From IMG/VR virus record IMGVR_UViG_3300031417_000380: a DNA stretch of 37,953 bases; one strand, 5' to 3'. Both the position numbers and the translations under genes were made by a program. This stretch comes from a virus. The notes beneath the pieces were generated by a model. The model did no database searches and was not told the DNA's origin. It saw only the letters and a program-made list of their open reading frames with translations. Shown here in pieces: positions 1 through 37,953 of the stretch; positions within the stretch are counted from its first letter, which is position 1; every line of letters starts with the position of its first letter.

Positions 1-789
1 TCATAGTTCCTCCGAAAGCTGCTGCTCGAGAAGGCTAGGGACACCGTACTTGCTCACCGTGATAACACTCTTGGCGTTCCTACCGGGCTTGAGCTCTACC
101 GTGAGCTTGAGCTCGTAACCGACCTCGTTCGGTTCGTTGCCCTCGACAACGGCGAAGCTGATGCGGTCGAGCGTGAAGTTTCGGTAACCGTTTGCTGTCT
201 TCCCCTGGAAGCTATTAAGCCCGATCTTCACCACGTTTACTCGTCGAGTGCGCGTAGGGTAAGGCTCTTCCTCGCGGTGAGAAGCCTTGTAGAGAATGTA
301 GACCGGGGCACTTGTCTCTAGGGCTCGTTCCAGAGTTAGACGAATCTGGCTTGCAGTTACTCCTCCGGGGACCATCGTCGTAAGCTCGTACCGGTGCTCG
401 CCGATGACAGAGAAAGCTTTGGACGAAAGCCGTCGTTCCTCGATCTGATGAACGATACGCTTAAAGGTGGCTAGAGGCGTGTCTGACTGACGACCGAGAA
501 GAGCGTTAAGCTCGCTTCTGAGCTCTTCCGCAAAAGCTTCTACCTCTGAAGCGGGCTCTCCGAAGAAGACGTACTCCACCTTAGAGTTTTCAAGCTCAAG
601 GTCACGGAATAGCTTGCGAGATGGGAAGTAAAGGCGCGACTCTCGAACGTCGTTAGCGCCGGCTACTCTCTGCGGGTCGAAGCCGAAAGCTTTACCCTCA
701 ACCGTTCTAAAACTCCAGGTCCCCTCTTTCCATGTCTGGGTCGAAGCCTCCCGCTTGAAACGATCAAAGACATCCTTAAGATAGCTCAT
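1..789 (-). CDS. WYL-like domain protein, paralog 9 of tandem array
   Basis: PVYILY..RTRRVNVVKI..GYRNFTLDRISFAVV matches the WYL core pattern (Y..R.v.P....R.F..DRI); ATGA overlap with upstream paralog. Confidence 0.65.
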   Translation of the reverse strand: MSYLKDVFDRFKREASTQTWKEGTWSFRTVEGKAFGFDPQRVAGANDVRESRLYFPSRKLFRDLELENSKVEYVFFGEPASEVEAFAEELRSELNALLGRQSDTPLATFKRIVHQIEERRLSSKAFSVIGEHRYELTTMVPGGVTASQIRLTLERALETSAPVYILYKASHREEEPYPTRTRRVNVVKIGLNSFQGKTANGYRNFTLDRISFAVVEGNEPNEVGYELKLTVELKPGRNAKSVITVSKYGVPSLLEQQLSEEL

Positions 790-1688
790 GAGCGTTTCCC
801 CGTTCGAAGATAACGACTTTCCATGTCAGGAAGCCCCACCACACTTACAGTGAGTGATACCGTGCCTGAGGCTTTGAATTCTACAGTGAGCATGTACTCC
901 TGGCCTACGGTAGCAGCCTGCTTACCTTCGGCTACGGCACTGTTAATCCGGTCGTAGTTAAAACGCCTCAGGCCTCGCACGTTTCGACCGAGGAAGCCGT
1001 CTTTGTAGAGCTTCACCGGGTTGATACGCCGGATGTGTGTCTCTTCGGCCTTACGTCGAACGACTGTGTAGCTAAACTCAAGCGGCACTCCGCGCTCAAC
1101 AGCGTATGCGACTGTAGCCTCAATCTCGTCACGCTTCGAAGAGTGCTCTGTAGCACGAAGTTCAAAAGCCGTGTGTGAAACACGATGAAGAGTGGAGTAA
1201 GGAAGAGCGCCGATGGTGGCCTCAACGAAAGCCACCATAAGTCGCTGTACCGGCTCATGACGAGAAGTGAGCTGCGTGTACTCAGCGTACTCAGGAGCCA
1301 GGAACTTCGAAGGATCATCCTGAAGTCGCTCAAGCGTCTTCTCGGCGACGAACGACGCTACCTCGTAGTCGACACCACCGAGAAGGAAAGTGTAGCTGTA
1401 GTTGCTGTGCTCGGTCTCGTTTTTCCACTTTGCAAAGAGTATTCGATCACGCTTGACCAAAAGCTCTCCCGGACTAGCCTGACGGCCGACGAACGGCTTA
1501 GCTTTCTTTGGAAGAGGCTTAGGATCGGCAGCGGGAAACTCGAGCTTGCTCTGAGTGATCTCCGGGGCAGGGATTACTCGTGGTTGAGCTTCAGCCTCTG
1601 GAACTTCATGCGGCTCAACGCTTGACTGAGGAGTCTCGTCTGCCCAAAGAACAGCTTCTTCCTTCTTACGGCGCCAGAACGGCTTCAC
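786..1688 (-). CDS. WYL-like domain protein, paralog 8
   Basis: PLEFSY..IRRINPVKL..GLRRFNYDRINSAV; SD AGGAG before GTG. Confidence 0.7.
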   Translation of the reverse strand: MKPFWRRKKEEAVLWADETPQSSVEPHEVPEAEAQPRVIPAPEITQSKLEFPAADPKPLPKKAKPFVGRQASPGELLVKRDRILFAKWKNETEHSNYSYTFLLGGVDYEVASFVAEKTLERLQDDPSKFLAPEYAEYTQLTSRHEPVQRLMVAFVEATIGALPYSTLHRVSHTAFELRATEHSSKRDEIEATVAYAVERGVPLEFSYTVVRRKAEETHIRRINPVKLYKDGFLGRNVRGLRRFNYDRINSAVAEGKQAATVGQEYMLTVEFKASGTVSLTVSVVGLPDMESRYLRTGKRS

Positions 1689-1720
1689 GGGAGCTCCTGA
1701 GTTACTCGCTTTACATGCTC

Positions 1721-1749
1721 ATGGTACACCACAAAGCTTGAGAACGCAA
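1721..1749 (-). promoter_or_regulatory. SigA-like promoter internal to the WYL-like array
   Basis: TTGCGT-N17-TACCAT on the minus strand in the only sizeable gap of the array. Confidence 0.6.
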
Positions 1750-1754
1750 GCATG

Positions 1755-2450
1755 TCAGTCCTTGTAGTTCACAAACTTCTGACGGAGGTCAAAGATGTCT
1801 TCGTACCGATACCCGCGCTGAACTAGATACGTCTTTTCACGCTCCGCCTTAAAGCTGTAGCGCCAGACGTTGAGCTCTTCAAGATCGTTTCGGTCACCGA
1901 CCGCTACCGTGCGGACATTCATGAGCTTGTAGCGTCTGTAGCCGAGTAAAGAGCGCACTAGGACCGATGTCTCATCCACATCGGCCACAAAGCCGCTACG
2001 AACCGTGATGAAGTTGTCTCGACCGCGATAGACTCCATCCTGGAAGCTTAACTGCACCGGCTCGCTTCGTGCCTCGGCGCGCATGAGCTTCTTACGAACC
2101 TCGTTTATGGTCTCCTCCCCACCGCTGTGGCGCTTGTCCGCGATGAGAAATGTTCCGCGCCGGCTTTCAAGTTCGGCGCTTTGAGTTCTAAAGATCTTGA
2201 GCCCTCCTACGGAGCTCTTGCGTGTCATGAGCTCTTCAAACTCATTCGGTCCGTAGGAGTTGGTGTAAATGAGCTTCCCGAAAAGCTCATTCAGTATGTC
2301 GGTGGCTTTACCCCATCGAACACCGTAGATGGTCATCTCTCGGTAGTACGTGTCAAAAGTCTTGAGCGTACGGGAGGGCTTCATGAGTTCACCCTCGCGC
2401 TGAGCCTGCTGGAAAAGTTCCTCTTCAGTGTCAAGATCGTAGCGGTTCAC
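1755..2450 (-). CDS. WYL-like domain protein, paralog 7
   Basis: PVQLSF..VRSGFVADV..GYRRYKLMNVRTV. Confidence 0.55.
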   Translation of the reverse strand: MNRYDLDTEEELFQQAQREGELMKPSRTLKTFDTYYREMTIYGVRWGKATDILNELFGKLIYTNSYGPNEFEELMTRKSSVGGLKIFRTQSAELESRRGTFLIADKRHSGGEETINEVRKKLMRAEARSEPVQLSFQDGVYRGRDNFITVRSGFVADVDETSVLVRSLLGYRRYKLMNVRTVAVGDRNDLEELNVWRYSFKAEREKTYLVQRGYRYEDIFDLRQKFVNYKD

Positions 2451-3136
2451 GAGCTTTTCGCTTCCTGGTGAGTTGCGAGCTGCGCGACGAAGCGCTTCAG
2501 TCGCTGTTCACCGTCACGCGGCGCGCTTAGGAGAATAGTGTCGGTCATCTTTCTCTCGACTGTAACGGTCATCTCTCGAAAGAACTCAGCAGAGCCCTCG
2601 TAGCTTTTACTTACGGCGTGGATCTTCGCGTAGGCGTAGCGTCGATAGCCGCGCTGCGTACGCAGCAGGATGCCGTCGTCGTACAACTTCACCACCACTC
2701 CTCTGCGAATCTGTAAGAAGCCGTCTCTCCAGTAGGAAATCTCTACAGTGTTACCGTAGGGAAGATGAGCGCTTCGAATCCTTGGATGGCCGCTCAACTT
2801 AAGCATGTCGGAGTTGGGAAACGACCGAGGGACATAGTGGTACCGCGAGCCGAGTACAAAGTCATGGGGTGATGATCTGAAAATCCCGAGCGAGGTGCCG
2901 GTGAGGCGCGAGACTGAAACGTCTTTAGCGATCTTATCGAGCGATCTTTCCGGTGCAAGAGCCGAGGCGATAGCTATCGCCTCGGCAACTTTGAACGCGG
3001 CTTCCGGCTTAAGCTCGTAGGTAAGAACGCTCTTAAAGGCGTTTTCCTTTGGGAGAGGGAAGGAGTGGCGAATCCACTTACTGAACTCTCTCGGGTGCGG
3101 ATCTTCATTTTTCGGTCGTCTGTTAAAAATACCCAA
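2447..3136 (-). CDS. WYL-like domain protein, paralog 6
   Basis: VEISYW..IRRGVVVKLYDDGILLRTQRGYRRYAYAKIHAV; closest to 3139-3903. Confidence 0.6.
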   Translation of the reverse strand: MGIFNRRPKNEDPHPREFSKWIRHSFPLPKENAFKSVLTYELKPEAAFKVAEAIAIASALAPERSLDKIAKDVSVSRLTGTSLGIFRSSPHDFVLGSRYHYVPRSFPNSDMLKLSGHPRIRSAHLPYGNTVEISYWRDGFLQIRRGVVVKLYDDGILLRTQRGYRRYAYAKIHAVSKSYEGSAEFFREMTVTVERKMTDTILLSAPRDGEQRLKRFVAQLATHQEAKSS

Positions 3137-3138
3137 GC

Positions 3139-3903
3139 TCAGTCTCCTGTCTTTCTAAGACGCCGCATAAACCAGACACCCCTGCGAGCGTTCGGCTTTA
3201 CTCTACCATCGCGCTCGTAGGTGGCTACAGCTTCCGTAAATGCTTCGATGCCCGGAGAGACATCTCGGACAGTTAGTTCGCCTAAGCCTCCTCTGCGGTA
3301 GGAGAGAGTTACTTCGAGTTCGCTGAGCTCCTTGCCCAGCTCGCCGGTGTAGCACATTGCGGCGTTGAGTCGCTCGTAGCTATAACGTCTGTAACCGTTG
3401 GGCGAGCGGAGTAACAGCCCATCATCATAGAGCTTCACCACGAGTCCACGCTTAATCCGCAGGTACTCTCCAGACCGGTATGAGAGCTCGAGTACCGAAC
3501 CGGATTCGTAGGAGAGCTTCGCGCGATGCTTGATAGAGGCGGTGTTCTTATTCTCGTGCCCATGAGCTATGGAGCCGACGGTGTACTCAGTCGCTCCAGA
3601 TCGCACCGCACGAAAGCCGGAGCTGATGAGCTCTTTCTTCGCTATAGCGTCGAAGAGACTAAAGGAGAACTCCTCAACTCTAGGCGACAGCATGGTGGCT
3701 CTAGGGAACATGAGAGCCGCCGTCGCCGCCGTCTGCTGATTGTTCTCGAAGAACCGCACTCTCTGGACGAAGCCTGCTCGTCCACGCACCGAGTGACGGA
3801 ACGGAAACTTCGTAAAGCCGTTGGGCTCCTGCTCAAAGTCATATAGACTGTAATAGTCGTGGTCCGGAAAATCATCGTCAATGAAGTAGCTGTTGTTAAT
3901 CAC
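3139..3903 (-). CDS. WYL-like domain protein, paralog 5
   Basis: LELSYR..IKRGLVVKLYDDGLLLRSPNGYRRYSYERLNAA. Confidence 0.6.
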   Translation of the reverse strand: MINNSYFIDDDFPDHDYYSLYDFEQEPNGFTKFPFRHSVRGRAGFVQRVRFFENNQQTAATAALMFPRATMLSPRVEEFSFSLFDAIAKKELISSGFRAVRSGATEYTVGSIAHGHENKNTASIKHRAKLSYESGSVLELSYRSGEYLRIKRGLVVKLYDDGLLLRSPNGYRRYSYERLNAAMCYTGELGKELSELEVTLSYRRGGLGELTVRDVSPGIEAFTEAVATYERDGRVKPNARRGVWFMRRLRKTGD

Positions 3904-4669
3904 GGCTCATCGTCCAGCGCTTGAGGCGAGCTGTAACCTGCTCGATCACCTTAGTGGTGGTGATGGTTTCGATGGTCGCCGTGCGCGACGGTTTGCTAAA
4001 GTCTACGGTCACCAGTGTCTCATCAAAGTTTGTGTTCGGCTCGATCATAACTCCTACCGATCGTACCTTCTCATAGAGATAGCGCCGGCGCCCTCGAGCC
4101 TCCACAACGTCAAAACCGATCTCGTCTATACTCAGTAGCCACGCACGATGGAGATGCCGCTCCGGCCCCCGACCTTTGTCGTTCACGTAAACGAACTCGA
4201 TACCGCTGATCTGATCAGACTCATAGCTTGTCTTAATACGGCTTCGAATCGCCGACTGAGCCATCGGTTTCGGTGAGCGGTGAAGCAACGACATGACCTC
4301 AAAACTGTTGCGTCCCACGGCTGTGTAACGCTCAGTGTTCCACCTTGCTCGATGGACACCGGAGCTTTTGCTAGCTCGAACAAAGGCCTCGATGAACGAT
4401 GGGTACTTCTCGTAGTCATTGTCTAAAAGCTCTTCTAGAGTCGCTGTCCAAAGCTCTTTCGTCTCTTCGAAAGCCCAGCCAAAGTACCGCACAGTAAGCT
4501 TATTCTGGAGCTCGTCAAAATGCTGAGGGGTTCGAAAATGAGCCTCTGCGCGCAATGTCTTTGGCGGGTCGTTATGGTGAGCTGGCTGATCGCGAACCGT
4601 AGTTTGCTTAAGCTCCTCCGTAGGAGTGAGCTCTTTGCTCGGCTTACCCCATCGCTTGAAGAGTTTCAC
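3896..4669 (-). CDS. WYL-like domain protein, paralog 4
   Basis: IEFVYVNDKG..RGRRRYLYEKVRSV. Confidence 0.55.
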   Translation of the reverse strand: MKLFKRWGKPSKELTPTEELKQTTVRDQPAHHNDPPKTLRAEAHFRTPQHFDELQNKLTVRYFGWAFEETKELWTATLEELLDNDYEKYPSFIEAFVRASKSSGVHRARWNTERYTAVGRNSFEVMSLLHRSPKPMAQSAIRSRIKTSYESDQISGIEFVYVNDKGRGPERHLHRAWLLSIDEIGFDVVEARGRRRYLYEKVRSVGVMIEPNTNFDETLVTVDFSKPSRTATIETITTTKVIEQVTARLKRWTMSRD

Positions 4670-5526
4670 GCGCGCCTCTTTGCTCGTTTGATTTTCTGCT
4701 CGATATCTTTGATACGCTGATCGAGCTCTTCGCGTTGAAGCTTGAGATTCTTGAGCATGTCAATCGCGCCGGCGGAGATGAGACTATCGTTCCCAAAAGA
4801 TAGTCGGATTAACCCAACTCCGTTGGAATCAAAAGTGACAGTAGCAGCCGGTTCATTCGGAACGAATCGAGTTGAAGAGCCATCCGCTAAAGCTTCGATC
4901 ACACGGTCGTAGCGATACCGACGCCGACCGCGATGATGCTCGCCGATGAAGTAGTCAGCTTCGCGTTTCACCACGTTTGATCTCCGAATGCCGATCGGCT
5001 GATCCTCTGCTTTGTAGCTAAAATCAAGTGGAGCCCCGCTTCTGTACGCAGCATCCACCGTGTTACGCACCGTCGCACCAGCGTCTCTTGTGGTCCCTAC
5101 GATGAGATCACTGGACGCAAGTGAATGCGAAGTCTCACTGCTACGCTCCATAAAACGGCGTGTCACGAAAACTCCGTTTAACGCTGGGTCCATTAGCGAG
5201 GCCGTTATAGCTTTCGCAGGATAGGTCTCTTTCGAATGTTCGAGCGAGGTAATGAGACGAACCAGATATTGCTTGGATGCGAATGCGGCCTCACCTCCGA
5301 AGTAAAGCCTATGCGTGTACAGATGAGTGCTAGCGACAGCGTTGTGGTTGAAGCTCAACTGTTCACTGATAGCAAGATCTTCTTTTGGAAAGATACGTGC
5401 CTTAATCCGCGCCGACGTTTCAGAGGCTACCTGAAGCTTCTCAATCTCGATCTCCGCTCGATTAAGAACTGCTTTAGTCTCTAGCGGCGTCCCGACGTGT
5501 TCTTTCTTACGATTGAAAACCGCCAT
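4666..5526 (-). CDS. WYL-like domain protein, paralog 3, C-terminal coiled coil
   Basis: PLDFSYK..IRRSNVVKR..RGRRRYRYDRVIEA; heptad tail LKLQREELDQRIKDIEQKIK. Confidence 0.65.
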   Translation of the reverse strand: MAVFNRKKEHVGTPLETKAVLNRAEIEIEKLQVASETSARIKARIFPKEDLAISEQLSFNHNAVASTHLYTHRLYFGGEAAFASKQYLVRLITSLEHSKETYPAKAITASLMDPALNGVFVTRRFMERSSETSHSLASSDLIVGTTRDAGATVRNTVDAAYRSGAPLDFSYKAEDQPIGIRRSNVVKREADYFIGEHHRGRRRYRYDRVIEALADGSSTRFVPNEPAATVTFDSNGVGLIRLSFGNDSLISAGAIDMLKNLKLQREELDQRIKDIEQKIKRAKRRA

Positions 5527-6464
5527 CAGCTAAGCTCCTTCTCAATACGCTCAAGCTTAGCTTTGTTCGCCTTGTTTTGAGCGTTGAGCTCGGTGAGCGT
5601 CTCACTTATCTCAGAGAGTTTCTCATCCAACACTCTATTTGCGGAGTCATCGTAGTAGCCACTCTTTAGCTTACCGATGTATTCTGTCAGTCCCATGAAC
5701 GTAACACGAATCTCAGTACTGTTCCACTCGATCACGAGAGTGGGCGTCTCCACCAGTGGAAGTTTTGCTAAGCCGATAAGCCGAAGCGACGAGATAACTC
5801 GATCGTACCGGTAACGTCGAACTCCACGCTGATGCTCAGCGGTGAAGTACTCCTGTCTAGCACTTCTCACGACTACCTGGCGAACTGTAGGAGCACCGTT
5901 CTTCGTAGGGTAGACGAGTTCGATCGGCGTCGCGCTAGCTTGCGATGCTAAAATAGTCTCTCTGATGCTTGGATAGGTGGTTGCAGCTGGATGAGCGTGT
6001 CGAAGCTCGAGATCGTAGAGCCCCCGCTGAAAATAGCGCGTGGGAAAGTGTAAACGAGCTGCGGCTCGTAGATAGTCGTCTAGATCGACCATAAGCCCAA
6101 GTCCGTGGAGCTTAATGTCTTTGAGGATGTACTGCAGAAAACCTTCGGCAGTCCTCCCAATTTCACCGTTAAGCACGACAACCCGCTGCTCTTCGGGCGA
6201 GAAGAATGACGACTCTGCGCCGCGAAGTAAGGTGTAGCGGTCACCCTCAACCATAGCCCTACTAGGATAGGTTTTCTCCATTTTAATGAGTCGAGGATAC
6301 CGCGAAGGAGTGTAGACTCCGTAGACGTAAGACTCCACGCCCTCACCGTAGAAGCCGAGTTGATCGACCTGACTTTCGCCTTTCTTCGCTGCTGCTTTCT
6401 CAGCAAGCCTCAACCCCTCTTCAGCGGTGAGAAGAGGGAACCTTCTTAGATTAAACAGTCCCAA
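5526..6464 (-). CDS. WYL-like domain protein, paralog 2, C-terminal coiled coil (start revised to TTG 6464)
   Basis: PIELVYP..VRQVVVRS..RGVRRYRYDRVISS; GAGGAGG SD precedes the in-frame TTG at 6464, giving MGLFNLRR like its paralogs. Confidence 0.65.
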   Translation of the reverse strand: MGLFNLRRFPLLTAEEGLRLAEKAAAKKGESQVDQLGFYGEGVESYVYGVYTPSRYPRLIKMEKTYPSRAMVEGDRYTLLRGAESSFFSPEEQRVVVLNGEIGRTAEGFLQYILKDIKLHGLGLMVDLDDYLRAAARLHFPTRYFQRGLYDLELRHAHPAATTYPSIRETILASQASATPIELVYPTKNGAPTVRQVVVRSARQEYFTAEHQRGVRRYRYDRVISSLRLIGLAKLPLVETPTLVIEWNSTEIRVTFMGLTEYIGKLKSGYYDDSANRVLDEKLSEISETLTELNAQNKANKAKLERIEKELS

Positions 6465-7320
6465 GGTTACCCTCCTCAAGCTTCTTACGTACGTCCGCCT
6501 CGGGGTATTCGAGTAGTACACGTCGGACTGTAGTCTCGCCGGCGCCGTCAAACGTTACCACCACTAGTACGTCCGGAGTAAGCGCTTGTTCGGTAGGCGC
6601 TACAACAGCTGAACGCATCTTTGAGAATAGGAAGTTACGATAGCCGAGGTGGCTCCAAGCTCTAAAGCCACGATTTCCGTAGAGTCCCCTTACCTTAACT
6701 CGTCTGTAGTGCGTTTCGAGCTTGTTGCTGTTCAACCTTCGTCGCTCATTCGCGTAACTAAACTCGAGCGTTGCGTTGTTGAGATAGGCAGCGCCGACGG
6801 TTGCCTTGATACTGTCCTCATCAAAAGCTGCAGGGGAAAGGGAGCGCAGTTCATGCTCTCGGAACACCGGAGTGCTAAAGCTTTTCTCTGGAAGGTAAGA
6901 GACGAGATCAGACAGAAGCCAGTCAAACGTTTGCTGGTAAGAGGCGTAGGGGCTTACCGGCCCGAACTTCAAGCGCTTAACCAACTCGCTGTAGAAAGAT
7001 TCTGAACTTGAAAATGTCTCACCGCTAAGTAAGATCGTGTGGTACCACGGCTTACTGTGGTTCATGAGTCCGTCGTGGAAGCGCTGCCGCCCTTCGAATA
7101 GATAGTCGAGCTCTTCATCCTCATGACGATCTCTGTCGGCAGCGCCGGTGTGAGTTTCTCCTTCTCTAAAGAGCGTTCGAACCTGGTCGAGTCGCGCCAT
7201 GTGCGCCATCAGGTCAGCTCCCGACTTCACATGAAGATCCGGTATGCTCTCTACCTTAAGCTCAGGTTCGACGGCGCCACCGAAGAGCTTTCGGAAGCCG
7301 GTAAACAGCTTATTCGGCAT
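6451..7320 (-). CDS. WYL-like domain protein, paralog 1
   Basis: TLEFSY..YRRVKVRGL..GYRNFLFSKMRSAV. Confidence 0.6.
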   Translation of the reverse strand: MPNKLFTGFRKLFGGAVEPELKVESIPDLHVKSGADLMAHMARLDQVRTLFREGETHTGAADRDRHEDEELDYLFEGRQRFHDGLMNHSKPWYHTILLSGETFSSSESFYSELVKRLKFGPVSPYASYQQTFDWLLSDLVSYLPEKSFSTPVFREHELRSLSPAAFDEDSIKATVGAAYLNNATLEFSYANERRRLNSNKLETHYRRVKVRGLYGNRGFRAWSHLGYRNFLFSKMRSAVVAPTEQALTPDVLVVVTFDGAGETTVRRVLLEYPEADVRKKLEEGNLGTV

Positions 7321-7726
7321 TGACGTTTCCCTCCTGAGCCCAGGCTTCTTTAAGCCAGCTAGGCGCTACATTCAGACTGCCTGGAAATTCTGCAAAGTCG
7401 ATCAACATATCTTCCCAAGATGCGTTGATACGCTCGGATGAGTTTGTAAGTAACCGGCGAGAGTCCGTGATCTCAGCGTGCATGGTGTACCAGGGGCCGC
7501 CGTCTGGAAGCAAGAAGCGAGCGCGATGAGAGCGTAGAGCTTCTCGGAGCTCATCGGTGATAGTGCAAATCGATCCGTGACCATCCGAGCCGTAGCGCAC
7601 CACCGTGACGTTGAGACTAGCTCCGATAAGTTCAGCCTTGAGACTAATAGCTTCCGCGCCTTTCTTAGCCTCAACGAGATACTTGAAGACCAGTTCGCTC
7701 TCTCTAGGCTTCTCAGACTTGACCAT
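7310..7726 (-). CDS. YezG/DUF600-like (immunity-type) protein
   Basis: LRSHRARF..PDGGPWYTM....DFAEFP....PSWL resembles the actinobacterial LR..m..p..G.W....D...FP....P.WL pattern; leaderless first gene of the operon. Confidence 0.5.
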   Translation of the reverse strand: MVKSEKPRESELVFKYLVEAKKGAEAISLKAELIGASLNVTVVRYGSDGHGSICTITDELREALRSHRARFLLPDGGPWYTMHAEITDSRRLLTNSSERINASWEDMLIDFAEFPGSLNVAPSWLKEAWAQEGNVNAE

Positions 7727-7732
7727 ACGGCA

Positions 7733-7761
7733 ACACTACACGGCGACCTGACTCTACGCAA
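7733..7761 (-). promoter_or_regulatory. SigA-like promoter, leaderless transcript
   Basis: TTGCGT-N17-TAGTGT-N6-ATG(7726). Confidence 0.7.
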
Positions 7762-7774
7762 TCAACGCCAACGT

Positions 7775-7802
7775 TTGTTTTCTCTTCGAAAAGGTGTAGA
7801 AT
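7775..7802 (+). promoter_or_regulatory. divergent SigA-like promoter, leaderless
   Basis: TTGTTT-N16-TAGAAT-N6-GTG(7809). Confidence 0.55.
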
Positions 7803-7808
7803 TGAGTC

Positions 7809-8393
7809 GTGACTATTTTCTCAAGCAAGAGCGCCGAGTGGCCGGACGATTTCTTAGCGCCGGTTCCCGAAGCCTACTCCGAGGCCGATGTTCTGCGGTT
7901 AGTGCTTCGGGGGATAGCCGCTGAAGAGGCGGATTCTCCCTATAGCACTCTCGCTGTAGCAAATTCGGCGGAAGACTCGTTCTATCAGTTCCTTCAAAAG
8001 CGTGACGAATACATGAAGGAGAGCGGGGGCGAGCAGGAGTTCCGCATCGGCTACGAGACAGCGATCGAAGATAAGGCTGCGGAAGATCGACAGCTTAGCG
8101 AAGAGATCAGAGACAGTCTTAGCACCATCGCTGATCTTCGTAAGAGGCTTAAGGATCGGTCGATACCGGCTCTCGAAGCAACTAAAGCTCACCTCCAGAA
8201 GCTTAAGGCTTACGAAGACACGAGTGCTAGCGACGTGGAGAAGTGGGCTTTTGAGGACGGCGTCATGATGACGGTGACCGAGACTTTAGAGCTCATCGAT
8301 CATCACGAACGACTTATCGAAGCAGACATCGAACGAGCTCAGAAAGCAGCCGGCGGTGTAGAGGACAACGAAAAGGATCCTGAAGATGCGTAA
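7809..8393 (+). CDS. hypothetical acidic helical/coiled-coil protein
   Basis: 194-aa ORF directly after promoter, overlaps next start. Confidence 0.75.
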   Translation: MTIFSSKSAEWPDDFLAPVPEAYSEADVLRLVLRGIAAEEADSPYSTLAVANSAEDSFYQFLQKRDEYMKESGGEQEFRIGYETAIEDKAAEDRQLSEEIRDSLSTIADLRKRLKDRSIPALEATKAHLQKLKAYEDTSASDVEKWAFEDGVMMTVTETLELIDHHERLIEADIERAQKAAGGVEDNEKDPEDA

Positions 8394-8688
8394 GAAGCTT
8401 GCAGCAATCATGCTCTTGACCGGTATCGCAGTCGCTACTCTCTCCGGCTGTGCGGCTGCCGAAGATGTGGCCGCTAGCGACGGGCAGCCGGCTAGCGGTG
8501 GCGCTCCTACTCCTAGCGAAGAGAACGGCACGTATTCGCAGCCGACTCGTTACGGCTACAACTTCTCCGCTCAGGAGTTTACCTACAAGCTGAAGGATGG
8601 CCGCGAGGTCACATGCATCTGGGCTGGAGACAGCCGCTCCGGTGGGCCTTCCTGTGACTGGGGAAACATCAAGCCCTCTGATCGTTGA
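8386..8688 (+). CDS. small lipoprotein
   Basis: MRKK + hydrophobic stretch + lipobox LSGC; C-terminal DGREVTC..GGPSCDW. Confidence 0.8.
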   Translation: MRKKLAAIMLLTGIAVATLSGCAAAEDVAASDGQPASGGAPTPSEENGTYSQPTRYGYNFSAQEFTYKLKDGREVTCIWAGDSRSGGPSCDWGNIKPSDR

Positions 8689-8696
8689 GTTAGAGC

Positions 8697-9818
8697 GTGG
8701 GAGACTTCAACATCGCCTGCGGGCTGAGTAACCTGGAAATCCAAGAGGACGACCGTGTCGGGGTGGTTATCCTAGATCATATAGAGGCACATAACTACTC
8801 TGACTACGGTTATTCCGCCGCAAAGCTCTTTGATACAGAACCAACCAAGAATTATCGGCCGCATCTACCGGCGGTCTACGCGCACTACAACGGCTCCGGC
8901 GGGTTCCGCGATGTCGAAGAATCGGGAGTTACACGCTATCTTGAAGAGTATCTTAAGAAGCCGATTCTCGATGTGCTCAACGCGATCGGCGACAGACGCA
9001 AGCTTTACGATGAACACTCTAAAGTCGGCAACCTTTACCTCGAGCCACGGCTTCGAAAGGTGCTTAGAAATAACAAGCTAACTGTCGAGCAAAAGCTTGT
9101 TTCTTTTGGCTTTGCGAAGGTCAATCCGAAGCTCGATGAGCTGAAAGCGTACAGTCACAAGTCGATTCGTCTTGCTCTTCTGGATAGCAACGGCGACAGA
9201 CAACTTTGGCGTGCATCCGAAGGCTCTGATCTGCGCTTCGAGCGGAGCTTCCACGGTGATGCGGCCGACATACTCTCAATATTAAGCTCGACGAGTTACT
9301 GCGCTCCCGGATTCGCAGATCCTGCGCTAGCGCTTACAGTACGACGGTTCAGTGGTATGACTTTCCTACCAGAGGTACTGGACTCTGTTTCTGATCTAGT
9401 AGAGAGCCAGCGCTACTATAGCGACCGGCTTAACTTGCTTACTGAAGAGCTTGAGAAATTCTTCCTCTTCGAGTTATCGCCGGAGTTCTTATCTGCGGTC
9501 CGAAATCTGAACGATCAGGGACCTCAAGCCGTTGCGAGACTCTATCTACAGCACGCTCGTAGTGACTATGTGGAGTCTGAGCTCATAGTTCCTCGTCAGC
9601 AGCTCGAAAGCTTCCGAAGTCTTCTGACAGCCGAAGAAGTGCTATCTCTCAAAAAGCTCGAGTTCGCGCTCTTCGCTCTCAATCGGCGATTTGAGCCGAC
9701 TATGGTGGCTGAAGAAAATAACTCTGATCGGGCAACACTTGTGCTAAACAAAGCCGTGGATGCGATTATCCGTCAAAGGATGTATGATCGTGACGAAGAC
9801 CCAGATGAAATCTTCTGA
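8697..9818 (+). CDS. hypothetical protein, paralog of 9854-10996
   Basis: N-term MGDFNIACGLSNLEIQEDD and C-term LNRRFEP shared with neighbour. Confidence 0.8.
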   Translation: MGDFNIACGLSNLEIQEDDRVGVVILDHIEAHNYSDYGYSAAKLFDTEPTKNYRPHLPAVYAHYNGSGGFRDVEESGVTRYLEEYLKKPILDVLNAIGDRRKLYDEHSKVGNLYLEPRLRKVLRNNKLTVEQKLVSFGFAKVNPKLDELKAYSHKSIRLALLDSNGDRQLWRASEGSDLRFERSFHGDAADILSILSSTSYCAPGFADPALALTVRRFSGMTFLPEVLDSVSDLVESQRYYSDRLNLLTEELEKFFLFELSPEFLSAVRNLNDQGPQAVARLYLQHARSDYVESELIVPRQQLESFRSLLTAEEVLSLKKLEFALFALNRRFEPTMVAEENNSDRATLVLNKAVDAIIRQRMYDRDEDPDEIF

Positions 9819-9853
9819 AATACTTCACCAGGACCACTAACGTAGGGAAAAGC

Positions 9854-10996
9854 ATGGGTAGCTTCGATGTCGGTTGCGCTGTCAGCAACCTCGCGATCCA
9901 CGAGGGCGACGAGATTGGGTTTATGCTCCTTCGTGAGAAGGCAAATCATTACGCCGAACCGCTCAAGCACCGGATTTACGCCACGGATGACTACGAGCCC
10001 TTCTTACCGCCGGTCTACGGCAAGTATGGGGATTACGGTGATCTGGTAGAGATTCAGGAGTCCAATGTAACAAAGACGATCGAGGCGATCTTTAAGCGAC
10101 CAGCCGAAAAGGTTGTCGAGGCCATCGGAGCCGGTCGTACATACTACGACGATTACAGCCCTATCTTTAGTCTCTACATGCCGGACTCGGTGAAGAATGA
10201 TAAGCCGAGCTGGGACGCTCCGGAGCATCGAACTTTTGAGCTTTTCGGCTGGACGCGCATTGAGGCTCCCGAGGGAGCAATCGACGCTTACAGCTGGCGG
10301 GGCTACACCGTCGTGAAGACGCACAATCAATCCTTCGGCCCGGATATGGAGAGCGGTGTCTGGTCGATTCTCCACGGTGAAGAGGTGTTGAAGGAAGGTG
10401 TCAACGGGCATCCTAACGGCTCGGGCCAGCAGATTACGGCTATCTTCTCTGATCTCACCGGAATGCTCCCCGGCTATCCAGATGAAGACTGGGACGCTGT
10501 AAAGCTTCTCGGCAGCATGTACGGTATGTTCTTCCTCAAGCGAGTAAGCGATGAGATGGGCGCTATCCTTCTTAAGGATCGTTACGTAAGTTCAAGCCTT
10601 GAGCGTACTAAGAAAGACCTCGAGAAGGAGTTGTCCATCGATGTGGAGACTCGTAAAGAGGAGCTCGAAGAAGCGGAAAAGCTCGGCATCTACTCAAAGG
10701 ATATGTTGGCCGCGGTCCGTCAGACGTTAATCAAGTTTCCGTCTATCGATCGATGCGTTCAGCTCGAGACTGAAGAGAACGCGCTTCATGTTCAGAAACA
10801 CCTCACTGCAGATGACCTAGTGGCTTCCGAGCTTCTCATCAGTACCATGACTCGTCTTAACCGTATGGTGCAGCCTTCATACTGCGGAAGCCAGTTCGGT
10901 GAAGATCGTCTCTCCAGCAAGCTCAACCGCGTTACGGATACGATCCTTGAAGAGCGTGCTAAGTATTACGGAGACGGCGAAGAAGACGAGGACTGA
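9854..10996 (+). CDS. hypothetical phage-type protein (MGxFxxxCxxSNLxI family)
   Basis: MGSFDVGCAVSNLAIHEGD..LPPVYGKY..LNRMVQPSYCGSQ. Confidence 0.8.
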   Translation: MGSFDVGCAVSNLAIHEGDEIGFMLLREKANHYAEPLKHRIYATDDYEPFLPPVYGKYGDYGDLVEIQESNVTKTIEAIFKRPAEKVVEAIGAGRTYYDDYSPIFSLYMPDSVKNDKPSWDAPEHRTFELFGWTRIEAPEGAIDAYSWRGYTVVKTHNQSFGPDMESGVWSILHGEEVLKEGVNGHPNGSGQQITAIFSDLTGMLPGYPDEDWDAVKLLGSMYGMFFLKRVSDEMGAILLKDRYVSSSLERTKKDLEKELSIDVETRKEELEEAEKLGIYSKDMLAAVRQTLIKFPSIDRCVQLETEENALHVQKHLTADDLVASELLISTMTRLNRMVQPSYCGSQFGEDRLSSKLNRVTDTILEERAKYYGDGEEDED

Positions 10997-10998
10997 CC

Positions 10999-11295
10999 GT
11001 GGGCTACGACATCCAAGGCGAGTTCCAGGCTCAGACAGCTGAAAAGGAGAAGCTCGGTGTCTTTGTGGATGCTACGGAAGAGCTTTACTTCACCGATGAA
11101 TCTCCTGAGTTCCACAACGCGCCCGGTAACAGATTTGTGAATGAGGCTTTCAAGCATCGGCTTCGAATTGAACGAGGCCATCCGAACACGAGCCCTCGGT
11201 ACTTCGTGGAGAAGACTGTGACTGTTGTAGAGCGTGAAGAAATCACCGAAGATGAGTGGCTTCAGCGCACCGGCGAAAAGAGGAATCCCCATTGA
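10999..11295 (+). CDS. hypothetical protein, paralog of 11292-11594
   Basis: YFTDE.PE..PG.RF..PRYF..K.VTV.EREEITE shared. Confidence 0.8.
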   Translation: MGYDIQGEFQAQTAEKEKLGVFVDATEELYFTDESPEFHNAPGNRFVNEAFKHRLRIERGHPNTSPRYFVEKTVTVVEREEITEDEWLQRTGEKRNPH

Positions 11296-11594
11296 GCTAC
11301 ACACCGCGTTCTGAGCTAATCGAAGAGGCGGCTCGCAACGAAGTAGTCGGAGTAGAGATCCAGTCTGAAGAACTCGTCTACTTCACGGACGAACGACCGG
11401 AGCGTAAAGGTCAGCCGGGAGAGCGTTTCATACTTACTCCTGCTGATCGTCGCGTTCGGCACCAGTTCAACGATCCAGCGGTGGCCCCACGTTACTTCCG
11501 CCGGAAAGTCGTGACGGTGATCGAGCGTGAAGAGATTACCGAGGAGGAGTATCTTCAGGCTCACCCGGATCCATTCTGGGCTCGGAAAGTGTGA
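11292..11594 (+). CDS. hypothetical protein (start revised to TTG 11292)
   Basis: TTGA overlap with upstream stop; MSY.. aligns with paralog MGY.. Confidence 0.75.
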   Translation: MSYTPRSELIEEAARNEVVGVEIQSEELVYFTDERPERKGQPGERFILTPADRRVRHQFNDPAVAPRYFRRKVVTVIEREEITEEEYLQAHPDPFWARKV

Positions 11595-11989
11595 CATCAA
11601 CATCTGTTGACACAGGCGATAGCTCTCATATGCCTACGCCTTCGGAGTTACTTGAATCGAGAACAGTCTTGGAGACAGTCTCGCAGCACGAGATAGCGCC
11701 TACGCATCATCGCGTCGTGAGTACTCCCTGTGACTGCTATCACGACTACCAGCCGCTTGAGCACTATCTTTCGCTCCCGACCGTAAACGTCCTAGGCAAC
11801 GAAGCGCCGCCTCAGGTCCAATTGACGCCGGCTGATCCGTGCTTTCGCTCAGCCGATTGGATAGCTGCGATCCGTGGTGAGTCGCCGGAGGGTTACATCC
11901 CGCCCTCGACTCGTTACCTCTGCGGCTGGTGCAAAGATCATTGGATGGTTGCTGGAAGTTCAGCTAATAGCTTCGAACCGCTGCGTTGA
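11591..11989 (+). CDS. hypothetical Cys/His-containing protein
   Basis: GTGA overlap; CDC, C, CGWC..H residues. Confidence 0.6.
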   Translation: MTSTSVDTGDSSHMPTPSELLESRTVLETVSQHEIAPTHHRVVSTPCDCYHDYQPLEHYLSLPTVNVLGNEAPPQVQLTPADPCFRSADWIAAIRGESPEGYIPPSTRYLCGWCKDHWMVAGSSANSFEPLR

Positions 11990-12211
11990 GTCGTAGCGGA
12001 GAAGCGCTGTAAAGATCGCGTCGAGCTCCTGAACTTCGGCTCTGGGGATAGCTTCGGTCATGCTGACGAAGACCGAAATCGACTCACCGGAGAGCGCGGC
12101 CTTCAGCCCTACCAGAACAGCGAGGTGAGCACGCGCCGTTTCGAGATCGCCGCAGAGCTCTCGACCGACGGTGCGAGCGAGGTGTTCTTGAAGCGCAAGC
12201 AGGTTCTCCAT
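11960..12211 (-). CDS. hypothetical protein (start revised to ATG 12211)
   Basis: SD GAAAGGA before MENLL; promoter TTGACG-N18-TACGAT at 12240-12269. Confidence 0.65.
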   Translation of the reverse strand: MENLLALQEHLARTVGRELCGDLETARAHLAVLVGLKAALSGESISVFVSMTEAIPRAEVQELDAIFTALLRYDSTQRFEAIS

Positions 12212-12308
12212 GACTAATCCTTTCGAAGCGGTTATAACCATCGTACACCGCCTTAAGAGGTTACGTCAAACGCTTAATGTAAGAGACTTAGCAGCTTTCT
12301 AAGCCCAG

Positions 12309-12444
12309 TAGCCGTTCGGACGGTACGGTTATGCAGAACTGACGCCTACGCCGTAAGAACCCTAGCTATCGCTGTTTAGAACCCCTCTACTCCCCCGGAC
12401 TAGCAAGGGAGCTAGGATTGTCGAGCGTAGCGCTGTTTTGAGCT
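12309..12444. repeat. dispersed intergenic repeat, copy A
   Basis: blocks TAGCC..GTAC..CAGAAC..GTAAGAACCCT..CTGTTTA..AGCGTAGCGCTGTTTTGAGCT recur in the same order at 22582-22713. Confidence 0.75.
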
Positions 12445-12450
12445 TAAACT

Positions 12451-12486
12451 TCTAGGCGGCTTCCCGCGTTTGAGAAGCCGCCTAGA
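12451..12486 (-). terminator. hairpin terminator
   Basis: 13-bp stem TCTAGGCGGCTTC/GAAGCCGCCTAGA just after stop at 12499. Confidence 0.7.
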
Positions 12487-12498
12487 GATGATTAGCTG

Positions 12499-13644
12499 TT
12501 AGCGAAGCTCCCAGAACTTCTCACGAAGCTCAGCTGAGATTTCTTCGATTGTGGCACGAACGTTTTCTCCTCGACCGGAGGCGTAGGTGCGCTCGTTCTC
12601 GAGGAATCGGCGTGCCTGCTCCATATCGTTGATCTCGTTTGCAGCCTGCTCATAGTTACGTGGCAGGCTCATCGGAGTTTCGCGCTTAGAAGCCGGCTTC
12701 GCAGCGGCCGCAACACGAGCAGCGGTGTCGTATTCCTGAACTGTCTCACCCCAGTCAGCACCACGCTCCTGAGCAATGCTAAAGACCTTAGCACGTGCCT
12801 CGTCTGAGAGGCCGCTCACCATGTTCGGGAACGTCTGCTCGAGCACGTCTCGAGCCACCTTAGGGTCGATCTCTGACTTGCCGCGGAAAGTGTAGATCGC
12901 CTGAGACATGGGGTTCTTCGCCTCGGCTACGGCACGACCCTGCTCAGTCTTTGGCTCTCCGATGGAGGTGGCGTCACCTGGCTGACGTACGACCTCTACG
13001 AGGTCAGCGTAGGCTACGTACTCGTTGAGTGTTGCGCCACGAAGGCCCTGGCCGCGCTCAGCGGCGGCTCGGAATAGCTGATCCTTGAGATCGATGTTCG
13101 TACCAGCCAGCGTCTTCGTGAAGGCGGCCTCGGCCACATCCTGAAGATCCGAGTCGGGGTAGCGCGAGATGAAGTCGCGAGCTTCATCAATTGGGAAGTC
13201 GGCGTTCTTTACCGATGCGAGCGGCATGGCCTTTGAGAGCGACTCCACCATCTCACGACGCTGCTTATCCACAGCCTTGTCGTGCTCGGTCATTTCTGCA
13301 AGCGGGTGCTTTGGCTCAAGCACTTCGATGCTACCGTCTTGAAGCATAGCGAGGCTCGGCTTGGCGTCTCCCTGGAGCGAGACCTTACCGCTCACTAGGC
13401 GGCCGTCAAACGGTGAGTCATCATTGGTTGCGACCTGTTCAGGCTTCGGACGAGCCAGACCGGGGTTCTTCTGTGGAGCCTTCTTAAGTGGCTTCGTAGA
13501 AGCAGCGTCGTTCTGCTTGCTCTCAAAAGCTTCGCGTGCTTCAGCTTTCGTTTCGTAGTGATCTTCGTCCGAAGCGAAAGGGCAGTTACCGTCCTGAGCC
13601 CGACAGATGTTCGGGTTACCGGTGCTTGGGCTGATGTGATACAC
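12499..13644 (-). CDS. protein with N-terminal H-C-C-H putative Zn-binding module
   Basis: YHISPSTGNPNICRAQDGNCPFASDEDHY followed by a Lys/Pro linker and helical body. Confidence 0.75.
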   Translation of the reverse strand: MYHISPSTGNPNICRAQDGNCPFASDEDHYETKAEAREAFESKQNDAASTKPLKKAPQKNPGLARPKPEQVATNDDSPFDGRLVSGKVSLQGDAKPSLAMLQDGSIEVLEPKHPLAEMTEHDKAVDKQRREMVESLSKAMPLASVKNADFPIDEARDFISRYPDSDLQDVAEAAFTKTLAGTNIDLKDQLFRAAAERGQGLRGATLNEYVAYADLVEVVRQPGDATSIGEPKTEQGRAVAEAKNPMSQAIYTFRGKSEIDPKVARDVLEQTFPNMVSGLSDEARAKVFSIAQERGADWGETVQEYDTAARVAAAAKPASKRETPMSLPRNYEQAANEINDMEQARRFLENERTYASGRGENVRATIEEISAELREKFWELR

Positions 13645-13695
13645 GAAAGGCCTCCGACGTGGTTGAGTTGATGTCGTCGGCTACCTCTCTAACCG

Positions 13696-14136
13696 CTAGT
13701 CCTCTTGCTCAGTTTCACGGTCGCTTAGAAGTGTTTGGATCTGCATGAAGAGCGGCGTCATGCGAAGCCACTCCTCAGCCGGAAAGCTCACCGGATTAAT
13801 ACGATGCTTGAGATAATCGCCGAAGCCGTCTTTGACTCCCATCGGCAGAACCATGGAGAGTTGCTCGATGGCATACCGTAAGGAGCAACCCATGTGGAAA
13901 TCCTCAGCGTTAAGCAGCAGGAACTCTTCGACGTTACTAAGATAGCCATCTTCCATCTCTTCGAGAAGATGAGGTGTACCGTGAGTATCCACCCACCAGA
14001 CATCCTGATCGAAGACACGAAGATCGAGACGGCCCTCGCCGTACTGTCCAAACTCAGTAAACGGCTTTTCATCATCAGCTAGGAACTCATCGGCGGGTAC
14101 CGGCGAGGCAGGGCGGAAGTCAGATTCGTCCATCAT
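13696..14136 (-). CDS. hypothetical actinophage-type protein
   Basis: SD AAGGAG; LDLRVFDQDVWWVD..PH.L.EM..WL..TPL. Confidence 0.75.
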   Translation of the reverse strand: MMDESDFRPASPVPADEFLADDEKPFTEFGQYGEGRLDLRVFDQDVWWVDTHGTPHLLEEMEDGYLSNVEEFLLLNAEDFHMGCSLRYAIEQLSMVLPMGVKDGFGDYLKHRINPVSFPAEEWLRMTPLFMQIQTLLSDRETEQED

Positions 14137-14145
14137 GCTGTCTCC

Positions 14146-14619
14146 TTAGAATGTTAGTCTGAGAGCTTTAGCGGTTTCTGCCCGGAGGGCGTCGTCCTCG
14201 CGAAGCTGAGCAACGACACCACGCTTAGCTTTCTCTAGCTGTGAGGCGACTTTACCTGGCTCTGCGTAGAAGCTGTCGCGGAAATAGCGGAATCGTTCAT
14301 AGCGCGCTCGGCTGACAAGCACCACTTTGACAAGCTTCTCATCGTCTGTAAAGTGCTCTTCTACAGAGAAATGTTGATTACTTTCAAGCTCTTGGACGTT
14401 ACCGTACTCATCCACGTACTTCTTATGAAGCGCTTGACGTTCACGAGCTCGATACTCTCGTGGCTGATTGCTGTTGATACCGGCTAAGATAAAACCTAAG
14501 CGATGCAGCTTATCGAGAAATGGAGTCGGCTTCACATGCTTCGGCTGATCTTCTTTTATCTGCTTGATTGCTTGCTCAGCAGGCTGCTGCGGTAATATAA
14601 GCTTCTGCTGTTGAGTCAT
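14146..14619 (-). CDS. hypothetical protein
   Basis: 157-aa ORF in tight minus-strand run. Confidence 0.7.
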   Translation of the reverse strand: MTQQQKLILPQQPAEQAIKQIKEDQPKHVKPTPFLDKLHRLGFILAGINSNQPREYRARERQALHKKYVDEYGNVQELESNQHFSVEEHFTDDEKLVKVVLVSRARYERFRYFRDSFYAEPGKVASQLEKAKRGVVAQLREDDALRAETAKALRLTF

Positions 14620-14622
14620 CGA

Positions 14623-14937
14623 TCACTTAGCTTTCTTCGCTTCGATACGAAGCGCCTTGATGAGCTTCGGCTGAGCCTTCGCCGCCTGCTTGTACAGTGC
14701 AGCCACTTTGCGCTTGGAGAGATCAGACGACGGGCGTGTGCCGGTGAGTCGCTCTATGAAGAACTTCGTGAACTCCTGGTTCTGCTCTTCTCCGAGCTCG
14801 CCCCAGTCTGATGCATCGTGATAGGTCTCGCTGTGCGTGAAGAGCTGTGCGACGAGCTCCTCGTTAATGGGAAAGCCGAGGCGCTGCTCGAGCTCGTCTT
14901 TGAGCTCTCGAAGTACCTGGCGGTCGATCATAGCCAT
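14623..14937 (-). CDS. hypothetical protein
   Basis: SD GAGGA; operon spacing. Confidence 0.7.
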   Translation of the reverse strand: MAMIDRQVLRELKDELEQRLGFPINEELVAQLFTHSETYHDASDWGELGEEQNQEFTKFFIERLTGTRPSSDLSKRKVAALYKQAAKAQPKLIKALRIEAKKAK

Positions 14938-14980
14938 GAGTGATTGTCCTCTGAACGCTAAAGCGTGGGATCTGCTACGA

Positions 14981-15334
14981 TTATGCTACCGAGTTCTCTT
15001 CTCGCGCGAAGAAGATGTCTCCAAAGGCTAATCTCTCCTGAGCTAAAAGATCGCTAAGAATCCAGCTGCCTTCGCGCTCGTCAATTCGGGGAGCATCAAC
15101 CATGAGGTTAGCTGCAGCGATGCGACTGATCTTGTTGAAGTGAACGAGCTCGTTGTTTCCGTAGAACTCCTGCTCAAGATCTAGGTGCCGACGCCAGTCG
15201 TCAGAGTTTGGGACGTAGGCGAAGAATCGGTGCTCGCCAAATGTTTCTAGCGCACCGATCCAGAGGAGTCGGTGCTGGTCGTCGTGGACCTCGTAGTGGG
15301 CGTAGCTATGCTTCTGTCGGTTTGTGAAAGTCAT
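14981..15334 (-). CDS. hypothetical protein
   Basis: SD AAGGAG before ATG. Confidence 0.7.
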   Translation of the reverse strand: MTFTNRQKHSYAHYEVHDDQHRLLWIGALETFGEHRFFAYVPNSDDWRRHLDLEQEFYGNNELVHFNKISRIAAANLMVDAPRIDEREGSWILSDLLAQERLAFGDIFFAREENSVA

Positions 15335-15530
15335 CGGTGGCTCTCCTTCCTAAGAAAGCTATCGCCGCACCTACTGACCTAGTAACACCTGAAGAAGCTT
15401 TGTAATCCCAACGGTGAAAACAACCAAACCAGCGGCCTGAAGAAGCGCGTAGACTCCACCGAGGATAGTCTGTTTTAGAGTGAGATTGTCTTTAGCCACG
15501 GTTGTCCTATCGGTGCGGTACTATAGAGTC

Positions 15531-15803
15531 ATGAAGAGAATCCCTAAGCCATCAGCCGTCGTTTCAGCACTCTGGGATGAGGTGAGCGGCCGTCGACTCG
15601 TACGGAACGCTCAGCTCATGCTTCGCCGTCTCGAGGAGGAGTGCGTGGAGTATGAGGCGAAGCTACCGGAACTCAACGGTTGGGCCCACGCTGAAACCTC
15701 GGCCAAACTTCAGGTAGCACGAGAGAACTACAAGAAGCTCGACCAGTGGTTCGATGACTGCGGCTACAGTAAAGGACGTAGAGTAGCCGAGCTTACTTCT
15801 TAA
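15531..15803 (+). CDS. hypothetical helical protein (leaderless, start revised to ATG 15531)
   Basis: TACTAT-N6-ATG. Confidence 0.65.
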   Translation: MKRIPKPSAVVSALWDEVSGRRLVRNAQLMLRRLEEECVEYEAKLPELNGWAHAETSAKLQVARENYKKLDQWFDDCGYSKGRRVAELTS

Positions 15804-16207
15804 GGAGCGACTTCCTTGGTACGGGAATCGTAAACAGCGATAGGCCTTTTCATGAGCTCATCGCTCACCTTAGTGACCTCGATGGTGTAGTGGTCTAAGC
15901 TGCCGGCGAAGTAGATGCGGTACTTCTGATCCGTCACCGTTACGTTAGCACGGCTGATGCTCTTATCCTTCTTGTCCGTAAATAGAACATCACCTTCCCC
16001 GACAAACGCGCCACCGACAAGCGTGTTATCCGGAAGCTTTTCTGTGGCCTTGTCTAACGAGACTCCTGCCTGAATGAGCGACTGATCAAGCTCGCGTTTT
16101 GACTTTGCCTCATCCAGCTTTGGGATGCCGTAGAAGTAGAAAGCTCCAGCCACGCCGATGGCCAGCACAGGGGTGATGATCGATGCTACAATTACCTTAG
16201 CGCTCAT
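15800..16207 (-). CDS. N-terminally membrane-anchored protein
   Basis: hydrophobic segment VIVASIITPVLAIGVAGAFYFYG; SD GGAGGAG. Confidence 0.75.
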   Translation of the reverse strand: MSAKVIVASIITPVLAIGVAGAFYFYGIPKLDEAKSKRELDQSLIQAGVSLDKATEKLPDNTLVGGAFVGEGDVLFTDKKDKSISRANVTVTDQKYRIYFAGSLDHYTIEVTKVSDELMKRPIAVYDSRTKEVAP

Positions 16208-16388
16208 CAGTGTTCTCCTCTTCCTTCGGGGTGTGCTTCTCGATGACCTCGAGAATGCGTTCCTTTACTCCACCCTTGCCGGTCCATGTAACTGCCGGCG
16301 TCTTGTCGATGAACCGGATTAGCTCTTGGAGAGTCTCCAGGTCAGGCGCTCCCCTGAACTCGGGCTTCTTATCGTTCTTGTCGCTCAC
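16197..16388 (-). CDS. small hypothetical protein (start revised to GTG 16388)
   Basis: GAAAG SD-like sequence, short overlap with upstream gene. Confidence 0.55.
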   Translation of the reverse strand: MSDKNDKKPEFRGAPDLETLQELIRFIDKTPAVTWTGKGGVKERILEVIEKHTPKEEENTDER

Positions 16389-16569
16389 GTTCGTCTTTCT
16401 CGAAGTATGCTTGGTCCTCCGCGTCGATGACACGGCAAGCTGGACAGGTTACGTTCTCTGGATAGTAGGCGACGGCACTGACGTTAGTCGAACCACACTC
16501 TACAACGGCAAAGGTCTTTCCGTCGCGATCGACGTTCTTTACGAATCGATGAGCCAACATTTCAGCCAT
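16369..16569 (-). CDS. small putative Zn-finger protein
   Basis: H..ECG..VTCPAC. Confidence 0.6.
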   Translation of the reverse strand: MAEMLAHRFVKNVDRDGKTFAVVECGSTNVSAVAYYPENVTCPACRVIDAEDQAYFEKDERERQER

Positions 16570-16571
16570 GA

Positions 16572-16970
16572 CTAAATCCGGATTCGATCGAAGAGCAAGT
16601 CGAAGCGCTCCTGCACTACATGCACGAGGCCGTTGGAAGCTCCGTTAGGGCAATAGACGAACTCATCGCCGACGTTGTGAGGCGCTCCGGAGAGATCGAT
16701 GGCGTAACCGTCGATCCGGTTCCAGTAGTGGTAGACGCCGTTGGTACGGCCACACTCGATGGTGCCGCCGTAAGCGTACTGAACGATGAGCGCCACGACA
16801 TCTGAGTGGCCACGGTGAGGCTCATCCTCGGACCAGTTGCGGTCATTTGAGGTTTCAGCACAGAGTGCTCGCTGGATAGCCTTCGAAAGATCGTAAAGAT
16901 CATTCGGTCCGATCTGCGACTTGAAGATGCGGTGCTTGCGAGCTACAGTGGTTGGCTGATCGATGCTCAT
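16572..16970 (-). CDS. YunG-like protein
   Basis: AETS..WS..P.RGH.DVVALIVQ..YGG.I....HYWNRIDG..IDL matches the YunG pattern. Confidence 0.7.
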   Translation of the reverse strand: MSIDQPTTVARKHRIFKSQIGPNDLYDLSKAIQRALCAETSNDRNWSEDEPHRGHSDVVALIVQYAYGGTIECGRTNGVYHYWNRIDGYAIDLSGAPHNVGDEFVYCPNGASNGLVHVVQERFDLLFDRIRI

Positions 16971-17024
16971 GGGTTACTCCCTACTGTTAAGCTTATCCTA
17001 ACACGACTTCCGTCGGCTCCGGCG

Positions 17025-17053
17025 TTGTTATAGCTCTTTCTAAGGTGTACAGT
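17025..17053 (+). promoter_or_regulatory. SigA-like promoter
   Basis: TTGTTA-N17-TACAGT upstream of 17082. Confidence 0.5.
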
Positions 17054-17081
17054 TAACGATACATCTACGAAAGGTCGAAGC

Positions 17082-17339
17082 ATGCGAATCCTCATTGCCT
17101 ATGAGAAGGGCGAGCCGGACTATTACGCGATCCCGGACGACGCTGCTCTCGGCCGCGTGGCCATGAAGCTCATCGAAGAGCGCGATGCCGCTGGTTACTA
17201 CACTGCTGAGCTCGCCGAAGCCGATCATCTGGCGTCTGTGCTTCAGTCGCGTAATCCGCGCGATGCTCTACGCTTCCTGCTAAGTCGTAACGAAGCTGAG
17301 TACGAGCGCATCGCCGTTGTCAACGTCAAGGAGATCTAA
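17082..17339 (+). CDS. hypothetical protein
   Basis: SD GAAAGG; first gene of a + operon. Confidence 0.7.
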   Translation: MRILIAYEKGEPDYYAIPDDAALGRVAMKLIEERDAAGYYTAELAEADHLASVLQSRNPRDALRFLLSRNEAEYERIAVVNVKEI

Positions 17340-17341
17340 CC

Positions 17342-17929
17342 ATGCTTCGCTTTGCTACTCACCAAATCGGACAGCGCGTAAGGCTGCGCGATCACGAGTC
17401 CGAGCACGGCCAAGTGGTCGAAGGTGTGCTCGAAGAACTCGATCTGGCTCACCGCGACGAGGTCTGGCGTCGAGCCCGTATCGATGGAGAGTGGGTCTAT
17501 CTCACTGATTGGGGTCGCTATGATGTGCTGGAGCGGGACGGCAAGACCATTCCCGAGGTCGAGGGCGTCTACCGTATCGTTTCCGACGAGGTGAGTGAGA
17601 CGGAGCAACTCGTACAGCTTGATGACAAAGGGCAGTGGTGGCCGTACCCCTACGTGTTCTCCGGCTGGCGCACGGCTGAGCTTCTCATCTTCGACGGTCT
17701 CGAGCTTGAGCCTGAGCTCAAGCCGGATTACCCCGAGATCAAGAACCCGGAGGAGCGCGAGCGTCATCTCAACAAGCTTCGCGCTAAGTCTAGCGCATGG
17801 GAGGCCGGGTACGCTGCTGCTCAGAACGGCGAGCAGCGATTCACAAATCCCTATGCTGTCTGCAGCATCTGCGAAGAAATCGGCGGGAAGCACGATCAGT
17901 CGAAGCACGACAAGTACTACGCCGAATGA
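17342..17929 (+). CDS. hypothetical protein with WEAGY..NPY and CxxC motifs
   Basis: SD AAGGAG; 195 aa. Confidence 0.7.
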   Translation: MLRFATHQIGQRVRLRDHESEHGQVVEGVLEELDLAHRDEVWRRARIDGEWVYLTDWGRYDVLERDGKTIPEVEGVYRIVSDEVSETEQLVQLDDKGQWWPYPYVFSGWRTAELLIFDGLELEPELKPDYPEIKNPEERERHLNKLRAKSSAWEAGYAAAQNGEQRFTNPYAVCSICEEIGGKHDQSKHDKYYAE

Positions 17930-18345
17930 GCGAGTACAACGAGCTCAACGATGAGGAGAGGTTAGCTCAATCTCTCATCGGAGTAACCATCGATCGCTAT
18001 GTTCACCGTGAGCTCACACCTTACGGCGCTGAGCAGATTGCTAAACGTCTCATCGACATGCTGCCGGAGCTTGAGGTTCCGGAGAGTATTGAGCTTTCCT
18101 CAAAGCAGTCGTGGGCACCGTCGGTCGCTGTTCCGCTCGAGCTTGAACAGAAGCTCACTGTATGGTCGGTTACAACCGTTGCCGATGAAACACATGCGCA
18201 GAGGATGAAGCGGCTGCTTTTTATGCTTACTAAGGAGTTTGAAGCTCAGTGGGACGCAGGCTACGAGCGCGCAGAAGCAGATGCTGACGCTACCGGTTTC
18301 TGGAGTAAGCGGCTTCGAGCGAACCCGCATCGTGGTGTGAAGTAA
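17926..18345 (+). CDS. hypothetical protein with WDAGY..NPH motif (start revised to ATG 17926)
   Basis: ATGA overlap with upstream stop. Confidence 0.7.
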   Translation: MSEYNELNDEERLAQSLIGVTIDRYVHRELTPYGAEQIAKRLIDMLPELEVPESIELSSKQSWAPSVAVPLELEQKLTVWSVTTVADETHAQRMKRLLFMLTKEFEAQWDAGYERAEADADATGFWSKRLRANPHRGVK

Positions 18346-18373
18346 CTCTGAGCTGGACAAAACGAAACTGATG

Positions 18374-18402
18374 TTGCGAATTAGCCACATAGTGGTTATG
18401 AT
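18374..18402 (+). promoter_or_regulatory. SigA-like promoter, leaderless
   Basis: TTGCGA-N17-TATGAT-N6-ATG(18409). Confidence 0.7.
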
Positions 18403-18408
18403 GATGCT

Positions 18409-18786
18409 ATGACGAACGACATTTCGAAGATCATCATCGGCTCTCTGACTGCCGGTAAGAGGATTCGCAACGCTGAACTCCTCGCTTATGCCGCGGCTAA
18501 CGACCTCGAGATCCTTGAGATCCGACCGAACAACACCGATGACTTCGACGCGCTCTACTGCGGAGACTATCCGGCGCCGTGTAACTGCGATGACCCGACC
18601 ACGCACGACCGCAAGGCTCTCCAGCCGAAGGATTCGTACGCCGGGGAAGGCTCCACGAAGTACGTCCCCAGCGCGTTCTTCTCCGGCGCAACGGTGATCC
18701 CCATGCCGCAGCTCAAGGACATCGTCTGCGGCGACTACCCGGCGCCGTGCAACTGCGACGACCCGGAGACGCACAACGGCCACTGA
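18409..18786 (+). CDS. small protein with duplicated CGDYPAPCNCDDPxTH motif
   Basis: motif at 18559-18606 and 18727-18774; own promoter and terminator. Confidence 0.8.
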   Translation: MTNDISKIIIGSLTAGKRIRNAELLAYAAANDLEILEIRPNNTDDFDALYCGDYPAPCNCDDPTTHDRKALQPKDSYAGEGSTKYVPSAFFSGATVIPMPQLKDIVCGDYPAPCNCDDPETHNGH

Positions 18787-18791
18787 CCTCT

Positions 18792-18834
18792 AACGGAAGC
18801 CGAGGATACTGTAGCGGTATCCTCGGCTTCCGTT
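18792..18834 (+). terminator. intrinsic terminator
   Basis: 18-bp stem AACGGAAGCCGAGGATAC/GTATCCTCGGCTTCCGTT followed by TT. Confidence 0.8.
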
Positions 18835-18847
18835 TTGTAGTTTCGTG

Positions 18848-18876
18848 TTGCGTTGAGCTCAAGTCCGTGATACTGT
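18848..18876 (+). promoter_or_regulatory. SigA-like promoter
   Basis: TTGCGT-N17-TACTGT. Confidence 0.65.
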
Positions 18877-18922
18877 TAGCCTTGTCGCCGCAACGACGAC
18901 CCAAAACTTTCCGGAGGCTACC

Positions 18923-19240
18923 ATGTCTTACCAGTTCTACGTCACTCCGACCGTCACCATCACTTCCAAGCTCATGCCGCTCATGTACGAACTCGGTGCT
19001 CGCGACACCACTCAGCTGATCGAACTGCTCGAGGAGAAGTACTCGATCTACGCCGAGAAGGATTGGACCGAGGGCTACGAGCGACTCGAGGCACGTCCGA
19101 CACTGACCGCGTCGGAGCACGAGGGGCTCAATGGCATTGCTCAGCGACTGTCGACTACTCTCTTCGCTGTCGCTGACCCTGGCGTCTACACCATCGTGGA
19201 TGAGTACGATCACGAACTCGAGGTCACCGTCAACCACTGA
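18923..19240 (+). CDS. hypothetical protein
   Basis: SD GGAGG; monocistronic layout. Confidence 0.75.
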   Translation: MSYQFYVTPTVTITSKLMPLMYELGARDTTQLIELLEEKYSIYAEKDWTEGYERLEARPTLTASEHEGLNGIAQRLSTTLFAVADPGVYTIVDEYDHELEVTVNH

Positions 19241-19249
19241 TCACCTACT

Positions 19250-19290
19250 CTTCTCCGCACCACAGCTGAATCGGCCGTGGTGCGGAGAAG
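19250..19290. terminator. bidirectional hairpin terminator
   Basis: 14-bp stem CTTCTCCGCACCAC/GTGGTGCGGAGAAG between convergent genes. Confidence 0.75.
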
Positions 19291-19328
19291 TAAGAGCGAG
19301 AGACGCTACTTCAGACTCTTGCAGCGAG

Positions 19329-20180
19329 TTACTCGGACTTCGTAACGCCTGTCGGGTCAACAACTCCTGCTGGGAGAGGCTGATCTACCGGGCACCAGTA
19401 GAGCATACGGCCGTAGAAGTCCTTGGCTCGCACCGGACCTCCACAGATCACGCACGGCTGTGTCGCACGCTTGTAAACGTAGGTACGCCGAGCACACGCA
19501 GCTTTAATCACCGGAGGGAGTCCGAGCGGCTTCGGCGCACCGGAGTAAACTGTCTCAATCCCGCCGGAGTGCTCTACTCCGTGGCTCATGAGCTCGTGAG
19601 TGAGTGCCCAAAGCTTCTTCCACTCCTCGGTTGAAAGATCTTTGGCGGGCTTGAACGGGGATAGCCCACGCATGAAGAGCACCTCTGCTCGGTAAACGTT
19701 ACCGATGCCGGCAATCTCGTTCTGATCCATGAGAATCTTGCCCACCGGAGCTTTTAGCTTCGCCATACGCTCGAGGAAAGCAGCAGGAGCCTCGTCAAGC
19801 TTTAGCGGGTCAGGGCCGAGTCGATCGAGTACCGTCTGAACTCCAGCCTTGTCCAGTACCTCACAGCGCGTCGGACCGTTAAGGTCGATAGTTCGGTTCT
19901 TAAAGCGTACTCGCATTCGGACCGCGCCTTTTGGCTCAGGGGCGGGTGTTGGCAGCTGGTGATGCTTTCCGTAGAGTCCGAGGTGGATGTGGATCGTGTA
20001 ATCCGGCTCGAACTCGAGGAATAGGTGCTTGCCGTGGGACCATGCACCACGGAAACGATGACCATCGACGAGAGCGGCTGATTCTGCGAAGCGACCCTGG
20101 GGAGAGCTTACGTGAGCGATCTGTCCGGCGTTACGATTCCACATATTCGCCGCGCGCTTTAGACTGTGGCCTTCTGGCAT
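19329..20180 (-). CDS. nei: Fpg/Nei family DNA glycosylase/AP lyase (endonuclease VIII-like)
   Basis: N-terminal MPEGH, GKHLF, HLGLYG, H2TH LMDQ..IAGIGNVYRAEVLF, Zn finger CVICG..WCP. Confidence 0.93.
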   Translation of the reverse strand: MPEGHSLKRAANMWNRNAGQIAHVSSPQGRFAESAALVDGHRFRGAWSHGKHLFLEFEPDYTIHIHLGLYGKHHQLPTPAPEPKGAVRMRVRFKNRTIDLNGPTRCEVLDKAGVQTVLDRLGPDPLKLDEAPAAFLERMAKLKAPVGKILMDQNEIAGIGNVYRAEVLFMRGLSPFKPAKDLSTEEWKKLWALTHELMSHGVEHSGGIETVYSGAPKPLGLPPVIKAACARRTYVYKRATQPCVICGGPVRAKDFYGRMLYWCPVDQPLPAGVVDPTGVTKSE

Positions 20181-20247
20181 GGATACTCCTATGAGACGTT
20201 AGTAGTATTTTACCTAGCCACGGTGTGCACTCCCTGTGTTTACTGTG

Positions 20248-20276
20248 TTGCGAGACACAACCTTGCCGTGTAAGAT
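20248..20276 (+). promoter_or_regulatory. SigA-like promoter, leaderless
   Basis: TTGCGA-N17-TAAGAT-N6-ATG(20283). Confidence 0.7.
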
Positions 20277-20282
20277 GCGTCT

Positions 20283-21245
20283 ATGCCCACCACAGCCGAA
20301 GCTTGCGAGGAGCTACTCGAGCATCTTCGAGCAAAGGTCCCCGTCGACCAGCGGAAGATGCTAAACGGCAGTTTCTGGGATGTTATGGATCGTATTCTTC
20401 AGGGGAAGCAGACGAAGAACCTTCGCAAGTCACTTCATCACCGGGTTTCGAAAGAGCTTCGATATCTGCGTGATCGAACCGCCGTAAGTGACCCGCTTCT
20501 TCCGCGTCTTCAGTGGTTGATCGCCTGTCACGCCGTCCTGGCAGCTCTTCAGTTCAGCAACAACAAGCACGAGTCAAAGATTCACCACTGGGTTCCGGCA
20601 TCTTACGTGAGACGCTTCTCCGTGGACATCGATGCTCCGGCGACTGAACGACGTAAGGCTAGAGTCTGGGAGCTTGAGGTAAGCGGGGCTGGCAGACAGA
20701 TTGTTGAATCGCAAAGCTTCGCACATCAGCCGATCGGGGACTCCGGTTTCTACACGCTGGCTTCAGAACTTTTCTTCTCACGTATCGAAGGCGACGCTAG
20801 CGAGACTGTAGCCGGTGTTCAGGACGGAAAGTATCAGCGCTATCAGCACCTCAGTGCTGCTGCAATGATGCTCGTCCACGAGGTTAGAGCTCCTAAGAGC
20901 CTCCCGATCAAGATCTTCAAGCGGCCGACTTTTCGACAGGTTATCAACGACATGGGCAAGCGTATTGATTCGCTCGAGAATCTCTATGTCTACTTCGACC
21001 AGCCGAATGAGAGGCTTCCGTTCACTACCTTCCGAACCATCCGCCGCCGTGAGCTCGTGAACGGGCAAATGGCCTGGTACTTCCCTCTAGCACCGCACAT
21101 CGCAGTTATCGCATCTGAGCGGGGGCTGTCATATCGTAAGAGAGCCGCCGTTGTTAAGGCTGGTCGCGCCGGCGCTATCGCACTCGCTCGTCGTAATAAA
21201 TACGTGCCGCTCTACGGCTTTGCTCCTGAAGAGCTCCACCTGTAG
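20283..21245 (+). CDS. DUF4238-like protein with N-terminal helical extension
   Basis: HHWVPASYVRRFS..FY..E.FFSRIE matches the DUF4238 start. Confidence 0.65.
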   Translation: MPTTAEACEELLEHLRAKVPVDQRKMLNGSFWDVMDRILQGKQTKNLRKSLHHRVSKELRYLRDRTAVSDPLLPRLQWLIACHAVLAALQFSNNKHESKIHHWVPASYVRRFSVDIDAPATERRKARVWELEVSGAGRQIVESQSFAHQPIGDSGFYTLASELFFSRIEGDASETVAGVQDGKYQRYQHLSAAAMMLVHEVRAPKSLPIKIFKRPTFRQVINDMGKRIDSLENLYVYFDQPNERLPFTTFRTIRRRELVNGQMAWYFPLAPHIAVIASERGLSYRKRAAVVKAGRAGAIALARRNKYVPLYGFAPEELHL

Positions 21246-21259
21246 TCGATAGGCCTCCT

Positions 21260-21691
21260 ATGACCAATCCTTCTCCGTACTGGAGCGCTGTGCCGTCGCC
21301 GGCTGCTCCTCAGAGCCAAAACCCTTGGTTTGAGCCGGCTCAGCCTCGCTATCGCAAGCGTAACTGGGCTTCGACGTTGGCCGTAATCTTACTCAGCGTA
21401 GCCATCGGTCTAGCGGTGCTAGTCGGTATCTTTACCCTGCTCTGCCTCGCGTTCTATCTCGCATGGGCGGCACCGGGCTACGTCTACCACGCCGTGCTTC
21501 GCCACACCGTACCGGTGGGCATGATCCTAGCCGGAATTCCAGCAGGCGCCGGCATCGTCTTCGGAGTTCTCGGTTTTGTCAAAGGGCTTCGCGAAGACAC
21601 AGCTGGAGGCACCGGTCGGATCGTAACCGTTGGAGTTCTGGCCGCAGTACTCGGCATCTTCTACATCATCGGCGCAAGCTTTACTCACTAA
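21260..21691 (+). CDS. membrane protein (~3 TM) with Pro-rich N-terminus
   Basis: three long hydrophobic segments. Confidence 0.75.
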   Translation: MTNPSPYWSAVPSPAAPQSQNPWFEPAQPRYRKRNWASTLAVILLSVAIGLAVLVGIFTLLCLAFYLAWAAPGYVYHAVLRHTVPVGMILAGIPAGAGIVFGVLGFVKGLREDTAGGTGRIVTVGVLAAVLGIFYIIGASFTH

Positions 21692-21700
21692 GGAGCAGAT

Positions 21701-22060
21701 ATGCCTTCTGCAGACAAACCTAACTGGCGCTACGAGTGCTACTACTTCGGCAGTAGCGGCTGGCCGTCCGAAGCTATCTGGCGAGTGGCCGATGACCGCC
21801 ATGAGCTTTGGGTCAGCTATCCCGTACTCTTTGAGAGCATCGAGGACGCACGCGCTGAATGGGAGAAACGCCGCAACGATCTTACAGTGGATGCCTCTGT
21901 AGAGGAAGACACTCGACGCAGTGACCCTCAGCGCTGGTCTCTCGGCTGGTGGCAGAGTTATCCTGAGAATAAAGACGAGCTTTACTACTACGCTCGCGAT
22001 CAGGAGACCGGAGCTTCAACAGAGCTTCAGCCGGACAAGACCGGCGTACCGCTCGACTGA
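21701..22060 (+). CDS. hypothetical Trp/Tyr-rich protein
   Basis: SD TAAGGAG. Confidence 0.7.
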   Translation: MPSADKPNWRYECYYFGSSGWPSEAIWRVADDRHELWVSYPVLFESIEDARAEWEKRRNDLTVDASVEEDTRRSDPQRWSLGWWQSYPENKDELYYYARDQETGASTELQPDKTGVPLD

Positions 22061-22124
22061 CAGTTCGAAAACTGTTTTGTAAAAATCGTTGCGTAGCAAA
22101 CTCAATCGGTGTTAGCATGGAGCC

Positions 22125-22481
22125 ATGACGAACTACACCGCTCGAAACTGGCACGTCGCTTCCCTCCCGCTCCGCGCGAAGGACAACTACCCGCTCACCG
22201 CCTCGGGCATCCCCGACTCGAATATCTGCGCCATGATGTCCCCGATGGCTGACAACCTGGACCGCAACGGTAAGACCAACGTGTTCTACGTGGACGTGGA
22301 GCAGGAAGAGGCCGGCCTGGACACGATGTACGGTTCGAGCGGCCTCTACAAGGCGGCGGAGGACTTCACGCTCGACGACGGCTTCGTGGTGAAGGCCGGC
22401 GCGCTCGTCTTCCCGGTGACCAAGATGGACATGTCCGACCCGGAGAACGTCACTCGCACCATCCTCTTCGAGAAGCTCTGA
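22125..22481 (+). CDS. hypothetical protein (leaderless)
   Basis: TTGCGT-N18-TAGCAT-N6-ATG at 22089-22127; GC-rich third codon positions. Confidence 0.75.
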   Translation: MTNYTARNWHVASLPLRAKDNYPLTASGIPDSNICAMMSPMADNLDRNGKTNVFYVDVEQEEAGLDTMYGSSGLYKAAEDFTLDDGFVVKAGALVFPVTKMDMSDPENVTRTILFEKL

Positions 22482-22501
22482 CCTACAACCTCTCGTACGC
22501 T

Positions 22502-22542
22502 TCTTAGCCCGCGATGCAATCAATATGCATCGCGGGCTAAGA
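22502..22542 (+). terminator. hairpin terminator
   Basis: 17-bp stem TCTTAGCCCGCGATGCA/TGCATCGCGGGCTAAGA. Confidence 0.75.
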
Positions 22543-22581
22543 GTAGGAGCTGAACGCTATAGCTGCGGTCTAGAGAGCGTT

Positions 22582-22713
22582 TAGCCTGAGTCTGTACAAC
22601 TCGACAGAACAGAGGTTACCGCTGTAAGAACCCTGTAAGACTGTTTAAGATCGTCGGTTCTCCTTACTGGCTATTGGGGACTTTTAGCTGCAAGCGTAGC
22701 GCTGTTTTGAGCT
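22582..22713. repeat. dispersed intergenic repeat, copy B
   Basis: identical 21-mer AGCGTAGCGCTGTTTTGAGCT and 11-mer GTAAGAACCCT shared with 12309-12444. Confidence 0.75.
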
Positions 22714-22736
22714 ACACTGATCACCTTAGAAAAAGG

Positions 22737-23291
22737 TCAAGAGAGTAAACTTGCGGCGCCACCGATAAAGAACCAGACGGCGATCCAGTAGCTACCAACG
22801 ATCCCAATAGCCCACGATGCCGCAAGGATCACGTAACGCACTCGTACTCCTTTGACTCCGTCCACGAGCGCCTGATTCTCGGCTTTTGTTCGACGCTTGC
22901 CCCAGATTGAAGCCATGTCGAACGCGAACGCAAACGCAGGGATGAAGTAAGCGCCGGCGGCGGCAAAGAAGAAAGCTCCATCGGCGCCGAGCATTAGCAT
23001 GATGGTTAAGAAAGCTACGAAGATAACTAGTCCTGCTGAAAGGTTGCCGAAGATCTGACCGGCGCTTGAGCCGTGGTAGAAGCTATACTCTGGCTTTGGG
23101 CGCATGTATCCGTCGAAAGTATCGTCCGATGACGGTTCGGCGAGCCGGTTGAGAGTTTCTGGTCGACCGCTACCATCATCGTTCTTTCGGAAGCGGAGAA
23201 AGCTGTAAACTCGGGCAATCACAGCCACCGGGCCGTAGAACACTCCGATAGCAACGTAGATAAACGGCACAGCCGTTAAGATGAGGCTCAT
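22737..23291 (-). CDS. membrane protein (~4 TM)
   Basis: SD AGGAG; four hydrophobic segments. Confidence 0.75.
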   Translation of the reverse strand: MSLILTAVPFIYVAIGVFYGPVAVIARVYSFLRFRKNDDGSGRPETLNRLAEPSSDDTFDGYMRPKPEYSFYHGSSAGQIFGNLSAGLVIFVAFLTIMLMLGADGAFFFAAAGAYFIPAFAFAFDMASIWGKRRTKAENQALVDGVKGVRVRYVILAASWAIGIVGSYWIAVWFFIGGAASLLS

Positions 23292-23366
23292 GAGTTGCTC
23301 CTAAGTCGTTGTCTCGTGTGATTCTATCGTGTAGGATCGCCGCTAATAGGAGTCAGAAGGAGAATC

Positions 23367-24062
23367 ATGAATGACGAGATCCCAGCCGACGCGAGCAGCT
23401 TAAAGATGAAGGCTGAAGAAGGCTGGCAGAGCTACGTTCCTGAGATCGATGACCTCTCCTGGTACTCGGATAAGAACCCTACCTACTCCGGTGCGGAGCC
23501 GCTTCACTCTGATGAAGCCGAGGCTGCTCGTCGATTCGTGAGTAACTGGCTTCACGATGACAGCCATGGACTCCGTATCCCCGGCGACGAGTGGGGTCGC
23601 ACGCTTCTAAACTCGATCAACGTTCTTATGGCTCACACGGGGCTTTACGAGACCCACGCTGAGCTCGAGGCTCGTGCTGAGGTTCAACGCCTGGCTGACA
23701 TCGGTAAGCACTTCATGGTTACCCTTCTACTTGACGATCCTGAACTCATCAAAGCGTTCCCTAAGCACGAAACACCGTGGTTCGTGGTCTACACCGATAA
23801 CGGGGAGTGGGCCCGTGGCCTCCCCGGTGGCTGGCTTGCTGATGACCCCGACGGCGTTGTTCGGCGGCTGGCTCTGGAGGTACACGAGATGTCAGGCGAC
23901 TTTAAGCTTCCCACTCAGGAAGAGCTCGACGGCCGAGCGCCGAACAACAACGATGACGAGCTCAACGGCACTCGTCGGGTTAACGTTCTTCCTGCCGGCG
24001 CCACAGAGGATGAACTGCACGAACTTGTGCTCGCCCGAGTTCGTGCTTGGCCTGGCGTCTAG
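23367..24062 (+). CDS. hypothetical acidic protein
   Basis: SD GAAGGAG; terminator follows. Confidence 0.75.
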   Translation: MNDEIPADASSLKMKAEEGWQSYVPEIDDLSWYSDKNPTYSGAEPLHSDEAEAARRFVSNWLHDDSHGLRIPGDEWGRTLLNSINVLMAHTGLYETHAELEARAEVQRLADIGKHFMVTLLLDDPELIKAFPKHETPWFVVYTDNGEWARGLPGGWLADDPDGVVRRLALEVHEMSGDFKLPTQEELDGRAPNNNDDELNGTRRVNVLPAGATEDELHELVLARVRAWPGV

Positions 24063-24074
24063 CCTTTAAAGACG

Positions 24075-24122
24075 TACTACTCTGCGCGACTAAAACCGAA
24101 GCTTTAGTCGCGCAGAGTAGTA
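24075..24122 (+). terminator. hairpin terminator
   Basis: 20-bp stem TACTACTCTGCGCGACTAAA/TTTAGTCGCGCAGAGTAGTA. Confidence 0.8.
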
Positions 24123-24268
24123 AGAGCCGTAGCTAAAAAAAACTCCTCGAAAAAGTTTTCGCTATAGATGACTAAAAATGTAAAGCGGTGATTGGGCTCG
24201 GTACAAAAGCTATGTCTCGAAAGTAGACACCTGGCGGTGCCGGGTAACTTTCCACAGAAAGATTGACC

Positions 24269-25090
24269 ATGAGTCTCTCAGTTACCGAAATAGCAGTATC
24301 CGAGCTTTCCGAAGTAGAGCTTCTCGACGCAGAAGAGCTTACTCGGAGAAGCAAGCACATCGTTCGCATTCCGAAGCGCGGTAAGTCGCCGGAGTCGCGC
24401 TCCGATGTCTACGGCGGGCTCGTTCGCGCCGCGGTTGACCACGTGGTCGGCGCCGGCGGCCGTGAATCCATGGCTAAGGCGTTCCGCGCCGGCTGCACGC
24501 TCTTCGAGAGCTCCTGCTACATCTGCGGCTACCCGGTCTACCGAAGCACCGGCGATCCGTTCGAGGGTCTCCTCTCGCCGCAGGCTGACCATATCCTCCC
24601 GCACTCCCTCGGAGGCGTCGGAGCCGCCGGTCACCTGCTGCCGACTCACCGTGTCTGCAACGACGCCAAGAGCAACGCACTGGTGGAGGACTACCTCTTC
24701 GACCGCCCCGAGGCTCTGCGTCGTATTAACCGCTTCAAAGAGCTTTACGAGGTGACTGAGATGCCGGGCCTCTACGCCGCTGTGACTGAGCGTGTGGCCA
24801 AGGCGTTCGCCGGCCTCTCCGCCGACCTCACCGAGCTGGGTCTCGACTACGACCTTGAGGTCCCTCCGTTCTACACCGCGAAGCCGAAGACTGAAGATGT
24901 GGCTGAGGAGAAGCCGAAGCTCCCCGCCGCCGTCCTCGCGAAGATGGAAGCCAACGCGCAGGCTACTGAGCGCAAGAAGCTCCTGGCGATCCGCAACCAG
25001 GCTGAGGAGCAGGTACGTCGCTGGCTACGCACCTCCGGGCTACCCGAAGCAAAGAGTATCTACACCTCGGCGAACGGAGTTGCAGCGTGA
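24269..25090 (+). CDS. HNH endonuclease
   Basis: CYICG..ADHILPHSLGG..HLLPTHRVCNDAK; ATG 24269 after AGAAAG. Confidence 0.85.
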   Translation: MSLSVTEIAVSELSEVELLDAEELTRRSKHIVRIPKRGKSPESRSDVYGGLVRAAVDHVVGAGGRESMAKAFRAGCTLFESSCYICGYPVYRSTGDPFEGLLSPQADHILPHSLGGVGAAGHLLPTHRVCNDAKSNALVEDYLFDRPEALRRINRFKELYEVTEMPGLYAAVTERVAKAFAGLSADLTELGLDYDLEVPPFYTAKPKTEDVAEEKPKLPAAVLAKMEANAQATERKKLLAIRNQAEEQVRRWLRTSGLPEAKSIYTSANGVAA

Positions 25091-27348
25091 ACACTCTCGT
25101 AACTGTCCCGCGCATGGAAGGCAACGTCCTCCACTCGAACCCGTTCCACTACGGTCGCCACTTTGTCAACTGGGAGAACCAGCGCACCTCTGCGTGGCCG
25201 CGCACCAAGGCCATCGGTCTGGCTCGAAGCTTTGTGAACGCCTCCGAGACTGAGCAGGGGATGATCTTCGACACGAACTTCATCCTTCAGGAGATCGAGG
25301 ACGACACTAACGGCTTCCACCGCTACGTCTTCTTCGACGGCCAGCAGCGACTCACCACCACCACGCTGGTGGCTCTCGCACTTCTTCGTCTATACCGTGA
25401 CTCTCAGGTAGACACGCAGAACTCCGCCGGCACCGCCGGGTTAAGCCAGCTTTCTGCTGACGCTCTTCTTCGACTGCACCCGGCCACCTCGATCACCGGA
25501 GAGCGCACCGCAGGTGAGCCGTTCACCGGCGGCGCCTACAGCTACGTGGATGAGGAGGGCAAGTTCCGCCCCTGGCTATCCATCAGCCGTGGAGTCAACG
25601 AGGATCACTTTGACGAGTACATCGCTAATCTGGTCTTCACCTCACGAGTCACCCTGATCGAGGATGCTGATCGTTCGCTTCGTGAGGAGCTTCGCTCACC
25701 GGAGGCCCGCCTCGCCAACAACTTCCTCGGTATCCTTGATTATCTGAGTAGCTTACGTCTTGACGACGAGCGCTTCGTTGCCATCGTGAACGCTGTGGCT
25801 GACTTCCGTTGCTACTACAACATCTACCGGGATACTGACGAGGCTACTCGCGCGTTCACCAACTCCAACAACGGAGCCCAGATGAGCTTCGCCGGTGTCA
25901 TGCGCGTCATCGTCGCTGGGATCTACAGCGACAAGGAGCTCACCGAGACTCTCAACAAGCTAGACACTAAGACGATCTACGGCTTCCTTCCAAAGTCGGT
26001 CGCTGAGGTTCAGGATAAGAACGGTTCAGATCTTATCTACCGTTTAGCCTTCTCCTCCACCATGCTCGAGCCGATCCACGCCGGTGACGATAACGCTGCG
26101 GACACGAAGCAGTTCAAGTCGGAGATCCCTACCTCTAAAGATGCGATTCGTTTCTTCAACTCGATCGTCGCGCTCGTTGAGGGTATGCGGTCGCTCGAAT
26201 CAACCGATGTGCGCGGCAAGCGTAAGCCACCCAAGGGAAAACGTCAGACTCGCGAACAACTCTTTGCTCAGTTCCTCTACCTAATCGCTACTCAGGGAAA
26301 TGATCGTTCAGCCTGGTACGCAGCGTTCTATCTACTGCGTAAGCTCGAAAAGGTCGGGCTTCAGCAGCTTCGCGAGGTGCTCGATTCTTTCACTCGCCTC
26401 TACATCAACGTTACGCTATTCGGCTCGGTTGACCCGGCTCGCGAGGATGACAAGAGCTTCTACCGACTGGTACGCTCTACCGTGGAGAAGCTCGGCGTGG
26501 AGAACCTGAATCGAAGCACCCTCGACTCGTACTTCGCTGGCCTCGCCGGGCCGTGGCGCCCGAACACTAAGGCAAAGCTTCGTGCTCACCTTGAGCAGGT
26601 AAGCTTTAAGCCGATCGCTACTAGCGTCTTCGGCCAGCTTTACCCGGCCGCCATGGCCTACGCTGATGTCACTCGTGCTATCCGCTCTAAGCGGGCTATC
26701 CCGGAGCTGCTCTACAACTACCAGCGTTCTTCGTTCACGGTGCCGAGCGCGAACTGCCTCGCTCCGGTGATTGCGATTAACGATGAGCACTCTACGCTCA
26801 TTCGCGCTGGAGGGAGCTTGGAGCTTGCCTACCCCGGTTCGTACCTAGTCACTCACTACAAGCTGGATGTGAACCGCGAGGACTCGCAGAAGATCCGTAA
26901 TCTGCTCGATCGCACCATCGGCGGAACCCGAGTCGGCGATAGCGAGACGCTCATCTCTATTGCTGAAAAGCTAGAGAACTTTAATGACGGCTTCACAAGA
27001 GGCCATGTGGCTCCTGAGTTCGTGGCAGCTAACCGCTCGTGGCAGGCGGCTCGTCTTGCGGACGCCTACGGTATCGATACAGCACCGTTTGAGAAGCTAC
27101 AGAGCCGTCTCTCGCAGCGCTTCCCCTCGGCTACGCAGGTTTACATGGTGGCTGGAGACGACTGCTTCTCCTTCGATCTACGCGCCGGCCGGCTTTCGGT
27201 TGCTGACACTGCGCTCCAGCTTGAGGATTGGGGCGCCGCACTCGAGCTTACCGACTTCAAGACTCAGGAAGAGATGCTCGCGGTTACCAGCATCTTTGTC
27301 GGCGAGAACGAGCACGATGAGAAGCTTGCGGAGGTTCTAGCAGGCTAA
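25087..27348 (+). CDS. DUF262 (GmrS/ParB-like) domain protein, type IV restriction-like
   Basis: NQRTSAW, FDGQQRLTT and AFTNSNNG match the QR..W, DGQQR and FxxxN DUF262 motifs; GTGA coupling to upstream HNH. Confidence 0.8.
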   Translation: MNTLVTVPRMEGNVLHSNPFHYGRHFVNWENQRTSAWPRTKAIGLARSFVNASETEQGMIFDTNFILQEIEDDTNGFHRYVFFDGQQRLTTTTLVALALLRLYRDSQVDTQNSAGTAGLSQLSADALLRLHPATSITGERTAGEPFTGGAYSYVDEEGKFRPWLSISRGVNEDHFDEYIANLVFTSRVTLIEDADRSLREELRSPEARLANNFLGILDYLSSLRLDDERFVAIVNAVADFRCYYNIYRDTDEATRAFTNSNNGAQMSFAGVMRVIVAGIYSDKELTETLNKLDTKTIYGFLPKSVAEVQDKNGSDLIYRLAFSSTMLEPIHAGDDNAADTKQFKSEIPTSKDAIRFFNSIVALVEGMRSLESTDVRGKRKPPKGKRQTREQLFAQFLYLIATQGNDRSAWYAAFYLLRKLEKVGLQQLREVLDSFTRLYINVTLFGSVDPAREDDKSFYRLVRSTVEKLGVENLNRSTLDSYFAGLAGPWRPNTKAKLRAHLEQVSFKPIATSVFGQLYPAAMAYADVTRAIRSKRAIPELLYNYQRSSFTVPSANCLAPVIAINDEHSTLIRAGGSLELAYPGSYLVTHYKLDVNREDSQKIRNLLDRTIGGTRVGDSETLISIAEKLENFNDGFTRGHVAPEFVAANRSWQAARLADAYGIDTAPFEKLQSRLSQRFPSATQVYMVAGDDCFSFDLRAGRLSVADTALQLEDWGAALELTDFKTQEEMLAVTSIFVGENEHDEKLAEVLAG

Positions 27349-27424
27349 GTACTTCGGGGAAGCGCCGTTTCGAAGAAAAGTCAGAAACTGCGCTTCTCTG
27401 AAATACGCCCGTTAGGTATAACGT

Positions 27425-28276
27425 ATGACATATACTAAAACCACCTCGTCTTCCTGGGATCGCCGCTACGCTGACAGCTTCCATGACCGTAAATCGGCCG
27501 TCTCTCATGCTGACGTCTTCGACAAAGTGTGCTACCTCTGCGGAGCACCTAACACAGGAGACCCAACTGAGCACATCATTCCCGTTTCGTGCGGAGGGCT
27601 TACGGCGCCTGGTAATCTAGCGCGTGCCTGTGATAGCTGCAACTTTGCGAAGCGCACCGATTCAGCTGAGGAGGCGCTCACTAAGCGTCTTAACTCCGGT
27701 GAACCGACTCTCTTCTCTACCGTCGAAGAGCTGCGTGTCTGGCTCGACGCATACATGGCGCCCTATCGTAAAGCTCACGAGGCTCAGTACCGCTTGTCGC
27801 TGATTCTCATGGACGCAGCTCACCCTCGCCGCGAGGCTGCACTAACTAACTGGCATCAGATTCTACTCGACTACCACTTTGATACTGAGTTCCCAGCGGC
27901 TGAGCTGAGCATTTTAGGCGATCTCGTTACGCAGATGCAGTTTAAGATGAACTGGATCAAGATGCGGAGCCAGCAGCGCGAGCAGTACATAACTTCATCT
28001 CGAGGCACCGCGTTGGATCGCCTGAGTAAGGCTGTAGATCCGCTGAGCAAGGCTGTTTACACTAGGGCTTCTTCTCGTTCAGTACGCTCAGACGCACTCA
28101 GCGTTGCGACTCAGGGGGAGCGTGCAGTCGAGTGGTTCAAGGATCATGAAAAGAAGCTGAACATGCTCGAACTGTTTGAGGCTCGCGTAGCTGAACTTGG
28201 GAACTCACAAGGTGCGATTAGTACTTGGCGCTTTGTAGCCCGTGAAGCCGGTCATAAGCTTCCTCGAAAGCACTGA
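27425..28276 (+). CDS. HNH endonuclease
   Basis: CYLCG..EHIIPVSCGG..GNLARACDSCNFAK. Confidence 0.88.
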   Translation: MTYTKTTSSSWDRRYADSFHDRKSAVSHADVFDKVCYLCGAPNTGDPTEHIIPVSCGGLTAPGNLARACDSCNFAKRTDSAEEALTKRLNSGEPTLFSTVEELRVWLDAYMAPYRKAHEAQYRLSLILMDAAHPRREAALTNWHQILLDYHFDTEFPAAELSILGDLVTQMQFKMNWIKMRSQQREQYITSSRGTALDRLSKAVDPLSKAVYTRASSRSVRSDALSVATQGERAVEWFKDHEKKLNMLELFEARVAELGNSQGAISTWRFVAREAGHKLPRKH

Positions 28277-28277
28277 T

Positions 28278-28319
28278 ACTTCTAGCCCCGCAGCACGATA
28301 CAGCTGCGGGGCTAGAAGT
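28278..28319. terminator. bidirectional hairpin terminator
   Basis: 17-bp stem ACTTCTAGCCCCGCAGC/GCTGCGGGGCTAGAAGT between convergent genes. Confidence 0.8.
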
Positions 28320-28333
28320 CTACGAGCTTCGGC

Positions 28334-28762
28334 TCACGTGTCCAGAAGCGTGAGGAGGGTCGCCTCGGCGCCGATGAGCTTCTCGAGGCTGGTAAGGAGC
28401 TCGAGGCCGGTGTCCGTGAGGTCATGACGATCGGCGCTCCAGTACTCACCGGTCCACTCGTTGAAGATGCTGGTGGAGGTGGCGCCGAGCGGGATCACTG
28501 CGCTCAAGATAAGCTCACGCTCGTCCGAGGCGCGCATGTCCCAGATGACACGAGAGATTCGGTCAGCCGAAGGCCCGTAAGCTTTGACGAAGACCTCGGT
28601 CATCTTCAGAGTGGCCTCCGGAAGGACGGTCGGAGCGTTGAGGTAAGCATCCCAGACGGCGTAGACCGTGAGTCCACCCTCGCCGGTGGAGGTGTACTGC
28701 GAGTTCTCCTCGCTCCAGTCAACCTCCGGCCAGTTGACGGTGGTCTCAAGGGCGTCAGCCAT
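28334..28762 (-). CDS. hypothetical protein
   Basis: SD GAAGGAG; promoter TTGTGA-N17-TACAGT at 28804-28832. Confidence 0.75.
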   Translation of the reverse strand: MADALETTVNWPEVDWSEENSQYTSTGEGGLTVYAVWDAYLNAPTVLPEATLKMTEVFVKAYGPSADRISRVIWDMRASDERELILSAVIPLGATSTSIFNEWTGEYWSADRHDLTDTGLELLTSLEKLIGAEATLLTLLDT

Positions 28763-28857
28763 GAGGAACTCCTTCGTAGTGATGGTTTGCGGTGATGAGC
28801 TTAACTGTACACGAAGAAACGTTTTCTCACAACACGAAAAGTCGTTCGGTTCTCATG

Positions 28858-28894
28858 ACTGTGGCCCTACCACATAAAGCAGTAGGGCCACAGT
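28858..28894 (-). terminator. hairpin terminator
   Basis: 13-bp stem ACTGTGGCCCTAC/GTAGGGCCACAGT after stop at 28903. Confidence 0.7.
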
Positions 28895-28902
28895 AGGTGG
28901 AG

Positions 28903-29439
28903 TTAGAGGGTGATCGCCTCGTGGAGCTCCATGCCGAGTCGGAAGGTGCCCTGGAAGTTCTTCGTCTCACCGATCTCGAGCTGCAGGTTCGTGTCCTCGG
29001 GGTAGATGTAGAAGAACTCATCCGTGACGTGGTCCAGGACCTCGAACCCGCCGCCGGAGAGGAGACCGGTCACCTCGCCTGCCATACGCACGAGTGCGAT
29101 GTCCGAGTTGAGCACGAGCGCGTGGAGCAGCTTCGAGTTCGTAGCATCCGGCATGTCCCGGCTCCAGCGCGGCGCAACGGCTGGCTTCTCCAGGAACGTG
29201 CGGATGTCTTCTTCCTTGATGCGAAGCCGCGAGCCGTGGACGGTGCGAGCCCACGCGGAGTCGAAGAGGTAGCCGTGCTTCTCGTCACCGAAGACGAGGC
29301 TGAGCTCGAGTTCTCCACCGTAGTTGATCAGGCAGTGGAAACGGTAGCTGTCGTTGTCGGTTCGACCGGGGACAAGCTCCAGCGGAAGGTGGTTCTTTAG
29401 CGCCAGGAGCGTGGTTTCGTTGAGCGTGAGCTTGGTCAT
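28903..29439 (-). CDS. hypothetical protein
   Basis: SD GAGGAG; promoter TTGCGT-N17-TAACGT at 29499-29527. Confidence 0.75.
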   Translation of the reverse strand: MTKLTLNETTLLALKNHLPLELVPGRTDNDSYRFHCLINYGGELELSLVFGDEKHGYLFDSAWARTVHGSRLRIKEEDIRTFLEKPAVAPRWSRDMPDATNSKLLHALVLNSDIALVRMAGEVTGLLSGGGFEVLDHVTDEFFYIYPEDTNLQLEIGETKNFQGTFRLGMELHEAITL

Positions 29440-29542
29440 GTTGTGTCTCCTCTATGGATACGCGGATTGCGTCGGAGGAACTGCCCCTCCTAAGATAAAC
29501 GTTACACCGGTGTCAGCTCTTACGCAACACGAAAAGCTTTGA

Positions 29543-30193
29543 CTACGCGAAAGCCATCATGGCTGCAACTTCAAGTTCAGCAAGCTCTTGTTTCGTAGCT
29601 TCAGTCTGACTTTCGTAAAACCCTAGCTTCTCCTGAGACGGAGTGTCGGCTAGGCTCTCAAAGAGCTGAAGATAGGCATCGAAATCACCCTTAGCCCCAG
29701 TCCGAAAGAATTCGTCACGCGCTCGTCGAAGGTTCTGTAGATTCATGTCGTATCGCCAGCCTTCTCCACTGAGAGGTTTTACGAAAGCAGCCATGTGTCG
29801 CTGAAGAGCCACATGAACCGGAGTCACCTCACGTACCTGCCGCTGAATGCTCGTGCGATACTCGCGAAGAAACGAGAGCTGAGTGCTAAGCCAACTGATG
29901 CGTGCTTCGTTCCGCATACGCTTCTTAGCCGCTTCAAGCTTACTCACTACGTCGTCAAAGAGCTTTTGGTGCACTTTCCCTAAGCGTACAGCATCTGAAA
30001 ACAGGGCAGTAGGGTCCGATCGGTCGAGATCAAAGTCAAACGAATCAGTCAGAAGGGAAAACTCGTCCCTCACTAGCTTTGTCACCGCGACTGGACCGGT
30101 ATCAACAACTACGTAAAGTCGATTCTTAAACGCTGAGATATCTTTCAGTAACTCAAACCGGAAGCACTCCTGGTATGGAGAGTCTCGTCTCAT
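29543..30193 (-). CDS. all-helical protein, paralog 3 of triplet
   Basis: AKKRMRN..PVHVALQRH..ARDEFF..AYL..ELAELEVAAMMAF. Confidence 0.75.
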   Translation of the reverse strand: MRRDSPYQECFRFELLKDISAFKNRLYVVVDTGPVAVTKLVRDEFSLLTDSFDFDLDRSDPTALFSDAVRLGKVHQKLFDDVVSKLEAAKKRMRNEARISWLSTQLSFLREYRTSIQRQVREVTPVHVALQRHMAAFVKPLSGEGWRYDMNLQNLRRARDEFFRTGAKGDFDAYLQLFESLADTPSQEKLGFYESQTEATKQELAELEVAAMMAFA

Positions 30194-30205
30194 TATGTGA
30201 CCTTA

Positions 30206-30850
30206 TCAGTGAAAGGCTATCATGGCGGCGGCTTCGAGCTCAGATAGCTCCTGCTCTGTGGCGGCATACTGCTGCTTAAACGCCACTCGCGGATCACGTG
30301 GAATCACTTCAGTAAGACTCTCGAGCGTCTCCAAGTAGGCCTCTAGGTGCGCCTCTTCGTTGCCCCGGAAGAACACATCTCGAGCATCGATGAGTCTGTA
30401 AAGATGTTCCTGAGTGAGCGGGACTGAGCGCACTGGAGTAACGAAGGCTAGAAGATGCTTCTGCATGGCCAGATGCACCGGATCGATGAACTTGACGAGT
30501 TCACGAAGTTTTGTTAGCCGGTGCTCAAGCCCCCGTATAGCCGCCTCTGTTAGCTTGATACGCTCACCGGAGCGCATCCTGCTCTTGGCTTCTTTGAGAT
30601 TCAGCAAGATGCTTTCGAGCAGCGGCTCAACCGTACGGTAGTAGCGAACTGTCGAGGTTACTCGAGCAAGCGGGTTAAGGAAGTCGACGAGCTCCGACTC
30701 AAGCTCCCAGATCAACGCTATCTCTGGACCTAGCTTTATTCGTAGCGATCGAAGGCTAGCGTAGCTGAAGTCACTTACGAGCGAGGACTTAGTTTTACTC
30801 AGAAGGGTGATGAACTCACAGTTAATCGCTCTTGGCATGACCAGGTTCAT
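30206..30850 (-). CDS. all-helical protein, paralog 2 of triplet
   Basis: AKSRMRS..PVHLAMQKH..ARDVFF..AYL..ELSELEAAAMIAF. Confidence 0.75.
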   Translation of the reverse strand: MNLVMPRAINCEFITLLSKTKSSLVSDFSYASLRSLRIKLGPEIALIWELESELVDFLNPLARVTSTVRYYRTVEPLLESILLNLKEAKSRMRSGERIKLTEAAIRGLEHRLTKLRELVKFIDPVHLAMQKHLLAFVTPVRSVPLTQEHLYRLIDARDVFFRGNEEAHLEAYLETLESLTEVIPRDPRVAFKQQYAATEQELSELEAAAMIAFH

Positions 30851-31545
30851 ACGGCTAACTCCACAAGCGAAGCGACATCGAGCTTCGCGGTGGCTTCGGC
30901 AAGTTCAGCTGTCACATCTTCTTCCGACTGTTCATCCTCCGGCCGAATCACAACCTGCTCAAAGTAGTACGGCTCCTGAATCAGACGCTCGTACTCGTGA
31001 ACATAGGCCTCTAGTGTCTCTGCGCGAGGTTCGTAGAAGTAGGAGTCTCGAAGCTCGTAGAGTCCGCTAAAGAAGTCAGCACGACGCCTGTTCTCAAGCT
31101 GGTTGTTTCTCACACCTCGCATGGTGGTTAACACAAAGTGAAGCTGAAGAGTAACGTGCGTCTTTGACACGCCTTGCTTGAACTTTTGAAGTTCTTTCGA
31201 GCCGTTCTCGCAGTAATCGATCAGCATCTTGAGCTCATCAATCTTGAACTCATTACGAGCTCGCTTGAGAGCGTCGCGTAAAAGCTCTAGCGTTCCATCG
31301 ATTACTACTACAAGCCGATCGAGGTGGTCAAGCCAGCCTTCAAAACGATGCTCTGACACGATCGTCCAGCTGGTTTGGCGCAGATCATGCAGCTTTGTAT
31401 AGAGCGGAGTAAAGGCCTTATGAGCTCGCAAGACTCCGTGTTGATCAGTGAGGTTCATGAGCCGATTGACCATCTGCTGAAAAGCTGTAGAGAACGGGTC
31501 GTCAAAGGTGTGCCCGTGCTGGCGAGCTCGGAAAGTCTCAAGCAT
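30847..31545 (-). CDS. all-helical protein, paralog 1 of triplet (start revised to ATG 31545)
   Basis: ALKRARN..THVTLQLH..LRDSYF..AYV; SD AGGAG; the track's TTG at 31566 overlaps the -10 of TTGCCG-N17-TACAGT. Confidence 0.75.
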   Translation of the reverse strand: MLETFRARQHGHTFDDPFSTAFQQMVNRLMNLTDQHGVLRAHKAFTPLYTKLHDLRQTSWTIVSEHRFEGWLDHLDRLVVVIDGTLELLRDALKRARNEFKIDELKMLIDYCENGSKELQKFKQGVSKTHVTLQLHFVLTTMRGVRNNQLENRRRADFFSGLYELRDSYFYEPRAETLEAYVHEYERLIQEPYYFEQVVIRPEDEQSEEDVTAELAEATAKLDVASLVELAV

Positions 31546-31565
31546 AGAACTCCTATCTATGCTCA

Positions 31566-31636
31566 ACTGTACACGGCTATCGAGGCTTCGGCAACATCGA
31601 AACTGTGTTGCGTGCTTTCGTTCATCGTGATAGGTT
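31566..31636. promoter_or_regulatory. back-to-back divergent SigA-like promoters
   Basis: minus: TTGCCG-N17-TACAGT (31566-31594); plus: TTGCGT-N17-TAGGTT (31608-31636). Confidence 0.65.
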
Positions 31637-31668
31637 GGTCATACTTAAACTTACGGAAGGCTCTTCCC

Positions 31669-31944
31669 ATGCCCAGCAACTCTCCTGTTGCCGTAGCTTT
31701 CGACTCCGCCGCTTCTGCTGAGATCGTCTCGATCAAGCTGGACGAAGCCGCAGAGCTCACCGGCCGGCTGAAGCGTATCCTCGCCGATACGCAGAAGCAG
31801 ATCGAGCTCACCGAGAAGGACCCGGATGACAAGAACAGCAAACTCGCCGCTCTCGCCGGTACCGTGAGTCTCATCAACAGCAACATCACGCTTGAGGCAT
31901 CGGTCTGGGGCAGCAACGCTCGAGCTCGGGCAAGGCGGGCTTAA
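31669..31944 (+). CDS. hypothetical helical protein (start revised to ATG 31669)
   Basis: GGAAGG SD downstream of promoter. Confidence 0.65.
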   Translation: MPSNSPVAVAFDSAASAEIVSIKLDEAAELTGRLKRILADTQKQIELTEKDPDDKNSKLAALAGTVSLINSNITLEASVWGSNARARARRA

Positions 31945-31947
31945 CCC

Positions 31948-32244
31948 ATGTTCATACGCAACGGTAGCAACAGCTTCGGAAGTCTCAACGACGGACCGGA
32001 TCGCTTTACAGCGAAGCCGACATCCTTCGCTTACTCCAGCAACAGCGGTCTCGTGGCCGGAGCCTTTAGCCTTGGAGTCCTCGCGCTCCTCATCTGGCTC
32101 TTCTTCTTTGCCGTCTTTGCCGGCGCGTTCGTCCTCGCTTTCTACAACTTCTTCCTGCTCTTTAGCGGGAGCGGTGATGGCCTCAATGTTTTCTTCGGGC
32201 TCTGCGGAGTCTTTGTTCTCTACCTCTATCTCAACCGGAGCTAA
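31948..32244 (+). CDS. small membrane protein (2 TM)
   Basis: Phe/Leu-rich hydrophobic segments. Confidence 0.65.
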   Translation: MFIRNGSNSFGSLNDGPDRFTAKPTSFAYSSNSGLVAGAFSLGVLALLIWLFFFAVFAGAFVLAFYNFFLLFSGSGDGLNVFFGLCGVFVLYLYLNRS

Positions 32245-32247
32245 ACC

Positions 32248-32592
32248 ATGACTGACGAGAAGCTCGAGACCGAGCTGAAGATGCTCTGGGAAATTCTCGT
32301 TCCGACGGAGCGTAACCCGAACGAAGAAGATAAGAACCCCTACCGTCTGCGCTATCATCGCGTGTGGGATGAGCGTGTAAAAGCCATCGCGGGAGGGCTC
32401 ACCGTGCTCACTCCGGTGCGCGGCACCTGGGTCTCGGACGAGAACGAAGAGACGTTCAAGGAGAAGATGATCCCTGTGCGGATCATGTGCACTCGAAGCG
32501 AGATCATGGAGATCGCTGAGATGACGAAGAAGTACTACGCACAGCTCGCTGTTATGGTCTACAAGATCTCCGACGAAGTCCACATTATCTAG
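32248..32592 (+). CDS. hypothetical protein, DUF3574-like
   Basis: GLTVL..GTW..E..V....I..I....K..Y.Q.AV pattern. Confidence 0.55.
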   Translation: MTDEKLETELKMLWEILVPTERNPNEEDKNPYRLRYHRVWDERVKAIAGGLTVLTPVRGTWVSDENEETFKEKMIPVRIMCTRSEIMEIAEMTKKYYAQLAVMVYKISDEVHII

Positions 32593-32605
32593 TAAGGAGC
32601 AAGTC

Positions 32606-32827
32606 ATGGCTGGTTTCGTGTTCGAGACGGCAACCGGGAAGTGCATCGCGTGGTTCGAAGACTCTATGGACGCTCGTTCGTACTCGGCTCGTAAGAACAA
32701 GCAGCGGGGTAAGGGAACTCACGACTGGGCGAACACAGATCTCACTCTCGCTGATCTCATCGAGCTTGAGAAGGACCCTAGCAAGATCAGCTGGACCACT
32801 CTCAACTGGCGTACACGCAACAAGTAA
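32606..32827 (+). CDS. small hypothetical protein (CIAWFED family)
   Basis: SD TAAGGAG-N6-ATG; paralog follows. Confidence 0.75.
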   Translation: MAGFVFETATGKCIAWFEDSMDARSYSARKNKQRGKGTHDWANTDLTLADLIELEKDPSKISWTTLNWRTRNK

Positions 32828-32844
32828 TCGATAAGGAGCAGCTC

Positions 32845-33090
32845 ATTTACGACTATGGTTATGTCTTCAACAAGATCGAAGGAGACTGTATCGCCTGGTT
32901 TGAAGATTTTGGCGATGCCGAACTCTACGCAAAGCTAAAGAATCGTAAGGCAGGATATGAGTCGTTCGAGGCTGAGAGCACGAATCTCACTTTGGAGAAG
33001 CTTCGAGCCATCGAGCTCGGAGACGTGATCCCTACGCTCGAGGTGCTCTCCGAAGGTCGATACCCACTCGATCGTCCCTCGGTATCATAG
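32845..33090 (+). CDS. CIAWFED-family paralog with ATT start (absent from ORF track)
   Basis: TAAGGAG-N6-ATT, then open frame IYDYGYVFNKIEGDCIAWFEDFGDAELYAKLKNRK..TNLTL to TAG at 33090. Confidence 0.7.
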   Translation: MYDYGYVFNKIEGDCIAWFEDFGDAELYAKLKNRKAGYESFEAESTNLTLEKLRAIELGDVIPTLEVLSEGRYPLDRPSVS

Positions 33091-33093
33091 CCT

Positions 33094-33672
33094 GTGACTT
33101 CAAACACAGTAACCGATCCACTCTTCGTTGAGACAGATGAACTCGATGAAGAGTGGATCTACGTGCCTCGGGATGAGCACGCTGATGTGCAGCTTCGTAA
33201 CGGGAAGCTACGACATCACGGTACTGCTAACTACGGCTTCTTGAAGACACTCTGCGCTTGGAAGAGCGAGGTCAAGCGCGAGCTTCACCCAGCCAACATG
33301 GAGCTTCCACTCTGCAAGATTTGCGAAAAGCTTGATGACTTCATTCCTACTCCCGATCAGTTGAAAGCTCGCTTTAGCTGTGACACCTGCGGCGTTGATC
33401 GACGCGCCCTCGGCGAGGCTTATTACAGCGTTCGCCCGAACATTTGGAAGTCGGCTCACCCGGATCATGTCGCGGGAGAGTCACGTAATCTTCAGCCGGA
33501 GGAGTGTGTCGGCTGTTTTGAGAAACGGCTCAGCCGTACTCTTATGAGTAGCGATTTTGCTAAGGCTGTTGGCGGAGTAACTCTCGCTGAAGACATCGCT
33601 AAAAATCCCGACTACTACAGCGACCGGCTAGCCGAGCGCGCCTCCGCTGACTCCTATAGAATGGTAGACTGA
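33094..33672 (+). CDS. Cys-rich putative Zn-binding protein
   Basis: CKIC, CDTCG, YY.V...W, CVGCFEKRL.R.L...DF. Confidence 0.75.
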   Translation: MTSNTVTDPLFVETDELDEEWIYVPRDEHADVQLRNGKLRHHGTANYGFLKTLCAWKSEVKRELHPANMELPLCKICEKLDDFIPTPDQLKARFSCDTCGVDRRALGEAYYSVRPNIWKSAHPDHVAGESRNLQPEECVGCFEKRLSRTLMSSDFAKAVGGVTLAEDIAKNPDYYSDRLAERASADSYRMVD

Positions 33673-33681
33673 AAGCTTATC

Positions 33682-34245
33682 ATGCCTCACATCCACACAG
33701 AAGCCGGGCACCACGATCACACGGTGAGCTTCTTCATCGTTCGTACAGATTTCGATGAGCCAAAGCTCACTTACCACGTCCATCGGAAGACAGGCAACCT
33801 GAGCATGTTCGGCGGTCACGTGGAGCTCGATGAGACTCCGTGGCAAAGCATGCTTCATGAGATCACTGAAGAGTCCGGCTTCGACCACGATCAGCTACAG
33901 ATCCTACAGCCGATTGAGCGTCTTAAGAGTGTCTCCGGCGTGGTGACTCATCCGCAGCCGGTCTACGTTCACACCGGACAATTCCCGATCCAGCCACCTC
34001 ACTATCACACGGACATGATGTACGCGCTGGTGGCTAACGAGGCACCACGTCAGGCGCCGTTAGAGGGTGAGTCCACCGACATCCGATTCTTCACTCTTGA
34101 GGAGCTCGCGCAAGTGGCGGACGAAGAGATCTTCGAAGCGTGGCGTGAGATCGGCGCCTATATTCTCCAAGAGGTGTTCCCTACCTGGGAGCATCTCCCA
34201 CTTTCCACCTTCGATCACACGGGAGCAAATTATGACGCCAGCTGA
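33682..34245 (+). CDS. NUDIX hydrolase
   Basis: Nudix box GGHVELDETPWQSMLHEITEESG (R replaced by H). Confidence 0.9.
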   Translation: MPHIHTEAGHHDHTVSFFIVRTDFDEPKLTYHVHRKTGNLSMFGGHVELDETPWQSMLHEITEESGFDHDQLQILQPIERLKSVSGVVTHPQPVYVHTGQFPIQPPHYHTDMMYALVANEAPRQAPLEGESTDIRFFTLEELAQVADEEIFEAWREIGAYILQEVFPTWEHLPLSTFDHTGANYDAS

Positions 34246-34453
34246 ACTACAGGAGCATGCCGCACGTATCCTTGGGCAGGCTGTAACCGATGTCGAGTAC
34301 TCCAACGTCTACGAGGATGACGAGCTTTCGGAGGCCTCGGAAGCTGACCAGCGTGCCATCCACAATCTCGTGAACTCTGCTCAGATCTTCGTCACCTGGC
34401 CGACTGCTGACACCGAGTACCAGGTAGCCGGGCCGGACGATGATGAAGAGTGA
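34232..34453 (+). CDS. small acidic protein (start revised to ATG 34232)
   Basis: GGGAG SD; overlaps NUDIX stop. Confidence 0.65.
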   Translation: MTPAELQEHAARILGQAVTDVEYSNVYEDDELSEASEADQRAIHNLVNSAQIFVTWPTADTEYQVAGPDDDEE

Positions 34454-34511
34454 CCAGACAGCGATAGACAGTGTGAGAGCCTAGGCTCGACGAACCGATG
34501 GGGAGAACACT

Positions 34512-34787
34512 ATGACCTTCTTAGAAGGACTGGCCGGCGCAGAACAACGCGAACGAGCAGCAGCCGCCGCTGAAGAGCGCGCGTGGGCCAAGGTAATTGC
34601 CTACGCTCGGGAAGAGCTTCCGAACGATGGCCTCCCCATCACACTTGAAACGTATCTCTTTGCTGTAGCACGAGCTGCAGGTGTTGACCTACTCGACGCA
34701 AAACGTGCTCTGTCAGCACTCCGAAGCCGAGGCGAGGCGAGCTACAAGTTCGGTATCGGCGTTACCCGAATCGTAGATAAGTCATGA
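34512..34787 (+). CDS. small protein, possible winged-HTH
   Basis: VARAAGVDLLDAKRALSALRSRGEA followed by a short beta-hairpin-like tail. Confidence 0.5.
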   Translation: MTFLEGLAGAEQRERAAAAAEERAWAKVIAYAREELPNDGLPITLETYLFAVARAAGVDLLDAKRALSALRSRGEASYKFGIGVTRIVDKS

Positions 34788-35047
34788 GTGATCTACCGAG
34801 AAACCCACTCGAGCAAGCACGTGAACTTGCTCAGATCGGCTTCGTGATGTTCGAGGCCCACGCTACAGCGGATGTGGCTATCGGCGAGGCTCTCAACGAA
34901 GCTTTTGCAATGGATGAACAGCTAAAAGCTGTCACCGCGGCGCTTACAGTAGCCATGAGCATTGCAGGAGATCGCGTCGGTCTCTCACCACTTGAGGCTT
35001 CCAGACTTATTCGAGAGAGACTCACCGCGAAAGGGCAGGAGAGCTGA
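34784..35047 (+). CDS. small helical protein, paralog of 35047-35307
   Basis: A.IG.V..E....AL.EA...EQ..A...AL.V....G...G..PLE....IR..L shared. Confidence 0.75.
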   Translation: MSDLPRNPLEQARELAQIGFVMFEAHATADVAIGEALNEAFAMDEQLKAVTAALTVAMSIAGDRVGLSPLEASRLIRERLTAKGQES

Positions 35048-35307
35048 TGGAACACGAATCAGAAGCGATGAAGGCTCGGCGTAAGGAGCTCGAGCGAGCC
35101 ACGATCGGGCTCGTCATTGTCGAGAATCTCTTCAACGGGGACGAGAATCTCGCCGGAGCTCTCGATGAGGCGTACGATAAGGAAGAGCAGATCGAAGCTC
35201 TCAAGACAGCGCTCGTCGTGACGCTGCGCTCTACTGGCCATGTTCTTGGAGTTGAACCGCTAGAGCTTGCTACCGGTATTCGTAAAGGTCTCAACGAATT
35301 GCAGTAA
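35047..35307 (+). CDS. small helical protein, paralog of 34784-35047
   Basis: same pattern; TGATG coupling. Confidence 0.75.
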   Translation: MEHESEAMKARRKELERATIGLVIVENLFNGDENLAGALDEAYDKEEQIEALKTALVVTLRSTGHVLGVEPLELATGIRKGLNELQ

Positions 35308-35319
35308 GCTATTTATGTG

Positions 35320-35348
35320 TTGTCAATGCTTGAGCCATGGTGTAGGTT
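35320..35348 (+). promoter_or_regulatory. SigA-like promoter, leaderless
   Basis: TTGTCA-N17-TAGGTT-N6-ATG(35355). Confidence 0.7.
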
Positions 35349-35354
35349 TGTGCC

Positions 35355-35741
35355 ATGGCTCAAGCTCGTACTCCCCTCACCAAGGATCAGATCGAGGCGT
35401 TCACCGCCGGTGACTGCTGGCGACTTGCCGGAGAACTCATGCGACTCGGAGTCGGTGAGGTGGTGCTCCTTTCCAATGAGAACAGTGACGCGCCGCTCGA
35501 GTTCTTCCCTTGGGAGCACGTGGTGGTTCGCCTTCCTTCCGGCCTCTACCTGGACGCCACCGGCGTTCGCACCATGGCTGAGCTAGAGGGCGACTGGGCG
35601 TGGGATTCGGAGCCGATGACCACGCGTACCGTCACCACCGAAGAAGACTTTAAGCGCGCCACCTGCGACCAGATTCGCGCCCACCGTCACAACGCTCGCT
35701 CCGCCGCACTGAAGCTGCAGAAGCTTGCCCTCGCTGCGTAA
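35355..35741 (+). CDS. small papain/transglutaminase-like fold protein (putative C-H-D triad)
   Basis: FTAGDCWRLA..EHVVV..YLDATG. Confidence 0.55.
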   Translation: MAQARTPLTKDQIEAFTAGDCWRLAGELMRLGVGEVVLLSNENSDAPLEFFPWEHVVVRLPSGLYLDATGVRTMAELEGDWAWDSEPMTTRTVTTEEDFKRATCDQIRAHRHNARSAALKLQKLALAA

Positions 35742-35768
35742 AGCTTGAGCTTGTGGTACTATGTACTC

Positions 35769-35915
35769 AAGGCCGGGCAGCGGCCGGTCTTAGGGCTCAC
35801 TCCTACGTGGTGACCCGCTAAGAGCAAGGTTCTAGAAATCCTGTCCATTTTCTCGATTCACCATCTTCGACAGTGGTGATCAAGACGTAGGCGCGATCAC
35901 AGTACTGGACTCAAG
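35769..35915 (+). ncRNA. structured 5' leader RNA, copy 1
   Basis: begins 6 nt after TACTAT (-10); repeated at 37103-37250 with compensatory changes. Confidence 0.7.
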
Positions 35916-37040
35916 ATGACCAAGAATCGCTTCGACAAGCTAGCTATCCGTAACGAGATGGCTCTCACCGGCGCTCCGTACTCCGTAGCAGCACGCTCGG
36001 CAGAGAACTTCCCGCTCACCTCCTGGCTCTCACTCGACACCGCCATCGGCGGCTTCCGACGAGGCCGCTTCTATGCAGTAGGCGCTCAAACTGGAGGCTG
36101 GAAATCAGCCTTTGCTGCGAATCTCGCTGTTAAGTTCGCTCAGGCAAATCGTAAGACGGCTTACTTCTCGCTCGAGGCTACTCAAAGTGAGGTTGCGCTT
36201 CGACTTCTCGGGGCAGCGACAGATGTGTCACTCGCTGATCTAAAGAACGGTGTGGCTAAAAGCTCTCAAGAGCTTGACCATGCTGTCAAGATGCTCGAGC
36301 GTTCAGTTACTGTCAACGATAGCTCTAGACAGAGTGCTGATAGCATCAGAGAGTACGTTGAGAGTCGACCAGAACTTGAAGCCGTCATCATCGACTACGC
36401 TCAGCTTCTTGATTCACCTACCGAGGATATTGTGGCCGGCGTCTCGAGAGCCGAGCTTCTGGCTCGAGCTTCTCGTACTCTAAAGAGCCTAGCTGTAGAG
36501 CTAAACATCCCGGTGATTCTTCTTGTGCAGATGAATCAGAGCGGGGCCAGAGCGCAGTTCCGTGAGACCGGAGCTATTGAGCAGGACGCTGATTGCATCT
36601 TCGTGCTTGACTCCAAGTCAAAGCCTGGAGTTGTCATTCTTAACTTAGTGAAGAATCGTGACGGCGAGCACAAGTCTTTCGAGCTGCTCATTTCGGGCCG
36701 CGGATCGCTTCGGCTTGAGGACAAACTAAAGATCAAGTCACTTACGGCTAATGACTTCACTATGCCGTGGAATGAGACTCTCACATTCCCGTTCTTCGCT
36801 GATGACCAGGGTGATGGTTACTGGGCTCACGGCTCTATTAATGACGATGAGTTTGCTCGTGGGGTGAATCACTACGACGAACTTTGTAACGCCCAGTGGG
36901 ACTACCCGCTTCAAGCTGCTGGAGTAGTCAAGCACATCGGTGTTGGCGCCTACAGCGTTGACCACTCTGATGAGGATTGGCGAATCTACCCGTGCCCGCC
37001 GAACTTCCCCGGTGCTTTCGTGGTGAAGACTCTGGGATAA
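35916..37040 (+). CDS. DnaB-like (SF4) helicase C-terminal ATPase domain protein with extra C-terminal domain
   Basis: LDTAIGGF..GAQTGGWKS (Walker A), YFSLE, VIIDYAQLL (Walker B), LKSLAVELNIPV..Q, ETGAIEQDAD, KNRDG. Confidence 0.88.
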   Translation: MTKNRFDKLAIRNEMALTGAPYSVAARSAENFPLTSWLSLDTAIGGFRRGRFYAVGAQTGGWKSAFAANLAVKFAQANRKTAYFSLEATQSEVALRLLGAATDVSLADLKNGVAKSSQELDHAVKMLERSVTVNDSSRQSADSIREYVESRPELEAVIIDYAQLLDSPTEDIVAGVSRAELLARASRTLKSLAVELNIPVILLVQMNQSGARAQFRETGAIEQDADCIFVLDSKSKPGVVILNLVKNRDGEHKSFELLISGRGSLRLEDKLKIKSLTANDFTMPWNETLTFPFFADDQGDGYWAHGSINDDEFARGVNHYDELCNAQWDYPLQAAGVVKHIGVGAYSVDHSDEDWRIYPCPPNFPGAFVVKTLG

Positions 37041-37102
37041 GCCTACACGCCCGGCCTTGGGAAAGTAGCACACGTTTTAGCGTAACGTGATACTATGGAC
37101 TC

Positions 37103-37250
37103 AAGGCCGGGCAGCGGCCGGTCTTAGGGCCCTCTCCTACGCGGAGTGTTCGCTAAGAGCAAGGTTCTCGGAATCCTGTCGTAACGAACTCGATTCATCA
37201 TCTTAGTAGACGGTGGTTGAGCGTAGGTCGATCACTCGTTGGGATTCAAG
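37103..37250 (+). ncRNA. structured 5' leader RNA, copy 2
   Basis: 32-nt and 18-nt blocks identical to copy 1; same TACTAT-N6 start. Confidence 0.7.
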
Positions 37251-37953
37251 ATGACGAAGAACCGCGCTGAAAAGCACTCCGCTCGCGCTCGCATGGCCAC
37301 CAACTCGGAGCCGTACTCGGTCGCTGCTCGCGCCGTCGCGCCTCTCTCAAGCTGGAGCTCGCTGGACGACGCTCTCAACGGAGGGTTTAAGCCAGGCCAG
37401 GTCTATCTGGTAACGGCTCCCAGCGGAACCCACAAGTCGAGGCTCGCCACGAATCTGATCGCTAAGTTCGCTCTTGGTAAGCACCGAGTGCTCTCGATGG
37501 CCAGCTCGCTTAACTCTTTTGTCTTCAACACCGCTGTTCTGGAGGCTGCCTCCGGCGAGAACTCGTCAAACTGGCGTCTTGAGACCGAGAAGAGCGACCT
37601 CTTCAAGACCATCTTTATCGAGTTGAAGCCGTACATGAGCCACTTTGCCCAGGCTTACTCGGCAGCTGAAATCGACACCTATCTCACTGAAGAGAAGCAC
37701 GATGTGCTGGTCATTAACAGCTTCGAGGATTCTATCGGCGTCTGGCGGCGCGTATCTGCCCGTAACGACACTGATGCTCGTGCACTCAAAGATGTCGCTA
37801 TGAAGCATAACATCCCGGTAATTGTCTTCGCGACCACGCACTACGAGACTTCTGAGCTCGTAAACCCTGTACTCGCTGAGGTGGCTGACACCTCAATCGA
37901 GCTTTCTGCTCGCGATAGAGATAAAGAGCTTATCGTGACGAAGAACCGTAGCA
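37251..37953 (+). CDS. degenerate DnaB-like ATPase paralog, runs off window end (absent from ORF track)
   Basis: manual translation MTKNRAEKHSARARMATNSEPYSVAAR..LDDALNGGFKPG..APSGTHKS..VLVINSF..LKDVAMKHNIPVIV..ADTSI..VTKNR, no stop before window end. Confidence 0.8.
   Translation, partial: MTKNRAEKHSARARMATNSEPYSVAARAVAPLSSWSSLDDALNGGFKPGQVYLVTAPSGTHKSRLATNLIAKFALGKHRVLSMASSLNSFVFNTAVLEAASGENSSNWRLETEKSDLFKTIFIELKPYMSHFAQAYSAAEIDTYLTEEKHDVLVINSFEDSIGVWRRVSARNDTDARALKDVAMKHNIPVIVFATTHYETSELVNPVLAEVADTSIELSARDRDKELIVTKNRS

What the first reader, a model, noticed from the sequence alone, without database searches (positions are those of the whole stretch)
35757..37250. Duplicated structured leader RNA with a covarying pseudoknot and mutually exclusive stems
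Seen: both DnaB-like genes have TACTAT-N6 then a ~147-nt leader. 5' hairpin AAGGCCGG/CCGGUCUU overlaps an alternative stem UCUUAG/CUAAGA. The latter encloses an inner stem that covaries (CAC/GUG vs CUC/GAG). Its loop CCUACGU (35802-08) pairs with ACGUAGG (35885-91) in copy 1, while CCUACGC (37136-42) pairs with GCGUAGG (37221-27) in copy 2, a compensatory change in a long-range pseudoknot ending ~24 nt before the ATG. Parts of the leader are better conserved than the proteins. I do not recognise it as a known riboswitch. Inference: an undescribed cis-regulatory RNA switch.
Basis: partly seen in the sequence, partly recalled or inferred. Interest (0 to 1): 0.85.

Follow-up and report, generated by a model that had tools for sequence, protein, structure and literature searches.

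The report
Double-pseudoknot leader RNA with peptide partner
The two repeats are copies of a real, uncatalogued, doubly knotted RNA at the start of a messenger RNA.

Summary
Confirmed and larger than reported. Both leaders (35769-35918, 37103-37253) belong to an RNA family with no Rfam match. I found it in over 130 loci, on giant contigs from metagenomes (this window's DNA occurs in plant and soil samples) and in actinobacterial genomes.

A second, missed pseudoknot joins the 5' hairpin loop to 35841-45. The claimed mutually exclusive 5' stems fail: 55% paired, equal to shuffles. A weaker candidate switch lies at the 3' end (start codon buried versus open).

Nearly every copy has its own -10 box and precedes a 30-residue basic two-helix peptide fused to unrelated proteins, here degenerate DnaB-like ATPases. 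77 of 78 peptide loci carry the RNA, and 40 of 43 RNA-first hits precede the peptide or a diverged form.

The three exceptions precede a spare clpC1 gene, which mostly lies beside a peptide gene. Two further clpC1 leaders keep only the 5' core, and free peptides occur in phage-like operons. This favours a peptide-binding operator that can act in trans (55%); binding is untested. The scan noted such a module before on other DNA.

The parts
35754..35762 (+). Extended -10 promoter box (TGn-TACTAT) of copy 1; predicted start about 35769
   Evidence: Sequence; TAnnnT 4-12 nt before P1 in 36/37 representatives versus 3.9% at random positions. No -35 box: the sigma-70 scan finds no site. Start not mapped.
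35771..35785 (+). Copy 1 P1 hairpin (5 bp) with loop 35776-80, the 5' strand of pseudoknot PK1
   Evidence: 87.6% paired, 4 of 5 pairs compensatory
35787..35825 (+). Copy 1 P2-P3 arm; its loop 35802-08 is the 5' strand of kissing pseudoknot PK2
Evidence: P2 base 90.5% and P3 90.2% paired.
35828..35845 (+). Copy 1 P4 hairpin (invariant G-U wobble), followed directly by the 3' strand of PK1 (35841-45)
   Evidence: P4 91% paired, G-U in 29/29; PK1 86.9% paired, 5 of 5 pairs compensatory; native versus mixed partners z -11
35858..35918 (+). Copy 1 3' domain: anti-start strand 35862-67 pairing with 35913-18 (P5); hairpin P6 35876-81/35895-900 whose loop holds the PK2 3' strand 35885-91; competing hairpin 35858-64/35873-79
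   Evidence: PK2 99% paired, 6 of 7 pairs compensatory; P6 75% paired, strong out of sample. P5 and the competing hairpin: modest signals only. Folds of -16.1 versus -10.3 kcal/mol.
35916..36002 (+). N-terminal 29-residue basic two-helix peptide of gene 1
   Evidence: Family of at least 350 clusters at 50% identity; predicted helices 3-18 and 22-31; no Pfam, NCBIfam or PDB match
35916..37040 (+). Gene 1, 374 aa: peptide, DnaB_C-like ATPase domain without the DnaB N-terminal domain, extra C-terminal domain
   Evidence: Pfam DnaB_C E 1e-35; Walker A reads GGWKS where DnaB has GK(T/S); residues 276-350 match phrog_2495
37049..37111 (+). Long hairpin of the read-through transcript that spans the copy 2 promoter and captures the 5' strand of copy 2 P1
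   Evidence: -36.6 kcal/mol; kept with different inner stems in L001 and L004; absent after single-copy genes and after copy 2 genes
37088..37096 (+). Extended -10 promoter box of copy 2
   Evidence: Sequence
37105..37254 (+). Copy 2 RNA: P1 37105-19, PK1 37110-14/37176-80, P2-P3 37121-60, P4 37163-75, PK2 37136-42/37221-27, P6 37212-20/37228-36, P5 37198-204/37248-54
   Evidence: 93 bits with model R2 (the near-identical L004 copy was in its seed). One metatranscriptome contig covers 37111-37276 only (weak).
37251..37953 (+). Gene 2 (runs off the window; 255 aa in relatives): peptide plus a strongly degenerate DnaB-like domain
   Evidence: Pfam DnaB_C E 0.0017, below the cut-off; motifs decayed; relatives L001 and L004

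Best explanation
A portable control unit: own promoter, a compact RNA with two pseudoknots, and a 30-residue basic peptide at the start of the protein. SHOWN by covariation: a 5' core (P1, P2, P4, pseudoknot PK1) and a loop-loop kiss (PK2) to hairpin P6 near the ribosome-binding site; a near one-to-one link between RNA and peptide whatever protein follows; core-only leaders before a peptide-less clpC1 copy; free peptides without RNA. INFERRED: the peptide, on the finished protein, binds the folded core. On its own message this holds the 3' domain in the fold that buries the Shine-Dalgarno site and AUG, so the protein limits its own synthesis. A competing hairpin that forms first during transcription would leave the start open for a first round of translation. 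The same protein could control neighbouring genes that carry the RNA but no peptide. In this window the unit would keep two degenerate DnaB-like ATPases of a giant element at a low, fixed level.
For: Structure: 88.9% of 961 cells paired, 28 of 34 pairs compensatory, 0/500 shuffles as high, slid controls 32-43%. Peptide to RNA: 77 of 78 peptide-selected genome loci match R2, ending at the start codon. A model built only from window-type copies already hit 20 of the 76 genome loci searched at that position and nowhere else in them. RNA to peptide: an RNA-only pattern scan and R1 gave copies followed by the peptide, including two very divergent pairs. In genome samples 33 of 43 hits of 30 bits or more have it by profile and 7 more in diverged, extended or frameshifted form (three unpublished genomes left out). 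Attached proteins are unrelated, which fits no single pathway. The three exceptions precede a second clpC1, not the housekeeping copy. A peptide gene is adjacent in five such cassettes, in tandem, divergent or convergent order. Two clpC1 leaders keep only the core, with an 8-bp anti-Shine-Dalgarno stem that excludes PK1. Stand-alone 49-50 aa peptides sit in phage-like operons without the RNA. The peptide is basic and two-helix with conserved K8, R12, R14 and Y22.
Against: No binding, structure-probing or reporter data exist here. P5 covaries weakly (mean z -0.79 in 37 representatives, -0.29 in 28 new copies). The competing hairpin is modest too (-0.89 and -0.58). The predicted burial of the AUG in 33 of 37 has no strong control in GC-rich DNA. 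The fold is more elaborate than simple feedback needs. The clpC1 cassettes are related to each other and come from one family. One of them (G266) has no peptide gene within about 11 kb upstream, and its contig ends inside clpC1. The direction of control (off or on) is a guess.
Confidence: 0.55

Rival explanations
1. The leader ends up as a stable small RNA that stays bound to the peptide and acts on the protein (holding a harmful enzyme inactive, or anchoring it), more like an RNA antitoxin or scaffold than a translation operator.
For: Compact double-pseudoknot fold with invariant junction bases. The only RNA-run contig covers the leader alone (166 nt, 37111-37276). The attached proteins on the giant elements are decayed helicase mimics that could poison the host's DnaB (inference). 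Several copies per element.
Against: The RNA always ends at the start codon and is never repeated in tandem or found alone. The RNA-run evidence is one contig at depth 3 and cannot show ends or strand. The attached proteins are mostly not recognisable toxins. Core-only clpC1 leaders have an anti-Shine-Dalgarno stem.
Confidence: 0.17
2. A riboswitch-like sensor of a small molecule, ion or host protein; the peptide has a separate job (for example a ClpC1 degradation tag) and travels with the RNA only as part of one cassette.
For: Core plus variable 3' platform, invariant G-U and CAA junction. A K-turn-like motif in 14 of 37 representatives could bind a host protein. The link to a spare clpC1 would fit a protein-turnover role for the peptide.
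Against: The attached proteins share no pathway. RNA and peptide stay together even in their most diverged forms. The K-turn motif is absent from both window copies. A core-versus-Shine-Dalgarno switch is not general (mean z -0.13).
Confidence: 0.18
3. The peptide acts only in cis as a nascent chain (ribosome stalling or co-translational capture of its own leader).
For: The peptide is N-terminal and directly follows the RNA in almost all cases.
Against: The RNA lies upstream of the peptide codons. Leaders before clpC1 have no peptide behind them. Free peptide genes lack the RNA.
Confidence: 0.07
4. One reading: the 8-bp 5' hairpin and the UCUUAG/CUAAGA stem alternate.
For: Both pairings can be drawn in the window copies and appear among near-optimal folds of copy 2.
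Against: No covariation and 55% pairing, equal to shuffles; broken in 21 of 21 more distant copies; it would also break the well-supported P1 and PK1.
Confidence: 0.03

Closest known systems
Autogenous translational operators of ribosomal proteins, e.g. S15 on the rpsO pseudoknot, L20, S4 (own knowledge)
   Same: Structured, pseudoknotted 5' leader next to the start codon of a gene whose product is basic and plausibly binds RNA; predicted feedback on translation.
   Different: There the whole protein binds rRNA and the leader mimics that site. Here a 30-residue tag is fused to unrelated proteins, the unit has its own promoter, occurs sporadically and in several copies, and no Rfam leader matches.
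Short peptide-RNA pairs: lambda N with boxB, HIV Rev with RRE, MS2 coat protein with its operator (own knowledge)
   Same: A short arginine-rich helical segment recognises a defined RNA fold and can act in trans.
   Different: Those RNA sites are single hairpins or internal loops serving one viral process; this is a 150-nt two-pseudoknot RNA travelling with its tag across many genes.
Type III toxin-antitoxin systems (ToxIN, AbiQ, CptIN, TenpIN; own knowledge)
   Same: Pseudoknotted RNA encoded just upstream of a protein gene under one promoter.
   Different: No tandem repeats, no terminator between RNA and gene, no endoribonuclease; the RNA runs into the start codon.
Type I toxin mRNAs with metastable hairpins (AapA3/IsoA3, PMC6733600; hok/sok from own knowledge)
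   Same: Successive folds during transcription decide access to the Shine-Dalgarno site.
   Different: In AapA3 the early hairpins hide the site, whereas here the early hairpin would open it. No antisense RNA was looked for or seen, and 5'-3' end pairing is not a family feature.
raiA motif RNA (PMC5737381)
   Same: Large orphan structured RNA that occurs in Actinobacteria.
   Different: No Rfam match. raiA RNAs often lie more than 600 bp from the next gene and go with RaiA and binding-protein domains, whereas this RNA abuts the start codon of peptide-led genes.

Membership tests
Any Rfam 15 family (riboswitches, leaders, orphan motifs) | Score at or above the family's gathering threshold | tested here: not met
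   None in the window, none in 20 loci of other subtypes; best loose hit E 6.1 to a nematode snoRNA
Ribosomal-protein autogenous leaders | Downstream gene encodes a ribosomal or rRNA-binding protein | tested here: not met
   DnaB_C-like, BtrH_N/DUF4872, HNH, ClpC1 and mostly unknown proteins; one Atlas cluster with a KH_2 domain is the only RNA-binding case
Ribosomal-protein autogenous leaders | Structured leader adjoining or covering the translation start | tested here: met
   PK2 ends 18-32 nt before the start in 37/37; start predicted paired in 33/37; covariation of P5 is weak
Ribosomal-protein autogenous leaders | Gene product binds the leader and changes its own translation | not testable with these tools
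   Needs binding and reporter assays
Metabolite riboswitch | Downstream genes share a pathway or transport function | tested here: not met
   Attached proteins unrelated
Metabolite riboswitch | Conserved core plus mutually exclusive expression platform | tested here: inconclusive
   Core conserved; 5' switch refuted; 3' alternative modest; core-versus-Shine-Dalgarno stem only in two related clpC1 leaders
Metabolite riboswitch | Direct, specific ligand binding | not testable with these tools
   Needs in-line probing
Type III toxin-antitoxin | Tandem pseudoknot repeats followed by a terminator before the gene | tested here: not met
   One unit per gene, no terminator between RNA and ATG
Type III toxin-antitoxin | Downstream endoribonuclease toxin | tested here: not met
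   No such Pfam family among 110 peptide-led proteins
hok/sok-type closed-loop toxin mRNA | Conserved pairing of the mRNA 3' end with its 5' end | tested here: not met
   Complement present only where copy 2 follows; absent in L005, L006, L009 and after copy 2 genes
Replicative DnaB helicase (genes 1 and 2) | N-terminal DnaB domain and intact Walker A GK(T/S) | tested here: not met
   No PF00772; Walker A altered in both copies and most relatives

The most novel reading that the evidence does not exclude
A natural, portable RNA-plus-peptide recognition system: a two-pseudoknot RNA and a 30-residue tag that can be put in front of any gene to give it feedback control, that builds small regulons in trans (for example on a spare ClpC1, possibly sensing protease capacity), and that phages mimic with free peptides. 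No such modular protein-sensing switch family was found in the libraries searched.
Probability: 0.3. Interest if true: 0.9.

Novelty: new variant of a known kind. Interest (0 to 1): 0.76.

Why it matters
An elaborate RNA fold that is widespread in actinobacteria and their giant mobile elements is missing from Rfam, and its partner peptide is missing from Pfam and NCBIfam. If the peptide binds the RNA, this is a compact natural peptide-RNA pair that evolution has moved onto many unrelated genes. It would be a new form of dose control for mobile and possibly harmful genes, and a candidate tool for tagging or feedback circuits in Streptomyces and relatives. A 30-residue peptide and a 150-nt RNA can be tested in days, and the core-only clpC1 leader points to the smallest likely binding site.

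Tried and rejected
1. Whole genome of the window: not held; the large contigs of relatives could not be searched either.
2. No DNA match in the phage collection, and only one chance-level 33-nt hit in the plasmid collection; no exact pattern match in IMG/VR. One IMG/VR contig with the window-type RNA was reached through the peptide (L200).
3. Resemblances to HDV-like and pistol ribozymes and to a tRNA T-loop, recalled from memory, were dropped. P4 is a plain 5-bp hairpin with compensatory changes.
5. Closed-loop mRNA: refuted as a family feature.
6. A general switch between the core and the Shine-Dalgarno site: mean z -0.13 over 37 copies.
7. The K-turn is not in the window copies.
8. L091 looked like an RNA without peptide, but it is an inverted junction with a duplicated stretch next to a peptide gene.
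9. The similarity of the ClpC1 N-terminus to the peptide has no consistent register and no profile score.
10. Peptide homodimer prediction gave no verdict. Fold search of the peptide found nothing significant.
11. Paper searches for the peptide motif and for the RNA description found nothing relevant. The library lacks most subscription papers and the supplements of PMC5737381.
12. The metatranscriptome run covers only 166 nt at depth 3, which is no proof of expression.

Full report
Observation. The window holds exactly two copies of the element. Each starts about six bases after an extended -10 box and ends at the ATG of a DnaB-like gene (35916, 37251). The RNA core is 87% identical between the copies, while the proteins align only over 75 residues at 53%. 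Rfam 15 has no match, at gathering score or loosely.

Context. The gene 1 protein has close relatives in syntenic loci on metagenome contigs of up to 698 kb. The window's DNA occurs in phyllosphere, plant, soil and leaf-litter metagenomes. All of these loci carry the leader. An RNA-only pattern scan of metagenomes gave about 14 more distant copies, several on contigs of 177-791 kb and often two or three per locus.

Structure. On a MAFFT alignment of 29 diverse copies, made without any structure, a 34-pair model is 88.9% paired and 28 pairs show changes on both sides. No shuffle reaches it and slid controls give 32-43%. The 3' strand of PK2 lies in the loop of hairpin P6, so it is a loop-loop kiss. 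An anchored analysis of 37 non-redundant copies agrees (native versus mixed partners: PK2 z 12.9, PK1 z -11, P6 z -11.7; the PK2 strands were located by complementarity there, so one search is the fairer test). P6 and PK2 also hold in copies not used before.

The proposed switch. It pairs 3-6 of 8 in 21 others and equals shuffles on the alignment. The true P1 does not overlap P2, so these stems are compatible.

A candidate switch at the 3' end. In the full leader an upstream strand pairs over the Shine-Dalgarno site and AUG and encloses P6 (-16.1 and -19.7 kcal/mol in the two copies). Before P6 is complete, the same strand pairs with the 5' side of P6 and leaves the start free (-10.3 and -8.3). 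This competing hairpin beats composition shuffles modestly (mean z -0.89 +/- 0.20 in 37 copies, -0.58 +/- 0.21 in 28 new ones; negative controls +0.2 to +0.4). The start-covering helix is no stronger by the same test (-0.79 and -0.29). Both are candidates, not findings.

The partner. Both genes begin with a basic peptide of consensus MTxNxAxKxAIRxRMAxTGEPYSVAAR. A profile finds 350 clusters at 50% identity, predicted as two helices, with no Pfam, NCBIfam or PDB relative. It is fused to DnaB_C-like, BtrH_N/DUF4872, HNH, WD40, KH_2, AHSA1 and mostly unknown domains.

The link in both directions. Of 78 actinobacterial genome loci chosen by the peptide alone, 77 carry the RNA, ending at the start codon. 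A model trained only on window-type copies had already found 20 of the 76 such loci it was run on. Model R2 holds no peptide codons beyond the start. In samples of 150 genomes each from the phylum and two families it gave 43 hits of 30 bits or more. Of these, 33 precede the peptide by profile, 7 precede diverged, extended or frameshifted forms (five judged by eye), and 3 precede clpC1. Genomes G125, G006 and G053 are unpublished. They are left out of these counts (with them, 36 of 46) and no conclusion rests on them. A TAnnnT box lies 4-12 nt before P1 in 36 of 37 representatives versus 3.9% at random positions, so the unit brings its own promoter. It is sporadic, not housekeeping.

The exceptions. 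In the family of Phytohabitans maris (Micromonosporaceae by my knowledge) the RNA precedes a second clpC1 gene and not the housekeeping copy. This clpC1 is one half of a two-gene cassette with a peptide gene. The order is convergent in G227 (both genes have the RNA) and G157, divergent in G190 (only clpC1 clearly has it), and tandem in G218 and G259. In the tandem cases the clpC1 leader is cut down to P1, a short P2, P4 and PK1. An 8-bp stem there covers the Shine-Dalgarno site and excludes PK1 (p 0.005 and 0.012; the two are close relatives). So the 5' core is the part that persists, and the 3' domain is replaceable. Both stand-alone 49-50 aa peptide genes that I looked up lie translationally coupled inside phage-like operons with no RNA in front. 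These natural rearrangements fit a peptide that recognises the core in trans better than a nascent chain acting in cis. I did not see them in the summaries of earlier scan notes.

Mechanism. Shown: the fold, the promoter-like box, the link to the peptide, the exceptions. Inferred: peptide binding, feedback on translation, and its direction. The genes in the window lack the DnaB N-terminal domain and have altered Walker A motifs, as do most relatives. They are more likely helicase mimics or adaptors than replicative helicases, and tight dose control would suit them (inference).

Comparison. It works, if the inference holds, like ribosomal-protein leaders or the lambda N-boxB pair, but it fails their defining features and those of riboswitches and type I and III toxin-antitoxin systems as far as these could be tested. 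Early-forming hairpins that govern ribosome access are known from AapA3 (PMC6733600), with opposite sign. No paper describing this RNA or peptide turned up, within the limits of the library. Earlier notes of this scan (e1-5217021, e1-5355411, e1-5228237, e1-5040922, e1-5102815) describe what appears to be the same module on other DNA. I had reached the RNA-plus-peptide reading before seeing them and could not compare their sequences. Their claim of five or six phyla was not tested; my named genomes are all Actinomycetota.

Verdict. A real and widespread new RNA family with a near-obligate peptide partner. Interest 0.76.

Noticed in passing
window 37049-37111: A long hairpin in the read-through transcript covers the copy 2 promoter and takes the 5' strand of its P1, so P1 and PK1 of copy 2 cannot form in read-through RNA; it may also end the gene 1 message. 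Conserved with different inner stems in L001 and L004 and absent where no copy 2 follows, which argues against a closed-loop mRNA.
   Followed up: yes
L295:2525-6377, L296:1626-4351, L299, L300, L301 (family of Phytohabitans): Two-gene cassette of a peptide-led protein and a spare clpC1 gene in varying order, with full or core-only RNA leaders. Speculation from own knowledge: a response to ClpC1-targeting antibiotics such as cyclomarin, made by members of this family; compare ClpC2 (PMC10030653).
   Followed up: partly
L320:1964-2113 and L321:1611-1763: Stand-alone 49-50 aa peptide genes in phage-like operons (one between recT and a RuvC-like gene), without the RNA; possible mimics or trans regulators. 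The Atlas also lists a 37-aa cluster of 91 members with this fold.
   Followed up: partly
L119-L198 (P2 arm): The common chromosomal subtype has a textbook K-turn-like motif (3-nt bulge, tandem G-A pairs): 68 of 104 copies, 14 of 37 representatives; the window copies have a short bulge there instead.
   Followed up: partly
window 37111-37276: The only contig from a leaf-litter metatranscriptome that lies on 34400-37953 covers just the copy 2 leader (166 nt, depth 3.3): a weak hint of a stable RNA.
   Followed up: partly
L030:5038-5185 (minus strand): An intact leader whose gene starts with ATT instead of ATG; its close relative L069 has ATG.
   Followed up: no
L069:5409-5540 and L030:12060-12200: Very divergent RNA copies with both pseudoknots re-encoded, followed by equally divergent peptides; useful for testing whether RNA and peptide specificities co-evolve.
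   Followed up: partly
L006:9600-9840 and L009: Four to five spaced copies of a TTAAA(C/G)(T/C)GAAGT-like motif upstream of the leader's promoter, absent from the window; possible protein-binding sites.
   Followed up: no
window 36741-37037: Gene 1 has an extra C-terminal domain of about 100 residues that matches phrog_2495 (unknown function) and is lacking in gene 2 and in the L006/L009 relatives.
   Followed up: no
window 19329-20180, 24263-28276, 33682-34245: Fpg/Nei-like glycosylase, a GmrSD_N (DUF262) protein beside an HNH gene, and a NUDIX hydrolase; most other genes tested have no Pfam match.
   Followed up: no
L091:7173-7377: The RNA lies inverted against its peptide gene with a duplicated stretch at the contig end: assembly artefact or real inversion.
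   Followed up: partly

Follow-up and report, generated by a model that had tools for sequence, protein, structure and literature searches.

The rep leaders of IncI/IncB plasmids, such as that of ColIb-P9 repZ, are switched by a pseudoknot and translationally coupled, and ribosomal-protein leaders such as that of S15/rpsO are autogenous translational operators. In the type I toxin genes aapA3/IsoA3 and hok/Sok (plasmid R1), the 5' leader has a complement beyond the stop codon, and its alternative folds can hide the start region (PMC6733600). The 3' element of Helicobacter pylori aapA3 masks the Shine-Dalgarno (SD) sequence in a fold that is shared by the different loci, and the message becomes active when its 3' end is trimmed (PMC6733600). 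In actinobacteria, genes can end in a GC-rich hairpin within 10 nt of the stop codon, and mycobacterial RNA polymerase does not stop in vitro at hairpins without a U-tract (PMC3993855).

Here we analyze a locus in a 37,953-nt stretch of viral DNA (IMG/VR record IMGVR_UViG_3300031417_000380; this whole stretch is called the window), in which two copies of a cassette of promoter, leader and peptide-bearing gene stand in tandem and are not separated by a U-tailed terminator (Table 1). With the toxin genes the locus shares a complement beyond the stop and a leader that can refold and hide the start region, but its arm pairs the first stem of a leader, P1, and not the SD, is absent from all non-tandem homologues and follows a gene for a 374-aa, ATPase-fold, DnaB C-like protein, not a small hydrophobic toxin; no antitoxin RNA was seen. 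Like actinobacterial gene ends, gene 1 is followed by a GC-rich hairpin within 10 nt of its stop, although here there is no U-tract, two internal loops interrupt the stem and the right arm consists of the promoter and leader of the following cassette. A loop-to-downstream pseudoknot beside a start-occluding stem, and an upstream frame that ends near the control structure, recall repZ, whereas here no antisense RNA was seen, the upstream frame is a full paralogous gene and the leader goes with an N-terminal peptide that unrelated proteins carry. With S15/rpsO the locus has in common a structured 5' leader with a pseudoknot, and the protein encoded behind it starts with a basic, possibly RNA-binding segment, but the putative binder here is a portable 30-residue tag on many unrelated domains, with no Rfam, Pfam or NCBIfam match. 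The preliminary description had presented the locus as a closed-loop mRNA cassette; our analysis corrects that claim and indicates that the hairpin most likely acts as an alternative-structure element on the leader of the next gene.

Table 1. Positions in the window of the features of the tandem locus
Feature	Position	Strand	Remarks
Promoter 1, extended -10	35754..35762	+	TG, then -10 hexamer at 35757-62; probable start ~35769
Leader RNA, copy 1	35769..35918	+	~150 nt; alignment of 21 leaders; no Rfam match
Leader 1, stem P1	35771-75/35781-85	+	
Leader 1, stem P2	35788-93/35818-23	+	Capped by P3
Leader 1, P3 loop	35802-07	+	Pseudoknot partner of 3' hairpin loop
Leader 1, hairpin P4		+	T-loop-like; invariant
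Leader 1, 3' hairpin	Loop 35886-91	+	Loop pairs with P3 loop; base can cover start codon
Gene 1	35916..37040	+	374 aa: peptide, DnaB C-terminal-like ATPase domain, phrog_2495-like C-terminal domain
N-terminal peptide of gene 1	35916..36005	+	30 residues, basic; two helices
Stop-proximal spacer	37041..37048	+	Holds 6-nt candidate pseudoknot competitor; not conserved
Hairpin, left arm	37049..37076	+	Outer stem 37049-61 (holds 11-nt complement), middle 37065-68, inner 37071-76
Hairpin, right arm	37084..37112	+	Promoter 2 extended -10; 5' strand and loop of leader 2 P1
Promoter 2, extended -10	37088-96	+	Within right arm of hairpin
Leader RNA, copy 2	37103..37253	+	Direct repeat of copy 1
Leader 2, P1	37105-09/37115-19	+	
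Leader 2, pseudoknot	37136-41/37222-27	+	
Gene 2	37251..37953	+	Same peptide, degenerate DnaB C-like domain; runs off window

Setting of the element

Syntenic relatives were found on metagenome contigs, the longest of 698 and 828 kb, and two contigs of 674 and 791 kb carry further leaders. The public runs that match best come from phyllosphere, plant and soil metagenomes. The window had no DNA match among GenBank phages, tblastn retrieved generic DnaB helicases only, and none of the cultured phages carries the peptide. Pattern and protein scans of IMG/VR returned nothing or chance matches, later peptide scans retrieved a few true loci (L270-L272), and a pattern scan of the genome collection gave no true leader. 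The element may be a phage or a megaplasmid; 60 proteins gave HNH, NUDIX, Fpg-like and unknown PHROG matches, together with one weak portal match (E 9e-5). A gene with a GmrSD-like N-terminal domain (25087-27348) is flanked by two HNH genes (24263-25090 and 27425-28276), and the window also holds an Fpg/Nei-like glycosylase match (19329-20180) and a NUDIX hydrolase (33682-34245). The ORF 33094-33672 contains, near its start, an 18-bp inverted repeat at 33115-33159 (z about -7).

The leader RNA and its peptide

In the alignment of 21 leaders, 89% of the cells are paired, compared with 33-47% in slid controls, and 20 of the 36 pairs carry two-sided changes, counts that lean toward the proposed structure because it was drawn partly from the same 21 sequences. 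The kissing-loop pseudoknot formed by the P3 loop and the loop of the 3' hairpin (6 bp) is 98% paired with four covarying pairs, and the helix over the start codon is weaker (71% paired, little covariation). On this comparative evidence, the leader is a real RNA structure with a covarying kissing-loop pseudoknot. By prediction, the AUG of the gene is mostly paired in the clade of the window, and the structured leader overlaps the initiation region as in an autogenous operator, the start-codon helix being its weaker part.

Rfam searches gave no match that reached the gathering threshold in the window and none at E<=10 for any leader in eight homologous loci. Readings of the leader as a group I intron, RNase P, tmRNA, Y RNA, T-box or known riboswitch or ribozyme, all of them suggested by motif resemblance, were dropped as they had no Rfam match. 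Our own model, R1, was built from leaders of the giant elements; leader copy 2 scores 127 bits with it, by construction, and bacterial leaders score poorly and were therefore located by the peptide and anchors. Of 36 peptide genes, 30 have a leader signature upstream, as have 9 of 6843 control windows, with a pattern that was tuned by eye on the same loci. A gap of ~230 nt precedes the leader in L006 and L009 (about 9620-9850) and holds repeated copies of a 16-nt word.

The peptide is present in 352 protein clusters, where it is fused to many unrelated protein bodies, and was found in 29 of 301 genomes sampled class-wide around a Rhodococcus genome and in 6 of 301 in a Microbacteriaceae sample. 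Neither Pfam nor NCBIfam holds a family for it. An AlphaFold model, folded from an alignment that leaves out three rows from annotated plasmid records, has helices at residues 3-18 and 22-30 (mean pLDDT 84). It is the co-occurrence of leader and peptide that suggests that the peptide may bind its own leader. On Rhizobium plasmids, the two are also found in front of a gene of the nitrilase family (L227, 2290-2500), which takes the range of the module beyond actinobacteria.

Several decayed or variant cassettes were observed: L136 (5038-5188, minus strand) has ATT at the start where L191 has ATG, in L197 (7170-7320) the leader is not followed by a peptide gene, and L269 has a stop at codon 15. 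In many database proteins (of the P0133, P0136, P0137, P0152 and P0159 type), mis-called upstream starts translate leader RNA, so that spurious motifs recur on the N-terminal side of the peptide.

Gene 1 matches PF03796 (E 1e-35) and phrog_2495 (E 4e-12), and the product of gene 2 is 256 aa long in the near-identical strain L275, which matches the window at 98% identity over 36181-37953 and extends past its end. Both DnaB C-like genes have an atypical Walker A motif and no DnaB N-terminal domain; judged from these sequences, the proteins may not be active helicases. Over the first 30 codons of gene 1, 1/16, 3/17 and 1/16 four-fold sites differ between the window, L001 and L004, as against 39-50% over the whole gene, which suggests that constraint at the nucleotide level extends into the peptide coding region.

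The leader-peptide module is absent from the family libraries and from the literature searched (a search that took in few subscription papers and retrieved no description of leader or peptide), and it is a weightier finding than the hairpin considered below.

A hairpin between the two cassettes

The 11-nt word at 37049-37059 was confirmed to be the exact reverse complement of both 35768-35778 and 37102-37112. With at most one mismatch allowed, the 11-mer has just three matches in the whole window (0.6 expected), and the chance of its lying within 30 nt past the gene 1 stop is ~1e-5, or ~2e-3 if any 11-mer of the leader counts; the complement is exact and chance is ruled out. A second word, GCCTAC at 37041-46, is complementary to 35887-92 as had been described, but its supposed role as a competitor of the pseudoknot proved neither significant, its 5-nt core occurring 39 times on the + strand of the window, nor conserved, the word being missing in L001 and L004.

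It had also been stated that no terminator hairpin is evident here. There is indeed no U-tailed terminator on the + strand, but a hairpin of 23 bp folds at 37049-37112 (-37.8 kcal/mol, z -5.8), surpassing all 200 shuffles, and the same fold is found in L001 (z -4.0) and L004 (z -4.6). Its duplex runs in three segments with internal loops between them, and its base starts 8 nt past the stop of gene 1 in the window and 7-9 nt past it in the three strains. A GC-rich hairpin is thus present near the gene end, as at an intrinsic terminator; no U-tract follows 37112, so the other hallmark of such a terminator is missing. Across the three strains, hairpin cells are 93% paired (95% in the outer stem), four-fold sites of gene 1 differ by ~39-50%, and the changes in the arm preserve pairing through G-U pairs; with three sequences and one two-sided change, which is no excess over shuffles, this conservation does not amount to covariation.

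When 52 leaders were compared, the four strongest upstream folds, with z from -7.0 to -4.6, all belonged to the four second copies, and a general rule of an anti-P1 structure upstream of leaders was rejected (median p 0.55). The gap between the copies of an independent tandem, L217, holds a strong terminator-like hairpin, pairing to leader 2 there has a probability of only 0.06 in the full transcript, and native P1 survives; the long anti-P1 hairpin therefore belongs to one lineage. It is a lineage-specific addition that makes the leader-peptide module testable.

A -10-like hexamer lies ~6-10 nt ahead of P1 in most leaders inspected, so RNA probably starts near 35769 and 37103; a sigma-70 scan of the window retrieved no site with a -35 match. 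Judged by the -10 spacing, C35768 probably sits just upstream of the start site, so that a promoter-1 transcript could pair ~10 of the 11 nt. Of the 23 hairpin pairs, 13 use bases 5' of the probable start site 2, the copy-1 counterparts of which are outside the promoter-1 transcript. Since mycobacterial RNA polymerase ignores U-less hairpins in vitro (PMC3993855), read-through past the arm would be the default expectation, in a host that may not be a mycobacterium. The sole RNA contig for the locus falls inside gene 2, and a 1362-nt contig between the repeats was rejected as evidence of a circle, being an assembly break at an exact repeat. Near-perfect intergenic hairpins of ~11-20 bp also occur in the window at about 12450, 18791, 19251, 22500, 24074, 28281 and 28861, most of them with no clear U-tract on the + strand; the element may end its transcripts non-canonically, or these hairpins may act on the other strand. 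Many homologous cassettes likewise end in a gene-end hairpin.

In predicted folds of whole transcripts through leader 2, the arm pairs leader 2 with a probability of 0.84-1.00 and leader 1 with a probability of 0.00. The native P1 of leader 2 forms with a probability of 0.83-0.96 in RNA from its own start and of 0.00 with the arm present. The arm is complementary to P1, ~140 nt 5' of the start codon, and not to the SD or start region, and no change in access to the gene 2 start codon is predicted with the arm (in a nested model without pseudoknots).

The complement in tandem and single-copy loci

The preliminary description had predicted a like complement past the stop of gene 2 and in homologues. 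Past gene 2 it is absent from L275, L001 and L004, and the flank of L275 pairs the 5' end of the leader worse than average coding sequence does (-9.4 vs -14.0 kcal/mol). It is equally absent after the gene in the single-copy relatives L005, L006 and L276. For 44 non-tandem loci, pairing of the 5' 16 nt of the leader with the 3' flank of the same cassette was at chance (median empirical p 0.51, one locus below 0.1, KS p 0.38), and three further single loci were likewise null, whereas the four first genes of tandems gave p values of 0.01, 0.01, 0.05 and 0.01. Further targeted searches for tandems yielded only single copies or incomplete contigs.

The complement was thus found only where a second leader copy follows. 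In L005, gene 1 is followed by an intergenic flank that aligns with the flank past gene 2 in L275, L001 and L004, so that the arm and the whole of cassette 2, from its promoter through its leader to its gene, behave as one block that is either present or absent.

Discussion

We consider it somewhat more probable than its negation that the gene-end hairpin serves to insulate cassette 2 from read-through, the complement belonging to cassette 2 and not to a loop around gene 1. A polymerase coming from promoter 1 would pass the stop of gene 1, and 37049-37112 would fold co-transcriptionally and tie up the 5' strand of stem P1 in leader 2, which in the read-through RNA would be barred from its native fold. 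Transcripts from promoter 2 do not carry the left arm and would adopt the normal leader fold. On balance, gene 2 would be governed by promoter 2 alone, and a second working leader would be missing from the message of gene 1. That read-through RNA might control the leader of the next copy had been offered as an alternative in the preliminary description, and it is this reading that the folding and co-occurrence data favour. The hairpin may also mark, stabilise or allow processing of the 3' terminus of the gene 1 mRNA; stems cut by RNase III have about 20 or more bp of duplex and tolerate internal loops, a length that 23 bp in three segments would suit. Upstream of copy 1, a co-directional gene lies 30 nt away with no such hairpin (z +1.2), so insulation would not be a general need of the leader, and the disabling of P1 may be a by-product, given that U-less gene-end hairpins are common in the window.

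Translational coupling, in which a ribosome ending gene 1 would loosen the hairpin, leader 2 would refold and gene 2 would follow the translation of gene 1, seems to us unlikely. A terminating ribosome reaches past the stop codon, the arm begins within 7-9 nt of it in three strains, and the local hairpin is predicted to hold leader 2 off in read-through RNA. Such a ribosome, however, would reach only the lowest few of the 23 pairs, gene 2 has a -10 box of its own that is invariant in the window, L001 and L004, and its start codon is unchanged in the predicted folds.

The closed loop proposed for this locus, on the model of hok and aapA, would have the RNA of gene 1 end before leader 2 and the arm pair back to leader 1 and refold it. 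We regard this as quite improbable. The complement to leader 1 is exact, and in RNA cut 25 nt before P1 of leader 2 the long-range pairing reaches probabilities of 1.00 in the window, 0.78 in L001 and 1.00 in L004; since the arm takes leader 1 only in RNA cut in this way, a closed loop would need 3' ends within about 37060-37083. No terminator or other signal for termination was detected there, the local partner wins whenever it is present, the pseudoknot competitor is not conserved, gene 1 is not a small toxin and no antisense RNA was seen. The absence of the complement after gene 2 and in single-copy relatives, together with the null result in 44 loci, shows that the closed loop is not a property of the cassette family, and the proposal fails the sequence-level test that had been set for it.

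A purely DNA-level or historical origin, with no role for RNA, is to our minds no less doubtful: the feature would be a fold-back scar of duplication or insertion, the terminal repeats of a mobile unit (35768-37059), or an operator or cruciform of promoter 2. The arm does mirror the 5' boundary of cassette 2 exactly and comes and goes with that cassette, and a looser 23-nt inverted repeat (I3) also brackets leader 1 and gene 1. Against this, changes in the arm keep G-U pairing, which fits RNA, and pairing is kept despite a divergence of ~40-50% at four-fold sites; promoter 1 is without the feature. Terminal inverted repeats of a mobile unit were rejected since in L005 gene 1 and its leader stand at the syntenic site with no right repeat.

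A switch with two partners, the arm closing on leader 1 when polymerase stops or stalls at promoter 2 and capturing leader 2 upon read-through, is a similarly slim prospect. If it were true, the arm would report where transcription ends, and one short sequence on a giant actinobacterial element would decide between two paralogous copies of an uncatalogued autoregulatory module of leader RNA and peptide.

Should insulation of cassette 2 be the correct explanation, P1 would be needed for the activity of the leader, and messages with two native leaders would be selected against. The tandem locus would then also permit a direct test of the model in which the peptide binds its leader, as it provides a natural handle on the module, namely a conserved element in cis that takes away the first stem of the leader and nothing else.
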